Source: Girardia tigrina
Taxonomy: Eukaryota
Length of the DNA stretch: 56,823 bases
Direction of reading: 5' to 3'
Assembly (NCBI GenBank): GCA_001938485.1
Contig: MQRK01254223.1
Span: 76,382-133,204 of the forward strand
Shown here: piece by piece, positions 1 through 56,823 of the stretch
Layout of the letters: each line of letters opens with the position of its first letter
Position numbering within the stretch: position 1 is the first letter of the stretch
The notes under the pieces: generated by a model
The model's input: only the letters and a program-made list of their open reading frames with translations
The model's database searches: none
Told to the model about the DNA's origin: nothing
Program-made: the position numbers and the translations under genes

Positions 1-757
1 TCGTTAAAATATTTTGTTACAAAGCAAAAAAATATTGAATCACTTGAAAATGAAAATTAGAAACAAAAGCGTTTGGATTCTTGCTTTATGATTCTTTCTC
101 GTTACTTATGATGAAGAGTGGATCAATTATGATAATCGAAAACGTTCAGTAAGCCGTTTGGACACAAATGTAGCACAAAAACACAGTCCAAAGCACAACA
201 TTAATCACAAGAAGCTGATGGTGAGTGCATGGTTGCCGGTGGCAAGTTTAATCCATTATGACTTCATGAAACCTTGTTTGTCGATCACAGCAGGTGTCTA
301 CTGCAACCAAATGGAAGATATGATGTGAAAACTCAAGGAAAAATAACTGTGTTTGGTAATCCGGTCGACTCTCATCCTGCTCCACGACAATTCGAAACTT
401 CATACGGCACTTATGACCGTTGAAAAAGTACAGAAACTTTAATTGAAACTTTTGTATAATCATCCATACTCACCAGACCTAGCTCTAACTGATAACTATT
501 TATTTTTATATTTGAACAACTTTTTGATTCCGAAAAAAAATCAATTCCGTAGGTACCGTAAAAATGGTCTTCCAGGAATTTATAGATTCTCGACTATTTA
601 ATTTTAATTCAAATGACCTCAACAAGTTCCCGCTCAAATAGAAAAGTGTTTTGATAATACGGATACATAATTTGATCAATGATATAAATATTTGTATTGG
701 TAAATTATCAATAAACTTTGAAAATATTACAAATTTCATACTTGCGGATCTCATATT
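1..757 (+). mobile_element. Degenerate mariner (cecropia/SETMAR-like), 3' part
   Basis: VTYDEEWINYDNRKRS, KKLMVSAW, LLHDNSKLH and HPYSPDLALTDNYLF motifs with stops and frameshifts. Confidence 0.85.
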
Positions 758-2438
758 ATTACATTGTAATATTCTGATAGTGTGGGGCCTGTAAAATATT
801 TTTATTACGGAAATTCAGTAAAATATAATTTTGTGATGAATATTGTTTTTAAGAAGATAGAGTAAAGTAAAGGAAAAGTATAAAAATTCATGTTTTAGTA
901 CTATTGGGTTCTTGATCAAAAGATGTTGTCATTAAGACAAAACTTTATTTCTAACACAATTTAAGTTTTTCAAACAAATATTTTCGAGCAACTTTTGCAC
1001 TTTCTTCTTAAACAAACCATTATAAAAAATTGATATAAATATAAATATGGTTATTGTAATTTTTACGAATTAAAATTCTATACTTTTTTAATAAAAAATT
1101 ATAAAGTGAATTTATTAAAATTTTTTTGTCACAAAGATTTTGTTGCATCTTTTATTAAATTTCAATTTTATTGTACATTTAAATTTACCTGTTTCTCAAT
1201 TAAATTTCCCAATTCTGTACAATAGCATTTTTCATTTCGTTTTCATAATAGTTTTAAAAATTACTTTAGATTTAGTAAAATAACGTTTTGAAAATAGAAT
1301 TCAAAATCGCAATTTCGTTTAATTTAATAACTTTTAAATTACTCCTTTTTTACATAAAAAATAAAATTATATTTCCATTAATAATTACGTTTTCCAAAAT
1401 AAAATTAAAATCGCATTTTCATTTAAGTCGATTTAATTGTTTTACAATTATATTTTGATTCCAATTACAATTTCCAAAAACAAAATTATAATTTCATTTT
1501 TTAATATACTTCGATTTAATCGTGTAAAATAAAAGTTACCAAAAAATAGTTTAGTTTATTTTCATTTCGCAAATAAAATATTAATCTTTATATTACTTTT
1601 GATTTTATTTCAATTAAATATTTTCATGAAATTTGAAATTAATTTTTTTACTTTATAATAAATCTTTTAATAAACTTACTGTAAAATTTATTTTATTTCT
1701 TACATAAATTAATTTTTACATTAAATTTCTGAAAATCTTATTTTAACATATCGTTATATTTTACGGAATATAATTATTTAATTATTAATTTGATAAGATT
1801 GTAAATTCAAATTTTTTATGAACTCAACAACGCTCCCAACAAGTACATTTTAAAATGGACAGCCATGATATAAAATGATGGTACTCATTTATCGTTAAAC
1901 ATTTATGTTAATCAACCTTATTTAAATACTAACAGTTAACAATTTAAAATAGGGTATTTATAACAATACATTTAATCAAATAATATTCATTTATTTATTG
2001 TTTACAGTAAATTAAAAGAAATAATCTCAGAAGGAAGGGCGGTTTCGTCGACTGTGGAGCAAACGACTAGTATTTACGGGCAATTGGAGTACCGTTGGGA
2101 AAAGGGATCAGTACGACGCCTCATCAGTATTATAACAAATTTAGTTTTTTAACATTACATTGCAATTACTTGATAAACTCATAATCCAAGATTTAATTTA
2201 GATTTGGCATTTCGTTTCTTTTTATTTATTGATGCAATTTCAATTTTTCTGTTCTTAAATAAATAAAAATTGATTATTTAAAGGTTTTCATACGAAACAA
2301 AAGTAATGTAAAGATTAAAGTTGAAAAAAACACTTTTCTAATCATATTTTTTCTGAAAATATTTATTGTATGGCTTCTATAAACGAGGCATTATTATTAT
2401 AATAATAATAATAATAATAATAATTATTATTATTATTA

Positions 2439-3477
2439 CACTTGTCAACAGCTAAAAAATTGTCAGGCATTTCTCCACCGATTTAAACTAATTTTGGTGT
2501 TCTGAGTCCGAATATTATATTGATTTTGCTCTATCAGTCGCCATCCCTAGGACCTCATTAATCTACTTCATCATCGCAACTTTATTTGACTTCACACCAC
2601 CCATCACTCGCGCCAATCGACCCCGACTCGGTCCAACAAACCCTAACATCGCACTCGTCAACTCATACAAAATTCGACCATCGGCGGTGAAGCACTTGCA
2701 CTCGTCCTTATCATAAATTTCATAAATTACGGCAGATTGAACACGAAATTCTCCATTTCGATACGATCGATCGACTATCGTCACAAACGAATCCAGAACG
2801 ATCCAATTTCGTTTAATTTTAATCTCCGATCAATCTTCTCTGACTGTTTCGATTATTTTCTTCGTACTATCTTTTTCATTCGATAATTTCACGCAATCAC
2901 AAAGTGCGATCAGTTCTGAGTCGTCTTTCGCTTGATCGTCGATTATCGTCACTCGTAGCATCGATTCGTCTTCGGAAATGTATTCAATTTGAGTGATTTT
3001 ATTTACCATGAAATTTTCGTTGAAAATTGACGACCAGGGGAAGTGAGACGCAGTCATGATGGAGGACTACTGCTGGTCGCTGAAAAGAGACAACTTAGCA
3101 GCTACTCACACACGGGAATCGAAGAAACGTCGATTTATGCCTTAAATTCTGAACTTTTGTGTCACGTAACGCTCATTTTTATACTAATATTATGTATGAT
3201 TATGCTTATAAAATTTGATAGGCTAAATAAAAACTGAATGAATTTGGATACGTGGACTTTCATTTTTTGAGGAAAACGGAAATAATCGTCAGGGATTTCT
3301 CAGCTGATGATCCGCAGTATTTTTTTTAAGAAAAATCAATTTTTTAAAAATGTCTGTAACAAAAGCCTGACCTGATTGAGCAAAACCAAGGTTATTGTCG
3401 GACTCAGAGCATCAAATTTAGTCTAATTCAAAAGAAAACCCTGCATAATTTTCAAAAAACATTTTTATTACCCAGTG
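2439..3477 (+). mobile_element. Non-autonomous Chapaev3 (CMC) DNA transposon carrying a captured gene fragment
   Basis: CAC...GTG termini with ~100-bp imperfect terminal/subterminal inverted repeats (aaactaattttggtgttctgagtccga...ttttgctctatcag vs ctgattgagcaaaa...tcggactcagagcatcaaatttagtct). Inserted in a (TTA)n tract (tta/ttt flanks). 3033-3145 encodes the transposase C-terminus QGK*DAVMMEDYCWSLKRD...SKKRRFMP* (family motif YQGRWD..MMADYCWSLKRD). Confidence 0.85.
2555..3030 (-). pseudogene. GPKOW: Captured fragment of GPKOW (Spp2/MOS2-like, KOW-motif splicing factor)
   Basis: ORFs 2830-3057 and 2563-2784 share a frame and are separated by one TGA. NWIVLDSFVTIVDRSYRNGEFRVQSAVIYEIYDKDECKCFTADGRILYELTSAMLGFVGPSRG aligns without gaps to the remembered GPKOW C-terminal region [59 protein letters not shown]. 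Confidence 0.75.
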
Positions 3478-4860
3478 TTTGTTATTATTATTATTATTTG
3501 GACTATTGATGTTATCGTAGATAAATATTAATCCTCAATATTTTACTGGAAATTATTTTATTAGATTGATTTAATTAAACTATCATCCATTTATTCGTCT
3601 ACAAGATAAAGAATACTTTCTTTTTAATTAATACACAAGATGCGACTTATCATAAATTTAGTTCTGAATAACGTATGACAAAAACAGTCTCCGTAAAACT
3701 AAGGTTTCGTATTCACCTTTTATACTAAATAATTTATCGTTTAAAGAAATTAGAAAAAGTATTTATTCTTCAGTAAGAAAGTAATTAGTTTAAAATAGAA
3801 TTTCTAGTTAACTTTAATATTATACTAATGGAAATATAAAATAAATTTCTTTTCTTCAGTACTGCAACAGTTTACAGTAATAAATAAAAAATATATTATT
3901 TTATATTTCGTTTTTCAACATTCTTTTACTTGATGAAAATTGCATTGGATTATTATCTATATTTCAAAAATAATTAATTTATTTGATTACTTATCTATAT
4001 TTATATACAACCATTTAATTAGTGGAAATAATCATTTTCTTATTATTCATCAATAATATTATTTTTATATTATATTTTGTTTAATTGCAAATTTTACGAA
4101 AAAAGAGTGTGTAAACTGTGACGAAAACACTAATATATAAAAAATCAATAAATATTATTTATTTCTCATTGTTTCTTTTTTTCGTAAGTATAATACATTT
4201 GATATATTTAATTTAATCCATTATTTAAAAATAAAAGGAATTTAATATGATAAATTTTTGACACAAAAAAATTTTTATATTTGTGAGGAAAGTTTGAAAT
4301 CTTTTATGTATTGTGTTGATTTGTAGGATTAATATTTTAATTATTATTAATCAAGACTAACTTTTTTTAATTTTTAAATTTTAAATTAATAAAGGAAATT
4401 AATTTTTTACAATTATCAACGTTTATTTTAATTTTAATCAATGAAGTTTGTAGTAAAAAAAATTTTAAGATTTTTTCTTCTTTCAAATCGTTTAGATAAT
4501 CAAATAAAGATTATTAATCAAATTTTAACAAAATCATATTAGTGTTTTTAATAATATTACTAATGTTCGACGTTTGATTGTAAGATTATAAATATTAAAA
4601 AAATATTTTATTGAAAAGAAAACTTATTGTTTATTTATTGTAACCGATCATTTAAATCTTTTAAACTTATTTTTATCACAATTTAATGAAATTCAAAATA
4701 TGTTCAGAAATAAATCTACTTTTTATTTTTATATTAGTTAATTATTTATAAATTTCTAAATAATTTCAAGAATATTTGTAAGCATTTTAATAATTATAGG
4801 GAGATGGTCGTATTCAAATGGTAGTCTCAACAAGCTTAATGATAATTTGCGATTAACACG

Positions 4861-4899
<39 letters not shown>

Positions 4900-7800
4900 T
4901 TTGACGAAGACCTTTGATTCATCTAAACTTATAGTTCTTAAAATTATGTTTTGTATTTGATAAGGTTATTCTTTAAAAATAAAAAAAATAAATGAATAAT
5001 AAAAAAACAAATAAAAATAAAAAAATAAAAAAAGTATTTATATCATTTTTATATCATTTTTTTTATATTTATATCATTTATATCTTTTTTTAGATGGAAA
5101 ATAAGTTAAATGTTTGATAAATAGACAATTTGTAGCATAAAACCACATTTGAGAGATTCTTTAAGTATATCCCCCATAGAAATCCATACAGAAACAATCA
5201 TTAACATATTTAGTTTATATGGTAATTAAGTAAATGAATCAAATTTGAAATATCAATTAAAATATTACGTCAAACAATTTAACCTTTATTAATAAGATTA
5301 AATTTACAATAAAAGATTATTCAGAATTTATCAGATTATACATAAATAAAAAATCTTAGGTGTTGTTATAACAGTAGCACAATGACTTAGACCTATAAAT
5401 ATATTATTTATTTATATGTAATTATTATAAATGTAATAAACTTAAAATTTAAAACAAAATCAATAAGAACCTAAATAGAAAATAAAGTGGCAATTAATAA
5501 CCTCTCAGAAAAGAAACTATATTGTAAACACCTTTAATAATCCAAATACAGTCACATTTCTCTACAAAATTTCAATCGAAATCAGCAAATTATTTTAGTA
5601 CAAAAATGAAAAATAATCTCCAGAAAAAAGTTCTAATTTATGTTTAAATCATTACCAAAAGTTATATTCACTCAAGCATCTTTAAAAGTCACCTTTTGCT
5701 CAATTCTGTTGTATCCAAAATTATAAAACGTAGTTTTTCAACAGTTTGAAAATACTTCAGCCTGATTGGTCGAATGGAAAACTCGTTTCGGAAAAGTTGT
5801 TTCCCTTGGTGTAATATTTTTGTGAAGAAGGTTTGGGGAAAGCTTAGTTACATTTGGTCATATTGTTTTCAAACACATATAAAAAAGCAAAAACAGACAG
5901 ACAAACAGACAATCAATTTATATAAAAGACTCTGTGTTGTAATACTATTTTAAAAGTTTAATTGTAAATATATTATTTATAACCATATTATTTTTTAAAG
6001 ACATTTGGAGCCTCCTTGAGGAACTGATCTGATGAGTCACGCGCGAAATGCTTCGCGCTTCTGGTCCTAATTTCTTACATCCTAATTTCTTTCTAATTGT
6101 CTCGAGCAGTCTGCTAGATTTATCGTCAGAAATGATAATTTACGCAAGACACATGCGGCATATCTGTGTACGATCGTCAAAAACTATTCTAGTGAATTCG
6201 TGACGGAATAGTTGGATATATTTTACAATATATCAAAAGTAGAATCATGGGCCTAGCACCGAATTTTCGAGTCATTCGATACGTAACTTTTTAGCTTGAT
6301 TTTTATTTATGTCTTATTAACAAATCTAAATTATTTTAATTTGATCCATGCAAATTTTTTAAGTAAATTTAATTTTAAAAATAATAATATTTAAGAAAAT
6401 TATTAAAACATTTATAGTTAAAACTTATACGATCTACAATAATATATTTTAAGCATTATTTTTCACTTATCCTTTTTGTCATTAACAGTCAGAAAAATAA
6501 TTTATGGCAACTGATAAAAATAAGAACAGAAAACCTTGTTTGAGACTGCTTTTATCAAATATTGCCTCATTAAAAATTTAGAGATCTTTCTGGGGATTTT
6601 CAATGATTCAAAATAATTCATAAAGTCAATACGAAAAAAAATTCAAAAGAAGCGATTTTATTATTATTATCATCATTATTATTATTAATATTATATTTAT
6701 TATTATTATTATTAATATTATTATTATCCTTATTATTAATAATTATTTTTCTAACTATTTGAATTTTCAGTTATTAAAATTAACACTTTTTAAAATAAAT
6801 TATACTTAAGCATTTCTTCGGATATAATAACATTTTGATCTATGAAGGAAATCTAAAAATAATTAATACTTAGTGCTACATAATTAAATACAATAATGAC
6901 ATCTTTAACTGGATTGATTCGTTTAACGTTATAGAAAAACGCGTTGTAAGAACATTTTCGTATAACGTACATGATTGAACCCGTAAAACGTGTTACGTAC
7001 AAATGATTCACATTTGACATTTTTCGTTAAAGTGAGTTTAGAACGAGAAATAAGAAAAAACTGTTTAGAACGAAAGATATGCGTTTTATTTAAAATCAAA
7101 CCAAGACCAATTAAAAAAACTTATACATACACCAATACCTTGCTTTGCATCGTTTCCTTTTGCATTTTTTGAAGTTGCGTCGCTGCTTAATAAGTACTAA
7201 TTTTCAATGTGCGTGTTGGGGTTACCTTTGGTAAACTTTAAATTTTTGATATTTTTAAAAAAATCATATTTATATTTTAGATAAAGTAAAAATAATCTCG
7301 ATTAATTAAAAAGAAATAATTATTTAAAATAAAAATTTAAGCTATAGATAATATATTTACTGATTAAAATAAATAAGATTTTTTAAAAAAATATATATTA
7401 TAGTAACCTTTCTACTAATTAAATCGAAATAATTTTTGTAAAAATCATAGTTCACAGATAGTATATTACTAATTAAAATGAAATAAGTTTTTTAAAAAAA
7501 TTTTAGAGTAATGATAATATTTTAATTAAATTGGACAAATTTTTATAAAAATGAAGTTTTCAAAAATTCACAATTAAATATCATCTTCGAAGTTAAAGAA
7601 TATTGTAAAGAAGATTTTGATATATTTTGCAACACTATTTAAAATAAAATCATAATACTTTTTAATGTATAAAATCAATATTAAGGAAATTAAATTTTAA
7701 AAAGAATGCAATTTTATTAAAAACAAATAAAAGATTTTTATTAAAAAATAATTTATCATCGAATGATTAAAAATCAAAAAAAAAACATTTAAAAATTGAA

Positions 7801-10800
7801 TTTTTAAAAAATATTTTTAAAAATCTGAATTTAAATTTCAATTAATAAACATTGTAAAAAATTAATAAAGCAAAAAACAACATATGATTTATACAAAATT
7901 GAATAAAATAACATATTTGTATATTTTGTCGATATTATTATTTATATTTAGAATTTTGAGATCTGGATTATGCAATTAAAATATTGTTCCTCATAAATTT
8001 GTTTCAATAATGAAAATTGTAATAGAAATAAAATTTACAAAATTATGACTTCCAATTTTAATCACGAACCTAATAATGCGTAGTTAGATTCGAGGTTGCG
8101 TTGTTATTTATTTTGAAATTTTTTGAATTTTTATTTTTTTTTCAAATGGATGGCACCACTTTTGTTTCAAATTGCGTCATGCCATCAAATCTCGGGGATT
8201 CCATTTCTAACTGAAAATCAACGCAATTTTAATACAGTTTATATTCATTATGTTTTGTTAATTAGTAATTATTAATTAAACTATTAATTGTTAAATAGTT
8301 TCAATTATGTAGTGCGTTGTGCTTTTTGTAACGTTTCAATAAGTGAGTTGTGGTTTTTTCAATAGAAAATAATTTATTTTTACGGGTGATTTCTAGTAAC
8401 AAAAAAGGTAAATATTTTTCACATTTATTTAGTGGCAAAGTTATATGATTTTTGTTTTTTAATTGTTTACTTTGTTCAATGTTCTTTTTGAAAAGTAGTA
8501 TTTTTGTAACCCAGAAACTTATCTTTGATCTTTACATAGTTTGCTATAGAAAATCTTAATTCACTTTGCGTTTTTTTCAATTTGCGACGTGTTATTTTTT
8601 GAAAAGTAACCCCGACTCAAAAGGAGGTATAATATATATAAGTGAGGTATTATATATGTTAAAGCCCGTGTTATAAGAGAAACCGCGTAATATGAAAACC
8701 AGTTTAAGCGTAATATCTTTAAGGGAGAGTATTGTTTAATTTATTTTTTACATGTCGAAAATGTTATTTTTGTATAATTCAAGCACTTTTAGCAATGAAT
8801 GTCGCTCGTTATAAAATATAATATTTTATAAATCATAAGAACGTCAATCACAGAACAATGATCCAAAAGAAATAACGTTTGATCATTCATATTGAAATAA
8901 TAATTTTTAATATGTTTTTTAATAAAATTTATTTTTTATTATGGCAAATCATAAAAATAGTTATTATAGCAGTATAAATAAATTAATTTTTTTAATAAGT
9001 TTATTAAATCAAAACATTTTATATCGTTGGTTACATGGATTATGAAAAGTCAAACAATTCTTCAATTCTTGAAATTAAATATTAAATAAATTAAACAATT
9101 CTTATATAAACAAAAAAAATATGTATCAGTTTAATTCAAGAAATTAATTATTTCTATAATTCTTTTTATTATTTCCTAAAATGTCATTTAAACTCATGGA
9201 AAAGAATTAATTAAGAAAAATAGTTGATTTTAATTAATTGTATAATTTGAACCCATTTTTTTAAATATCTTTGATTTATTAATTGTTTTATATATTTACG
9301 AATTCTTAAGTAAAGATCAAAATTGTTAAATGATGTTTCTTCAACAATATACTATAAAAATAAATATTTACTACTTTTAAAACCAGTTCAGTTTTATAAA
9401 CTTTTTCTTTCATATAAGTATAATTAAATTAATTTTGTATTATTTAATCGGAAATTGTTTAATTATTATTTTATTTATAAAATAAGACTTTCCTTTTTGA
9501 CAATATTTACATTCAATGATAAAATTTTGTATTTTTGGAAGGAAATTTAATTAAGTAATTACAATTTAATGTTACAATACAGTTAATTAGAGCAAAGTAA
9601 AAATCAAGCAAATTGTTTCGTTTAAATAAATTATAATAATTACAAAAAGTTATATTCACTTATAACCTATACAATTTTACTATTTAAAATTAAATAATGT
9701 CTCCTCTTAAAGGAAAAAAAATATAATTACTTTTGTCTTTGAACACAGTTTGCATATATGAGCACGGATTATTTTTACTCAATAAATTTTATCTTGTATC
9801 ATATTGTAACTATTTATTACAATTTATATGACATTTTGTATATAATATGCATATGAGTATCGAAAAGGTTTATAATACAAAATGTATTATTAATATTATA
9901 TTTTTAATTACATATATTTTTAATTTATAGTTACATATTATTAATAAATAAGAATAACTAAAAAATATTTATTAAATTATGTGCATAAATATAATTGTAT
10001 ATATATATATATATATATAATTGTAATTATCATTGTATATATAATTGTATTTCATTGAAATAAGCGAATATAAAAGAAATTGTGTCAATTTATGTCAATG
10101 TCAATTTCTGAAATAATTTTGAGCTGACAGAACCCAAAGTCAGATAATTGATTGAGCTTAAAAAAGATATAATTTGACCACTATGGTGTTTCGGAATTTA
10201 AATTATAAATTATTTATTGTTATTTTTATTATAATATAATATATTATAATATTATCTTTATAATATATCTTCTCTCCCTGCCCAAAGACAATTCAAATCA
10301 ACATTTTATCGTATAATCTTCTATTTGTTATTGCATGTGTGTGCAACTCATTTATAATTGAATCAAATGGCTCCTTCTGATATGTCAACCAATCAGATTG
10401 AGCCTTGAGCCAGACATAATTTTTGTAACAAAATGTTATTGGTTCGATCTCTTGATTTTGTGAATCTGAGTGATATTTTGGTTAATTGCCTTTTATGATA
10501 GCTTATTTTTAATAACGAATTAACTGTTTTTCTATTGTGAAATCGATTCAACTGATTTTAATTTATTTGATTATTTGTAAATTTATCATCGAACTGTTAT
10601 TGAATTAAAAAATTTCGGACTGAATTTAAATTTTATATTACGAATTTCGCTGAATCAGATTTAAAAATTACTAATATTTCTAATATCATGAAAACAAAAT
10701 GAGCTCTACACAAAATCAAAATGTCTGAGCTTAAATTCCGTCACTGGCAATCTATCACTACAACCGTCCAATCTTCAGCGCAACTTGGATATCAGGCGGA

Positions 10801-10831
10801 ACATAGGGTTATGTTGTAATATGTTATTATA

Positions 10832-12155
10832 TAAGGTTGCCTTATAAGTTTTGTCACAAAAAAAACACCAAAATACAATAAAATATATCCATGTCATGCA
10901 AATGCGAAAAAGTAATCACCATCGTGCGTAATACATCTCAGTCAACGTCCAGGGAGGCTGCGTATCCATTTTGGAAAATATCACGCGGTTTCTTGTCAAA
11001 CCAACGTAGAAGATCTTCGTTGATATCGTTGACACCGGCATAATTCTTTCCTCTAAGTGCACATTTCATTGAAGAGAATAGATAGTAGTCAGATTGTGAT
11101 AGATCGGGGGAGTATGGTGGATGTGGGAGTACGGTGATTTCAAGCGCATTCAGCTTGTCCTTGGTCTTAGCAGCCGTATGCGGACGAGCATTATGATTGA
11201 GATTATGAACATTAAGGTTTCCTCCATGGAGCTACCGTCTGTGCCTCTGCTGAACGGCGGTAATGAGACGATCCAGCTGAGTACAGTAGATATCCGCATT
11301 GATTGTAGCATTTGGAGGTAAGACATCTAACATAAGCAGTCCTTGACAGTCCCAAAAGACGGAGGTGTGATGCTTTCGGTTTTTCAGTCTTCGTGTCAGT
11401 GTTGCAAGTGGGTTTTCATCCGATTTTCTCCATGATCTATTGTTGAAAGCACCTTTGTTGTCCCATTACACCCATATCTCATCGCAGGTGATGATTTAGG
11501 ACAGGAAATCATTCTGGTTATAACTATCCAATATCAGTTGACAAATTCTTTTGCGATTATCTTTGTTCTGTTGCGTCAGAGCGTGTGGCACCCATCAATT
11601 TTCCAGGTATCGGTATCCCATTGTATTCAAGTGCCGGCACACCGTGGTTTTATTCTGATCAATTCCCTTTGCAATGATCCTCGTTGTTGCACGCTTGTCC
11701 TCAGTCAGAAACTCGATTATCTTCTCGTCTATGTCAAGAGATGACAGCCCTTCGCGGACTTGATCGTCTGTGTAAAAGTTGTTTTCATGAAAATTGGAAA
11801 TTCCCCTTTCACATGTTTTCTTTGAGACTGTTCTAACTCCAAGGGCCGTGTTAATTTCGTCAATCATCTGTGAGGGTGTTAAATCCCTTTTCCAGCAATA
11901 GTAAATTAATTTACGAATATCAGAGCGATTAAAACCCATTAGGATGATGAAAATGTGCGAAATTATTTTATTAAAAGAAAAATTCATTTAGAACAGAAAA
12001 TAAAAGTTATTGGACTTAAGTAGATCACAAATGCTATTTTATTTCATTCTCATTTTATTAGGGATTGCAAATATATAAGAATTATTTGTGTGATTCAAGG
12101 ATATTTGCAGTTAACAAAGATATATGTGTGCGACAAACCTTATGAGGCAACCCTA
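10832..12155 (-). mobile_element. Full-length mariner (DD34D), inactivated
   Basis: TIRs taaggttgccttataagttttgtc / gacaaaccttatgaggcaacccta with TA flanks. Transposase starts MGFNRSDIRK and contains ITCDEIW, HNARPH and PPYSPDLSQSDYYLF, with stops and frameshifts. Confidence 0.92.
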
Positions 12156-12981
12156 TATTATAGATTATGATTCCATATGGTATGAATATCTACGAAAGGA
12201 GTAATATAAATACATGATGTGAAACGCATCTTAGCACTGAGACACGAAAAGATTGTTTTAGATTATAAAATATATTGAAAATATTTCAGTAAATAATATA
12301 AAATTAATTATGATTATATGATTATGATTATATAAGCATAAATATGTATTGAAAACAATAAAAACATTGATCAGGAAATAATTAAAATAATTGTTAAATA
12401 AATCAAAGGAAACTATTTGTAATGAAGCATTATCCAGAAAAAATAAGAATAAAAAAGAGAGAATACTGCTGATGGCATGTACTTGGACATAAAAAATATT
12501 TCATTAAAGAGAAAAAATAGAAAATATAAAGGAAAATACATTTTTGTATTATTAATTGCTATCGAAATTATCAAAAACTACGAAATATGATTAATCAAAA
12601 TTTATTACAATCATAACGTTCTTATTTCTCTGACAATTTTTTTATTAACTATAATTAGTTTTAACTTTATATATCTTGATCATTGATGTACAATAATTTA
12701 TATTTAGTACATTTAAATTGAATAATTTTATTTGCTCCTTCCTTCAAAGGATGTTTAAGTTTATTTGGGTTAGAAAGGAAGATCCTTTTGAAGGACGAAC
12801 AAAAAAATTAATTCAAAAAAATTAAAAATTTTAATTAAGATGATTTTAAAAGAACATTTAAACCATAAAAGGATACGTTTATACTCTTTCTTAATAAAAA
12901 AAGTAAAAATAATAAAAAGTAAAACAACTTGTCACGAAGAGAAACAACAAATGTTAAGAACATTTCTAATTAAAGTAAGCG

Positions 12982-13520
12982 GGAGGAATATATTCGAATG
13001 TTGTTTATAGTATGTTGTGTTTGGAATGTTGTTTTTAGGATTGTGTTTCTCCACCCTGATGGAAGATTTATATTTTAAATATTGTGAACCATATGATTAA
13101 TCGGACAATTTTAAAATGTAAATAAAATCTTCAAAATAAAATTCATATATTTTAATCAATAAATATATAATAATACTTTATAATAATACTTTAATAAGTA
13201 CTTTAAATTTATTTGAAAGTAATTTAAAATATTTTAATAGTATATTGTAACGTAAAGATTTATTAAGTCATAGATAATGTATTAAATATGAATAAAAATA
13301 TTTTTGAAAATAATTTTTCAATATTTTAGTCTGAAATTGTAATTTAAATTTGTTCTAATAATTGGAGGTTTAAAATAGAATTTTAATTCATCAATCAAGA
13401 ACGATATCTAACTATGAAAGTTTTGTGGTTAATTGTCTGGAGGTAATTCGAGTTGTGATGTAAATAAAAGTATTGGAAATCATTTTAGTGTTCTTAATAC
13501 TAAGAATAAAGAGAAAGATT
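12982..13520 (+). repeat. Copy A of an unidentified dispersed family (other copies 16398-16880 +, 33740-34185 -, ~41350-42290 -)
   Basis: Shared ggattgtgtttctccaccctgatggaa block (A, C; diverged in B), tgttc(g/t)aataat block and a (M)SN.ESF..NC..NNS.C.VNK-like frame start. Confidence 0.75.
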
Positions 13521-15443
13521 AACAATAACTGAACATTGTCATATCTTGCAGTGAACGCTTGTAGACATTTTGATATGTCGTTCTTCTAAAGAATCTGTGC
13601 GACTAAGTAGCAAAACTCTCAGTGGAATCGATTTGATTACTTCACAAAACTTAAGAAAAAATTCAGAAGAGTTAGAAAACACTATACAAACTTCTGGGTG
13701 CATAAAATTGTAAAGATGCATCGAATGCATGGTAAAGTTTCAAAACTCAAAATCCTTTAATTTTAACTTCAAATCCGACATTTGCATTAGCCTCATATAT
13801 TTGGTTTAACCATTCTATTTTGTTTTAATAAATTTTAGCATAATTTATGATTAAAAAAATAATATATAAATAAAATTATATTAAAATGATATTAAATCAT
13901 ATTGTGCCAAATAAAATTATAATAAATAAAACTTTAATAATTATTAAAATGTATTCGAAAGAAATATGTTATTTGACGCTTAATAATGATTTTAAACTAA
14001 TAATTTAAATTATTTAATAAAAAAAATCAAATTTTATAAAGCAAAATGCCTCGTATTTTCGACAGTAAATCCCGATGTAATCCAAGAATAAGGGAGAGAT
14101 ATCTTTCGGATTTATTTGCTGTGGTTAATAAATTATATTTTATATGATTATATTTGGTTCTTGCTTATTATATTATTTATAGGAATGATTTTACACATTA
14201 GTGTTTATTTATTTATTTCGTAATAAACAACAGTAATAATAAAATCATTTTGTAAAAACCATTTTATTAATGAAATTATTTTTATTACCCGATGGGCAGC
14301 TAAAGAGGAATAAAAATTATTTGCCAAATATTTTTTTACATGAACTGACAAAAAATGAAATAGTTCCCTAAAAATATAAATATAAAATGGATAATCTTAA
14401 AATAAAATCATTTTTGTTGTTGACATACAATGTTTTCGAATTCCAGCTTACATGTGTAAAAAACTAAGACAAAATTAAATTAAGACAAAAATTTACAATT
14501 TTACAATATTAAAATTTATTATAAGTATAATTTTATGTTATTTGAATTTAAATTAAAATTTTTATTATATATTTTGTTTTACAACCAATCAGAATTCTGC
14601 AAATTGAGTGCAATTTGTCACAGACGTTCAATTTAGAGTTTTGTGAACGTTTTTTCTTGAGGCAGAATCATGATGTAGATTTTAATCAATTAATAAACGA
14701 ATGTTCAAATAATATTTATTAAAATTTCATTTTGTTAAAAACAATAATATAATTAATTTTTAATTTTTTTTAATTATCGTATTTTGTATATTATTTTTTT
14801 GAAAAAAAAAGTATTATTAAAAAGTTCTCTTTCTTTCAACCGGATAATCAAAATTTATTATAAATAGTAGAATTTATATTTTTCATAGATTTTCTTTGAA
14901 CAAAAAAGAGAATAATCCGAGATTTAATCTTTTAATTAATTCCAGAATAAATTCTCTGTTAATTCCTGAAATAATCTCTGTCTTAATTTCATTAACAATA
15001 GTTTCAAAGAACAAAATTACTAAATTTTCTACAATCATTTTTGTTTGAACTGTATTTTGTCAATAAAATGGTTCTTTTTTGTATTAATATTAAACTATAT
15101 TTTTTACTGATTCTAAAAATAAATTATATTGATTTAATTTTAATAATACTCCCTTTTTATTTATAAATTAAGAAGAAAGAATCTAGATTTACATTAAAAA
15201 CATCAGAACAAGAAACTTTCATATAAGCTTATATTGGTGCTTCAATGTTTTTTAAATACCATATCGCCATATTTTTAGCGTTTATTTACTGAAACATTTA
15301 TCTTTTGATAAATTAAAAAGTAAAAAAAACCAAATACAAAATTTTCGGGAATATTATTGTCGAGTAAATGTATTTTAACATATTCCTACAAACACTTATT
15401 CTTGCAATACATAAAAATACAATACGCTCAGTGTCGAATTAAA

Positions 15444-15812
15444 TACAGTTGAGGCCAGTAGGTAGTCAAAATTTTGGGGCACCAAGACCCCGATCAGAGT
15501 ACCAGACCTATATTGCAATTTGCAAATGTAACCTTCAAGTACTTTCTTAGTGTCTGTAAGTAGTTTAGCCTAAATGTTCGTATAGTGTAATCAAACACTA
15601 ACACCTGCGATTTTCATCGGTGGCGGCGCGCCGAAGCAAAATAATTTACTCATTTAACCATAAACGAATACGATTAATATGTTGATAGTTGAATAGTCAT
15701 CATGAATCATTTGAATTTTTAAATGTTTGTTTTTCTGTACACGTTCGTTGCTAACTTGTTAGTATTGGCCCCTAAGTAATTGCCTACTTTACCTAATGGG
15801 TAAACTGCACTA
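15444..15812. mobile_element. Possible hAT-type non-autonomous element
   Basis: Right end ggcccctaagtaattgcctactttacctaatgggtaaactgcac resembles hAT MITE termini; the left TIR match is weak. Confidence 0.35.
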
Positions 15813-16059
15813 TATATACCATTCAATAATATATTAACGAGTAGTTAGTGAGATTTCCTGGTAAAAATAGAGCTAAGATTATTTTGAGTATTATAACCAA
15901 TTTTTGTGACTTTTGTAAACATATGCATACCATAACAGTTAGGGTTCACTAAAGTTTCCCTAAATATTCAATATATTTAAAGATCTTTTTTATTTGTTCT
16001 GAATAATTAAATTACTTTTATACTGTTCTTATTTTGATTCGATTAAAAAGAGAAAAACA

Positions 16060-16240
16060 ATGACGGCATAGCTAAGAGCAAAATAGGGAATCACTAAAAG
16101 AAGTATTTCAAAGACTGGATTAAGCATTGGCACAGGTATTTTAGAGCAGTTAAGAATACCTGAAGAGACAAAATAAATAATAAATAAAAGGTTTTGCATA
16201 TAATTCAATCAATTCCGGTACTTTTTGAACTGAATCTCGT
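16060..16240 (+). mobile_element. 3' fragment of a mariner
   Basis: Residual ...KEVFQ..WIKHWHRY...GEY-like C-terminus followed by a tcaattccggtactttttgaac TIR-like end. Confidence 0.5.
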
Positions 16241-18097
16241 AATCCTATTCTATTTCAAATGCTTAGTTCATAAGAATTGGTTTATTTCTGTCAAATAAAA
16301 TAGAAAATCGTCTGTTTGGCTGCATTAATCTTCAGGTTTAAAACAACAAAAATGAAATAAATGGTATTATTACAAAGTTATTTTAAGATTAATGTAAGGA
16401 ATATTTTGAATTGTGTTTGGATGTGGTGTGTTTTCGGGTGTGCTGAAATTGGAATTGTGACTCTCCCACCCAGTTGGAAATTGGCCCCTTATTGTATTTA
16501 CAATAACTGATCATTCGAACAAAATTTACATTTTTAAAATTAATTAAAGTTTACTAATTTAAAAATTTAAAAATTTCTAAAATAAGTAATATTTTTCAAC
16601 AATTAAAATAAACATTTTTAATGTTTTCATTAAAGACATTTTACATTTTTAAAAAATTTTAAAATTAGTTTAATTATGTTTATAATTTTATGAAATATGT
16701 TAAAGTTAAAATAATGATTAATTTATTAAATAATTAGGTAATTTCTTCGAATAATCATTATTAAAAATTAAAAAATGAGCACTAATTAGAATAATGACAA
16801 ATGGTGAAAGAACTTCCGGGAGTTGTGATAACTCTAAATGGATACTAATAAATGTTTTCATAGTAATTGTGTCCGGGCTCTTAGCAATTAATAAGTAACG
16901 TCAAAATTAAATTGATTTACAGAATTTACCAAAATAAATATATACTTCAAATTGTTGGATAATGTTTATATAAATCCTAAACTTTACCGCATTTCATGTG
17001 TGATCATAAACAATTAAAAATATCTCTATAGAAAGTTCTCAGAAAGAATTTTAAAAAAAATTAAAAAAAAATACTGTTAAAAAATAAAGGATAAAATATC
17101 TCAAATTAAACAATTCTAAAAATTTATTTATATTTTTTAGTAATTATTGGTAATATCTAATTCGTAATAATATTATTATATTATGTAAGACAATCTATTT
17201 ATTATATTGAATAATTAAATAACCAACACTAACAGATTTAATTGAACTGCCGGCCGAAAGTAAACTAATTTTCCAATTCATCACAGACAAAAAGAGTTTT
17301 ATTATAATAATAATAATTTATTTTTAACAAATTTCTATATACGAAACACAGACGAAATCAGATGAAAGAAACCCGTGAAATTCCAAGTCTTTCAGAAAAT
17401 AAACGAAAAGAAAATCGAAAAGAAACACAGATCAACACCGACGAGAAGACATCGTTTCATCGTTCCAACCAAAAGCTTACATGGCAAGAGTTTTTTGTTA
17501 AAGGTGTTCGATAACTTTCTGGGTTGTGTTTACATTGTTGAAGAAATTCATTCCATATTGCTTGATTGATGAAGAGATTGGGAGAATTGTAAATGATACA
17601 GTGATAATGAGACTGAAATAGGGAAATGATGGAACAATTGAAATAAAAAACAATCATTTTTCGTTTTTTTGTAATTTGATTGGATAGAAAAATTGATAGA
17701 TTTTATTCAATGGAATTTTCTTTCCCTAATTATACATTGCTGCCTTTTAATATTTGATATGATTCGGCTGTTCTATGGCCACTTAATGCTTTTAGAACAA
17801 CCGGTTCTTTTCTCTTCTGAAGTACTTATGCTAATCTTTAATTCATATATTGCTTTCTTCCTGCACGTTAATATAGACGTAAGAGGTTTCAGCTTTAGTT
17901 TCAGTTTGATTCAAATAAAATTTCGGCAGTTTGATCATATTTAATGATGGGAAACTTTTATGTATAAAAAACTTTGCAAGATATTCATTAAATTTAGATG
18001 ATCCTTCGTCATGCGTTGATCTAGGGTTTTACCATAGATTTGGTACTATTTCGTCGTTTGCCGCTCTTCTTACTCTATTGTTACGATATATAACATA

Positions 18098-19147
18098 TAT
18101 GGTGAGCATAAAGTAACATAACAACTTTAAAGTGTTATCGTTTATCAATTGTATAGACATGTATTTTGAATGTTCAAATAGTTTTTTACATTATAGGAAT
18201 TATTTATGCACTAATTTGAATTTAAAACCATGTCGCGTTTATCACTTGAGAACAATTATTACTTGTTCAGCTTTATTATAAAAATGGAATGAGTGGCATT
18301 GCTATTTTGCAAAGGTTTAGAACAATTCAAGAAATTCATAATGAGCATGATGGTTCCTATAGGAATACATTAAGAGTAATGATTAAACAATTTGAATACT
18401 TTGAGACGGTTGAAGAAAAACCCAAGTCAGGTAAACCCTCAATAGAAGTATGAACATGGTTCAGCTTTTCTTAACAGTGGTCTGATGATTTCTATTTTCA
18501 CTTGAATAATGCAGTTAATACGGTTGGTGTTCGTGTGATCTATAGGAATTTCATGAGTAGCCCTTGTGGTCTCCTTGGCTTCATGCGCAAACCTTTTTCT
18601 TTGAAGATCAGGATGTTGAAACTTATACTAACAGATATTTGAAAGTGATTTTTCATTATGCTCTTTCAAAATTAAAAGCAAAGAAGAAATTCTCAATAAC
18701 CAATCTTCAGTAGGATAGAGCCACACCTAATATCTCTTACAAAGCAAATCAACTTTTTCAAAGACAGTTTGGCAATATGCTTGTCAAAAATGTATTTTAC
18801 GTTTCATGGTCTGCCAGAAGTCAAGACCTGAATCCATGTTACTTTTAGGTCTACCGAACACCAATGTTTACAATTGAACTCCAACATCTCTATCTGTACT
18901 TAAACAGAAAATTCAGCAAGTTTTTTAGCAATTCCAAAAGATATGCTCCACTCTGTTGGGAACAACGTTATTTCACGTTTAATTTTGTATATAAATGAAG
19001 GTTTTAGACATTTATTCACCTATTCAACTTAATAAATTCCAAACTTTAATGTGATGTTTTCATGTATTCATAATTGCTAAAACTTGACTTTTCATTTTTT
19101 CAAATGGCATTGAAGTTATTTTTATATGCTAGTTTATGCTAACCTTG
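18098..19147 (+). mobile_element. Tc1/mariner DD41D (rosa-type) element, degenerate
   Basis: Imperfect TIRs tatggtgagcataaagtaacata / tatgctagtttatgctaaccttg with TA flanks. Motifs WSDDFYFHLNNAVN, Q*DRATP and WSARSQDLNPC; 41 residues lie between the second Asp and the third Asp position (now TAC). Confidence 0.85.
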
Positions 19148-21129
19148 TAGGATGACTGGAAAACTGTCTAAATACGCAAATGCTCCTAATTCTTATAGAT
19201 TAAATACCATGCTGAAAAGGGCACAGAACTGTAAAATATTGTAATAGAACAATACTATGAAAGAAACCTTGGGTTGAATGTTAAATAGTAATATTTCATT
19301 TGCTAAATCTTTCTTTTTATTATATATAAATATATAAAAATATATATATATATATAAGAAACATTTTATAAATTTAAAAAAGTTGATTATTTATTTGATA
19401 TGAAACGAAAGTCAAATATTATTTCGAGAAACCACAAAGCGTTCTTTTCATAACTTTATTGTTTAAAATAAGTGAGTATATTAAAATAAGAAAACCAAAA
19501 TAATAATTGAGACAAATAAATTTATATATATTTTTTATAAGATCCTATTTTTATTTATGTTTTCTTTTTTAATCTTCTAAAATATGTCACAACGTCTGTG
19601 GATCTGTATACTTTAAGATAACTTATGTATTCAGTTCAAGTTTAGTTTTCCATGCATTCCAATCTTCCTGTTCAATGGAATTGTGTTACAAAATTTATAC
19701 ATTTCCAAAGAGTTATGAAAAAAGAAGAATTCAAGCATGCCCAGTTTTAAGTACAAAGAATATAAAAGCATTTATAAATGATTGTAAAGATCTTTCGACA
19801 GCATTATGCATCGTCCAAAATAAAAACCAGAAAGTTAGACAAGAATAATATTGAAAGAAAAGCTAATAAGAGACAAAGAAATTAAAATAGCAATTAATAA
19901 ATTATCTTTGTAATGGATTTGTTGTCCTACTAAATCCAATTCTCATCGGTACTCGCTCAATTAACTTATTTACGGAATAAAGATCTTCCAGTATTGAACG
20001 ACCAGGCCTAAAGATTCTGAAAAACCATTTCGTTGGAAAGAAGTTGTTACTTAAGACAAAATATTTATTTCCTTTTTTAATGTCAAATTTTGAATTAAAA
20101 ATTCAAGGAATATTGAGCTCATTGATCAAACGATAAAGACATCATAAATTTATGTAGTATGAATAATTCATAAGAATTAAAAATGTCAACCGACAAGAAT
20201 TTTTTGTGAAGAAAGTTTATTTATTGTTGACTCAAAATTATTAAAACTTGTTGCGGTCAGTTAACTTCATTCTCGCATTCCGATTTCCACAACAATAGTT
20301 TTTCATTCCATCCAACAATATCAAATCCGTATTCCCCGAATTTTCCAATTTAACAATTAAATCTCCTCATTTTATTATTATAATATCCCGACTGAGATTG
20401 AGTGACCCCTATGATAGGATCTACTCGATATATATCTGCTAAGGAATTCCCAAGACAAAACGATTGGTACATTACAAGTTAATAAGTTTTATTTGAAGTT
20501 TTATTCTAATTGTGGTAAATTTCGATTCAACCTATCCTATTCTTTCACTTATTTCGTTTCATAAAAATTCGTAACCCTATATTACATAAAAATAAAATTA
20601 CTCGTTTTATAGAATAAAATAATTTAAGTAATTTTCAATAATACTAATAATAATAATAATGATAATAATAATAAAAATATAATAAAAATATAATAATAAT
20701 AATAATATTACAATAATTATATAATATTATAATATAATAACCATCCTTATAATAAAATAAATAATAAAATAAATAATTATTATTAAAATAATTTAAAATA
20801 TTTCGAAAACCCGAGTGCGTGACTCCTTTGTTTTATTAGAGTAAATGTCAATTAATAATTAGTAGAATTTTAGTTTGGAAAATTTGGTCTTAAGAACAAA
20901 ACGGCAATGACGAAAAATATTGTCATTTTAAAAGTTCAATTTAACATTGTGGTTAAAATATTTTATTATTTTTTTAAAGTTGATTGGTAAATTCAGTCTT
21001 TCTATACAATTTGGTTATTGTCAATTTTATGAAAACCATCGTTTAAAGTTTATTCAATGTTTTACGGACATGTATAATTTAATTTAAACTGACTTTAGTA
21101 CGTAAAACTTTCTATTAGCAAACATGAAT

Positions 21130-21470
21130 GATGTTTACAAAAGAAAATTCATGTTTGGAAATTGATGAAGTTCTATCTTTGTAACATCTTCAGTTATCAA
21201 AAACCTTACAAGATCTACTCGACTTTGAGTCTTCACTAATCCATGTTTTGAGAAGACGATTTGTCTCTTCAATGTACGAGTTTTTACACCTGTGACAAGT
21301 CCATTTGTACACAAGAATAGCTTTCACTAAATCCCCAGATTTGGATTTCACTGTTAGATAATTTTTTTGGATGTACCGACACTACCAATATTTTTATAAA
21401 TATTATTTTTAAATCTTCTGAAACTTTAAAAGGAAGAGCAAAAGGAAAATATTTTTCCGCATTCGGCAAT
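21130..21470 (-). mobile_element. Penelope-like GIY-YIG endonuclease remnant
   Basis: LVYKWTCHRCKNSYIEETNRLLKTWISE matches the pattern VYK.TC..C...YIGET.R.L.TRI.EH. Confidence 0.8.
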
Positions 21471-22038
21471 TATTATTATTTTTATTATTATTTTTATTTT
21501 TATTTATTTTTATTTTTATTTTTATTATTGCCTAATTCATGAACTAATCAATTTTTGACGAATTAACTATCTGATAAATTTTTATTTTAATATGACAATT
21601 TCTGAATTTAAAATGAAAGATGATGTATTTAATATGAAACATTATCAATTTAATATGAAAAATATGCATTTAACAATTTAATATTTAATATATACTAATT
21701 TATGTTATAATTTAATGTATTTAATAATGAAAAAAATATCAATTTCATATGAAAAAATAAATTAAATATGTAAAATATCTTAATTTATTATGCAAAATAC
21801 TTTCCAAATGTAAATTTTTTATTATTAGCTATTAAAAATTCTTCCTTAGTTGCGAGATGAATTGCAAACATTTGTATTTTAAAAGCTTTTTTTCATATTA
21901 AATTGATATTTTTTCATATTAAATGTTAATATCAATTTCATAATTGACTTAAAAAAGTTTCTAAAAAAATTGCCGAGTTCGTAAATTCGGCAAGTCGGTT
22001 ACCTAATTCGTGAATATATGTATACATATGTATACATA

Positions 22039-22082
<44 letters not shown>

Positions 22083-22160
22083 TTTTTTTATATTTTNNNN
22101 NNNNNNNNNNNNNNNNNNNNNNNNNNNNNNNNNNNNNNNNNNNNNNCATATGTATACATA

Positions 22161-22198
<38 letters not shown>

Positions 22199-22349
22199 TT
22201 TTTTTATATTTTAAATTATTTCAGACTTCGTATTTTTGGCATGTATAGTACGATTCTTACATGTCTGTTCAGATTTCATTTATTTTATTTCTACTTTTCT
22301 GTAAAGTAACAAATTTTAATAATGTTAAATATTTTGAAAATAGTTATTG

Positions 22350-22386
<37 letters not shown>

Positions 22387-22929
22387 AACGAGTAATCATA
22401 TTCATTATTAAATGAGATCAAAATTGTTTTGAATTTATCGATTATTCATAAACTTATTCAAATATTTCTTTTGATTTTAATACCAACAAATATTGTGATG
22501 GGTTTTCAAACAATTTCGTTTTTAATTAGTTATAAATTATTTAATCATAATTCTTTTATAAATATTTTTATAGAAAATTCAAAATTTTTACTGAAGTCTG
22601 AATTGAAATTCAAAATATTCAACTATTTATTTGATTAATTTTAAAATATTTTTGAAAGAAAATATAATTTTAATATTATTAATTAACGTATTTATTTATT
22701 CAGAGAGATTATAAATAATATTTATCTAAGTTTTTATATAATTGTAAATTTTTCCAAAAAAAAAGCTCAAATATATTATTTATTTGTTATTTATTTGTTA
22801 TTTAATATATTAATTAAAGAAATAAAGTTCTTTTACTTTACAAAGTGATCGAAAAATGGCAAAAAATAACACTGGATTGGTCTCTCAAACCGTCGAGGTC
22901 AGTAACTTGGTGTAGCTGTATGAGTACTT

Positions 22930-24151
22930 CAAGTGCAAAAGGAATGCAGGTTTTTGATTTTTTGTATTTACTGCAATGTTATACAACTAAAGCATGTATA
23001 ATGTTATGAGTCATTCGAAAGCTTAATTTATACTCTTTCAGACATGTTTGTTTAAACCTTATTATAATGTTTTTGTTAATAATTTTGATTTTAATTGCAG
23101 ATGTCAAAACGTGATTTTCGCAACATTTAATTCTATGAGTTAGAGCTAGGGCGTAATGCAGGTCAAACCGGTCGAAAAATCAACAAAGTTTAGGGCAAAG
23201 GAAGTGTCAACGAATACACTGTGCAGCGCTGGTATCAAAAGTTTCGCTCTGGCAATACCAGTCTGGATGATGAGCCTCATGACAGCCGCCCATCGACGAT
23301 TGACAACGACGAATTGAAGGAGCTGGTGGAAGCTGCTCGAACACTCGCAGAAGAGCTTAATGTTGATCCCTCAACCATCGCTCGTCACTTGAAGCAAATT
23401 GAAAAGTCGAAAAAGCTCGATAAATGAATGTCTCACGAATTGAACGAAAGTCAAATAAATCTTCGTTTTGAGGTGTCTTCCGCCCTTCTTCTGTGCAACC
23501 AGAACACCCAATTTCTCAATCGGACTGTGACGAGTGATAAAACGTGGATTCTTTACGACAATCGACGACGTTCGGCAAAATGGTTGGACCGCGTTGAGGC
23601 TCCTCACAACTTTTCGAAACCGAAACTCCACCAAAAGAAGGTTATGACGACTGTTTGGTGGTCTGCAGTCGGTCTCATCCATCACAGCTTTCTGAATACG
23701 GGTGAAACGATTCCCAGAGAGAGTTTGTACTGCCAACAAATTGACAAGTTGCATCAAGATTTCGGACGTATGTGCCAAAGATTGGTCAATATGAAGGGGT
23801 CAATTCTCTTCCACTACAACGCCGGGCCATACATCGCAAAATCGACCCTAAGAACCCTACAAAAACTCAGCGGGCGTCTCATCCACCGACTATCATTTTT
23901 TCAAGCATCTAAACAATTTTCTCCAGGAAAAATGCTTTAAAAACCAAATGACACCGAAGACGCCTTTAACGCTTTCATCGCATCCATAACTCAAGAGGTT
24001 ACACTAGGAGTATCAATAAACTTGTTTCTCGTTGGAAAAATTTTATTGATTCTGATGGATTTTATTTCGATTAATAAAGTTTAGTCTGTGATGAGTAACA
24101 TTTGTTAAAATTTTAGGTTCAAAAACCTGCATTACTTTTGCAACAACCTAA
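22930..24151 (+). mobile_element. Mariner (cecropia-type DD34D), near full length, inactivated
   Basis: TIR core tgcaaaaggaatgcaggttttt / aaaaacctgcattacttttgca; VTSDKTWILYDNRRRS and KKVMTTVWWS motifs; stops and deletions. Confidence 0.92.
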
Positions 24152-24315
24152 TAACTACTGAAATTCCTAATATTATTAAATTTAAATTTCGAAACTTTAT
24201 TTGGTTACTAAAGAAATCGCTTTTATTAAATAAATATAAATATATAAAATAAAACATTTCTATTTGTGATAAATATTAATTTATGTGTGTTATTCAAGGA
24301 TCAAATGATAATTAC

Positions 24316-24423
24316 CTGCTCATCAGAAATCGGGGGAGTCTGATCGGTCTCAAAGATTGATTGATCGGCTGGGATATTTAATTGATCTGGAGATTCAATA
24401 ACAACTCTCTTTTTATTGATCGC
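24316..24423 (-). CDS. Dys: probable dystrophin hinge-like exon (AINKKRVVIESPDQLNIPADQSIFETDQTPPISDEQ)
   Basis: GC-richer island with atcag acceptor and strong cag|gtaatt donor, phase 0/0, open frame; assigned to this gene by position and phase only. Confidence 0.7.
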
Positions 24424-27400
24424 CTGATTAAACAACAAAACATTTTTATTTACCTTTTAATTGAAAGAAATAAATGTTCTTATTTACATTATTTTTGTTG
24501 AGAACAATTCGAATATATTTTCACATTCATCTCGTCAACAATGATTTATTTCTTTATATTTTCAAAAGCAAAACAAATTTTTATTTTACCTAACTCAAAA
24601 TATTTTATTTGTTATATATTTTTGTTCATTAAAATATTGATATTTTAATATATAAAAATGTTATTGTACATAATTTAACATAAAAAAATGTTATTAGCCA
24701 TAATTTAACACCACCAAAAATTTATTCCTATAACAATTCACATTTCTAAAACAAATTTTCCTGTTAATTTAATTTAATTATCTCGACCCAAATTAATCTA
24801 TTAAATTCTTTTCGATTTAATTTTTAAAACCCTGAAAATTTATTTCGAAAATTTATTTCAAAAAATTATTTAAACTTTATTTTCAAAATCAATTTTTTAA
24901 AATCTCTTATTAAAAATATTTTTATTTATAAATAAATATTTAATATTTTTGTTTTCTTAACATTTTTAATTTTAAGATNNNNNNNNNNNNNNNNNNNNNN
25001 NNNNNNNNNNNNNNNNNNNNNNNNNNNNNNNNNNNNNNNNNNNNNNNNNNNNNNNNNNNNNNNNNNNNNNNNNNNNNNNNNNNNNNNNNNNNNNNNNNNN
25101 NNNNNNNNNNNNNNNNNNNNNNNNNNNNNNNNNNNNNNNNNNNNNNNNNNNNNNNNNNNNNNNNNNNNNNNNNNNNNNNNNNNNNNNNNNNNNNNNNNNN
25201 NNNNNNNNNNNNNNNNNNNNNNNNNNNNNNNNNNNNNNNNNNNNNNNNNNNNNNNNNNNNNNNNNNNNNNNNNNNNNNNNNNNNATAATTTTTAATTTTT
25301 TAAAATATTTAATAAGCAAATTAACATAAAATATTTTACCCTTTAAATTAAAAAAATAATAAACTATTCAGGCGAGATAAAAATTTAAAATTAACCCCTC
25401 ATAGTTATGTTAGTGAATATTCTCGACAAATTTTTACTATTCGTTGTTCATTATTTCGGCCATTTTTTCACAGATAATCCTTTTATATATGACTGTCTCT
25501 CTGTCATTTGATCATCCGTTTTATTTATACTTTATTTATATATCATGTGTTTAAACATACTTTTTTTTAAAAATAAAACCACGATCAAATGTTGAATAGA
25601 TTGCATGAAGAGTGTAAACATTGGCATTGTATTGCCGAGAACTAAAGATTTATAAAACTTTATTAACAGTGTTTTGTGTTCGGAGTGGTTGTGAGTGAGC
25701 GAAGTCCGTTATTTGAAGCCATCGTGAATGAACCGTGATCGGATGCGATATTTGTGTTATCCTCGCGCAAATTTCCCACTCAAATCGTTTTGAGTCGATC
25801 TGTTTACTGAGGCAATTGTTGATGGATGAAAAACGCTCGTATAAATGCCGCTGTTGATTGGCGAACTATCCGATGAGAAATTTATGAAAGAATACCCGTT
25901 ATTTTGACGGATATTCGAGATCAGTGTACCGTTAACGGAATAAATTCCACCCATTAGATTAAAAATTAAAGTTCAGGATTTTCGAAATATTTCTTTACAA
26001 ACATCACAAATAATTCAATTAAATAAAAGTCAATCAATTTAAACAAATAACAATAATTAATTTTTTCATTGTTATTTTCGGTTTCGATATTTTGTGGAAT
26101 ATGTTGAACTTTTAGTATTACGAACTTTTTTTATAAGATTATATGATTTAATTTACAAATGTAATTTTAAATATTGATATAATTTTCGGTCACTACACAG
26201 TGCTTCGATTATTATTATTTCATAAATGTCATCAAAGTTATTAATCAAAATCTAAAAGTCACTTTCACATACCATTCCTAGGAAATCGTTTTCTTATGTA
26301 ATTCAATCAGACAATCTTTAATAAATAATGATCATTGATTTAAGTTGGAGTACAAAGAATATGGAACGCTTCGGCAACTCTAATAAAATACCACTTTGAG
26401 CAATGATTCACTTGGATCGATGAAGAACGTAACAAAATTTTTGAATTAATGTGCATTACATATCGATCTGGTCATTGACACTTTGGTGGATATGTGTCCT
26501 CTGGTGGAGTCGTCATTAAACTATCAATAGTTTTTTGAGAGAAGGTTTTAATTCTATTGAAAGTATCTTTTTATTTTGCAAAACGTGTTAATTTTTATTT
26601 TTTTGGTTTGAAAATAGTGACATTCAGATTTTAATCAGTAAAGTTGATCACAATTATAAAAAAATAATTCCTGAAGCACTATTAATACAGGTTCAAAAAT
26701 CTAGGTTAAACGCGCAAAGTGATTCTTCCGATCATATTTTGACGTAACACATTGTGACTTAATGATCAACTAACTATCTAAACAATAAAAGTTTTTTAAA
26801 ATTCAGAACTAATGATACCACTAACGTGGTAAAACATGTTTTCCAATAAAAATTTAAATTAATGTTTTTATTTTTCTTTGATGTTCGCTTTGTTTTTTTA
26901 ATAATTTATGTCGTTCAAAATTAAAGTCAATTGCGATAAAGATTAATAATACCTCTTCTTTTTTCTTAAGAATTCTATCGCATTTTTCTTTTAGGTCGTC
27001 AAACATCTCCTTCACTAATGCACTGTTTTCATAGTCGGTATACGTCTTCAATTTCTCTGCTCGGTCGGTTATTATGGAGATAATATTTGAATCGAAGTTC
27101 AACAGGTTCTGCATTAATAATAAAGCATTTTATTAGAAAGAGTTCATGTATATAACCTCTTTATTGTCTTCAGGATTCTCTAAAATCTCATCTATTTGCG
27201 ATTCTTTTTCGAAGATTTCTTCGATTAAAGTTTTTGCTGCTGTTAATTTTTCTTCAGCTTCCGATATCTTAGAAACAAACATTAATTAATAATTTATTAT
27301 TTTATCAAAGAATAATTGAAACCTGTTCTAATAAATTATAATATCTTTTTTTCAATCCGTCCAATTGTTGAGAAAATCTCTCAGGAAATTCAATTTCTTT

Positions 27401-27935
27401 CCTTTCTGCGAGAATTTTTCCCAAATCGTAAACATATTTTAAGTCAGCGTCTGATGAGATTAGAGATTCTTTAAATTTCTGAAAGAAGAAATTGGATCAA
27501 GTGAAGAGAGTGAAATATATTATTAAATATAATTATTATTATTTATCGATGAAACTTAATTTTTCTAATAATTATGGAAGTAACAAAAATTTATTTTGTA
27601 TAATATAAATTTATGAGACAACATACCAGGTGTATTTTTAGAGTTTATGAAAAATTATTAATTAAAATATTAAAGAGGATTTTAATTCTATATTTATAGT
27701 AAAACGAAATGTATTGCCAAATGCAGATCTCAGGAAATGACCCCCCTACTTGGATCATTTTCGAATCACGAAGAGAAAACCATAGATCAATTCTTCATGT
27801 AAAATGTACATGGCAGTTAACTAATAAATTTTATTCACATAATTGTAATTTAAATCCTTAAAATCATTTATATTTAAAAATGAATGGTTAGAATTTAATA
27901 AAAAAGGATATATCTATATCCTACTATAAACTTTT

Positions 27936-27978
<43 letters not shown>

Positions 27979-30900
27979 CAACAATTTTATTCAAGAATAT
28001 TATGTAGATTGAATCCATGAAAAAAAGATGATAAATTAACCCTAAAATATAACAGTTGTTCAGCAGTCAAAATGACACGAAACGACATTATGTAAAAAAA
28101 TATAATATATTTTGTATATTATTAAGTCGGTCTTAATAATCCAAAATTGTTCTTCATGTAGAGGAGAAAATTATTGTTTTAGTTAGAATCAATTTAATAT
28201 TTGTCCAAAACAAGTCACGAACTAAGGTCACAAAAAGTTTAATTGTCAAAACGTAGTGTACATCAAGTTTATTACTTTCAAAGTATTCCTCTTGTGTATT
28301 ATTGTGCTTGTATCTGTTTCCATTCAAAACATTCAAGAAAATCATCAGAAGTCAAGCTCCTCAGATACCTTATTTTTTTCATTTTTTCGTCTCCAAATCA
28401 TTCCTGTGCTACTCACTCATGACCCTTATACTTGGCAAGGAGTACAATTTAGTGAATAAAGAGGGTGATCTAGCGTTGTGATCAAATTAAGGATTAGAAA
28501 AGTAAGGAAATTGATTGCAGAATGAGCGGGTGCATTATCGTTATAAAGAAGCCTTTCATCAACATCACGCAGTCATCAGAATTTATTCCTATGGCGATTG
28601 TTAAGCCAAACGATTGCACACTTTCGATATTTCCATCAACATTTAAGGTCGTCAGTCATGCTGGCCCTACATTATCCTTGCAGTCTTTAGTGCCTTTTTT
28701 GAAATGCACTTAAAATGGACTGTGTTTTAAATAGTTATGTCTACATTCAGCCATTAAAATATGAACTTCTTGGGAGTGCTTAATCCAAAATTTAATATTA
28801 AGTCATTATTTTATTAGTTCATCAATTTTTAAAGCCTAAAAGAAAAAACCAGACTTTACCCCACACTTACCAAAACGGCCTCACATTTGAAAAGGGGTCA
28901 GTAAGTTTTGTTAACATATTGCAAGAAAAAACTTTAATATGATGAGAGTATGAATTAGAAAACTTAAATTTTCGGTTGTGAAAAAGATATGCTTGTATAG
29001 AAAAAAAAGAAAAATAAAATTTCTGCATTGGTTGATTGAAAACCGAAATTATATGAAGTATTTTTACGAAAACTTTAATTGCCTTTATCCATAGTACCTT
29101 ACTAGGGGCGTCCATAAACGAAAAGGCAATGTAGTTGCCAACAGTCGCTTACTCGACAATGTTGCTGATTGAACCTTGAATGAAACTATGGTTTAATGTT
29201 TGTGAAACAAATGAAATAAAATTGGATATGTTCTCATTTGTGTTCTCATAATTTATAAATTGCTGGAAGAACATTCTAATAATCTGAGACTCGGTTCGAA
29301 ATGAGATCTGATATTAATTGAAAACTCAACACAAGTATGTATTTAGACAAAAAAAATCAGAAAATTTTTTTTGGAATAAAATAAATAAATAATAAAATGA
29401 TCAAAGAATCAAACGCAAAAAAATTAAATTTTTCTTATAAAAAATAAAAATATAATTCATCATTAAATATTATCAAAGTGTTCAATTCGTTTGAAGTTGA
29501 ATATACAAAGTAATAAAATGGTTGCTGAGATCAAACAAAAGAAACATTTGCTAATTTTATTTTAAAGAAGATGAATCTTAAAAATGTACATTTTAAAAAG
29601 CCATTCTCAAAAAAAGATTAAATGATGGCGATAGATAAAGAATTATGTCAATCTCTTAGTCCATTATCCGATTTTCTTATGATATTTTTTTATGATTTTT
29701 TCTTTGTATTGCGGAATTTTTTGATAAAATTCACGTCACTTTATTCTTTTGAGTATTTTTGCAAACTTGACTGTAAGGAATCACGACGATTTAATAAATT
29801 TGATATAAATCCTCAAATAGAAAGAAATTTTCTGATAATAAGTCCGTATTATAATTATTATCCCAAAGATCCAAGTAAGTTTTTAAATCGTAATTGATTT
29901 TTTTTAAATTGTCAATTATTAATTATTATTATAATTATCATAATTATTTAATTAGGAGAGGAGGAAAACTACTTTCTCTCCTCATTAATTTCCTTGTTTT
30001 CTTCCTATTAGAGGTTCTTGGAAAATCGTCGGAATTATTAGTATCAGACATTAAAACTTTTATTATACCACAAAAAAATGTTTAAATCTAATATTTAAAC
30101 AAATTTATTTTTTTTGAGAAACTATTTGTTTCATAAATCTTAAACCGATATAGATAAAAAATACATATAAATATTCATATTTGCTTTTTTTATTACTTCT
30201 ATAATTACGATAACACTAAAATATTTAATCGTTTCATTTAATTTTATTACTTTTTTAAAATCGTTTCACATAAAAATTATACACTNNNNNNNNNNNNNNN
30301 NNNNNNNNNNNNNNNNNNNAAAAATTTTTATTAGCAATTTAATTGATCTTAATTTTAGTAATTTTATTTTTTCGAATGTTACATATTTAATTATATAAAA
30401 ATTTTAATTTGTACATATTTAATATAACTTTCTTTCAATAATTTTCCTAACATTTTTAATTCCTAACACTTCCTTTTTCTATTTTCTTTCTCTCTTTCTC
30501 CTCCAAATCAAATTAATCTTTCTTTCCTTGTTAAAAAAATTAAAAAAACTCTACAATCACAAAAATATTTAAAAAAATATTATTAATAAAAAAAAATTTT
30601 ATAAAAACAACCACGTTTTTCAAGCATTACCAATGCACTAAAAAGAGGAAAATGATTTTTTTTCTAGACATGTGCGAAATTTTATACCTAACCAAAAACG
30701 TGGGGCGGATTTCTGAATTACTACTATTAGTAACTGCTATTTCCTCTTTACTGCTTTTTAGTAACAATCGATCATTTCTATGCCCCACCTTTTTGGTTGG
30801 GTATAAAATTTCGCACATGTCTAGAAAAAAATTATTTTCCTCTTTTAGTGCATTGGTAATGCTTGAAAAACGTGGTTGTTTTTATAAACAATTTTTTTTA

Positions 30901-33900
30901 TTAATAATATTATTTTACTATTTTTAGTTATCATTTATGAATTCAAATCTTTCGATTGATTTCGAATAACAGAAATGATAATAAAACCAAAATAATAAAG
31001 TGTTATTTTAATAAAAGCAAGTTTTATTTCAAAATAATTTTTAAACCTAATTTTAATACTTCTATACTTAATTATCACTTGATTTTCACAATATTTGTTC
31101 AATTTATTAATTTTTTCCGTACATCCGTAAAGTAAATGTTTTAAAATATTGTATTGTCACCGGAAGCAAGCCTGTATAAAAAAATTCAGCTCAATAGGAT
31201 GACTGAAAGTGGTCGAAAAATCAATCGCAAGATTTGTTCCAGACAAACAGACAGACAGACAGACTAGAAACCAAGCTAAGAAAAACGTGGTAATGACAAA
31301 AAATGCATAAGAGTTAAACATACACATAAAATAAAAATGTATATTTACATAAAGTTCCTGGTTTTTCAACTCTTCGCGGTCACGAGGAAAATATAATGAA
31401 TTCAGAAGGTATGTCAAAATTTTTTGAGTCTTCTCAAATTAATAGCACAATATGATTCACTTCTCGAAAGTCATTTGATTCACTCGTGCGTCTATCACTC
31501 ACAGTCTATCAGAAGTGGAAAGAAAAAGTATCTTGAATGAGGATTGGAAATAAAAAAATGTACGTCGTGTCAAAATGACATATGGAGAAAAAACTCTTGA
31601 TTCTGGATTAAAATCAGAAGATGAATTGGATCATGTATTGAAATGTACAGTTGATCAATTTATTCAAGAAGTTACACATTTCAGCAAACTTAATTCGTTG
31701 AATGAAAAATTTGGATATTTCCTCGATGTTGAGCATTTAATGGAATGCAATGATGCAATTAAATTAAAGGAAAAGTGCTTAAGTTTAGAAACAACTTATA
31801 ATTCTGTGTGAAGCCCGTTTAAATGATTTAGCACTATACTTATTTAGATCTATACTTAGTATCGAGAAAAGTACTATTGAAAAAATCAATTTTGATGACG
31901 TCATTGATAAATTTGCAGGCGTTTAAGCATGTAAAATTTGTTTATAAAATAATAGAGCTTTAATTAATATTTTTCAAAAATCTAGTTTTTTTTTACTTAC
32001 ATACTAATTTTAACGTATAAAAGAGTTGAAATGGGTTTAAAATTTGCTTATTTTGTATGAGAAAAATTGATAGTTGTTTTCTTTATGAACAGTAACTGTT
32101 AAAAAAATTTTAGTTTAAGTGGATGGAGGAAGGAAGCGCAAATTCATACTTTGCCCCGGGCACCGGAAACCCTAGATATAATACATATTCATGACATTAA
32201 TAGCGTAAAAATATTGTATTTAAATCTTGTTTTATTAATCAAATGCGATGAAAAATAGAATATTTATGTGTAAAAGGGACTTTTATGTCCAAAAATTCCA
32301 GAAATTGTCTACTAACTAAATAACGGACGTTATGTTAAATGAATTCTGTTAATTACATCCGGTTAAAATAAATCCAAATTTCTGAACGATTGTTATCACT
32401 GACAAATGTGGACAAAATCATTTAAAAAATCTTTAATCTCTTTTATGAAACGGAAATAAGTTATTTTCATAAATATTATTGACAAAAGTTAAAACAAAAA
32501 TATTTATTATTTTATTTTTTTAAAAATAAAACCAATTCGAAAAACAAAAATGTCATTCAATCATCATTTTATCTAATTTAATGATAGAAAATGCACATAA
32601 ATTAAAATTAATTGTTTCATTAAAATGCATTTTATATTTTTTAATATTTTTTTCAGTGTTTTTTTGCAAATAATTTCCAAAAATATAATTTTGGGAAAAA
32701 AATAATAAATTTTTTTCTCTGTATAAATTTTTATATTTGTTTTATTTTTTCAATATTTATACAAATGTTTTTATTTAATTATTTTATCAAACGATATTGA
32801 GATTATTAAATATAATTTATCGGTTAATTTAATACGTAAGGGATTTGGTAAATATTTTTTCTCTAGTTTACAAAAGAAATATAATTATTTGTTTTAATTT
32901 TGATAATACGATTTTTTTTAAATAAAAAAGAATTTATTGAATATTCTTTTTTTGATTTATATAAATTAGCCATAAAATTCACTTTAGCTTGAGTTTGGCA
33001 ATTTTCCAAATCTTCCGGAGAAATAGAAATAATGTCCAGCAAATAAATGTGTTCAGCCACACGGTTCACTTCCCTTTTGAGGTTGTCGAGACGCGGCTCA
33101 AAGTCTGCTGGTCGAGAATATCTTGAAAACAAGTCTTTGAGTGGTCGAAATGATTTCTTGAAATATACAAATTACAAATACATTGATTATATATATTAAA
33201 TTTATGAAAATCAAACGACTTTTTTTATAAATAAAATTATTAATACAAATTAAAATATACTTCCTCCGTCCGGAAATATGGTATACATTTGTATACCAAA
33301 ATGTATACTAAAATGTATACCATATTTCCGGACGGATGGAGTATCATTTTATCTAAATAATCTGATTTGCTCAAGAGCTTTAGTATCATCACAACATTTA
33401 AAACAATTTCTGAGTTGCTTATTATCGTTGGATAATAACACTGGGTAACAAGGTTTTTAAGTCCCAAAAGTTTATACCTGTTCTAAGATAATACAAGCAT
33501 GCTGATTACGAAAATGAAGTCCATTTACTTCTCTAACATCAAGATTTTTATATTTCAAAAAATTGAAAAAATGGTTAATGTAACGGTATACATATCAATT
33601 AATTCACATAATATGTAGACCACAACCATATACACCTTTTGCGCCTTTGGGACAGCCGGGATGATGTCCACTATTAAACACAAAAGGAGTGAGAGAAAAT
33701 TTTGTACCTGAAAAAGAGAATGTGAATAACTGTTCACTTATTTACACTTGCAAAGTATTTTTACCTCTATTAAGAACATTAATTGAATTTTCATTACATT
33801 TATTTGCATCACAATTTGAATTGTTACTAGAACAATTCTCCGTAAAACTTGCGTAGCTCGACAGCGTTCTTGATTGATAATTTTTTTAATAATATTATTT

Positions 33901-36900
33901 AACGTCTTATTATTCGAACAAATTTAAATTACAATTTAATTATTACAAAAATAATTTATACTTTGAAGTAAAATAAATTTTATTTATTTTAAGAAAATTT
34001 TTAATAAAATATTATTTATGAAATATTAATTTAATATTAAAATTGGTTGTTTAAATTTTAATAATTGATTAAATAATCCGACGTTTTAAAATATTTAAAA
34101 TATCAATATTCCATCAGGGTGGAGAAACACAATCCTAAAACAACACACCATACATACAATAAGTACCATTCAAAATATTCCTCACAACCACATCTTCATA
34201 CCAAACTCGGATTAATGAAAAATTTTGTTAAGGGATTTGACAAAGAAGAATGATGCTTTAAGTATTTAGAAGAAACTTTTCCGGAAATGAGTGCTGCGAA
34301 ATTAAGAGAAGAAATCTTTGTCGGAACCCAAATATGCAAAGTTCTAAAGGATCGATGCTTTGTCCTATTCATCTATCTCATTTCAGATTTTACAAAGGAA
34401 ATGTTCTCAAAAAAAACTTATTAAAAAACACTTTGAATACGAAAATGGACAAAAAACAATTTCTGTGACTGAAAAACTTGACGTTATACAGAAATTCTGA
34501 AGCTATTTTTGAAAATAGCATATTCGATTTACCTCTAAACACTTTTTAATTTTCCAGACTTATGAAAAGAAATGTTTTTGTTACCCAGTGTAATTGATAA
34601 TTTAAAAAAGAAGGATCTCCATAATTGCTGTGAACGTTTTTTTCTATCTCGAATACTTCTGAATGTCTCTGAAGAACCAAATGGTGGATGCATAATCTCA
34701 ACTGTAAAGTGAATGAACCACAGGTGTTAATTCTGCAACTTCTATTGTGTCAGAGGAAGTCCTGTCCTATACATTTACGGGAAGCATAGTTGGTCTTTTT
34801 TGTCGGACGGTTGTAATAAGATTACTGTAGTATGTAGAGTTGATTTTTTCACCTTAATCTAAAATTTTGATGTGAATATAAAAAGTATCACCACACATCT
34901 GTAAATCGTCAAATACCTCTTCTTCTTGGCAATTTACACTATACCAACTAATGTTTGGTTTCAGGCCCCCACATACTTAAAAGTACTTCATCCTCCGTAA
35001 TTAAAATATCTAATAAAATCTCATTATGTTTGTCATAACAGGTCAAGTTGTTTTTTCAACTTTTTCTTTGATTCAACTTCATCTCACCATTCAAGAATAT
35101 GTGATCAAATATGGAACCTGGTTTTCTGAAGCTAGATGTGTTCAATTTTGTGAAGATCGTTCCAAGGCTGAGGTTCAATATAGCAACTAGTGATATCGTG
35201 ATGGTTAGACTTTTTATGAATTATTATCTTCAATTTTTCAGTTTCAAGTTTCGATCGGAGCGTCTCCTCTTTCTTCATCAAAAACGGAGATATTTCCACC
35301 TTTTAACCTCTCTACCAAGTATTTCATATTTATTAGATTTGGACAATCGTCCAGGTTTCTTAGACTCATATTCGTTTGTAAAACTAAAACTGTTAACACT
35401 GTGTTACTGGAACTCTGAAATTGTGCTTAAGATAAAAATTTAAATTTGCGTTGAAATATCTTTAATAAAGATTGCTAAAGAAAAAACAAAACTAATATTT
35501 AAAACTAAATTTAATAAAAGTGATCTTGCAAAAACGTATTACGTCTTTAAACACATTTTTCCTTATAAGATTTGCAACTTTTTCAATACGCTAAGTATTT
35601 CTTGAATATATATTATTTTTTAATCTTTAAAATAATTACAGATTGAATTAAAATATCTGATAAAAAATAATATTCTTTCAGATCTTTTAATTTTAATTTA
35701 AAAACCCACTTGTAATTTTAATCTTTGTAAACGGAATCTTTCGCTTGTTTCCTTTTTCCCTTGATATAATTTTCCTTTTTCCAGGTCTTCCAGTTCCACT
35801 AAAAACTTTTCCCATTCGGAAAAATTAAGTTTGAGAATTTCAAACTCCTCGGGCATATCAGCTCCAAGAAGATCTGCCGTGATTCTTGATTTTAGAAGAT
35901 TTGAAGTATCATCAATCCAAACTGTCATTTGAGTAACTCGCTTTTCTACGGATTGGACATGTTCTAATAATTGTTGCAAACTACCAAGACGTAAGTTGGC
36001 CTAAATACAAGATTCTTTAAACAACGTACCGAACTTAATATAATAAATCATACTTTATTCTTAATTATAACCGATTTTTCTTTAATCTGTTCAATTTCCA
36101 TGCTAACACTTCTTTCCAAAACTCTTGCATTCATTAAGGAAAATTTCAGATCTTCTAATCTATTAAAGTCTTCTTCTGAATGATCGCAAACGACTCTTTC
36201 AATCTCCTGATTATGTGAGATATTATAATATGTTTGAATTAATTAATAAAATACATCTATATTTTCGGAAAGCTTTTCAACATCCAAATGGTCACAAGAA
36301 AGAGATTGTTGCATAACTCGATCAACTTTTCCTAACCATTTGTCTTCATCAGATAAAATACCTAAAATTATTCATTTTTCTCTTTTAGTATTGATAAACC
36401 TAAAATTACTTTTAACGTCTTTCAAATGATACTCGGACTCTTTATATCGTTGATATTCTGAATCTAAAAAGTCACAGAATTTGTAGCAATTTTCATTAAC
36501 ATGATCATAGGCCGGAGTTGAATTGATTTCCTTCAGTTTTTCGATGTATGCCTGTTTGGAGTTTTGCATTTCCTAAAGAAAGAAAGATTTAATCAATAAA
36601 TGTAATGATCATTATAAATCTCTTCAATCTATCTAAATGTTATTCTTTATATATCAGTGACGGGTCTCGGTATGCTGGTTTATCTATGTATGTTAAGGTT
36701 CTTCTGTGTATAACAAATGAGTAGCATGAAAGCAATTAAATAATGATAGACCTACTATAAGAAAGCTTACTTATCGGTTCTGATAAAAACGTCTTTTCTG
36801 TTAAGAAAATTTTAAAAGTGAATAATTAAACCAAACAAACGTAACACTAATATTAATATTTAACTGAATCACTCACAAATAAATATAAAAGTAACAGTGT

Positions 36901-39900
36901 TTATAAAAATATATTTATAAAAAGAAGAACTGTTTGAATAGTAAAGTTGATGTGTGTAATTTTAAGATTTTGTGTTCACAATTTGATAATTACTGGGAGC
37001 GGGTGATGTGTGAAGCATTGTTGATCAGATCTTTTGATCCTAAAATCAATGTCCAAACACCATCCTCTTCAACTTTATTGAAAGTATTTTCATGATTTAA
37101 ATGACATAATGATTACATAAACATTGCTTTGATATATAAACGCGAGTATATCGTTGTTAATTCAGTCTGATGATGACGGTCGATCCGTCGAAATTAATCA
37201 CAATATATTTTGACGAAATGTTTTGACTTATAAGTAATATTACATCATTATATTGTACATTATATAATTTATCTATCATTACCGAACTTGGACTTTTAAA
37301 GTCTTTATTGTTTTCAGGATTTTGTAACTTTTCTAGACTTTCTAATCGATCATATTCCACTGAATGCTATTTTTTTGAATATCTCTAAATATTTGTTTAA
37401 TATTTCTAATGGTCCTTTGATTTGAAGAAGCGATTCTGTTTGATTCCTTCAGTTTTCGATTACAACTAAAAGATGGCGAAATATTTCAGTCATTATTAAT
37501 ATTCAGTCGCCAATATGAGAATCAACATCGTTTTTCGCCTTTATTACTATTGAAATTCTCATTTCGTTTTTATAAATAAGGGACTGTAATCATTTTTTTA
37601 TTATAGATACATTTCCTTTTAATTATCACTTTAATCATTTAATGTTTTGTCCATCCCAATTATAAAATTTATTTAGGAATAAATTGCAGTTTCATTTTTT
37701 TACAAAAATTATTTTTTCAGCCTCGTCTAAAGAAATTCTAATTTTCCATGTCAAAATTTTGCTTCTTGTTGAGGAAGGGAATTTCCAATTCGATACATAT
37801 ATTAATTTACCATGTAGATTATCGAAATTCCTAATTTCGGTCCTAGAAAACCGACATGCTAAATTTTGATATGAATGATTTTATAATTAATAGTTTTGAT
37901 AGAGAAAGTTGATATTTACAGAATTTTTGACAAGAGGAATTTAAATCAGTACCGAAATATTAATATTTCATATTTCAGAATTTGGATACATAATATAAAT
38001 GTATATGTTAAATCAGTTTATTGCCATGATGATTTGTCCGAATGTGTCCAGTTGGTCAATGTTGTCGATATTTGTATATTGTCCCAATGTGTCCGTAATA
38101 ATGTCAATCCAATAGAGAGTTAGTAAAGATTTTCAATTCTCCAAATAATTTATAAAAAGTTTTNNNNNNNNNNNNNNNNNNNNNNNNNNNNNNNNNNNNN
38201 NNNNNNNNNNNNNNNNNNNNNNNNNNNNNNNNNNNNNNNNNNNNNNNNNNNNNNNNNNNNNNNNNNNNNNNNNNNNNNNNNNNNNNNNNNNNNNNNNNNN
38301 NNNNNNAAATTTAATAAGTTAAAATCGTTTACTGAAAATATTATTAAAATTCATAATTATCAAACTTTAATTAATTAGTACTTAAAATTGATATCATTAA
38401 ATTAATTTCATTAGATTCAAATAATTAATCAATAACATATCAATCCCATCTGAGTAGGAGATTCACAAATCTAAACAGCATATAAACAACAAACTTACAA
38501 CATTCCAAATTATCCCTCACAAGTTTAAAAGGATTTTTTTTCAAAAAAATAACAACAATTAGAAAAACAAAAATCGTAAGTTAAGAAGTTTAAATTAATT
38601 AAAACCGACTTTCTTTAAAAAGTAAATGTTTAGTAAAAATTTTAAAATAAATAATAAAAACAATAAATGGGGTAAAATTAATAATGTATAACAAAATTAT
38701 TTTGGAAGAAATTAAAGTTACGTTAAATATATTTTAATGAAATTATTTTGAAAATAAAAAAGTTTATTATAAATTAAATTTAAAATATGTTAAATATTTT
38801 TTTTAACAAAAGTACAAATTTGATTTTAACATTTAATAAATGGATTTTGACGAAATGAATAAATTAACGAGAAGAAATTTGTTTAAGTTTTGTGTAATTT
38901 TCATTAATAAATTTTCGAGTGAAATTATGACATTATCGAAGATAATGTCAATGCAACCAACATTTGACAAGAGGAATGTCAATCAGTACAAAAATATTGG
39001 TATTTGGTATTGTAGAATTCGGATATATAACACAAATGTATATGTTCAATCAATTTATTACCATGACCATTTGTCCGAATGTGTTCAGTTGTTCAATGTT
39101 GTCGATATTGGTATATTGTCCCAATGCATCCGTACTAACTTCAATCCAATCCAGTATCTCCGATATTACCTTTTGATCACGACTTTCTTCGGAATCTGTG
39201 TTTCTTGACTGGTTAATCAATTCTTCTGGTTTATCTAAAATATTAAATCTGTAATTTATTTTTGTATTATTAATCCCTCACCTAAAGATTCTGTAGAGAA
39301 ATTTGAATGTTCCATATCAATGTCAATTAGACTGTCTTCTGTTCTCGAGTCTGACTCGACAATAATTGCTACCTGTTGAGGGGTTACTTTCATTTTCGGA
39401 TTGACAGGAATATTTGGTTTATTCATAACGTTTTGAAGATAATTCTTAAAAGTTAGATATCTTTGATGAAGAGTATCCCATTTTTTTTGTAAATCATTCT
39501 TTTTTAAATGCATTTCCAATCTGAGATCTTTTTCAAAATAAGCTTCCAGATTAACTGTTGATATTTCAATATTCTTTAATGTCGGTATGAGATTCTCCAT
39601 ATCTTCAATTCCAGCTTCAGTTTCTTTTATTGTCTCAATAATTATATCAGTCTCTGTGTATTCCTGATGTTCACATTCATCTAAATAGCTCCCAACTTCA
39701 TCCAGCCACCGATCGAACTCAATTGTTTGATTCTAATAATTTAAAATTAAAAAAATAGTATTTTTTAGACAATATTATACTTTCCATTGAAGAGATCTTT
39801 CCGATAAATCTTTCAAGAAGCTTATTCTTTTTTCAAGTCGTACCCCGACACTTTTGAAGGATTTTTGCATTTCAAATAATACTTTATACCGTCTTGATGA

Positions 39901-41974
39901 AGAATCTGGGGTCGGGATTTTATTCAACAATTCCAATTGATTCTCGTATTTTATAAGTAAATCCTAATATATGGTTCCATCAATACTCAGTAATTGAAAA
40001 AAAATTATTATTATTTTTTGAAAATTATAACTTATTTATTTATAATTTATAACAGCCAATCTAAATGTAATTATATATGTAAACTGAATCATATTAGGTT
40101 GGTCGAAAGATAATGGCGGTTTTGGGACACAAACTTCAAAGACGTGCAAATTAACAGAAACAAAAGTTTATTAATCAAAGTATGAACCGTTGGCATCAAT
40201 ACATTTTTGCCAACGAGAAACAAGTTGTTTTATTCCATCAGCATAAAATGCATCGGTTCTCGAAGCGACGAATTCTTAAAGGCATTTTGAGCATCATTTT
40301 GGTTTTTAGGTCTGGTGAATATGGTGGATGAAGCAGGGTTTCATAGCCCAACTCATTAAGCTTTTGAAGAATCACTTTTGAAATATGAGTTCTAGCGTAA
40401 TCTTGAAGAAGGATGGGACTTTTTCGATTGACCAATCCCGGACAAAGGGTTTTCAATTTTTTATGCATTTCAGCAATTTCATGACAGTACCTCTCCGCTG
40501 TGATTGTTTCATCTGGATTATAGAAACTATAGTGGATGATTCCAGCATCACACCACCAAACTGTCACCATAACCTTACGGGGTGTTAGTTTCGGTTTTGG
40601 AAAGGGTTTCGGTACTTCATCTTTGTCCAACCACTGTGCAGATCGACGTCGGTTATCATACAGGATCCATTTCTCATCACAGGTAACAATACGATCAAGA
40701 AATGAATCATTTTTATTGCAAAGATGATTGGCAGAACAAATTTCATAGCGTCGGTTCTTTTGATTTTCATTCAAATCATGTGGAACCCATTTATCAAGTT
40801 TCTTTATTTTTCCAAGTTGTTTTAAATGATCCAGGACTGNNNNNNNNNNNNNNNNNNNNNNNNNNNNNNNNNNNNNNNNNNNNNNNNNNNNNNNNNNNNN
40901 NNNNNNNNNNNNNNNNNNNNNNNNNGACCACGACCTTCTTCATCTTCAAGGTTTTCATCTCCATCAGAAAATTTTCGGAACCATCGTTGCACTGTGCGCT
41001 CAGCAGCTGTTCCCTTGTCAAACGCTTTATTGGTATTGCGAGCCGTTTGTGCTGCTTTACGACCCAGTTTAAATTCGTACAACAAAATTGCTGGAATTTT
41101 AATTTTTTCCATTATTAATTTAGCACCGTAAATATTCTAAAAAATAACAACAATATGTTAATAATGGCTATAGGAATATACAGCTAGGCATAAGATTTCA
41201 AATAATATCTAACACTAATGTATTTAAACTTATATACATATTAAAGTAGATAAACAAAGTATAAAGCTAAAAAACCATCATTATTTTTCGACCAACCTAA
41301 TATATAGTATCGAATGTAAACTTTGGAAATTTTGTCAAAAATAGATTACGATCTGAATGCACTTGAAGTATGGAACTAGGAATGCCGAGAAACTACGAGT
41401 GAAACCGTCTAGAATATTTTAATGTAGCACTAAAGTTGGCATAAATTTATATGTTTTTACTGCATACGGAGAAGCCCCCACAGCAGAAACAAAATAGTTA
41501 ATTTCCATGTCTTATGTTAAAGTAGGACTAGATTAGTGAAATTAAAACATCATATTTGCACATACTTAATGGTTTTTTGAATTCACATTATTATTTGATG
41601 TTGAGATTATATACTCAAATTGTGGCACGCGTACCCGTAGTGACACAGAAGTTAATTTTCATGGTGTATATAGGTACAGCAAATAAGTGATAAGAAAAAT
41701 ACTGAAAATACTGCAACACAAACATTCAGTCACAATCATTCATTATCTACCTTTATTGGAGGATTAATCATAAATAAGCTTTCAGAACCGTTTGAGATAC
41801 TACTAACATTTTTTGCTGTAATGTTAATTAAAAATAAATATTTACTGTGTGGCATCCTTATTTTGGTTTTCCTTAGATGGACTGATAATGTATTCATATA
41901 TATATATATANNNNNNNNNNNNNNNNNNNNNNNNNNNNNNNNNNNNNNNNNNNNNNNNNNTATGTATGTATAAT

Positions 41975-42006
<32 letters not shown>

Positions 42007-45000
42007 GAATACATTATCAGTCCATCTAAGGAAAACCAAAATATATATATATACATGTATAAATTCATTTGAAGTACTCGAACTTCAAACAACATGAATA
42101 GATGCACTCATTGATTAGTATTGTCCTTCGGTATTATTAAGAGCACCAATGTGGTTTTCACACATTTATTTACTTCACAATTTGAATTGTTTTTCGGACA
42201 ATTCTCAGCAAAACTTTCATTATTTGACATCTCACTAAACTGATAAATTTTTCTTAATGTCTTCTAACAAACAATTATTCGAACAAATTTTCATTTTAAA
42301 TTATTTTCAGATTTTATTTTTACAATTCTATTTTTAAAACACATTTCCATATACTAAACTTAACATACAAAACTCGACATACCAAATTTTAAATAGAAAA
42401 AAAAGAAAATTAGTATTCTTTATTTATCAATAGAGTACATGATATAATTTTGTAACTTTACAAAATAATCTTTATAAGGCTGATATAAAATAAGACTTAC
42501 AATTTTAAAAAAACCTATAACATCATCCTATCAATTTTTTCAGTGCGAGTTCTATGAAACCGCTGTCTTTATTTAAAACTAGTAATTTTTATTAATTAAT
42601 AATTTATACAAAATTGCAATCAATATATTTGTTAAATTAATTGCTGAAAACGGAAAACTGGGTATATTAATATTCGTTAAAATAAATTATAGTAAAAATA
42701 AAATTATATTTAAAAATTATGACGTGACTGTCAATTAAGACTTAAAAAACAAAAAAAAAGTTAATAAATTATTCATTTTTTATAAAACTTTAACGTGATT
42801 TATGAAAAAAAATAATTAATTTCAAATTTTTGTACAGTATTAATCAATAAATAAATAAATATAATAAAACTTCGTTATTACGTTACTTCGGTTTGTACGG
42901 ACAGGAGTTTTTGCTTACGAAATTATAAAAATAAGGTTGTACAAATTAACTTTTCTACCCTCAAAAATTGAAAAAAATATTTAAAAATTTCAAAAAAAAG
43001 TTTTGTTTCAATATGAAGAGCGACCTTAAAGAAACTTAACACATTTAACGCGTGGTACCATGAATAAAAAAAGCTTAACATACATACTTTGCACTTTGTC
43101 AATGTTCCACTTAATCTCATATTCCTCAATGAGATGTTACTTACTTAAATTTGTGGTCTTAGTGTAGACCTCCGCTTCAAAGCACCTCAGAGGATTTAAG
43201 AGCTACATGGTGCGTTCAATAAGTAGTGAGCCTAACATAGAAATAATATTCTGATTCCAATGAATTTTTTTTCATAACAAGCAAGTTATTAAGGTAATAT
43301 TTGTGATATTTGCTTTAATCTATTATTCGTGTTTAGGTTAGAGAGAGCATAAATTCGAAAATGTCATTTCAAAACGTCCCATATCAAAGCGTTATTCGTT
43401 TCTTGTTAATGAAAAGGAAAAGCCGGGAAGAAATATTCGTGGAGCTTAATTCTGTTTATGGCGGAGAGAGTCCGTCCATATCTACTGTCAAACGATGGTT
43501 CAACCATTTTCGAGATGGTCGTACCTCTGTTTTTGATGAAGAAAAGTCAGGTAGGCCACGTGAAATTGGCGAAGAAATAGCGAAAAAACTGAAGAAAATC
43601 GTACAGTGTGAGCGACGAATCACCACCAAAGAACTGACAATGCGATTAAATGTCAGCACACGTACATTACAATCACTGCTTGCGGAAACTGGAATTAGAA
43701 AATTGTGTTCACGCTTCGTGCCACGGTTTTTAACAGTAGACATGAAGAATCGGCGATTGATGTGCTGCCAGGAAAACTTAAACCTCTATGAACGTATTGG
43801 AGACCGCTTCTTACAGAATATTATGACAATGGATGAAGCACCACTTGCCCTTATGTCCCAGAATCAAGACGTGAGTCTAAAGAGTGGAAGCTGCCAGGGT
43901 AAGGGTATTCGAAGAAGATGCGATCATCAAGCTCTCACAAAAAAGCTCTCATCACCACTTTTTGGGATGCAAATGGAATGATCCTCGCTGATTTTGTGGA
44001 AGCTGGTGTTCGTATAAACAGTGAATACTACTCCCGGTTCGTGCTACAGGTCAGAAAGCTGAGAAGGAAGAGCAGAGTTTGTGAGTTATTTTGCAGGACA
44101 ATACACCCATCCATACAAGTGGGCTGTCAATGTCATCAATTGAGAGTTGTGGCCTCACCCTACTCTCTCACCCTCCATACAGCCCGGATCTGGCGCAATC
44201 CGATTATCATCTTTTCAACCACCTCAAGCGAGCTCTCAAGGGTCAACATTTTGCTACGAAAGAAGACTTCTAGGATGTAGTCTCAAATTTCTTGGCTCAA
44301 CGGCCACCGAAATTCTTCGAAAAAGCCTTTCTAGACCTTGTTGTGCGCTGGAAAAAATGTGTTGGTGTGAATGGAGATTTCTTTGAGAAATGATACCTTT
44401 ATAACTTGCTTGTTATGAAAAATAAATTTCATTGGAATCGGATTATTATTTTTATGTTAGGCTCACTACTTATTGAGCGCACCACGTACAACTGGACCAT
44501 GGAAGCACTTCATTGTGTGTTTCCTGGTATGACTACAAATATAATCTTTCCATAAAACTCAGCTCGACTGTTAAAACCATTATGAACCTTAGGTTAAAAG
44601 TATTTCCTCGAAATGGAGTCATTCTTATCACTGTGCCATCGATAATGTGCAACTCAGAAGTACAACTAAACTTTGATACAAAAAAGATCACGGGCTATCT
44701 TTCAATTTATGTTGTTCATATGCGGTAGAAGAGTTTCAATCTTCAGGCGCTGTTGCTTTATTGATAATAAGGCTAATTATTGAGTTACATTATCACTAAT
44801 AAGACAAGCATCAGAACACATAAAATAATAAACATTGGGGGCGAGAGAGATGGTGAGACTGCAAATGTTCATTAAAACATTAATTCACATAGCAATAAGG
44901 TTAATTTTAAAAATATATATTTGCGCTTAGATTATTTTATTATTTTTACTTTTATTAACATTATGATTATTATTCTGACTTGTTATTGATACAAATGTGT

Positions 45001-48000
45001 CGAAATTCATATTGAAAAGTAAACAATTTAAATCTGTGTCAACAAAAGAAGAACAAATATTTCCATTCATTTATTTAGAAAAATATTGATTGAAATTTGT
45101 AAAAAAAGAAGTACCCGATATTTGATGCTTTCGTTTTCCAATTTATCGAAACTGTCGATGGTCAATTTTTCGTTGATCGTATTCGACAATTCCTTGATCA
45201 AGTTCTCCGTTTCCAGTAAATCCATTTCCATTATTGTCAAAGTATTCCTCATTTTGATTTGTTCATGTTCTGTCACAATAAAAAGTACAAAAAAGACAAT
45301 AAAAAATCAATTCTACAGAAGAAATATTATGGAGTAATTAAAAAAAACGGGAATTTAATCTTCTACAGAGAATTGTAAAAATTTAGGTGTAAAAATAAAT
45401 TTTATTTCTTGAAAATTATAAATCAATAATAAGTTGTTTTTTTTTTGTTTGGTTTTTTCTTTGACAAAAATATTTTTGTAAAATTAGTTTAATTATAAAA
45501 TTATAATAAAGGAAAATAATTTTTTGTAAACATTATAAAATTAATAAGAAAAATTTATAAATAAATGAAATATTTTTAAATTTTTAATAACATTGAAATT
45601 TATTATACCTTTAAAAATTATCATTATTTTTATTTATTCATATATATTAATAAAAAATTTTATTAAGAAATAAATTCATTCATTTTAAAATATATTTATA
45701 GACGATATATTTTGATGGATCAAGTGTCATCTATAGGTTACTGATTGTTAATTAGGTTCCATTCCCCTAAAATCAATGTTCAATCGGCAGTCGCAACCAG
45801 CTTATTGAGAGTATCTGATTAACGCGATTTCATTCAATCGATTACATTTGCATTTGTTTGCATTTATTTACAGATGGAATAAATTCTTAATCAGTAACCT
45901 AAACATGACGGTTTAACCATCGAAATATATTGTGTATAAATAAATTTTAAAATGGATGATTTTTTTTGTTAATAAAACATTTTCATCCGGATTAAAGCTT
46001 ATAAATAATTATAAAATTTTATTATAAAAAATCCTAAAAAAAATTTAATAATTAAATTTACAAAAAATATTTTTTTCTAGAAACTATGAATAAAATTCTC
46101 ACCGATAATTTGTAACTGATTTATGACTTTTTGATTCAAATCAGTGATCTGTTTTGTAAATATTTCTTCGTTCAATCTTGAAAGATCGCATTTTACTACT
46201 TGGTAATTGTCAGTAAACTGTTTGAGGAAATTCTTTTTCTCAAGAAATCGATTTCGCAATTCATTAGCATTTTTAATGAGTTTTTCTATACCGGCGACGT
46301 CTGAATTTTATACAAGCATTAATCAATAGGGATATAAAACATTCACATTATATATTAAAATGTCTGTATAGAAAGAAATCATTCCGGAAGAATGAGACGA
46401 GATAGAAAGACCATGGAATCTTTTAGCGCGGTCTCTTTTTCCTGGTCTCATTCTTCGGGTGACCAAAAAAGTTGCATCTGTAATCCGGAAATGTGAGTAA
46501 TCAGATCTTATGCTGTCACTAGAAGCACCCAATCTTCCAAATTGGATGATCCTATAAAATTAATTCTTATAACGAGTACTTAATTTAATTTTTTCCAGAT
46601 CGAGATTTAAATAATTGTTAAATTAAAAAAAGGAATTATTAAAATCTACTTGGATTGAATATTTTTTATCTTTGAAAATTATGATTTTATGATTCAGGTA
46701 AAATAATTACGATTTTTCAAATAGATAATGCAAATATTTTTTGTGAAATTTAGGATTGATATATTTTGGAAAAAAACTACAAATTAAAAAATAAGATTAG
46801 AAATATTTTTTAATTTGGTAAATTTAAGAATCAATAAATAAAAATGAATTGTTAATTAGGTTGTGTAATATCACTTGCATAACAACCAAGCAAGTATAAA
46901 AGAATATTACTGTGCAAGCCTCAAACGGAAGACCTGAAGATGCCTGTGAAGGTGAAACAAGTTGTCAAAAAAAGCTTATATCGATAAATGGCGTTTTTGT
47001 TATTTATTTCCCAAGAATGTATAATATTATCCTTGAAAGACATTCAATATATTTTATTAACATTATAAGATTATTTTTATAAAGATATTTTTTAATCCAA
47101 ATTAAGTAGTTTATAATAAACGGGAGCTCCAGTGCCAAGACAAAGGCGATTCTCGCCGTAAAAAATTGAAATCAACTTATATTTTTCAAAATGACCAAGA
47201 TGCTATGAAAATAATTTTTGATGGGAAAGATATTTTTATAGGCATCTAATTATAAAATATACGCCACATGTCCATTTCAGCTGGACTTAAATCATAATAT
47301 CCTCAGATTAATCTCAGTTTTAGACTTATTTAAAGAAAGCTTGTAAAAAGAACATTGTAAGAAGCCATTACTTTCTAACAGAATTATAAAACATAATAAA
47401 ATTCTGCAAAACATACAAGAACTAGATAAAAAGAAAACTGGCGACTTTTTTACAGTTTAGGGAATTTTAAAATTATGTCAGGAGGCCAGCGAATTCAAGA
47501 TTTGAACCCAGATTTGTAATATCCTTCTTCAATTGTTTAGAATGTCTTAATCTTAACAGTTGTATCAAAATAAGCCGTTCACTGGTGCTCAATTTATCAG
47601 ATCCTTGTTACAAAAGGAATATTGTCAAGAAATGGTTAAGAAACTCGACGATTGATGTTTTAGACTTACATGGGAAAATCTTTTGACATATAAGTTTCAA
47701 CTGAGGACGTTCTTAATGTATTTTAGCTTAAAAACTGAATAAACGATCTGTTATATACGATTTAATATGTGAGAATGAATGTAAGAAATTAGTTTATTTC
47801 TTGCCTAAACGAATGAAATCTTGTTACTAAAGCCTATGGACGTACTTCAGCGTAACATACTTCATATTATATAAGTCGATGTACCCGTTTGAAATTATTG
47901 TGACGTTATGTGAACATTTGTGCATTTTTAAGAAATTATGTATTACTTTTGGCAACATGTGTTTATAAAAAACTGTAACATGAGAGAGAATGAATACATT

Positions 48001-49164
48001 TGGATAATTTAAAATTTTACTGGGAAAGAAATTTTAAGAGGGCATGTAAAATACTTATATATTTGCAACGACTGAACCCATTTTCGGTCATTCGAAAATA
48101 TGGATTACCCTTCGGTATTCCAAACGGTACAATGTCGATTGATAAATAAATCATGAACATGAAAGGAATGTTGAAATAAGGACTTTAGGAAATAATTTCA
48201 CTTAAGAGATTTGTCTTTATTAGTTTTAAAAAGATGAAAACTTCCCTTGTGCTCTAATGCACTATTTTAAACAATCTGAAACTTGGAAACATTAACTGAT
48301 GACCATGAAGAGGCGATTATATTGAGTGTTATATGCTTTCAAATCGGATATATAAATTCCAAATAGATTTCCTTTTTTTTCGAGAACTGTATTCATCTGT
48401 GAACCTTGAAAATATACTATATGAAGTGTCATTATGTGCTGGATAAACTATATACAGTTTCAGTGTGATGAAATCTCATTTGGATAAATGTTGGCCTTAA
48501 GAATGAGTAGGGTACCTCACCTCTGACTAGACAGTTGATGAGTACAAGACACTTTATATATTCACACATATCGGCCGCTGATATACTGACGATAGACTAT
48601 GACCCTCTCGTACTCAAAAAATAAATGTTTACTGTATTACACTTTACCTTAATCATTTTACAGAAACTCTTCATGTTGTAGATTTGATAAAATGGGATAA
48701 TGATTATAATATTTACTATTAATTAATTATTTTCAGTTTGTTGATCTGTCTTTAATATAACACAAAATCTTGTGAAAAGTTTATAGTCCAAATATATGAA
48801 ATAGTTGAATGAATAATACTGTGACAAATATCGGTCGGACTTCGTATTTCTTATATGTACAGAAACACTAATTAAACAAATGTCCATTATTATTAGGAAA
48901 GATTCATGATAAATTTGATGAATATATTAATTTCCATTGGGCAAAATATGATAATTATTCCCATATTAGTTATCAATGTATAATATTGACATCTAAATTT
49001 AGATTACAAATTCATTTGGAAAAGGACTTCTTTCATTTATCCTCTTCATTCACCAAAGGGCCCTTCAAATAATAAACAATTTGTTAATTATGAATTTATA
49101 AATTTTTATATTATGAAGTACTACGATTTGATTTATTAAAGTGAAAAATATGTTTCATTAAATC

Positions 49165-49220
<56 letters not shown>

Positions 49221-49754
49221 CATTGCATGCATAGGGAAGTATATGAATTTTCTTAAATTGAAGTTTAAAATTGAGAAGATCACATTGAGAATGAATGGTT
49301 TTGTAAAAAATTCCTGTTCCAAATATATTCAATAGTTGAATGAAGAATACTATGAGAAAATATTGATCGGACTTGTTTTTTTCCTTGTACAGAAACAATG
49401 ATAAACAAACGTCCATTATTATTAAGAAAAAATTGTGATAAATATACTAATTTTATCAGATATTGATTGTTGTAATGGTGAATCATGGAACGATAGAGGA
49501 TACATATTATTTTCTCCAATGACAATTGATAGTTGTCAATGATTGGTTAATGAGTATAGAATTAATCATAATTACTGGGTTTTTACTAAATTTTAAAAAA
49601 TTATAAATCCAATATCAAATAATTTCTTTGTAAATTATTTATTATATTTCATTTGTTTTTATGTAACATAATCAAAATGTAAATTGACCGGATGATGCTA
49701 TTAAAATATGTCCAAACGCGATGTTTCTGAAATTTCAAGTCTATAATTTATTTT

Positions 49755-49805
<51 letters not shown>

Positions 49806-52800
49806 GCAAACGAAGGTCATTTTTGAATATTAAATTTATTCACAATACACGCGTTTCACTATTTCGGCATCTTCAGTGCAATGAAATAAAGTGATTAATT
49901 ACTGTTTATTTAGTTGAAAAACTATTACATCATACGTCTGAAAAACATGCTTTTTTTTAAAAAAAGTATTTTAATGATATTTAAAAAACTTTAATATGAT
50001 TAAATGAATCACCTTGCACGTTTAAGCATGGTTTATGATGCTTTATTAACAATGCTTCGGCAATAATCCTTTCATAATTTGTGTCAAAATTATTTAAAAT
50101 CTTTATTTTAATCCATAAGATTACCTTTACATCTTTAATATGGCTCAATATTGATAATATTTTTGATAATGTTTTTTATTGATCCATATCTAAAATTAAT
50201 TTTAATAAAACACTTTTTTATTAATTAATTTTGGTTGCAAAGGATAAATTATAACTTTTTACATTGAATGACAAAAGTTACAAAAAAAACTATCTCATTC
50301 CATCTTGAGACAAATCGTTAGGAATTTCATCACTTGATAATAATCTTCAATTTTCTTAGTAAAAAACTGTTTTGAAATGAAATATTTAAGATAATTAAAA
50401 ATTCTCTTTGGGATAAAATAATTTTAAAGCAATAATTAATAAATATAATAATTTAAATTTTTAAAAATTTTATTAATATCATTTGCATTTTATAATCCTA
50501 GAAAATTTGTTTAACCGTTCATTTATTTAATATAATAATTTAGTCTTAATTTTAAACAGAAATAATTTACTTTCTTTTAATTATTTATTTTAATTAATAA
50601 TTTTGATTATTTTGTTGCGTTTCCTTAGCTTATGATTAAAAAGCTTGAATGATTATTTGAAAATTTATTTCAGAAAAGATGAATTGAAAGTTTTGGTCTG
50701 TATCATAACCATAAAGATTCATAGATGTTACTTCTTCAGGTAATAAAGGGATACAAAAAGAAAATAGTTTAATAAGAACATTCAAATGAACTGATTAACT
50801 TTGGAAAATATGTGTAATTTATTTTTATTGATTTAAATAATTTACTCATTGTCGTGTTCCTGATGTCATGGATGATGCCGTTTTGAAGAAAATGTTTGAA
50901 GCAAATCCCAGACTAACAACTGGCAAAATTATCGAAAAACTCGAAGCTATGTCTATCAATAATAGTTTAGCATTAGTCCACGAAACTACAGGAAAATGCA
51001 ATATGTGATGTCTGGAGATCTGAATTTTATTATTGTCTCGGTAAATATAAATCGCAATATTACACAGGATCTTAACTTTCGAGGAAAACGACAGTTACAT
51101 AAAATGACAGTTACCAATGATCTTCACAATGATTATAATACGATTGTGGTTCCAACGCATATGATATATCCAGTCCTAGCACAAAGAAGACTACTGTATC
51201 AGGGTGGTGGTTTGGTTAAGCTAATCATTCACTAACTAAGTTTAAATTCAGAAAAAAATGGTTTGAAAATAATGCTTTGTACTCAAAAGGGGTTATTCAA
51301 ATGCTGATTTTACTCAATAAATAAATGAGCTTATTATACTCTTCTTAATTACTCAGTACATTTTATTCTGCTTATTAAAAACGCAAAACTCTTCTTGGGA
51401 AACCATTTATTTGAAAACAATATAATGTAACGACAAATTTTAATTAATCCGCCTATACAAACTGATTATTAAAAAAAATACAAATATTTGTCATATATTC
51501 AATATATCAAAAATTTTTAATTAAAATCGTAGTACAAGTATTTAAATTAAACGAGAGAGAGCAACATACTTAACAAATTTCAATCAATATAAAATAATTA
51601 TCAGACAATCCCCTCACAACTATTATACCAGGTTGAACAGACTACAACATTTTCTTTAATGAAAACTCATTTGAATGCATATTTAATAGAAAAAACAGTA
51701 CAATCAGGAAGACCAAGTGAAATTAATTTTTAAGGCATTAATCAACACGAACTCTGCAAAACGTTTTCAAAAAGTATTTAATTTACTTGTCTCACTTTGG
51801 TGTTAGACGAAGAAACTTTCTATCAGTTCTGCATTTTTCTTTGAGCAATAAATATTTCCTTTGCTCTAACGTAATATAATTATTAACATTTTCAGATAAT
51901 TTAATTTTAATTAGCTTATATTATTATTTTACCTGTGATCCTAAATAGGTATTTTGTTTCAGGTAAATATGAAAAAAAAATTGAAATTTATATAATAATT
52001 TAATAGTAATAATAAGAAAAAAATTTTAAAAATTATGACAAAAATTTATTATTAAAACGAACGCAAAACTGATGCGATTATTGATAAGTCAACTGTACTT
52101 TTGCACTAAAATGCCTATTCAAAATCGTTTCTTGAGAAATTAACTATAGACAAATTAAATAATAAAATGTCTACGCCAAACCAAGATAAATGGCCTAATG
52201 GATACTCAAATATTGAATACATGTAACTTGTCCCTTATTTGGAGGGTCATGAAATATTTAAATCTTCAATTTGGAAATCAATCGATTATAAATCCATAAA
52301 TCCATAATTAATATCCAAAACGTACAAAATTGAAAGTAACAAGTCGCAAATTCATTTGATTTTATGTTTTAATATTTCAGGACATTGAAGTCTGTAAGTC
52401 GGGTGTGAAAATAACTTGATTACAAAATCATCATTTAAGACAACAGAATTATTCTCAATTCTTGCCTGATAATGGTGAATATTCCGCTGAAATATATAGC
52501 ATCAATAAATTCTGACAATTTAAATTAAAATCTTCAGTCTTCTTGTAACAAAAGGGTTACAGATCATCGAACTGTTTCTTCCACTATTTTCAATATCACG
52601 TCTCGGCCATAAAAGGACAAAATATACCTATCAGTACAAACCCCTAAAACGTCCATCGTCTCAGTATTATGGTGACAAATATTTAATAAAAATATGGAAA
52701 CATTAAGCCTATACAAATATTATTATTATTAATGTCGGATACTAACCAAAAGTAGAGATATTCCATTTACGTGTATTATTCGACCAGTTATTTATTTTAC

Positions 52801-54597
52801 AAATAAAACAGATATATTTAATAATAACAAAGATTTATTTGATAATAAATAAAAAACGGAAAGATCAAATGAAGAGAAATGTTTGTTTACACTTAATTTA
52901 ACACGGAATTAATCTGAATAATAATTGGAATTATTGAATACAGTTTCTTGTTGAGATAAATGGACTGGAAGGGAAACTGTACCATTTAGATGGGCGAGCA
53001 ATAAGGTACTTATTAAGGTACTTATTAAAAATTAATTCGCGGGAACGACCAAAAGAAGTACGTCTTGTACCCAATAAGTAGTGATTATACAAACGCCTGA
53101 TTCAAAGGACATTCATTTTCTACAAAGAGTAAGTTTTAAACGTCATTATTTGTTATATTTTTTTAAAAAAAATCTGTTTTGTTATTTTAAAAAGTGCAGA
53201 TTTATAAATATGTCTTTGGAAAGTGTCCGATATCAAAGCGTCACTCGTTTATTGTTAATGACAGTAAAAAGACGGAAAGAGATATTCATGAAGCTGAGTT
53301 TTATTTTAATTCCAAAAGAAGTTTATTAATCTGTTTTTGATGAAGATAATTTCAGTGAAATTGGCGAGGAAAGACAAGGGATACTAAAACCAATAGTGTA
53401 GAGTGAACGATATAGGACCACGATAGAACGAACAATCCGCTTAATCGTCTGTTAAGTTAATTCACAGTTATTATTTAATGCTACAGGAATACAACATGAA
53501 CTCCTGTTTTGCAAGACAATTTTTAAAAGTGTTAAATTACTTATTTACTGTCAAGAGAACTTGAATCTCTTTAAACATGTTGGAGAAGCTTTTGTAGAAT
53601 ATTATAACAATGGATGAAACATCTCTTTTTTGTTTTTGTACATAAAACAAGATTTGGGTTTAAATTTTAGATGCTTTCTGCATCTAAATACATAAGCCTA
53701 AATTACTTTTCTATGACTTTCGTATCAATAAAAATAATTATTCTAGATTAGTTCAACATATCAAGAAGCTGAGTAGGAAGTGTAGAGTACTAATGTAGTA
53801 CATTGTACTAATCACTGGACAATGTACCCAATCACACCAGTCAATTCTTTCGCTTTGCTCGTATATCCTTCCAACAGCAATGGTTAAGTACAATTAGAAA
53901 ATTTTCTTTTATAATGTAAACTAATTCTCAAGTGTCAAACTCTTTGCTACAAAAGAATATTTACATAATATCGTTTCAAATTAATTTTGTCCAACAGTTG
54001 TCTGAACTTATTGGGGAAGTTTTTAAGTGGCCTGTTGTGAACTTAAAAAATACGCTTATATAGCTTAAAATGTATATGAGAAGTGATGGTTTGTTAGTTG
54101 CGTAATGATGACCGACAATATGTAAGTAACCTTTTTTGAAAAAGTCAGTTGTTCTGGGAATGACCGTCAAACCGACGAAATTAATAAATACAATAATAAT
54201 TTTTGTTTGGCTTACTAATTTTAATTTCAATAATATTTAATGTATTTAATAATTACAATCTTTAATAATACTTTGTCCTGCAAAATTATAACTATTACAT
54301 TTTTATCATCATTTTATTATTATTATAAATGATTTTTTATTGTTTGAATTTCAAGTAAAAATAAAATAAAGTTACTAGTTCATAAAAAAACCTTACTGGT
54401 ATTATAATCAACAGATTGTAGGAATTCCACTGTCAATTTAATATCATTCTCAATCCAATGGGATTCTTGCTCTAACTGAGAGGATATTTCTAGAGACAAA
54501 ACCTTTTGTCGACCTTTCACCAACTGATTCTCAAGATACGACCATCTTTCATCAAGTTCTTCAAAAAGTTGTTCAATCTCATCTGTATTTTCACCAT
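24316..54597 (-). CDS. Dys: Dystrophin/utrophin-family gene, central spectrin-repeat rod region (partial; 15 exons, open at both ends)
   Basis: Fifteen GT-AG-bounded exons splice in compatible phase into one stop-free frame of about 925 codons with periodic Trp-containing helical repeats. Segments such as VQSVEKRVTQMTVWIDDTSNLLKSRITADLLGADMPEEFE, YSRPADFEPRLDNLKREV and YVYDLGKILAERKEIEFPERFSQQLDGLKKRYYNL match the remembered invertebrate dystrophin rod pattern (..LQSRLDADILAGDVP.E.., RPADFDPKL..VKR, VEYVIKTGRQIVEKKQ.DFP). No CH, WW, EF or ZZ domains were recognised in the window. Confidence 0.9.
26953..27108 (-). CDS. Dys: dystrophin exon (NLLNFDSN...LKKKEE)
   Basis: tgcag acceptor and gtatta donor, phase 0/0. 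Confidence 0.8.
27157..27267 (-). CDS. Dys: dystrophin exon (ISEAEEKLTAAK...DNKE)
   Basis: Phase 0/0, flanked by 55- and 48-bp introns. Confidence 0.8.
27323..27478 (-). CDS. Dys: dystrophin exon (KFKESLISSDADLKYV...YNLLEQ)
   Basis: tttcag acceptor and gtttca donor; continues dystrophin similarity directly from the previous exon. Confidence 0.9.
28200..28830 (-). mobile_element. Degenerate mariner remnant
   Basis: LLYNDNAPAHSA and TTLDHPLYS motifs with a ...EEYFE C-terminus on the minus strand. Confidence 0.7.
30576..30911. repeat. Foldback/MITE with ~130-bp near-perfect inverted arms and a ~75-bp spacer
   Basis: 30576-30706 is the near-exact reverse complement of 30782-30911. Confidence 0.9.
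31157..31297 (+). mobile_element. Possible Helentron-associated (DINE-1/HINE-like) element 3' end; similar segment at ~5690-5930
   Basis: Internal (ACAG)n microsatellite followed by a short GC-containing terminal motif; general resemblance only. Confidence 0.4.
31330..32178 (+). mobile_element. hAT transposon remnant (ZMYM/Tip100-like), 3' part
   Basis: KLNSLNEKFGYFLDV; C-terminal ILSIEKSTIEKINFDDVIDKFAGV*ACK (hAT dimerisation-domain end); terminal tttgccccgggcaccggaaaccctag typical of hAT ends. Confidence 0.8.
32983..33156 (-). CDS. Dys: dystrophin exon (KSFRPLKDLFSRYSRPADFEPRL...TQAK)
   Basis: RPADFEP motif; ttcaag acceptor and gtgaat donor, phase 0/0. Confidence 0.92.
33260..33341. mobile_element. 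82-bp palindromic MITE with Stowaway-like termini
   Basis: ta-cttcctccgtccggaaatatggtataca...tgtataccatatttccggacggatggag-ta; TA TSD. Confidence 0.85.
33439..34590 (+). mobile_element. Non-autonomous Chapaev3 element with internal captured DNA
   Basis: Perfect CACTGGGTAACAA / TTGTTACCCAGTG termini and TAA target-site duplication (33436-38, 34591-93). 34188-34355 encodes PHLHTKLGLMKNFVKGFDKEE*CFKYLEETFPEMSAAKLREEIFVGTQI, the Chapaev3 transposase motif PPLHIKLGLMKNFVKAL...KEGIFVGPQI. Confidence 0.9.
34600..35420 (-). mobile_element. Highly degenerate mariner related to the 43206-44486 element
   Basis: Remnant peptides SVFDEER, ILITEDEVLLSMWGPETK and KINSTYYSNLITTVRQKR. Confidence 0.65.
35710..36000 (-). 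CDS. Dys: dystrophin exon (ANLRLGSLQQLLEHVQSVE...RLKLQ)
   Basis: Clearest dystrophin similarity; tttag acceptor and gtgggt donor. Confidence 0.92.
36054..36206 (-). CDS. Dys: dystrophin exon (EIERVVCDH...IIKNK)
   Basis: atcag acceptor and gtatga donor, phase 0/0. Confidence 0.85.
36255..36361 (-). CDS. Dys: dystrophin exon (SILSDEDKWLGKVDRV...ENID)
   Basis: Phase 1/0, spectrin helix-A Trp, flanked by 48-bp introns. Confidence 0.85.
36410..36572 (-). CDS. Dys: dystrophin exon (EMQNSKQAYIEKL...DVK)
   Basis: ctttag acceptor and gtaatt donor, phase 0/1, followed by a 48-bp intron. Confidence 0.85.
36800..37320 (+). mobile_element. Penelope-like retroelement 3' end (GIY-YIG C-terminus plus pLTR)
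   Basis: NFKILCSQFDNYWERVMCEALLIRSFDPKINVQ...KVFS*, followed by a hammerhead motif. Confidence 0.85.
37148..37209 (+). ncRNA. Minimal type I hammerhead ribozyme (Penelope-associated)
   Basis: CUGAUGA (37167-73), U, stem II GACGG-ucgau-CCGUC, GAAA, palindromic stem III AUUAAU, cleavage triplet AUC (37197-99); stem I GU/AC extended by guugu/acaau. Confidence 0.85.
37925..38115 (-). repeat. Diverged local duplicate of the 3' half of dystrophin exon 39062-39234 plus ~100 bp of intron
   Basis: Direct similarity to 38963-39152; WIDIITDTLGQYTNIDNIDQLDTFGQIIM vs WIEVSTDALGQYTNIDNIEQLNTFGQMVM; donor GT changed to GC. Confidence 0.9.
39062..39234 (-). CDS. Dys: dystrophin exon (DKPEEL...ISEILDWIEVSTD...GQMVM)
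   Basis: ttttag acceptor and gtaata donor, phase 1/0. Confidence 0.85.
39282..39732 (-). CDS. Dys: dystrophin exon (NQTIEFDRWLDEV...LQKKWDTL...STESL)
   Basis: Open 150-codon frame with spectrin Trp motifs; gtgagg donor, followed by a 47-bp intron. Confidence 0.9.
39781..39963 (-). CDS. Dys: dystrophin exon (DLLIKYENQL...RSLQWK)
   Basis: attag acceptor and gtataa donor, phase 0/0, followed by a 48-bp intron. Confidence 0.85.
40094..41300 (-). mobile_element. Full-length mariner (cecropia-type DD34D), inactivated, spans an N gap
   Basis: TIRs ttaggttggtcgaaagataatggcggtttt / aaaaccatcattatttttcgaccaacctaa with TA TSD; VTCDEKWILYDN, WW and HPPYSPDL motifs; deletion after SPDL. Confidence 0.95.
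43206..44486 (+). mobile_element. Full-length mariner (irritans-like DD34D) with ~90-bp TIRs
   Basis: TA TSD; inverted repeats at 43206-43296 and 44394-44486. Transposase 43361-44393 (TMDE, FWDANG, QDNTPIH..34 aa..PYSPDLAQSD) is broken by two frameshifts and a TAG. Confidence 0.95.
45115..45269 (-). CDS. Dys: dystrophin exon (EHEQIKMRNTL...ESIKYR)
   Basis: gacag acceptor and gtactt donor, phase 1/0. Confidence 0.8.
45659..45976. repeat. Older foldback/MITE with ~88-bp imperfect inverted arms
   Basis: 45659-45746 vs 45889-45976 (taggttactgatt / aatcagtaaccta; cattttaaaat / attttaaaatg). Confidence 0.75.
46103..46300 (-). CDS. Dys: dystrophin exon (NVAGIEKLIKNANELRNRF...QLQII)
   Basis: ttcag acceptor and gtgaga donor, phase 1/1, open helical frame. 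Confidence 0.8.
46931..46966 (+). ncRNA. Hammerhead ribozyme motif in a solo Penelope-type pLTR (~46760-47060)
   Basis: gac-CUGAAGA-U-GCC-ugugaa-GGU-GAAAC-aa-GUU-guc: intact core with gac/guc stem I. Confidence 0.7.
48770..49545. repeat. Degenerate direct duplication (~200-bp blocks about 530 bp apart)
   Basis: ccaaatatat..aatagttgaatgaa..tcggactt..tgtacagaaaca..aaacaaa.gtccattattatta occurs near 48790-48915 and again near 49320-49445. Confidence 0.8.
49168..49217. repeat. (TA)n microsatellite (others near 4865-4896, 9998-10018, 22040-22195, 27938-27972, 41896-42006, 49758-49803)
   Basis: Directly visible dinucleotide runs. Confidence 0.95.
49835..50130 (-). mobile_element. Penelope-like 3' end with a degenerate hammerhead (49835-49890)
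   Basis: IKILNNFDTNYERIIAEALLIKHHKPCLNVQG...KVF*, then CUGAAGA-U-GCC-gaaau-AGU-GAAACGCGUGUA flanked by uuuauuuca / ugaauaaa. Confidence 0.8.
50620..51410 (+). mobile_element. Highly degenerate mariner remnant
   Basis: VMDDAVLKKMFEANPRLTTGKI HTH-region peptide plus residual downstream motifs; boundaries approximate. Confidence 0.55.
52463..52501 (+). ncRNA. Degenerate Penelope-type hammerhead (G8>A core change)
   Basis: ugc-CUGAUAA-U-GGUGAAuauUCCGCU-GAAAUAUAUA-gca with palindromic stem III AUAUAU and stem I ugc/gca. Confidence 0.6.
53080..54060 (+). mobile_element. Old degenerate copy of the 43206-44486 mariner family
   Basis: MSLESVRYQSVTRLLLM vs MSFQNVPYQSVIRFLLM; shared ctgtttttgatgaaga, aatattataacaatggatgaa, agaagctgagtaggaag and tttgctacaaaagaa blocks. 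Confidence 0.8.
54397..54597 (-). CDS. Dys: dystrophin exon (DGENTDEIEQLFEELDERWSYLENQL...VDYNT)
   Basis: tttcag acceptor and gtaagg donor, phase 1/1, open frame with an L..L..RW..L spectrin helix; splices in frame to exon 46103-46300. Confidence 0.8.
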
Positions 54598-55524
54598 CTG
54601 AAATACAAAGACTTTGTTAAGTATTATCCGATAATTTATTTTATCGCGTTAATGAAATTAGCATTCTATATATGACATAGTAATTCTTAAGTCTCTGTTG
54701 GATGTATTTGTTTTAAAATTAAGTATGTATTTTGCGATGTTTCTTAAAAAAAAGTCGAATTGTTGAAAAGTTCGAAAACGGTGATTTTTTCAAAACGCAA
54801 TTTCAAATTCTCAATCAAGCTGCATTATTGATCATTTACAACAAATAAATATTAAATCGATCTTTTTAATTCGAGCAGTTTAATTTAATTAATTTTAATT
54901 CGTGTTTTGGGAATAAAAAAAATTAAAAGAAAAATTATTTTTTGTTGAAAGTCGACGAAAAATTATTTGGAAAAATAAAATCAAATTTTTGTCTACATTT
55001 AATCGATTGATCGCCAATCGTAAATTGTAATATTATTGATTAATTCCAAATATTTAAATTTGTTTAACTGCACCAATTGAATCAATTTGTTGTTGACGTA
55101 AATTAAGGGCAATCGGTTCGATTGTGTGAAATCGCATCAAAACAGATTTAATTGAATTAAAACTCAGTGAAATCGTTGATAAATAAATCGATCAAGATAA
55201 TTTATATTGTATGCCTCTCATTTGATAATTGCGATTGATCAATAGTAAAAATCATTTATTTGTTCCAATAAACCGAATCGATAAAAATTTTGTGTGGAAA
55301 ATTTTCCCCTAATTTTAATTGATAGATAAATAATCGATATAAAATTACGGAAAATTTCTCTCAGGGAAATCGAATTCGACCTCTAATTCAAATTCAAAGT
55401 CCAATCGAGTTGAGAGCGATCGACCTTTTTCCTATTTTTTTCTTGTTCAAATATGAATTTTTTTCGAGCGAAAAGATTTTTTCAATAAATTTTTTTCGGA
55501 TTAGTTTTTAAAAATTCAAATAAT

Positions 55525-56662
55525 ATGAGTACAATTATTTCATATAATGATTTCATTTCCTCGCGAAAAATGATTTTTAATTCCGATAAACCGAAATGGT
55601 TAATTATCGGCAATGAATCGTCCGATATGGACAGTATTGTTTCCAGTTTAGTTTAGGGATTTTACAAGAATTTGCAATGTCACGATTCGTATAATGTCAT
55701 TCCGATTAGCCCTAATTCAGAGCAAAATGTGATGTTAAGACGTAATGTCCTCGAATGGTTGCAACGAAAGTTTGATATCGATGCCGCCAATGATTTGGTT
55801 TATTTGGATGTAATATAGATGTGTTTCGATGATTGTCGATTTTGGAAAAATGTACGAGTTGCTCTCGACCGCCATCGAGCACGGAACGAGCGGATCGCGT
55901 GTCACGTGCAAGAAATCATTGACTATCGCGAGATCAGGTGCAGATTTCCTCCAGATCAGCTCGAGACAGAGAGCATTCAGACAGTCGGTTCTTGTTCTAC
56001 GCTCGTTGCGCAGTGTGTATTGACTGATAGATCACTACCACAACTAGAGATTCTGCTGAGGCTTCTTTACGAAGCGATTCTCCTTGATACGGAATGTCTC
56101 GGTCTTAGCATTAATCGAACTACGAAAATGGACATCGGAGTGTCGAGTGAAATCGATCATTTGTTTTCCTTCAGCAAAGACCAGCGATTCGAAATTCATC
56201 AAAAAGAAGATAATTTTCATGTAACGAGTGAGAAAGTAATTTTTTATGCCCCTCGACCCGAATTCTACCTCCCAACGCCAGTGTTAAATAGATGTCCGCG
56301 ACAATGAATATTTCTCTTTGTGTCTGAATACTAATGTTTAAGAAACAATCGTTAAAAATGAATAAATAAATGTCAGTTTGATTCGAAAATTCGTATTTCA
56401 AATGAATTTGAAGGAAACAATTCTGGTCAGTCGGAAACTCTCTTTTGTTACGTTAAAAGATTATTTTCAGTTATCATTCGAGGACCAACCATCGATCTTG
56501 AATAGTTCCGCTTTGGTTAAATACTCGAGTCTCTCAAAAATGTTAGTAATTGAAAATCTCATTGATAAAATGTCACATTTAAAGTATCAACAAATGAATA
56601 TTATTTTCTGTGCTGTGATATTTCAAATTTTCTTCAAATTATTCATGAATATTATGCTCTAG
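55525..56662 (+). pseudogene. prune: PRUNE/PPX1-type DHH exopolyphosphatase copy, apparently disabled
   Basis: One frame from ATG 55525 reads IIGNESSDMDSIVSSL (prune GNE(S/A)CDLDS motif), then VQEIIDYR, VGSCSTLVA, LLYEAILLDT and T..D. In-frame TAGs occur at 55654-55656 and 55816-55818, and the catalytic DHH reads DRH. The ORF at 56378-56662 (TLKDY..., YSSL) may be DHHA2-domain remains. The 3' end is uncertain. Confidence 0.8.
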
Positions 56663-56823
56663 TGATCGATTCGTGTATTAAGAAAATATTTATGAGATCG
56701 GCATCCAACATCATTCGCTCGACAGTTTGAAGTTGACACAATGCAAGTTTGAAGTGAAATCGGCGATAACTATCTCATGGGAGTTGAACTACTTTGAGTT
56801 CGGGTACCCCCGAAGCCTTTCCG

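Follow-up and report, generated by a model that had tools for sequence, protein, structure and literature searches.

A Chapaev3-type transposon relic of Girardia tigrina in which an antisense GPKOW-like fragment stands in place of the transposase body

When transposons with terminal inverted repeats (TIRs) capture gene fragments, exons can be shuffled and regulatory antisense RNA can arise. Such capture has been well studied in plants, where Pack-MULEs and Pack-CACTAs carry a gene fragment between the ends of an autonomous family and are often multicopy and often transcribed; the CACTA elements belong to the same superfamily, CMC, as the Chapaev3 group. The animal catalogue consists mainly of hAT and Tc/mariner elements. 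Tan et al. (2021; PMC8277862) collected 370 Pack-TIR cases from 100 animal genomes, 87% of which are hAT or Tc/mariner. In these elements the interior of a TIR transposon is replaced by a small exonic piece of non-transposon DNA, with a published median of 224 bp, and an antisense arrangement relative to the parent gene is also discussed. The single-copy cases, whose parent often lies within 15 kb, were ascribed to transposition-independent gap filling with template switching (PMC8277862). In the text and supplements of that study Chapaev occurs only as a column of transposon counts, and our search of the literature found no report of gene-fragment capture by a Chapaev3-group transposon. The original prediction made for the locus described here, which knew of no Chapaev3 case, agrees with the literature on this point; its remark that such capture is much less known in animals gives way to the large-scale documentation of animal TIR capture (PMC8277862).

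Merrow, Garfield and Conan are published Chapaev3 families (Zhang et al. 2014; PMC4079192). They are 2.29-2.46 kb in length, have invariable 5'-CAC...GTG-3' termini, insert into a 3-bp TWA target between A and T, and encode transposases of 556-562 aa with the three blocks that are hallmarks of Chapaev transposases, C(2)C, LH and H(4)H. Their host distribution is wide and patchy, repeated horizontal transfer is known for Chapaev3 families, and a member of the group is reported from an insect bracovirus (PMC4079192). Non-autonomous derivatives are also known, and the published ones are plain internal deletions (MITEs; PMC4079192), whereas the copy described below has foreign coding DNA in the deleted part.

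The stretch of Girardia tigrina DNA analysed in this work (hereafter the window) is 56.8 kb in length, with a G+C content of 26%, a CpG observed/expected ratio of 1.18 and six runs of N; an Rfam scan of the whole window gave no match. Its positions 2439-3477 are occupied by the element under study, the parts of which are given below, with L003 and L006 denoting two relatives from metagenome contigs.

2439 to 3477, plus strand (the strand of the transposase remnant): the whole non-autonomous Chapaev3-type element, 1,039 bp, recognised by CAC...GTG ends, inverted repeats and two end regions that are homologous to L003 and L006
2436 to 2438, no strand: TTA following an A, the putative left copy of the target-site duplication, which fits A-TWA
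2439 to 2537, plus strand: the left terminal inverted repeat, sole remainder of the 5' part of the element; homology to every relative ends at the same point
2538 to 3034, minus strand: the cargo, a foreign segment of 497 bp with a decayed GPKOW-like coding remnant antisense to the transposase
3035 to 3145, plus strand: the remnant of the transposase gene, its last 36 codons and stop codon, found by tblastn with the 557-aa protein of L003
3146 to 3371, plus strand: the non-coding 3' interior, 85% identical to L003 5591-5928 when taken together with the right repeat
3372 to 3477, minus strand: the right terminal inverted repeat, from the alignment of the repeats and from the relatives
3478 to 3480, no strand: TTT followed by G, the putative right copy of the target-site duplication, two of its three bases equal to the left copy

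The first bases of the element are CAC at 2439 and the last are GTG at 3477, as in all Chapaev3 elements. Its ends are imperfect inverted repeats that align over about 105 nt, in agreement with the roughly 100 bp originally predicted, and their core of 58 nt is 79% identical. A 20-mer of this core was found in the window in the two arms only, with 0 chance matches expected. An (ATT)n microsatellite lies on both sides of the element. The flanking bases are A-TTA on the left versus TTT-G on the right, and the right side departs from the A|TWA|T rule. The outer left-end sequence (about 45 nt) recurs as a third copy, in direct orientation, at about 3265-3310, some 170 bp inside the right end. The same internal copy is seen in the relatives, at about 5705-5760 in L003 and about 230-277 in L002; that of L002 keeps the full terminal sequence, so that L002 53-277 resembles a mini-element of 225 bp bounded by CAC...GTG. 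About 330 bp upstream of the element, the plus-strand segment 2006-2110 has 43% G+C, an open frame and splice-like boundaries (a pyrimidine-rich stretch ending in AG before it, GT after it). This segment is a putative host exon, and it may place the element in an intron.

To identify relatives of the element, we scanned the JGI/NCBI metagenome, viral and prokaryote genome collections with a pattern made of two inverted-repeat blocks that do not differ between the arms. Six loci on JGI/NCBI metagenome contigs, L002 to L007, carry relatives, and the core blocks of the repeat are identical in both window arms and in all six. The viral collection gave no match to the two-block pattern. Two further matches were rejected as chance: a contig of a Parachlamydiaceae MAG matched by the gapped pattern (L008) has no extended similarity, and the match of a repeat 19-mer to a phage contig (L001) does not extend. 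Locus L003 contains a complete relative at 3475-5928. With 2,454 bp it is as long as Merrow (2,451-2,455 bp; PMC4079192), it has CAC...GTG ends, and its flanks, A-TAA on the left and TTA-T on the right, both fit TWA and yet differ from each other. Of the family copies whose left flank was inspected, 5 out of 5 have A-TWA. On the same soil-type metagenome contig, the Chapaev3 copy is adjoined by a hAT-like transposase frame of 659 aa (L003 636-2615); the presence of both transposases indicates a eukaryotic, transposon-rich contig.

The complete relative harbours an intact transposase reading frame of 557 codons at L003 3915-5588. The encoded protein shows the C(2)C, LH and H(4)H blocks and is, by eye, colinear over its whole length with the Garfield_BM protein of 556 aa (PMC4079192, supplementary Fig. 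S1). It has no match to a Pfam family or to a solved structure. Its cluster at 90% identity comprises 113 members of 552-589 aa from JGI, ENA, Logan and NCBI data, among them a protein of the mantis shrimp Oratosquilla oratoria, XP_076044773.1. Judged from these sequences, the cluster points to a young and widely spread family, and its many sources agree with the patchy occurrence and horizontal transfer known from Chapaev3. We concluded that the assignment to the Chapaev3 type, as originally predicted from the termini and the transposase tail, is well supported at the level of sequence features, namely the transposase motifs, the CAC/GTG termini, the A-TWA left flanks and the colinearity with Garfield_BM.

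Compared with L003 and L006, the window element matches only at element positions 8-99 and 597-1039, at 85-88% identity. Its left repeat is 88% identical to L003 3482-3573 and to L004, and 87% to L006, and element positions 597-1039, corresponding to window 3035-3477, are 85-86% identical to L003 and L006. The parts kept are therefore the left 99 bp and the right 443 bp. Homology ends after 2537 and restarts at about 3033-3035, and these points are the same against all relatives (alignments with four or five of them). Exactly between the two sharp breakpoints, about 1.9 kb of the relatives' body is replaced by the 497-bp cargo, as had been predicted when the cargo was placed where the transposase body should be. 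The stretch of about 340 bp that separates the left repeat from the transposase start in the relatives is absent from the window copy. On the plus strand, 3035-3142 encodes residues 522-557 of the 557-aa L003 protein (tblastn, 32 of 36 residues identical, E=3e-15), and the DNA of this tail is 92.5% identical to L003 5478-5584. The tail had been put at about 37 codons; we measured 36, one of which has become an in-frame stop. The transposase remnant is thus broken twice, by the loss of about 520 codons and by this stop.

The 497 bp of cargo (originally given as about 480 bp of CpG-richer DNA) have 41-42% G+C and a CpG observed/expected ratio of about 1.7, compared with 26% and 1.18 for the whole window. 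No counterpart of the cargo was found in the six relatives or elsewhere in the 56.8-kb window. Read antisense to the transposase, one frame contains 2 stops in 165 codons, whereas the other five frames contain 5-16, and no frameshift was detected in it. The run originally described as about 155 codons with one internal stop is this frame as far as its second stop.

To find out what the cargo encodes, its open pieces were split at the stop and searched separately. The downstream piece matched Pfam GPKOW_C (PF25088) with E=1e-5 and 26 bits, below the curated gathering cut-off of 65, and human GPKOW in spliceosome structures (7dvq_y residues 355-431) with E=2e-5. Among 1.84 billion proteins, the piece matched P0003, a tick GPKOW-like protein, with E=5e-9 and P0004, a UniParc entry for a protein with KOW and GPKOW_C domains, with E=5e-7. 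Four other proteins that rank above or near these true relatives, P0001, P0002, P0005 and P0006, were discarded as tandem-repeat proteins that add up spurious scores. Aligned pairwise, the piece and P0004 are 31% identical over 86 residues with no gap (E=5e-16), and the closest GPKOW-like relatives of the cargo are only 29-31% identical to it. By tblastn (E=1e-12), GPKOW-like similarity in the window is located solely at the cargo and extends right up to the left repeat.

The upstream half of the cargo gave no significant match in Pfam, in PDB or in the comparison with P0004; when it is aligned locally to P0004, the best placement is at the KOW motif of that protein, with colinear spacing (p=0.11). 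Neither a G-patch nor the Pfam KOW motif was matched by the cargo pieces at E up to 10, and a search for homologous proteins within its own length band returned nothing for either open piece. The gap-free similarity originally predicted for the whole frame consequently holds for the downstream 86 codons or so, as shown by Pfam, PDB and P0004, and falls short of significance in the upstream half. In the same way, what had been called the KOW-domain region of the splicing factor proves to be an antisense remnant resembling GPKOW_C, with no Pfam KOW motif and no G-patch. On sequence grounds, about half of the cargo is shown to be of GPKOW-like origin, and the same origin is plausible for the other part.

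An AlphaFold model of the downstream piece, made with three sequences, has a pLDDT of 64, rising to about 80 in the core, and contains five strands. Its best PDB matches are chains of the pre-Bact spliceosome, the SH3-like/KOW tandem of KIN17 and KOW6 of Spt5, with E=0.02-0.2; the likeness of the model to an SH3/KOW-type barrel is suggestive only. The model of the upstream piece is of low confidence and has no meaningful fold match. With factors of the GPKOW/MOS2/Spp2 type the cargo shares, in its downstream half, a gap-free alignment to the C-terminal domain of GPKOW; it differs from them in being a fragment with two stops and 29-31% identity that scores below the Pfam gathering threshold. 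We consider the cargo to be, as far as its alignments tell, a diverged fragment of the GPKOW C-terminal domain and not a member of the family in its own right.

The homologous 86-92 codons are free of intron-like interruption, as a cDNA origin would give. This would suit a processed pseudogene, or some other nested insertion, that entered an already deleted element with no capture by repair. However, neither a poly(A) tract nor a flanking duplication, which the original prediction had named as signs of such a later insertion, is present at 2538 or at 3034, and the cargo starts and stops mid-gene, exactly at the two breakpoints of the element. A nested insertion is therefore highly improbable.

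Instead, we consider it quite probable that the window element is dead and non-autonomous, that it derives from a transposon of the Chapaev3 group (CMC superfamily), and that its interior was replaced through repair by the antisense GPKOW-like fragment. This reading is favoured by the two intact ends, the mid-gene fragment, the sharp breakpoints and the opposite orientation, all of which match the Pack-TIR pattern. The window element has the arrangement that defines the Pack type, in which non-transposon DNA is enclosed by the two ends of a transposon; in overall design it is also like the plant Pack-MULEs and Pack-CACTAs, from which it differs in that those are plant elements, often multicopy and transcribed. 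The events may have been as follows. A Chapaev3-group transposon would have inserted into the (ATT)n microsatellite, and a double-strand break or an excision gap would have arisen inside it. Repair synthesis could then have switched template to a GPKOW-like gene and back again, a form of gap filling that leaves filler DNA, and in this way have brought in the SH3/KOW-like domain of the GPKOW C-terminus, probably along with the stretch that precedes it. The stop codons of the cargo and of the transposase tail would have been gained later; since both carry stops, the unit is a relic and not a gene, and a single decayed copy such as this would have no evident function of its own.

Several observations stand against capture by repair. 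The flanking trinucleotides TTA and TTT differ, the identity to known GPKOW-like proteins is as low as given above with a Pfam score of 26 versus 65 bits, and the upstream half reaches only p=0.11. Moreover, a parental GPKOW gene was found neither in the window, which covers 2.4 kb upstream and 53 kb downstream of the element, nor in the JGI metagenomes or the GTDB contigs. In this respect the element is unlike many published single-copy cases, and the animal Pack-TIR study required an identified parental copy (PMC8277862), which has no equivalent in cis within the window. With these reservations, we infer that the cargo was captured from a GPKOW gene of the host.

In its fullest version, the original prediction would make the element a mobile Pack-Chapaev3. 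Such an element would be multicopy and would be a source of antisense or small RNA directed at GPKOW of the host, or else of a chimeric protein from a new ATG. Both inverted repeats are indeed kept, with core blocks identical in the two arms and in the six relatives, the target flanks are of Chapaev3 type with the microsatellite continuing on both sides, and there is an ATG within the antisense transposase tail that is in frame with the cargo. On the other hand, a second copy with the same cargo was found neither in the window nor in the JGI metagenomes and GTDB contigs, and the element may be single-copy. The predicted ATG is real, but it heads a frame interrupted by two stops, so that a GPKOW-like product is impossible. 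As to the antisense RNA that the element promoter was expected to drive, the idea loses its main support with the deletion of the 340 bp or so that precede the transposase start in the relatives. Taken together, a mobile element with activity of this kind is quite unlikely. Of the original prediction, nearly every sequence detail is confirmed and the structural reading holds; the functional reading is unsupported.

A further possibility concerns the time and place of the capture, namely that it happened in an earlier host and that the cargo-bearing element then entered the present genome by horizontal transfer. The family occurs in unrelated sources at 84-92% DNA identity, on contigs of 36-46% G+C versus 26% for the window, its transposase cluster of 113 members at 90% identity extends to the mantis shrimp protein, and horizontal transfer of Chapaev3 families is recurrent (PMC4079192). 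In addition, the third-position G+C of the cargo, 0.44, is above that of most candidate host reading frames of the window (0.21-0.36). The putative host exon at 2006-2110, however, is as rich in G+C as the cargo. Neither G+C nor third-position G+C is therefore informative about the origin of the cargo, and composition does not discriminate. The cargo is found in 0 of the 6 relatives, and no donor lineage was identified. We regard a capture in an earlier host as unlikely. The still bolder combination, in which a mobile multicopy Pack-Chapaev3 acquired a portion of a spliceosomal gene within one animal lineage and ferried it horizontally to another, is very unlikely; if true, it would give a concrete example of host coding sequence moved between species by a cut-and-paste transposon.

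Under the preferred reading, that of a relic formed by repair, the outcome known from the hAT and Tc/mariner elements of animals is now seen for Chapaev3. The case is unusually clean, as an intact relative fixes both breakpoints within a few bases. The wide and patchy family to which the element belongs would be well suited to studying whether transposons that are transferred horizontally take captured host sequence along.

Several other features of the window were observed. Helix-rich open frames lie on the minus strand at 26854-27114, 32863-33132, 35698-35979 and 39256-39600 and could be exons of one large gene. The candidate host reading frames had no match in Pfam or PDB, and an exact look-up of ten reading frames of the window in the protein collection showed none of them to be present. 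Fragments of mariner-type transposases (Pfam HTH_48 and Transposase_1) are located at 11595-11987, 23428-23940, 40238-41112 and 43361-44280. Their best relative outside the window is 79% identical, and a mariner match annotated in a Sphingomonas assembly is probably a contamination of that assembly. At 33439-34590 there is a second Chapaev3-like non-autonomous element, which belongs to a different family and has short CAC...GTG termini. The TAA/TAA duplication at its flanks is perfect and sits between A and T. Inside, 34188-34352 encodes part of a transposase, with 49% identity to the L003 protein (residues 375-429), and the remaining interior may contain further foreign DNA.
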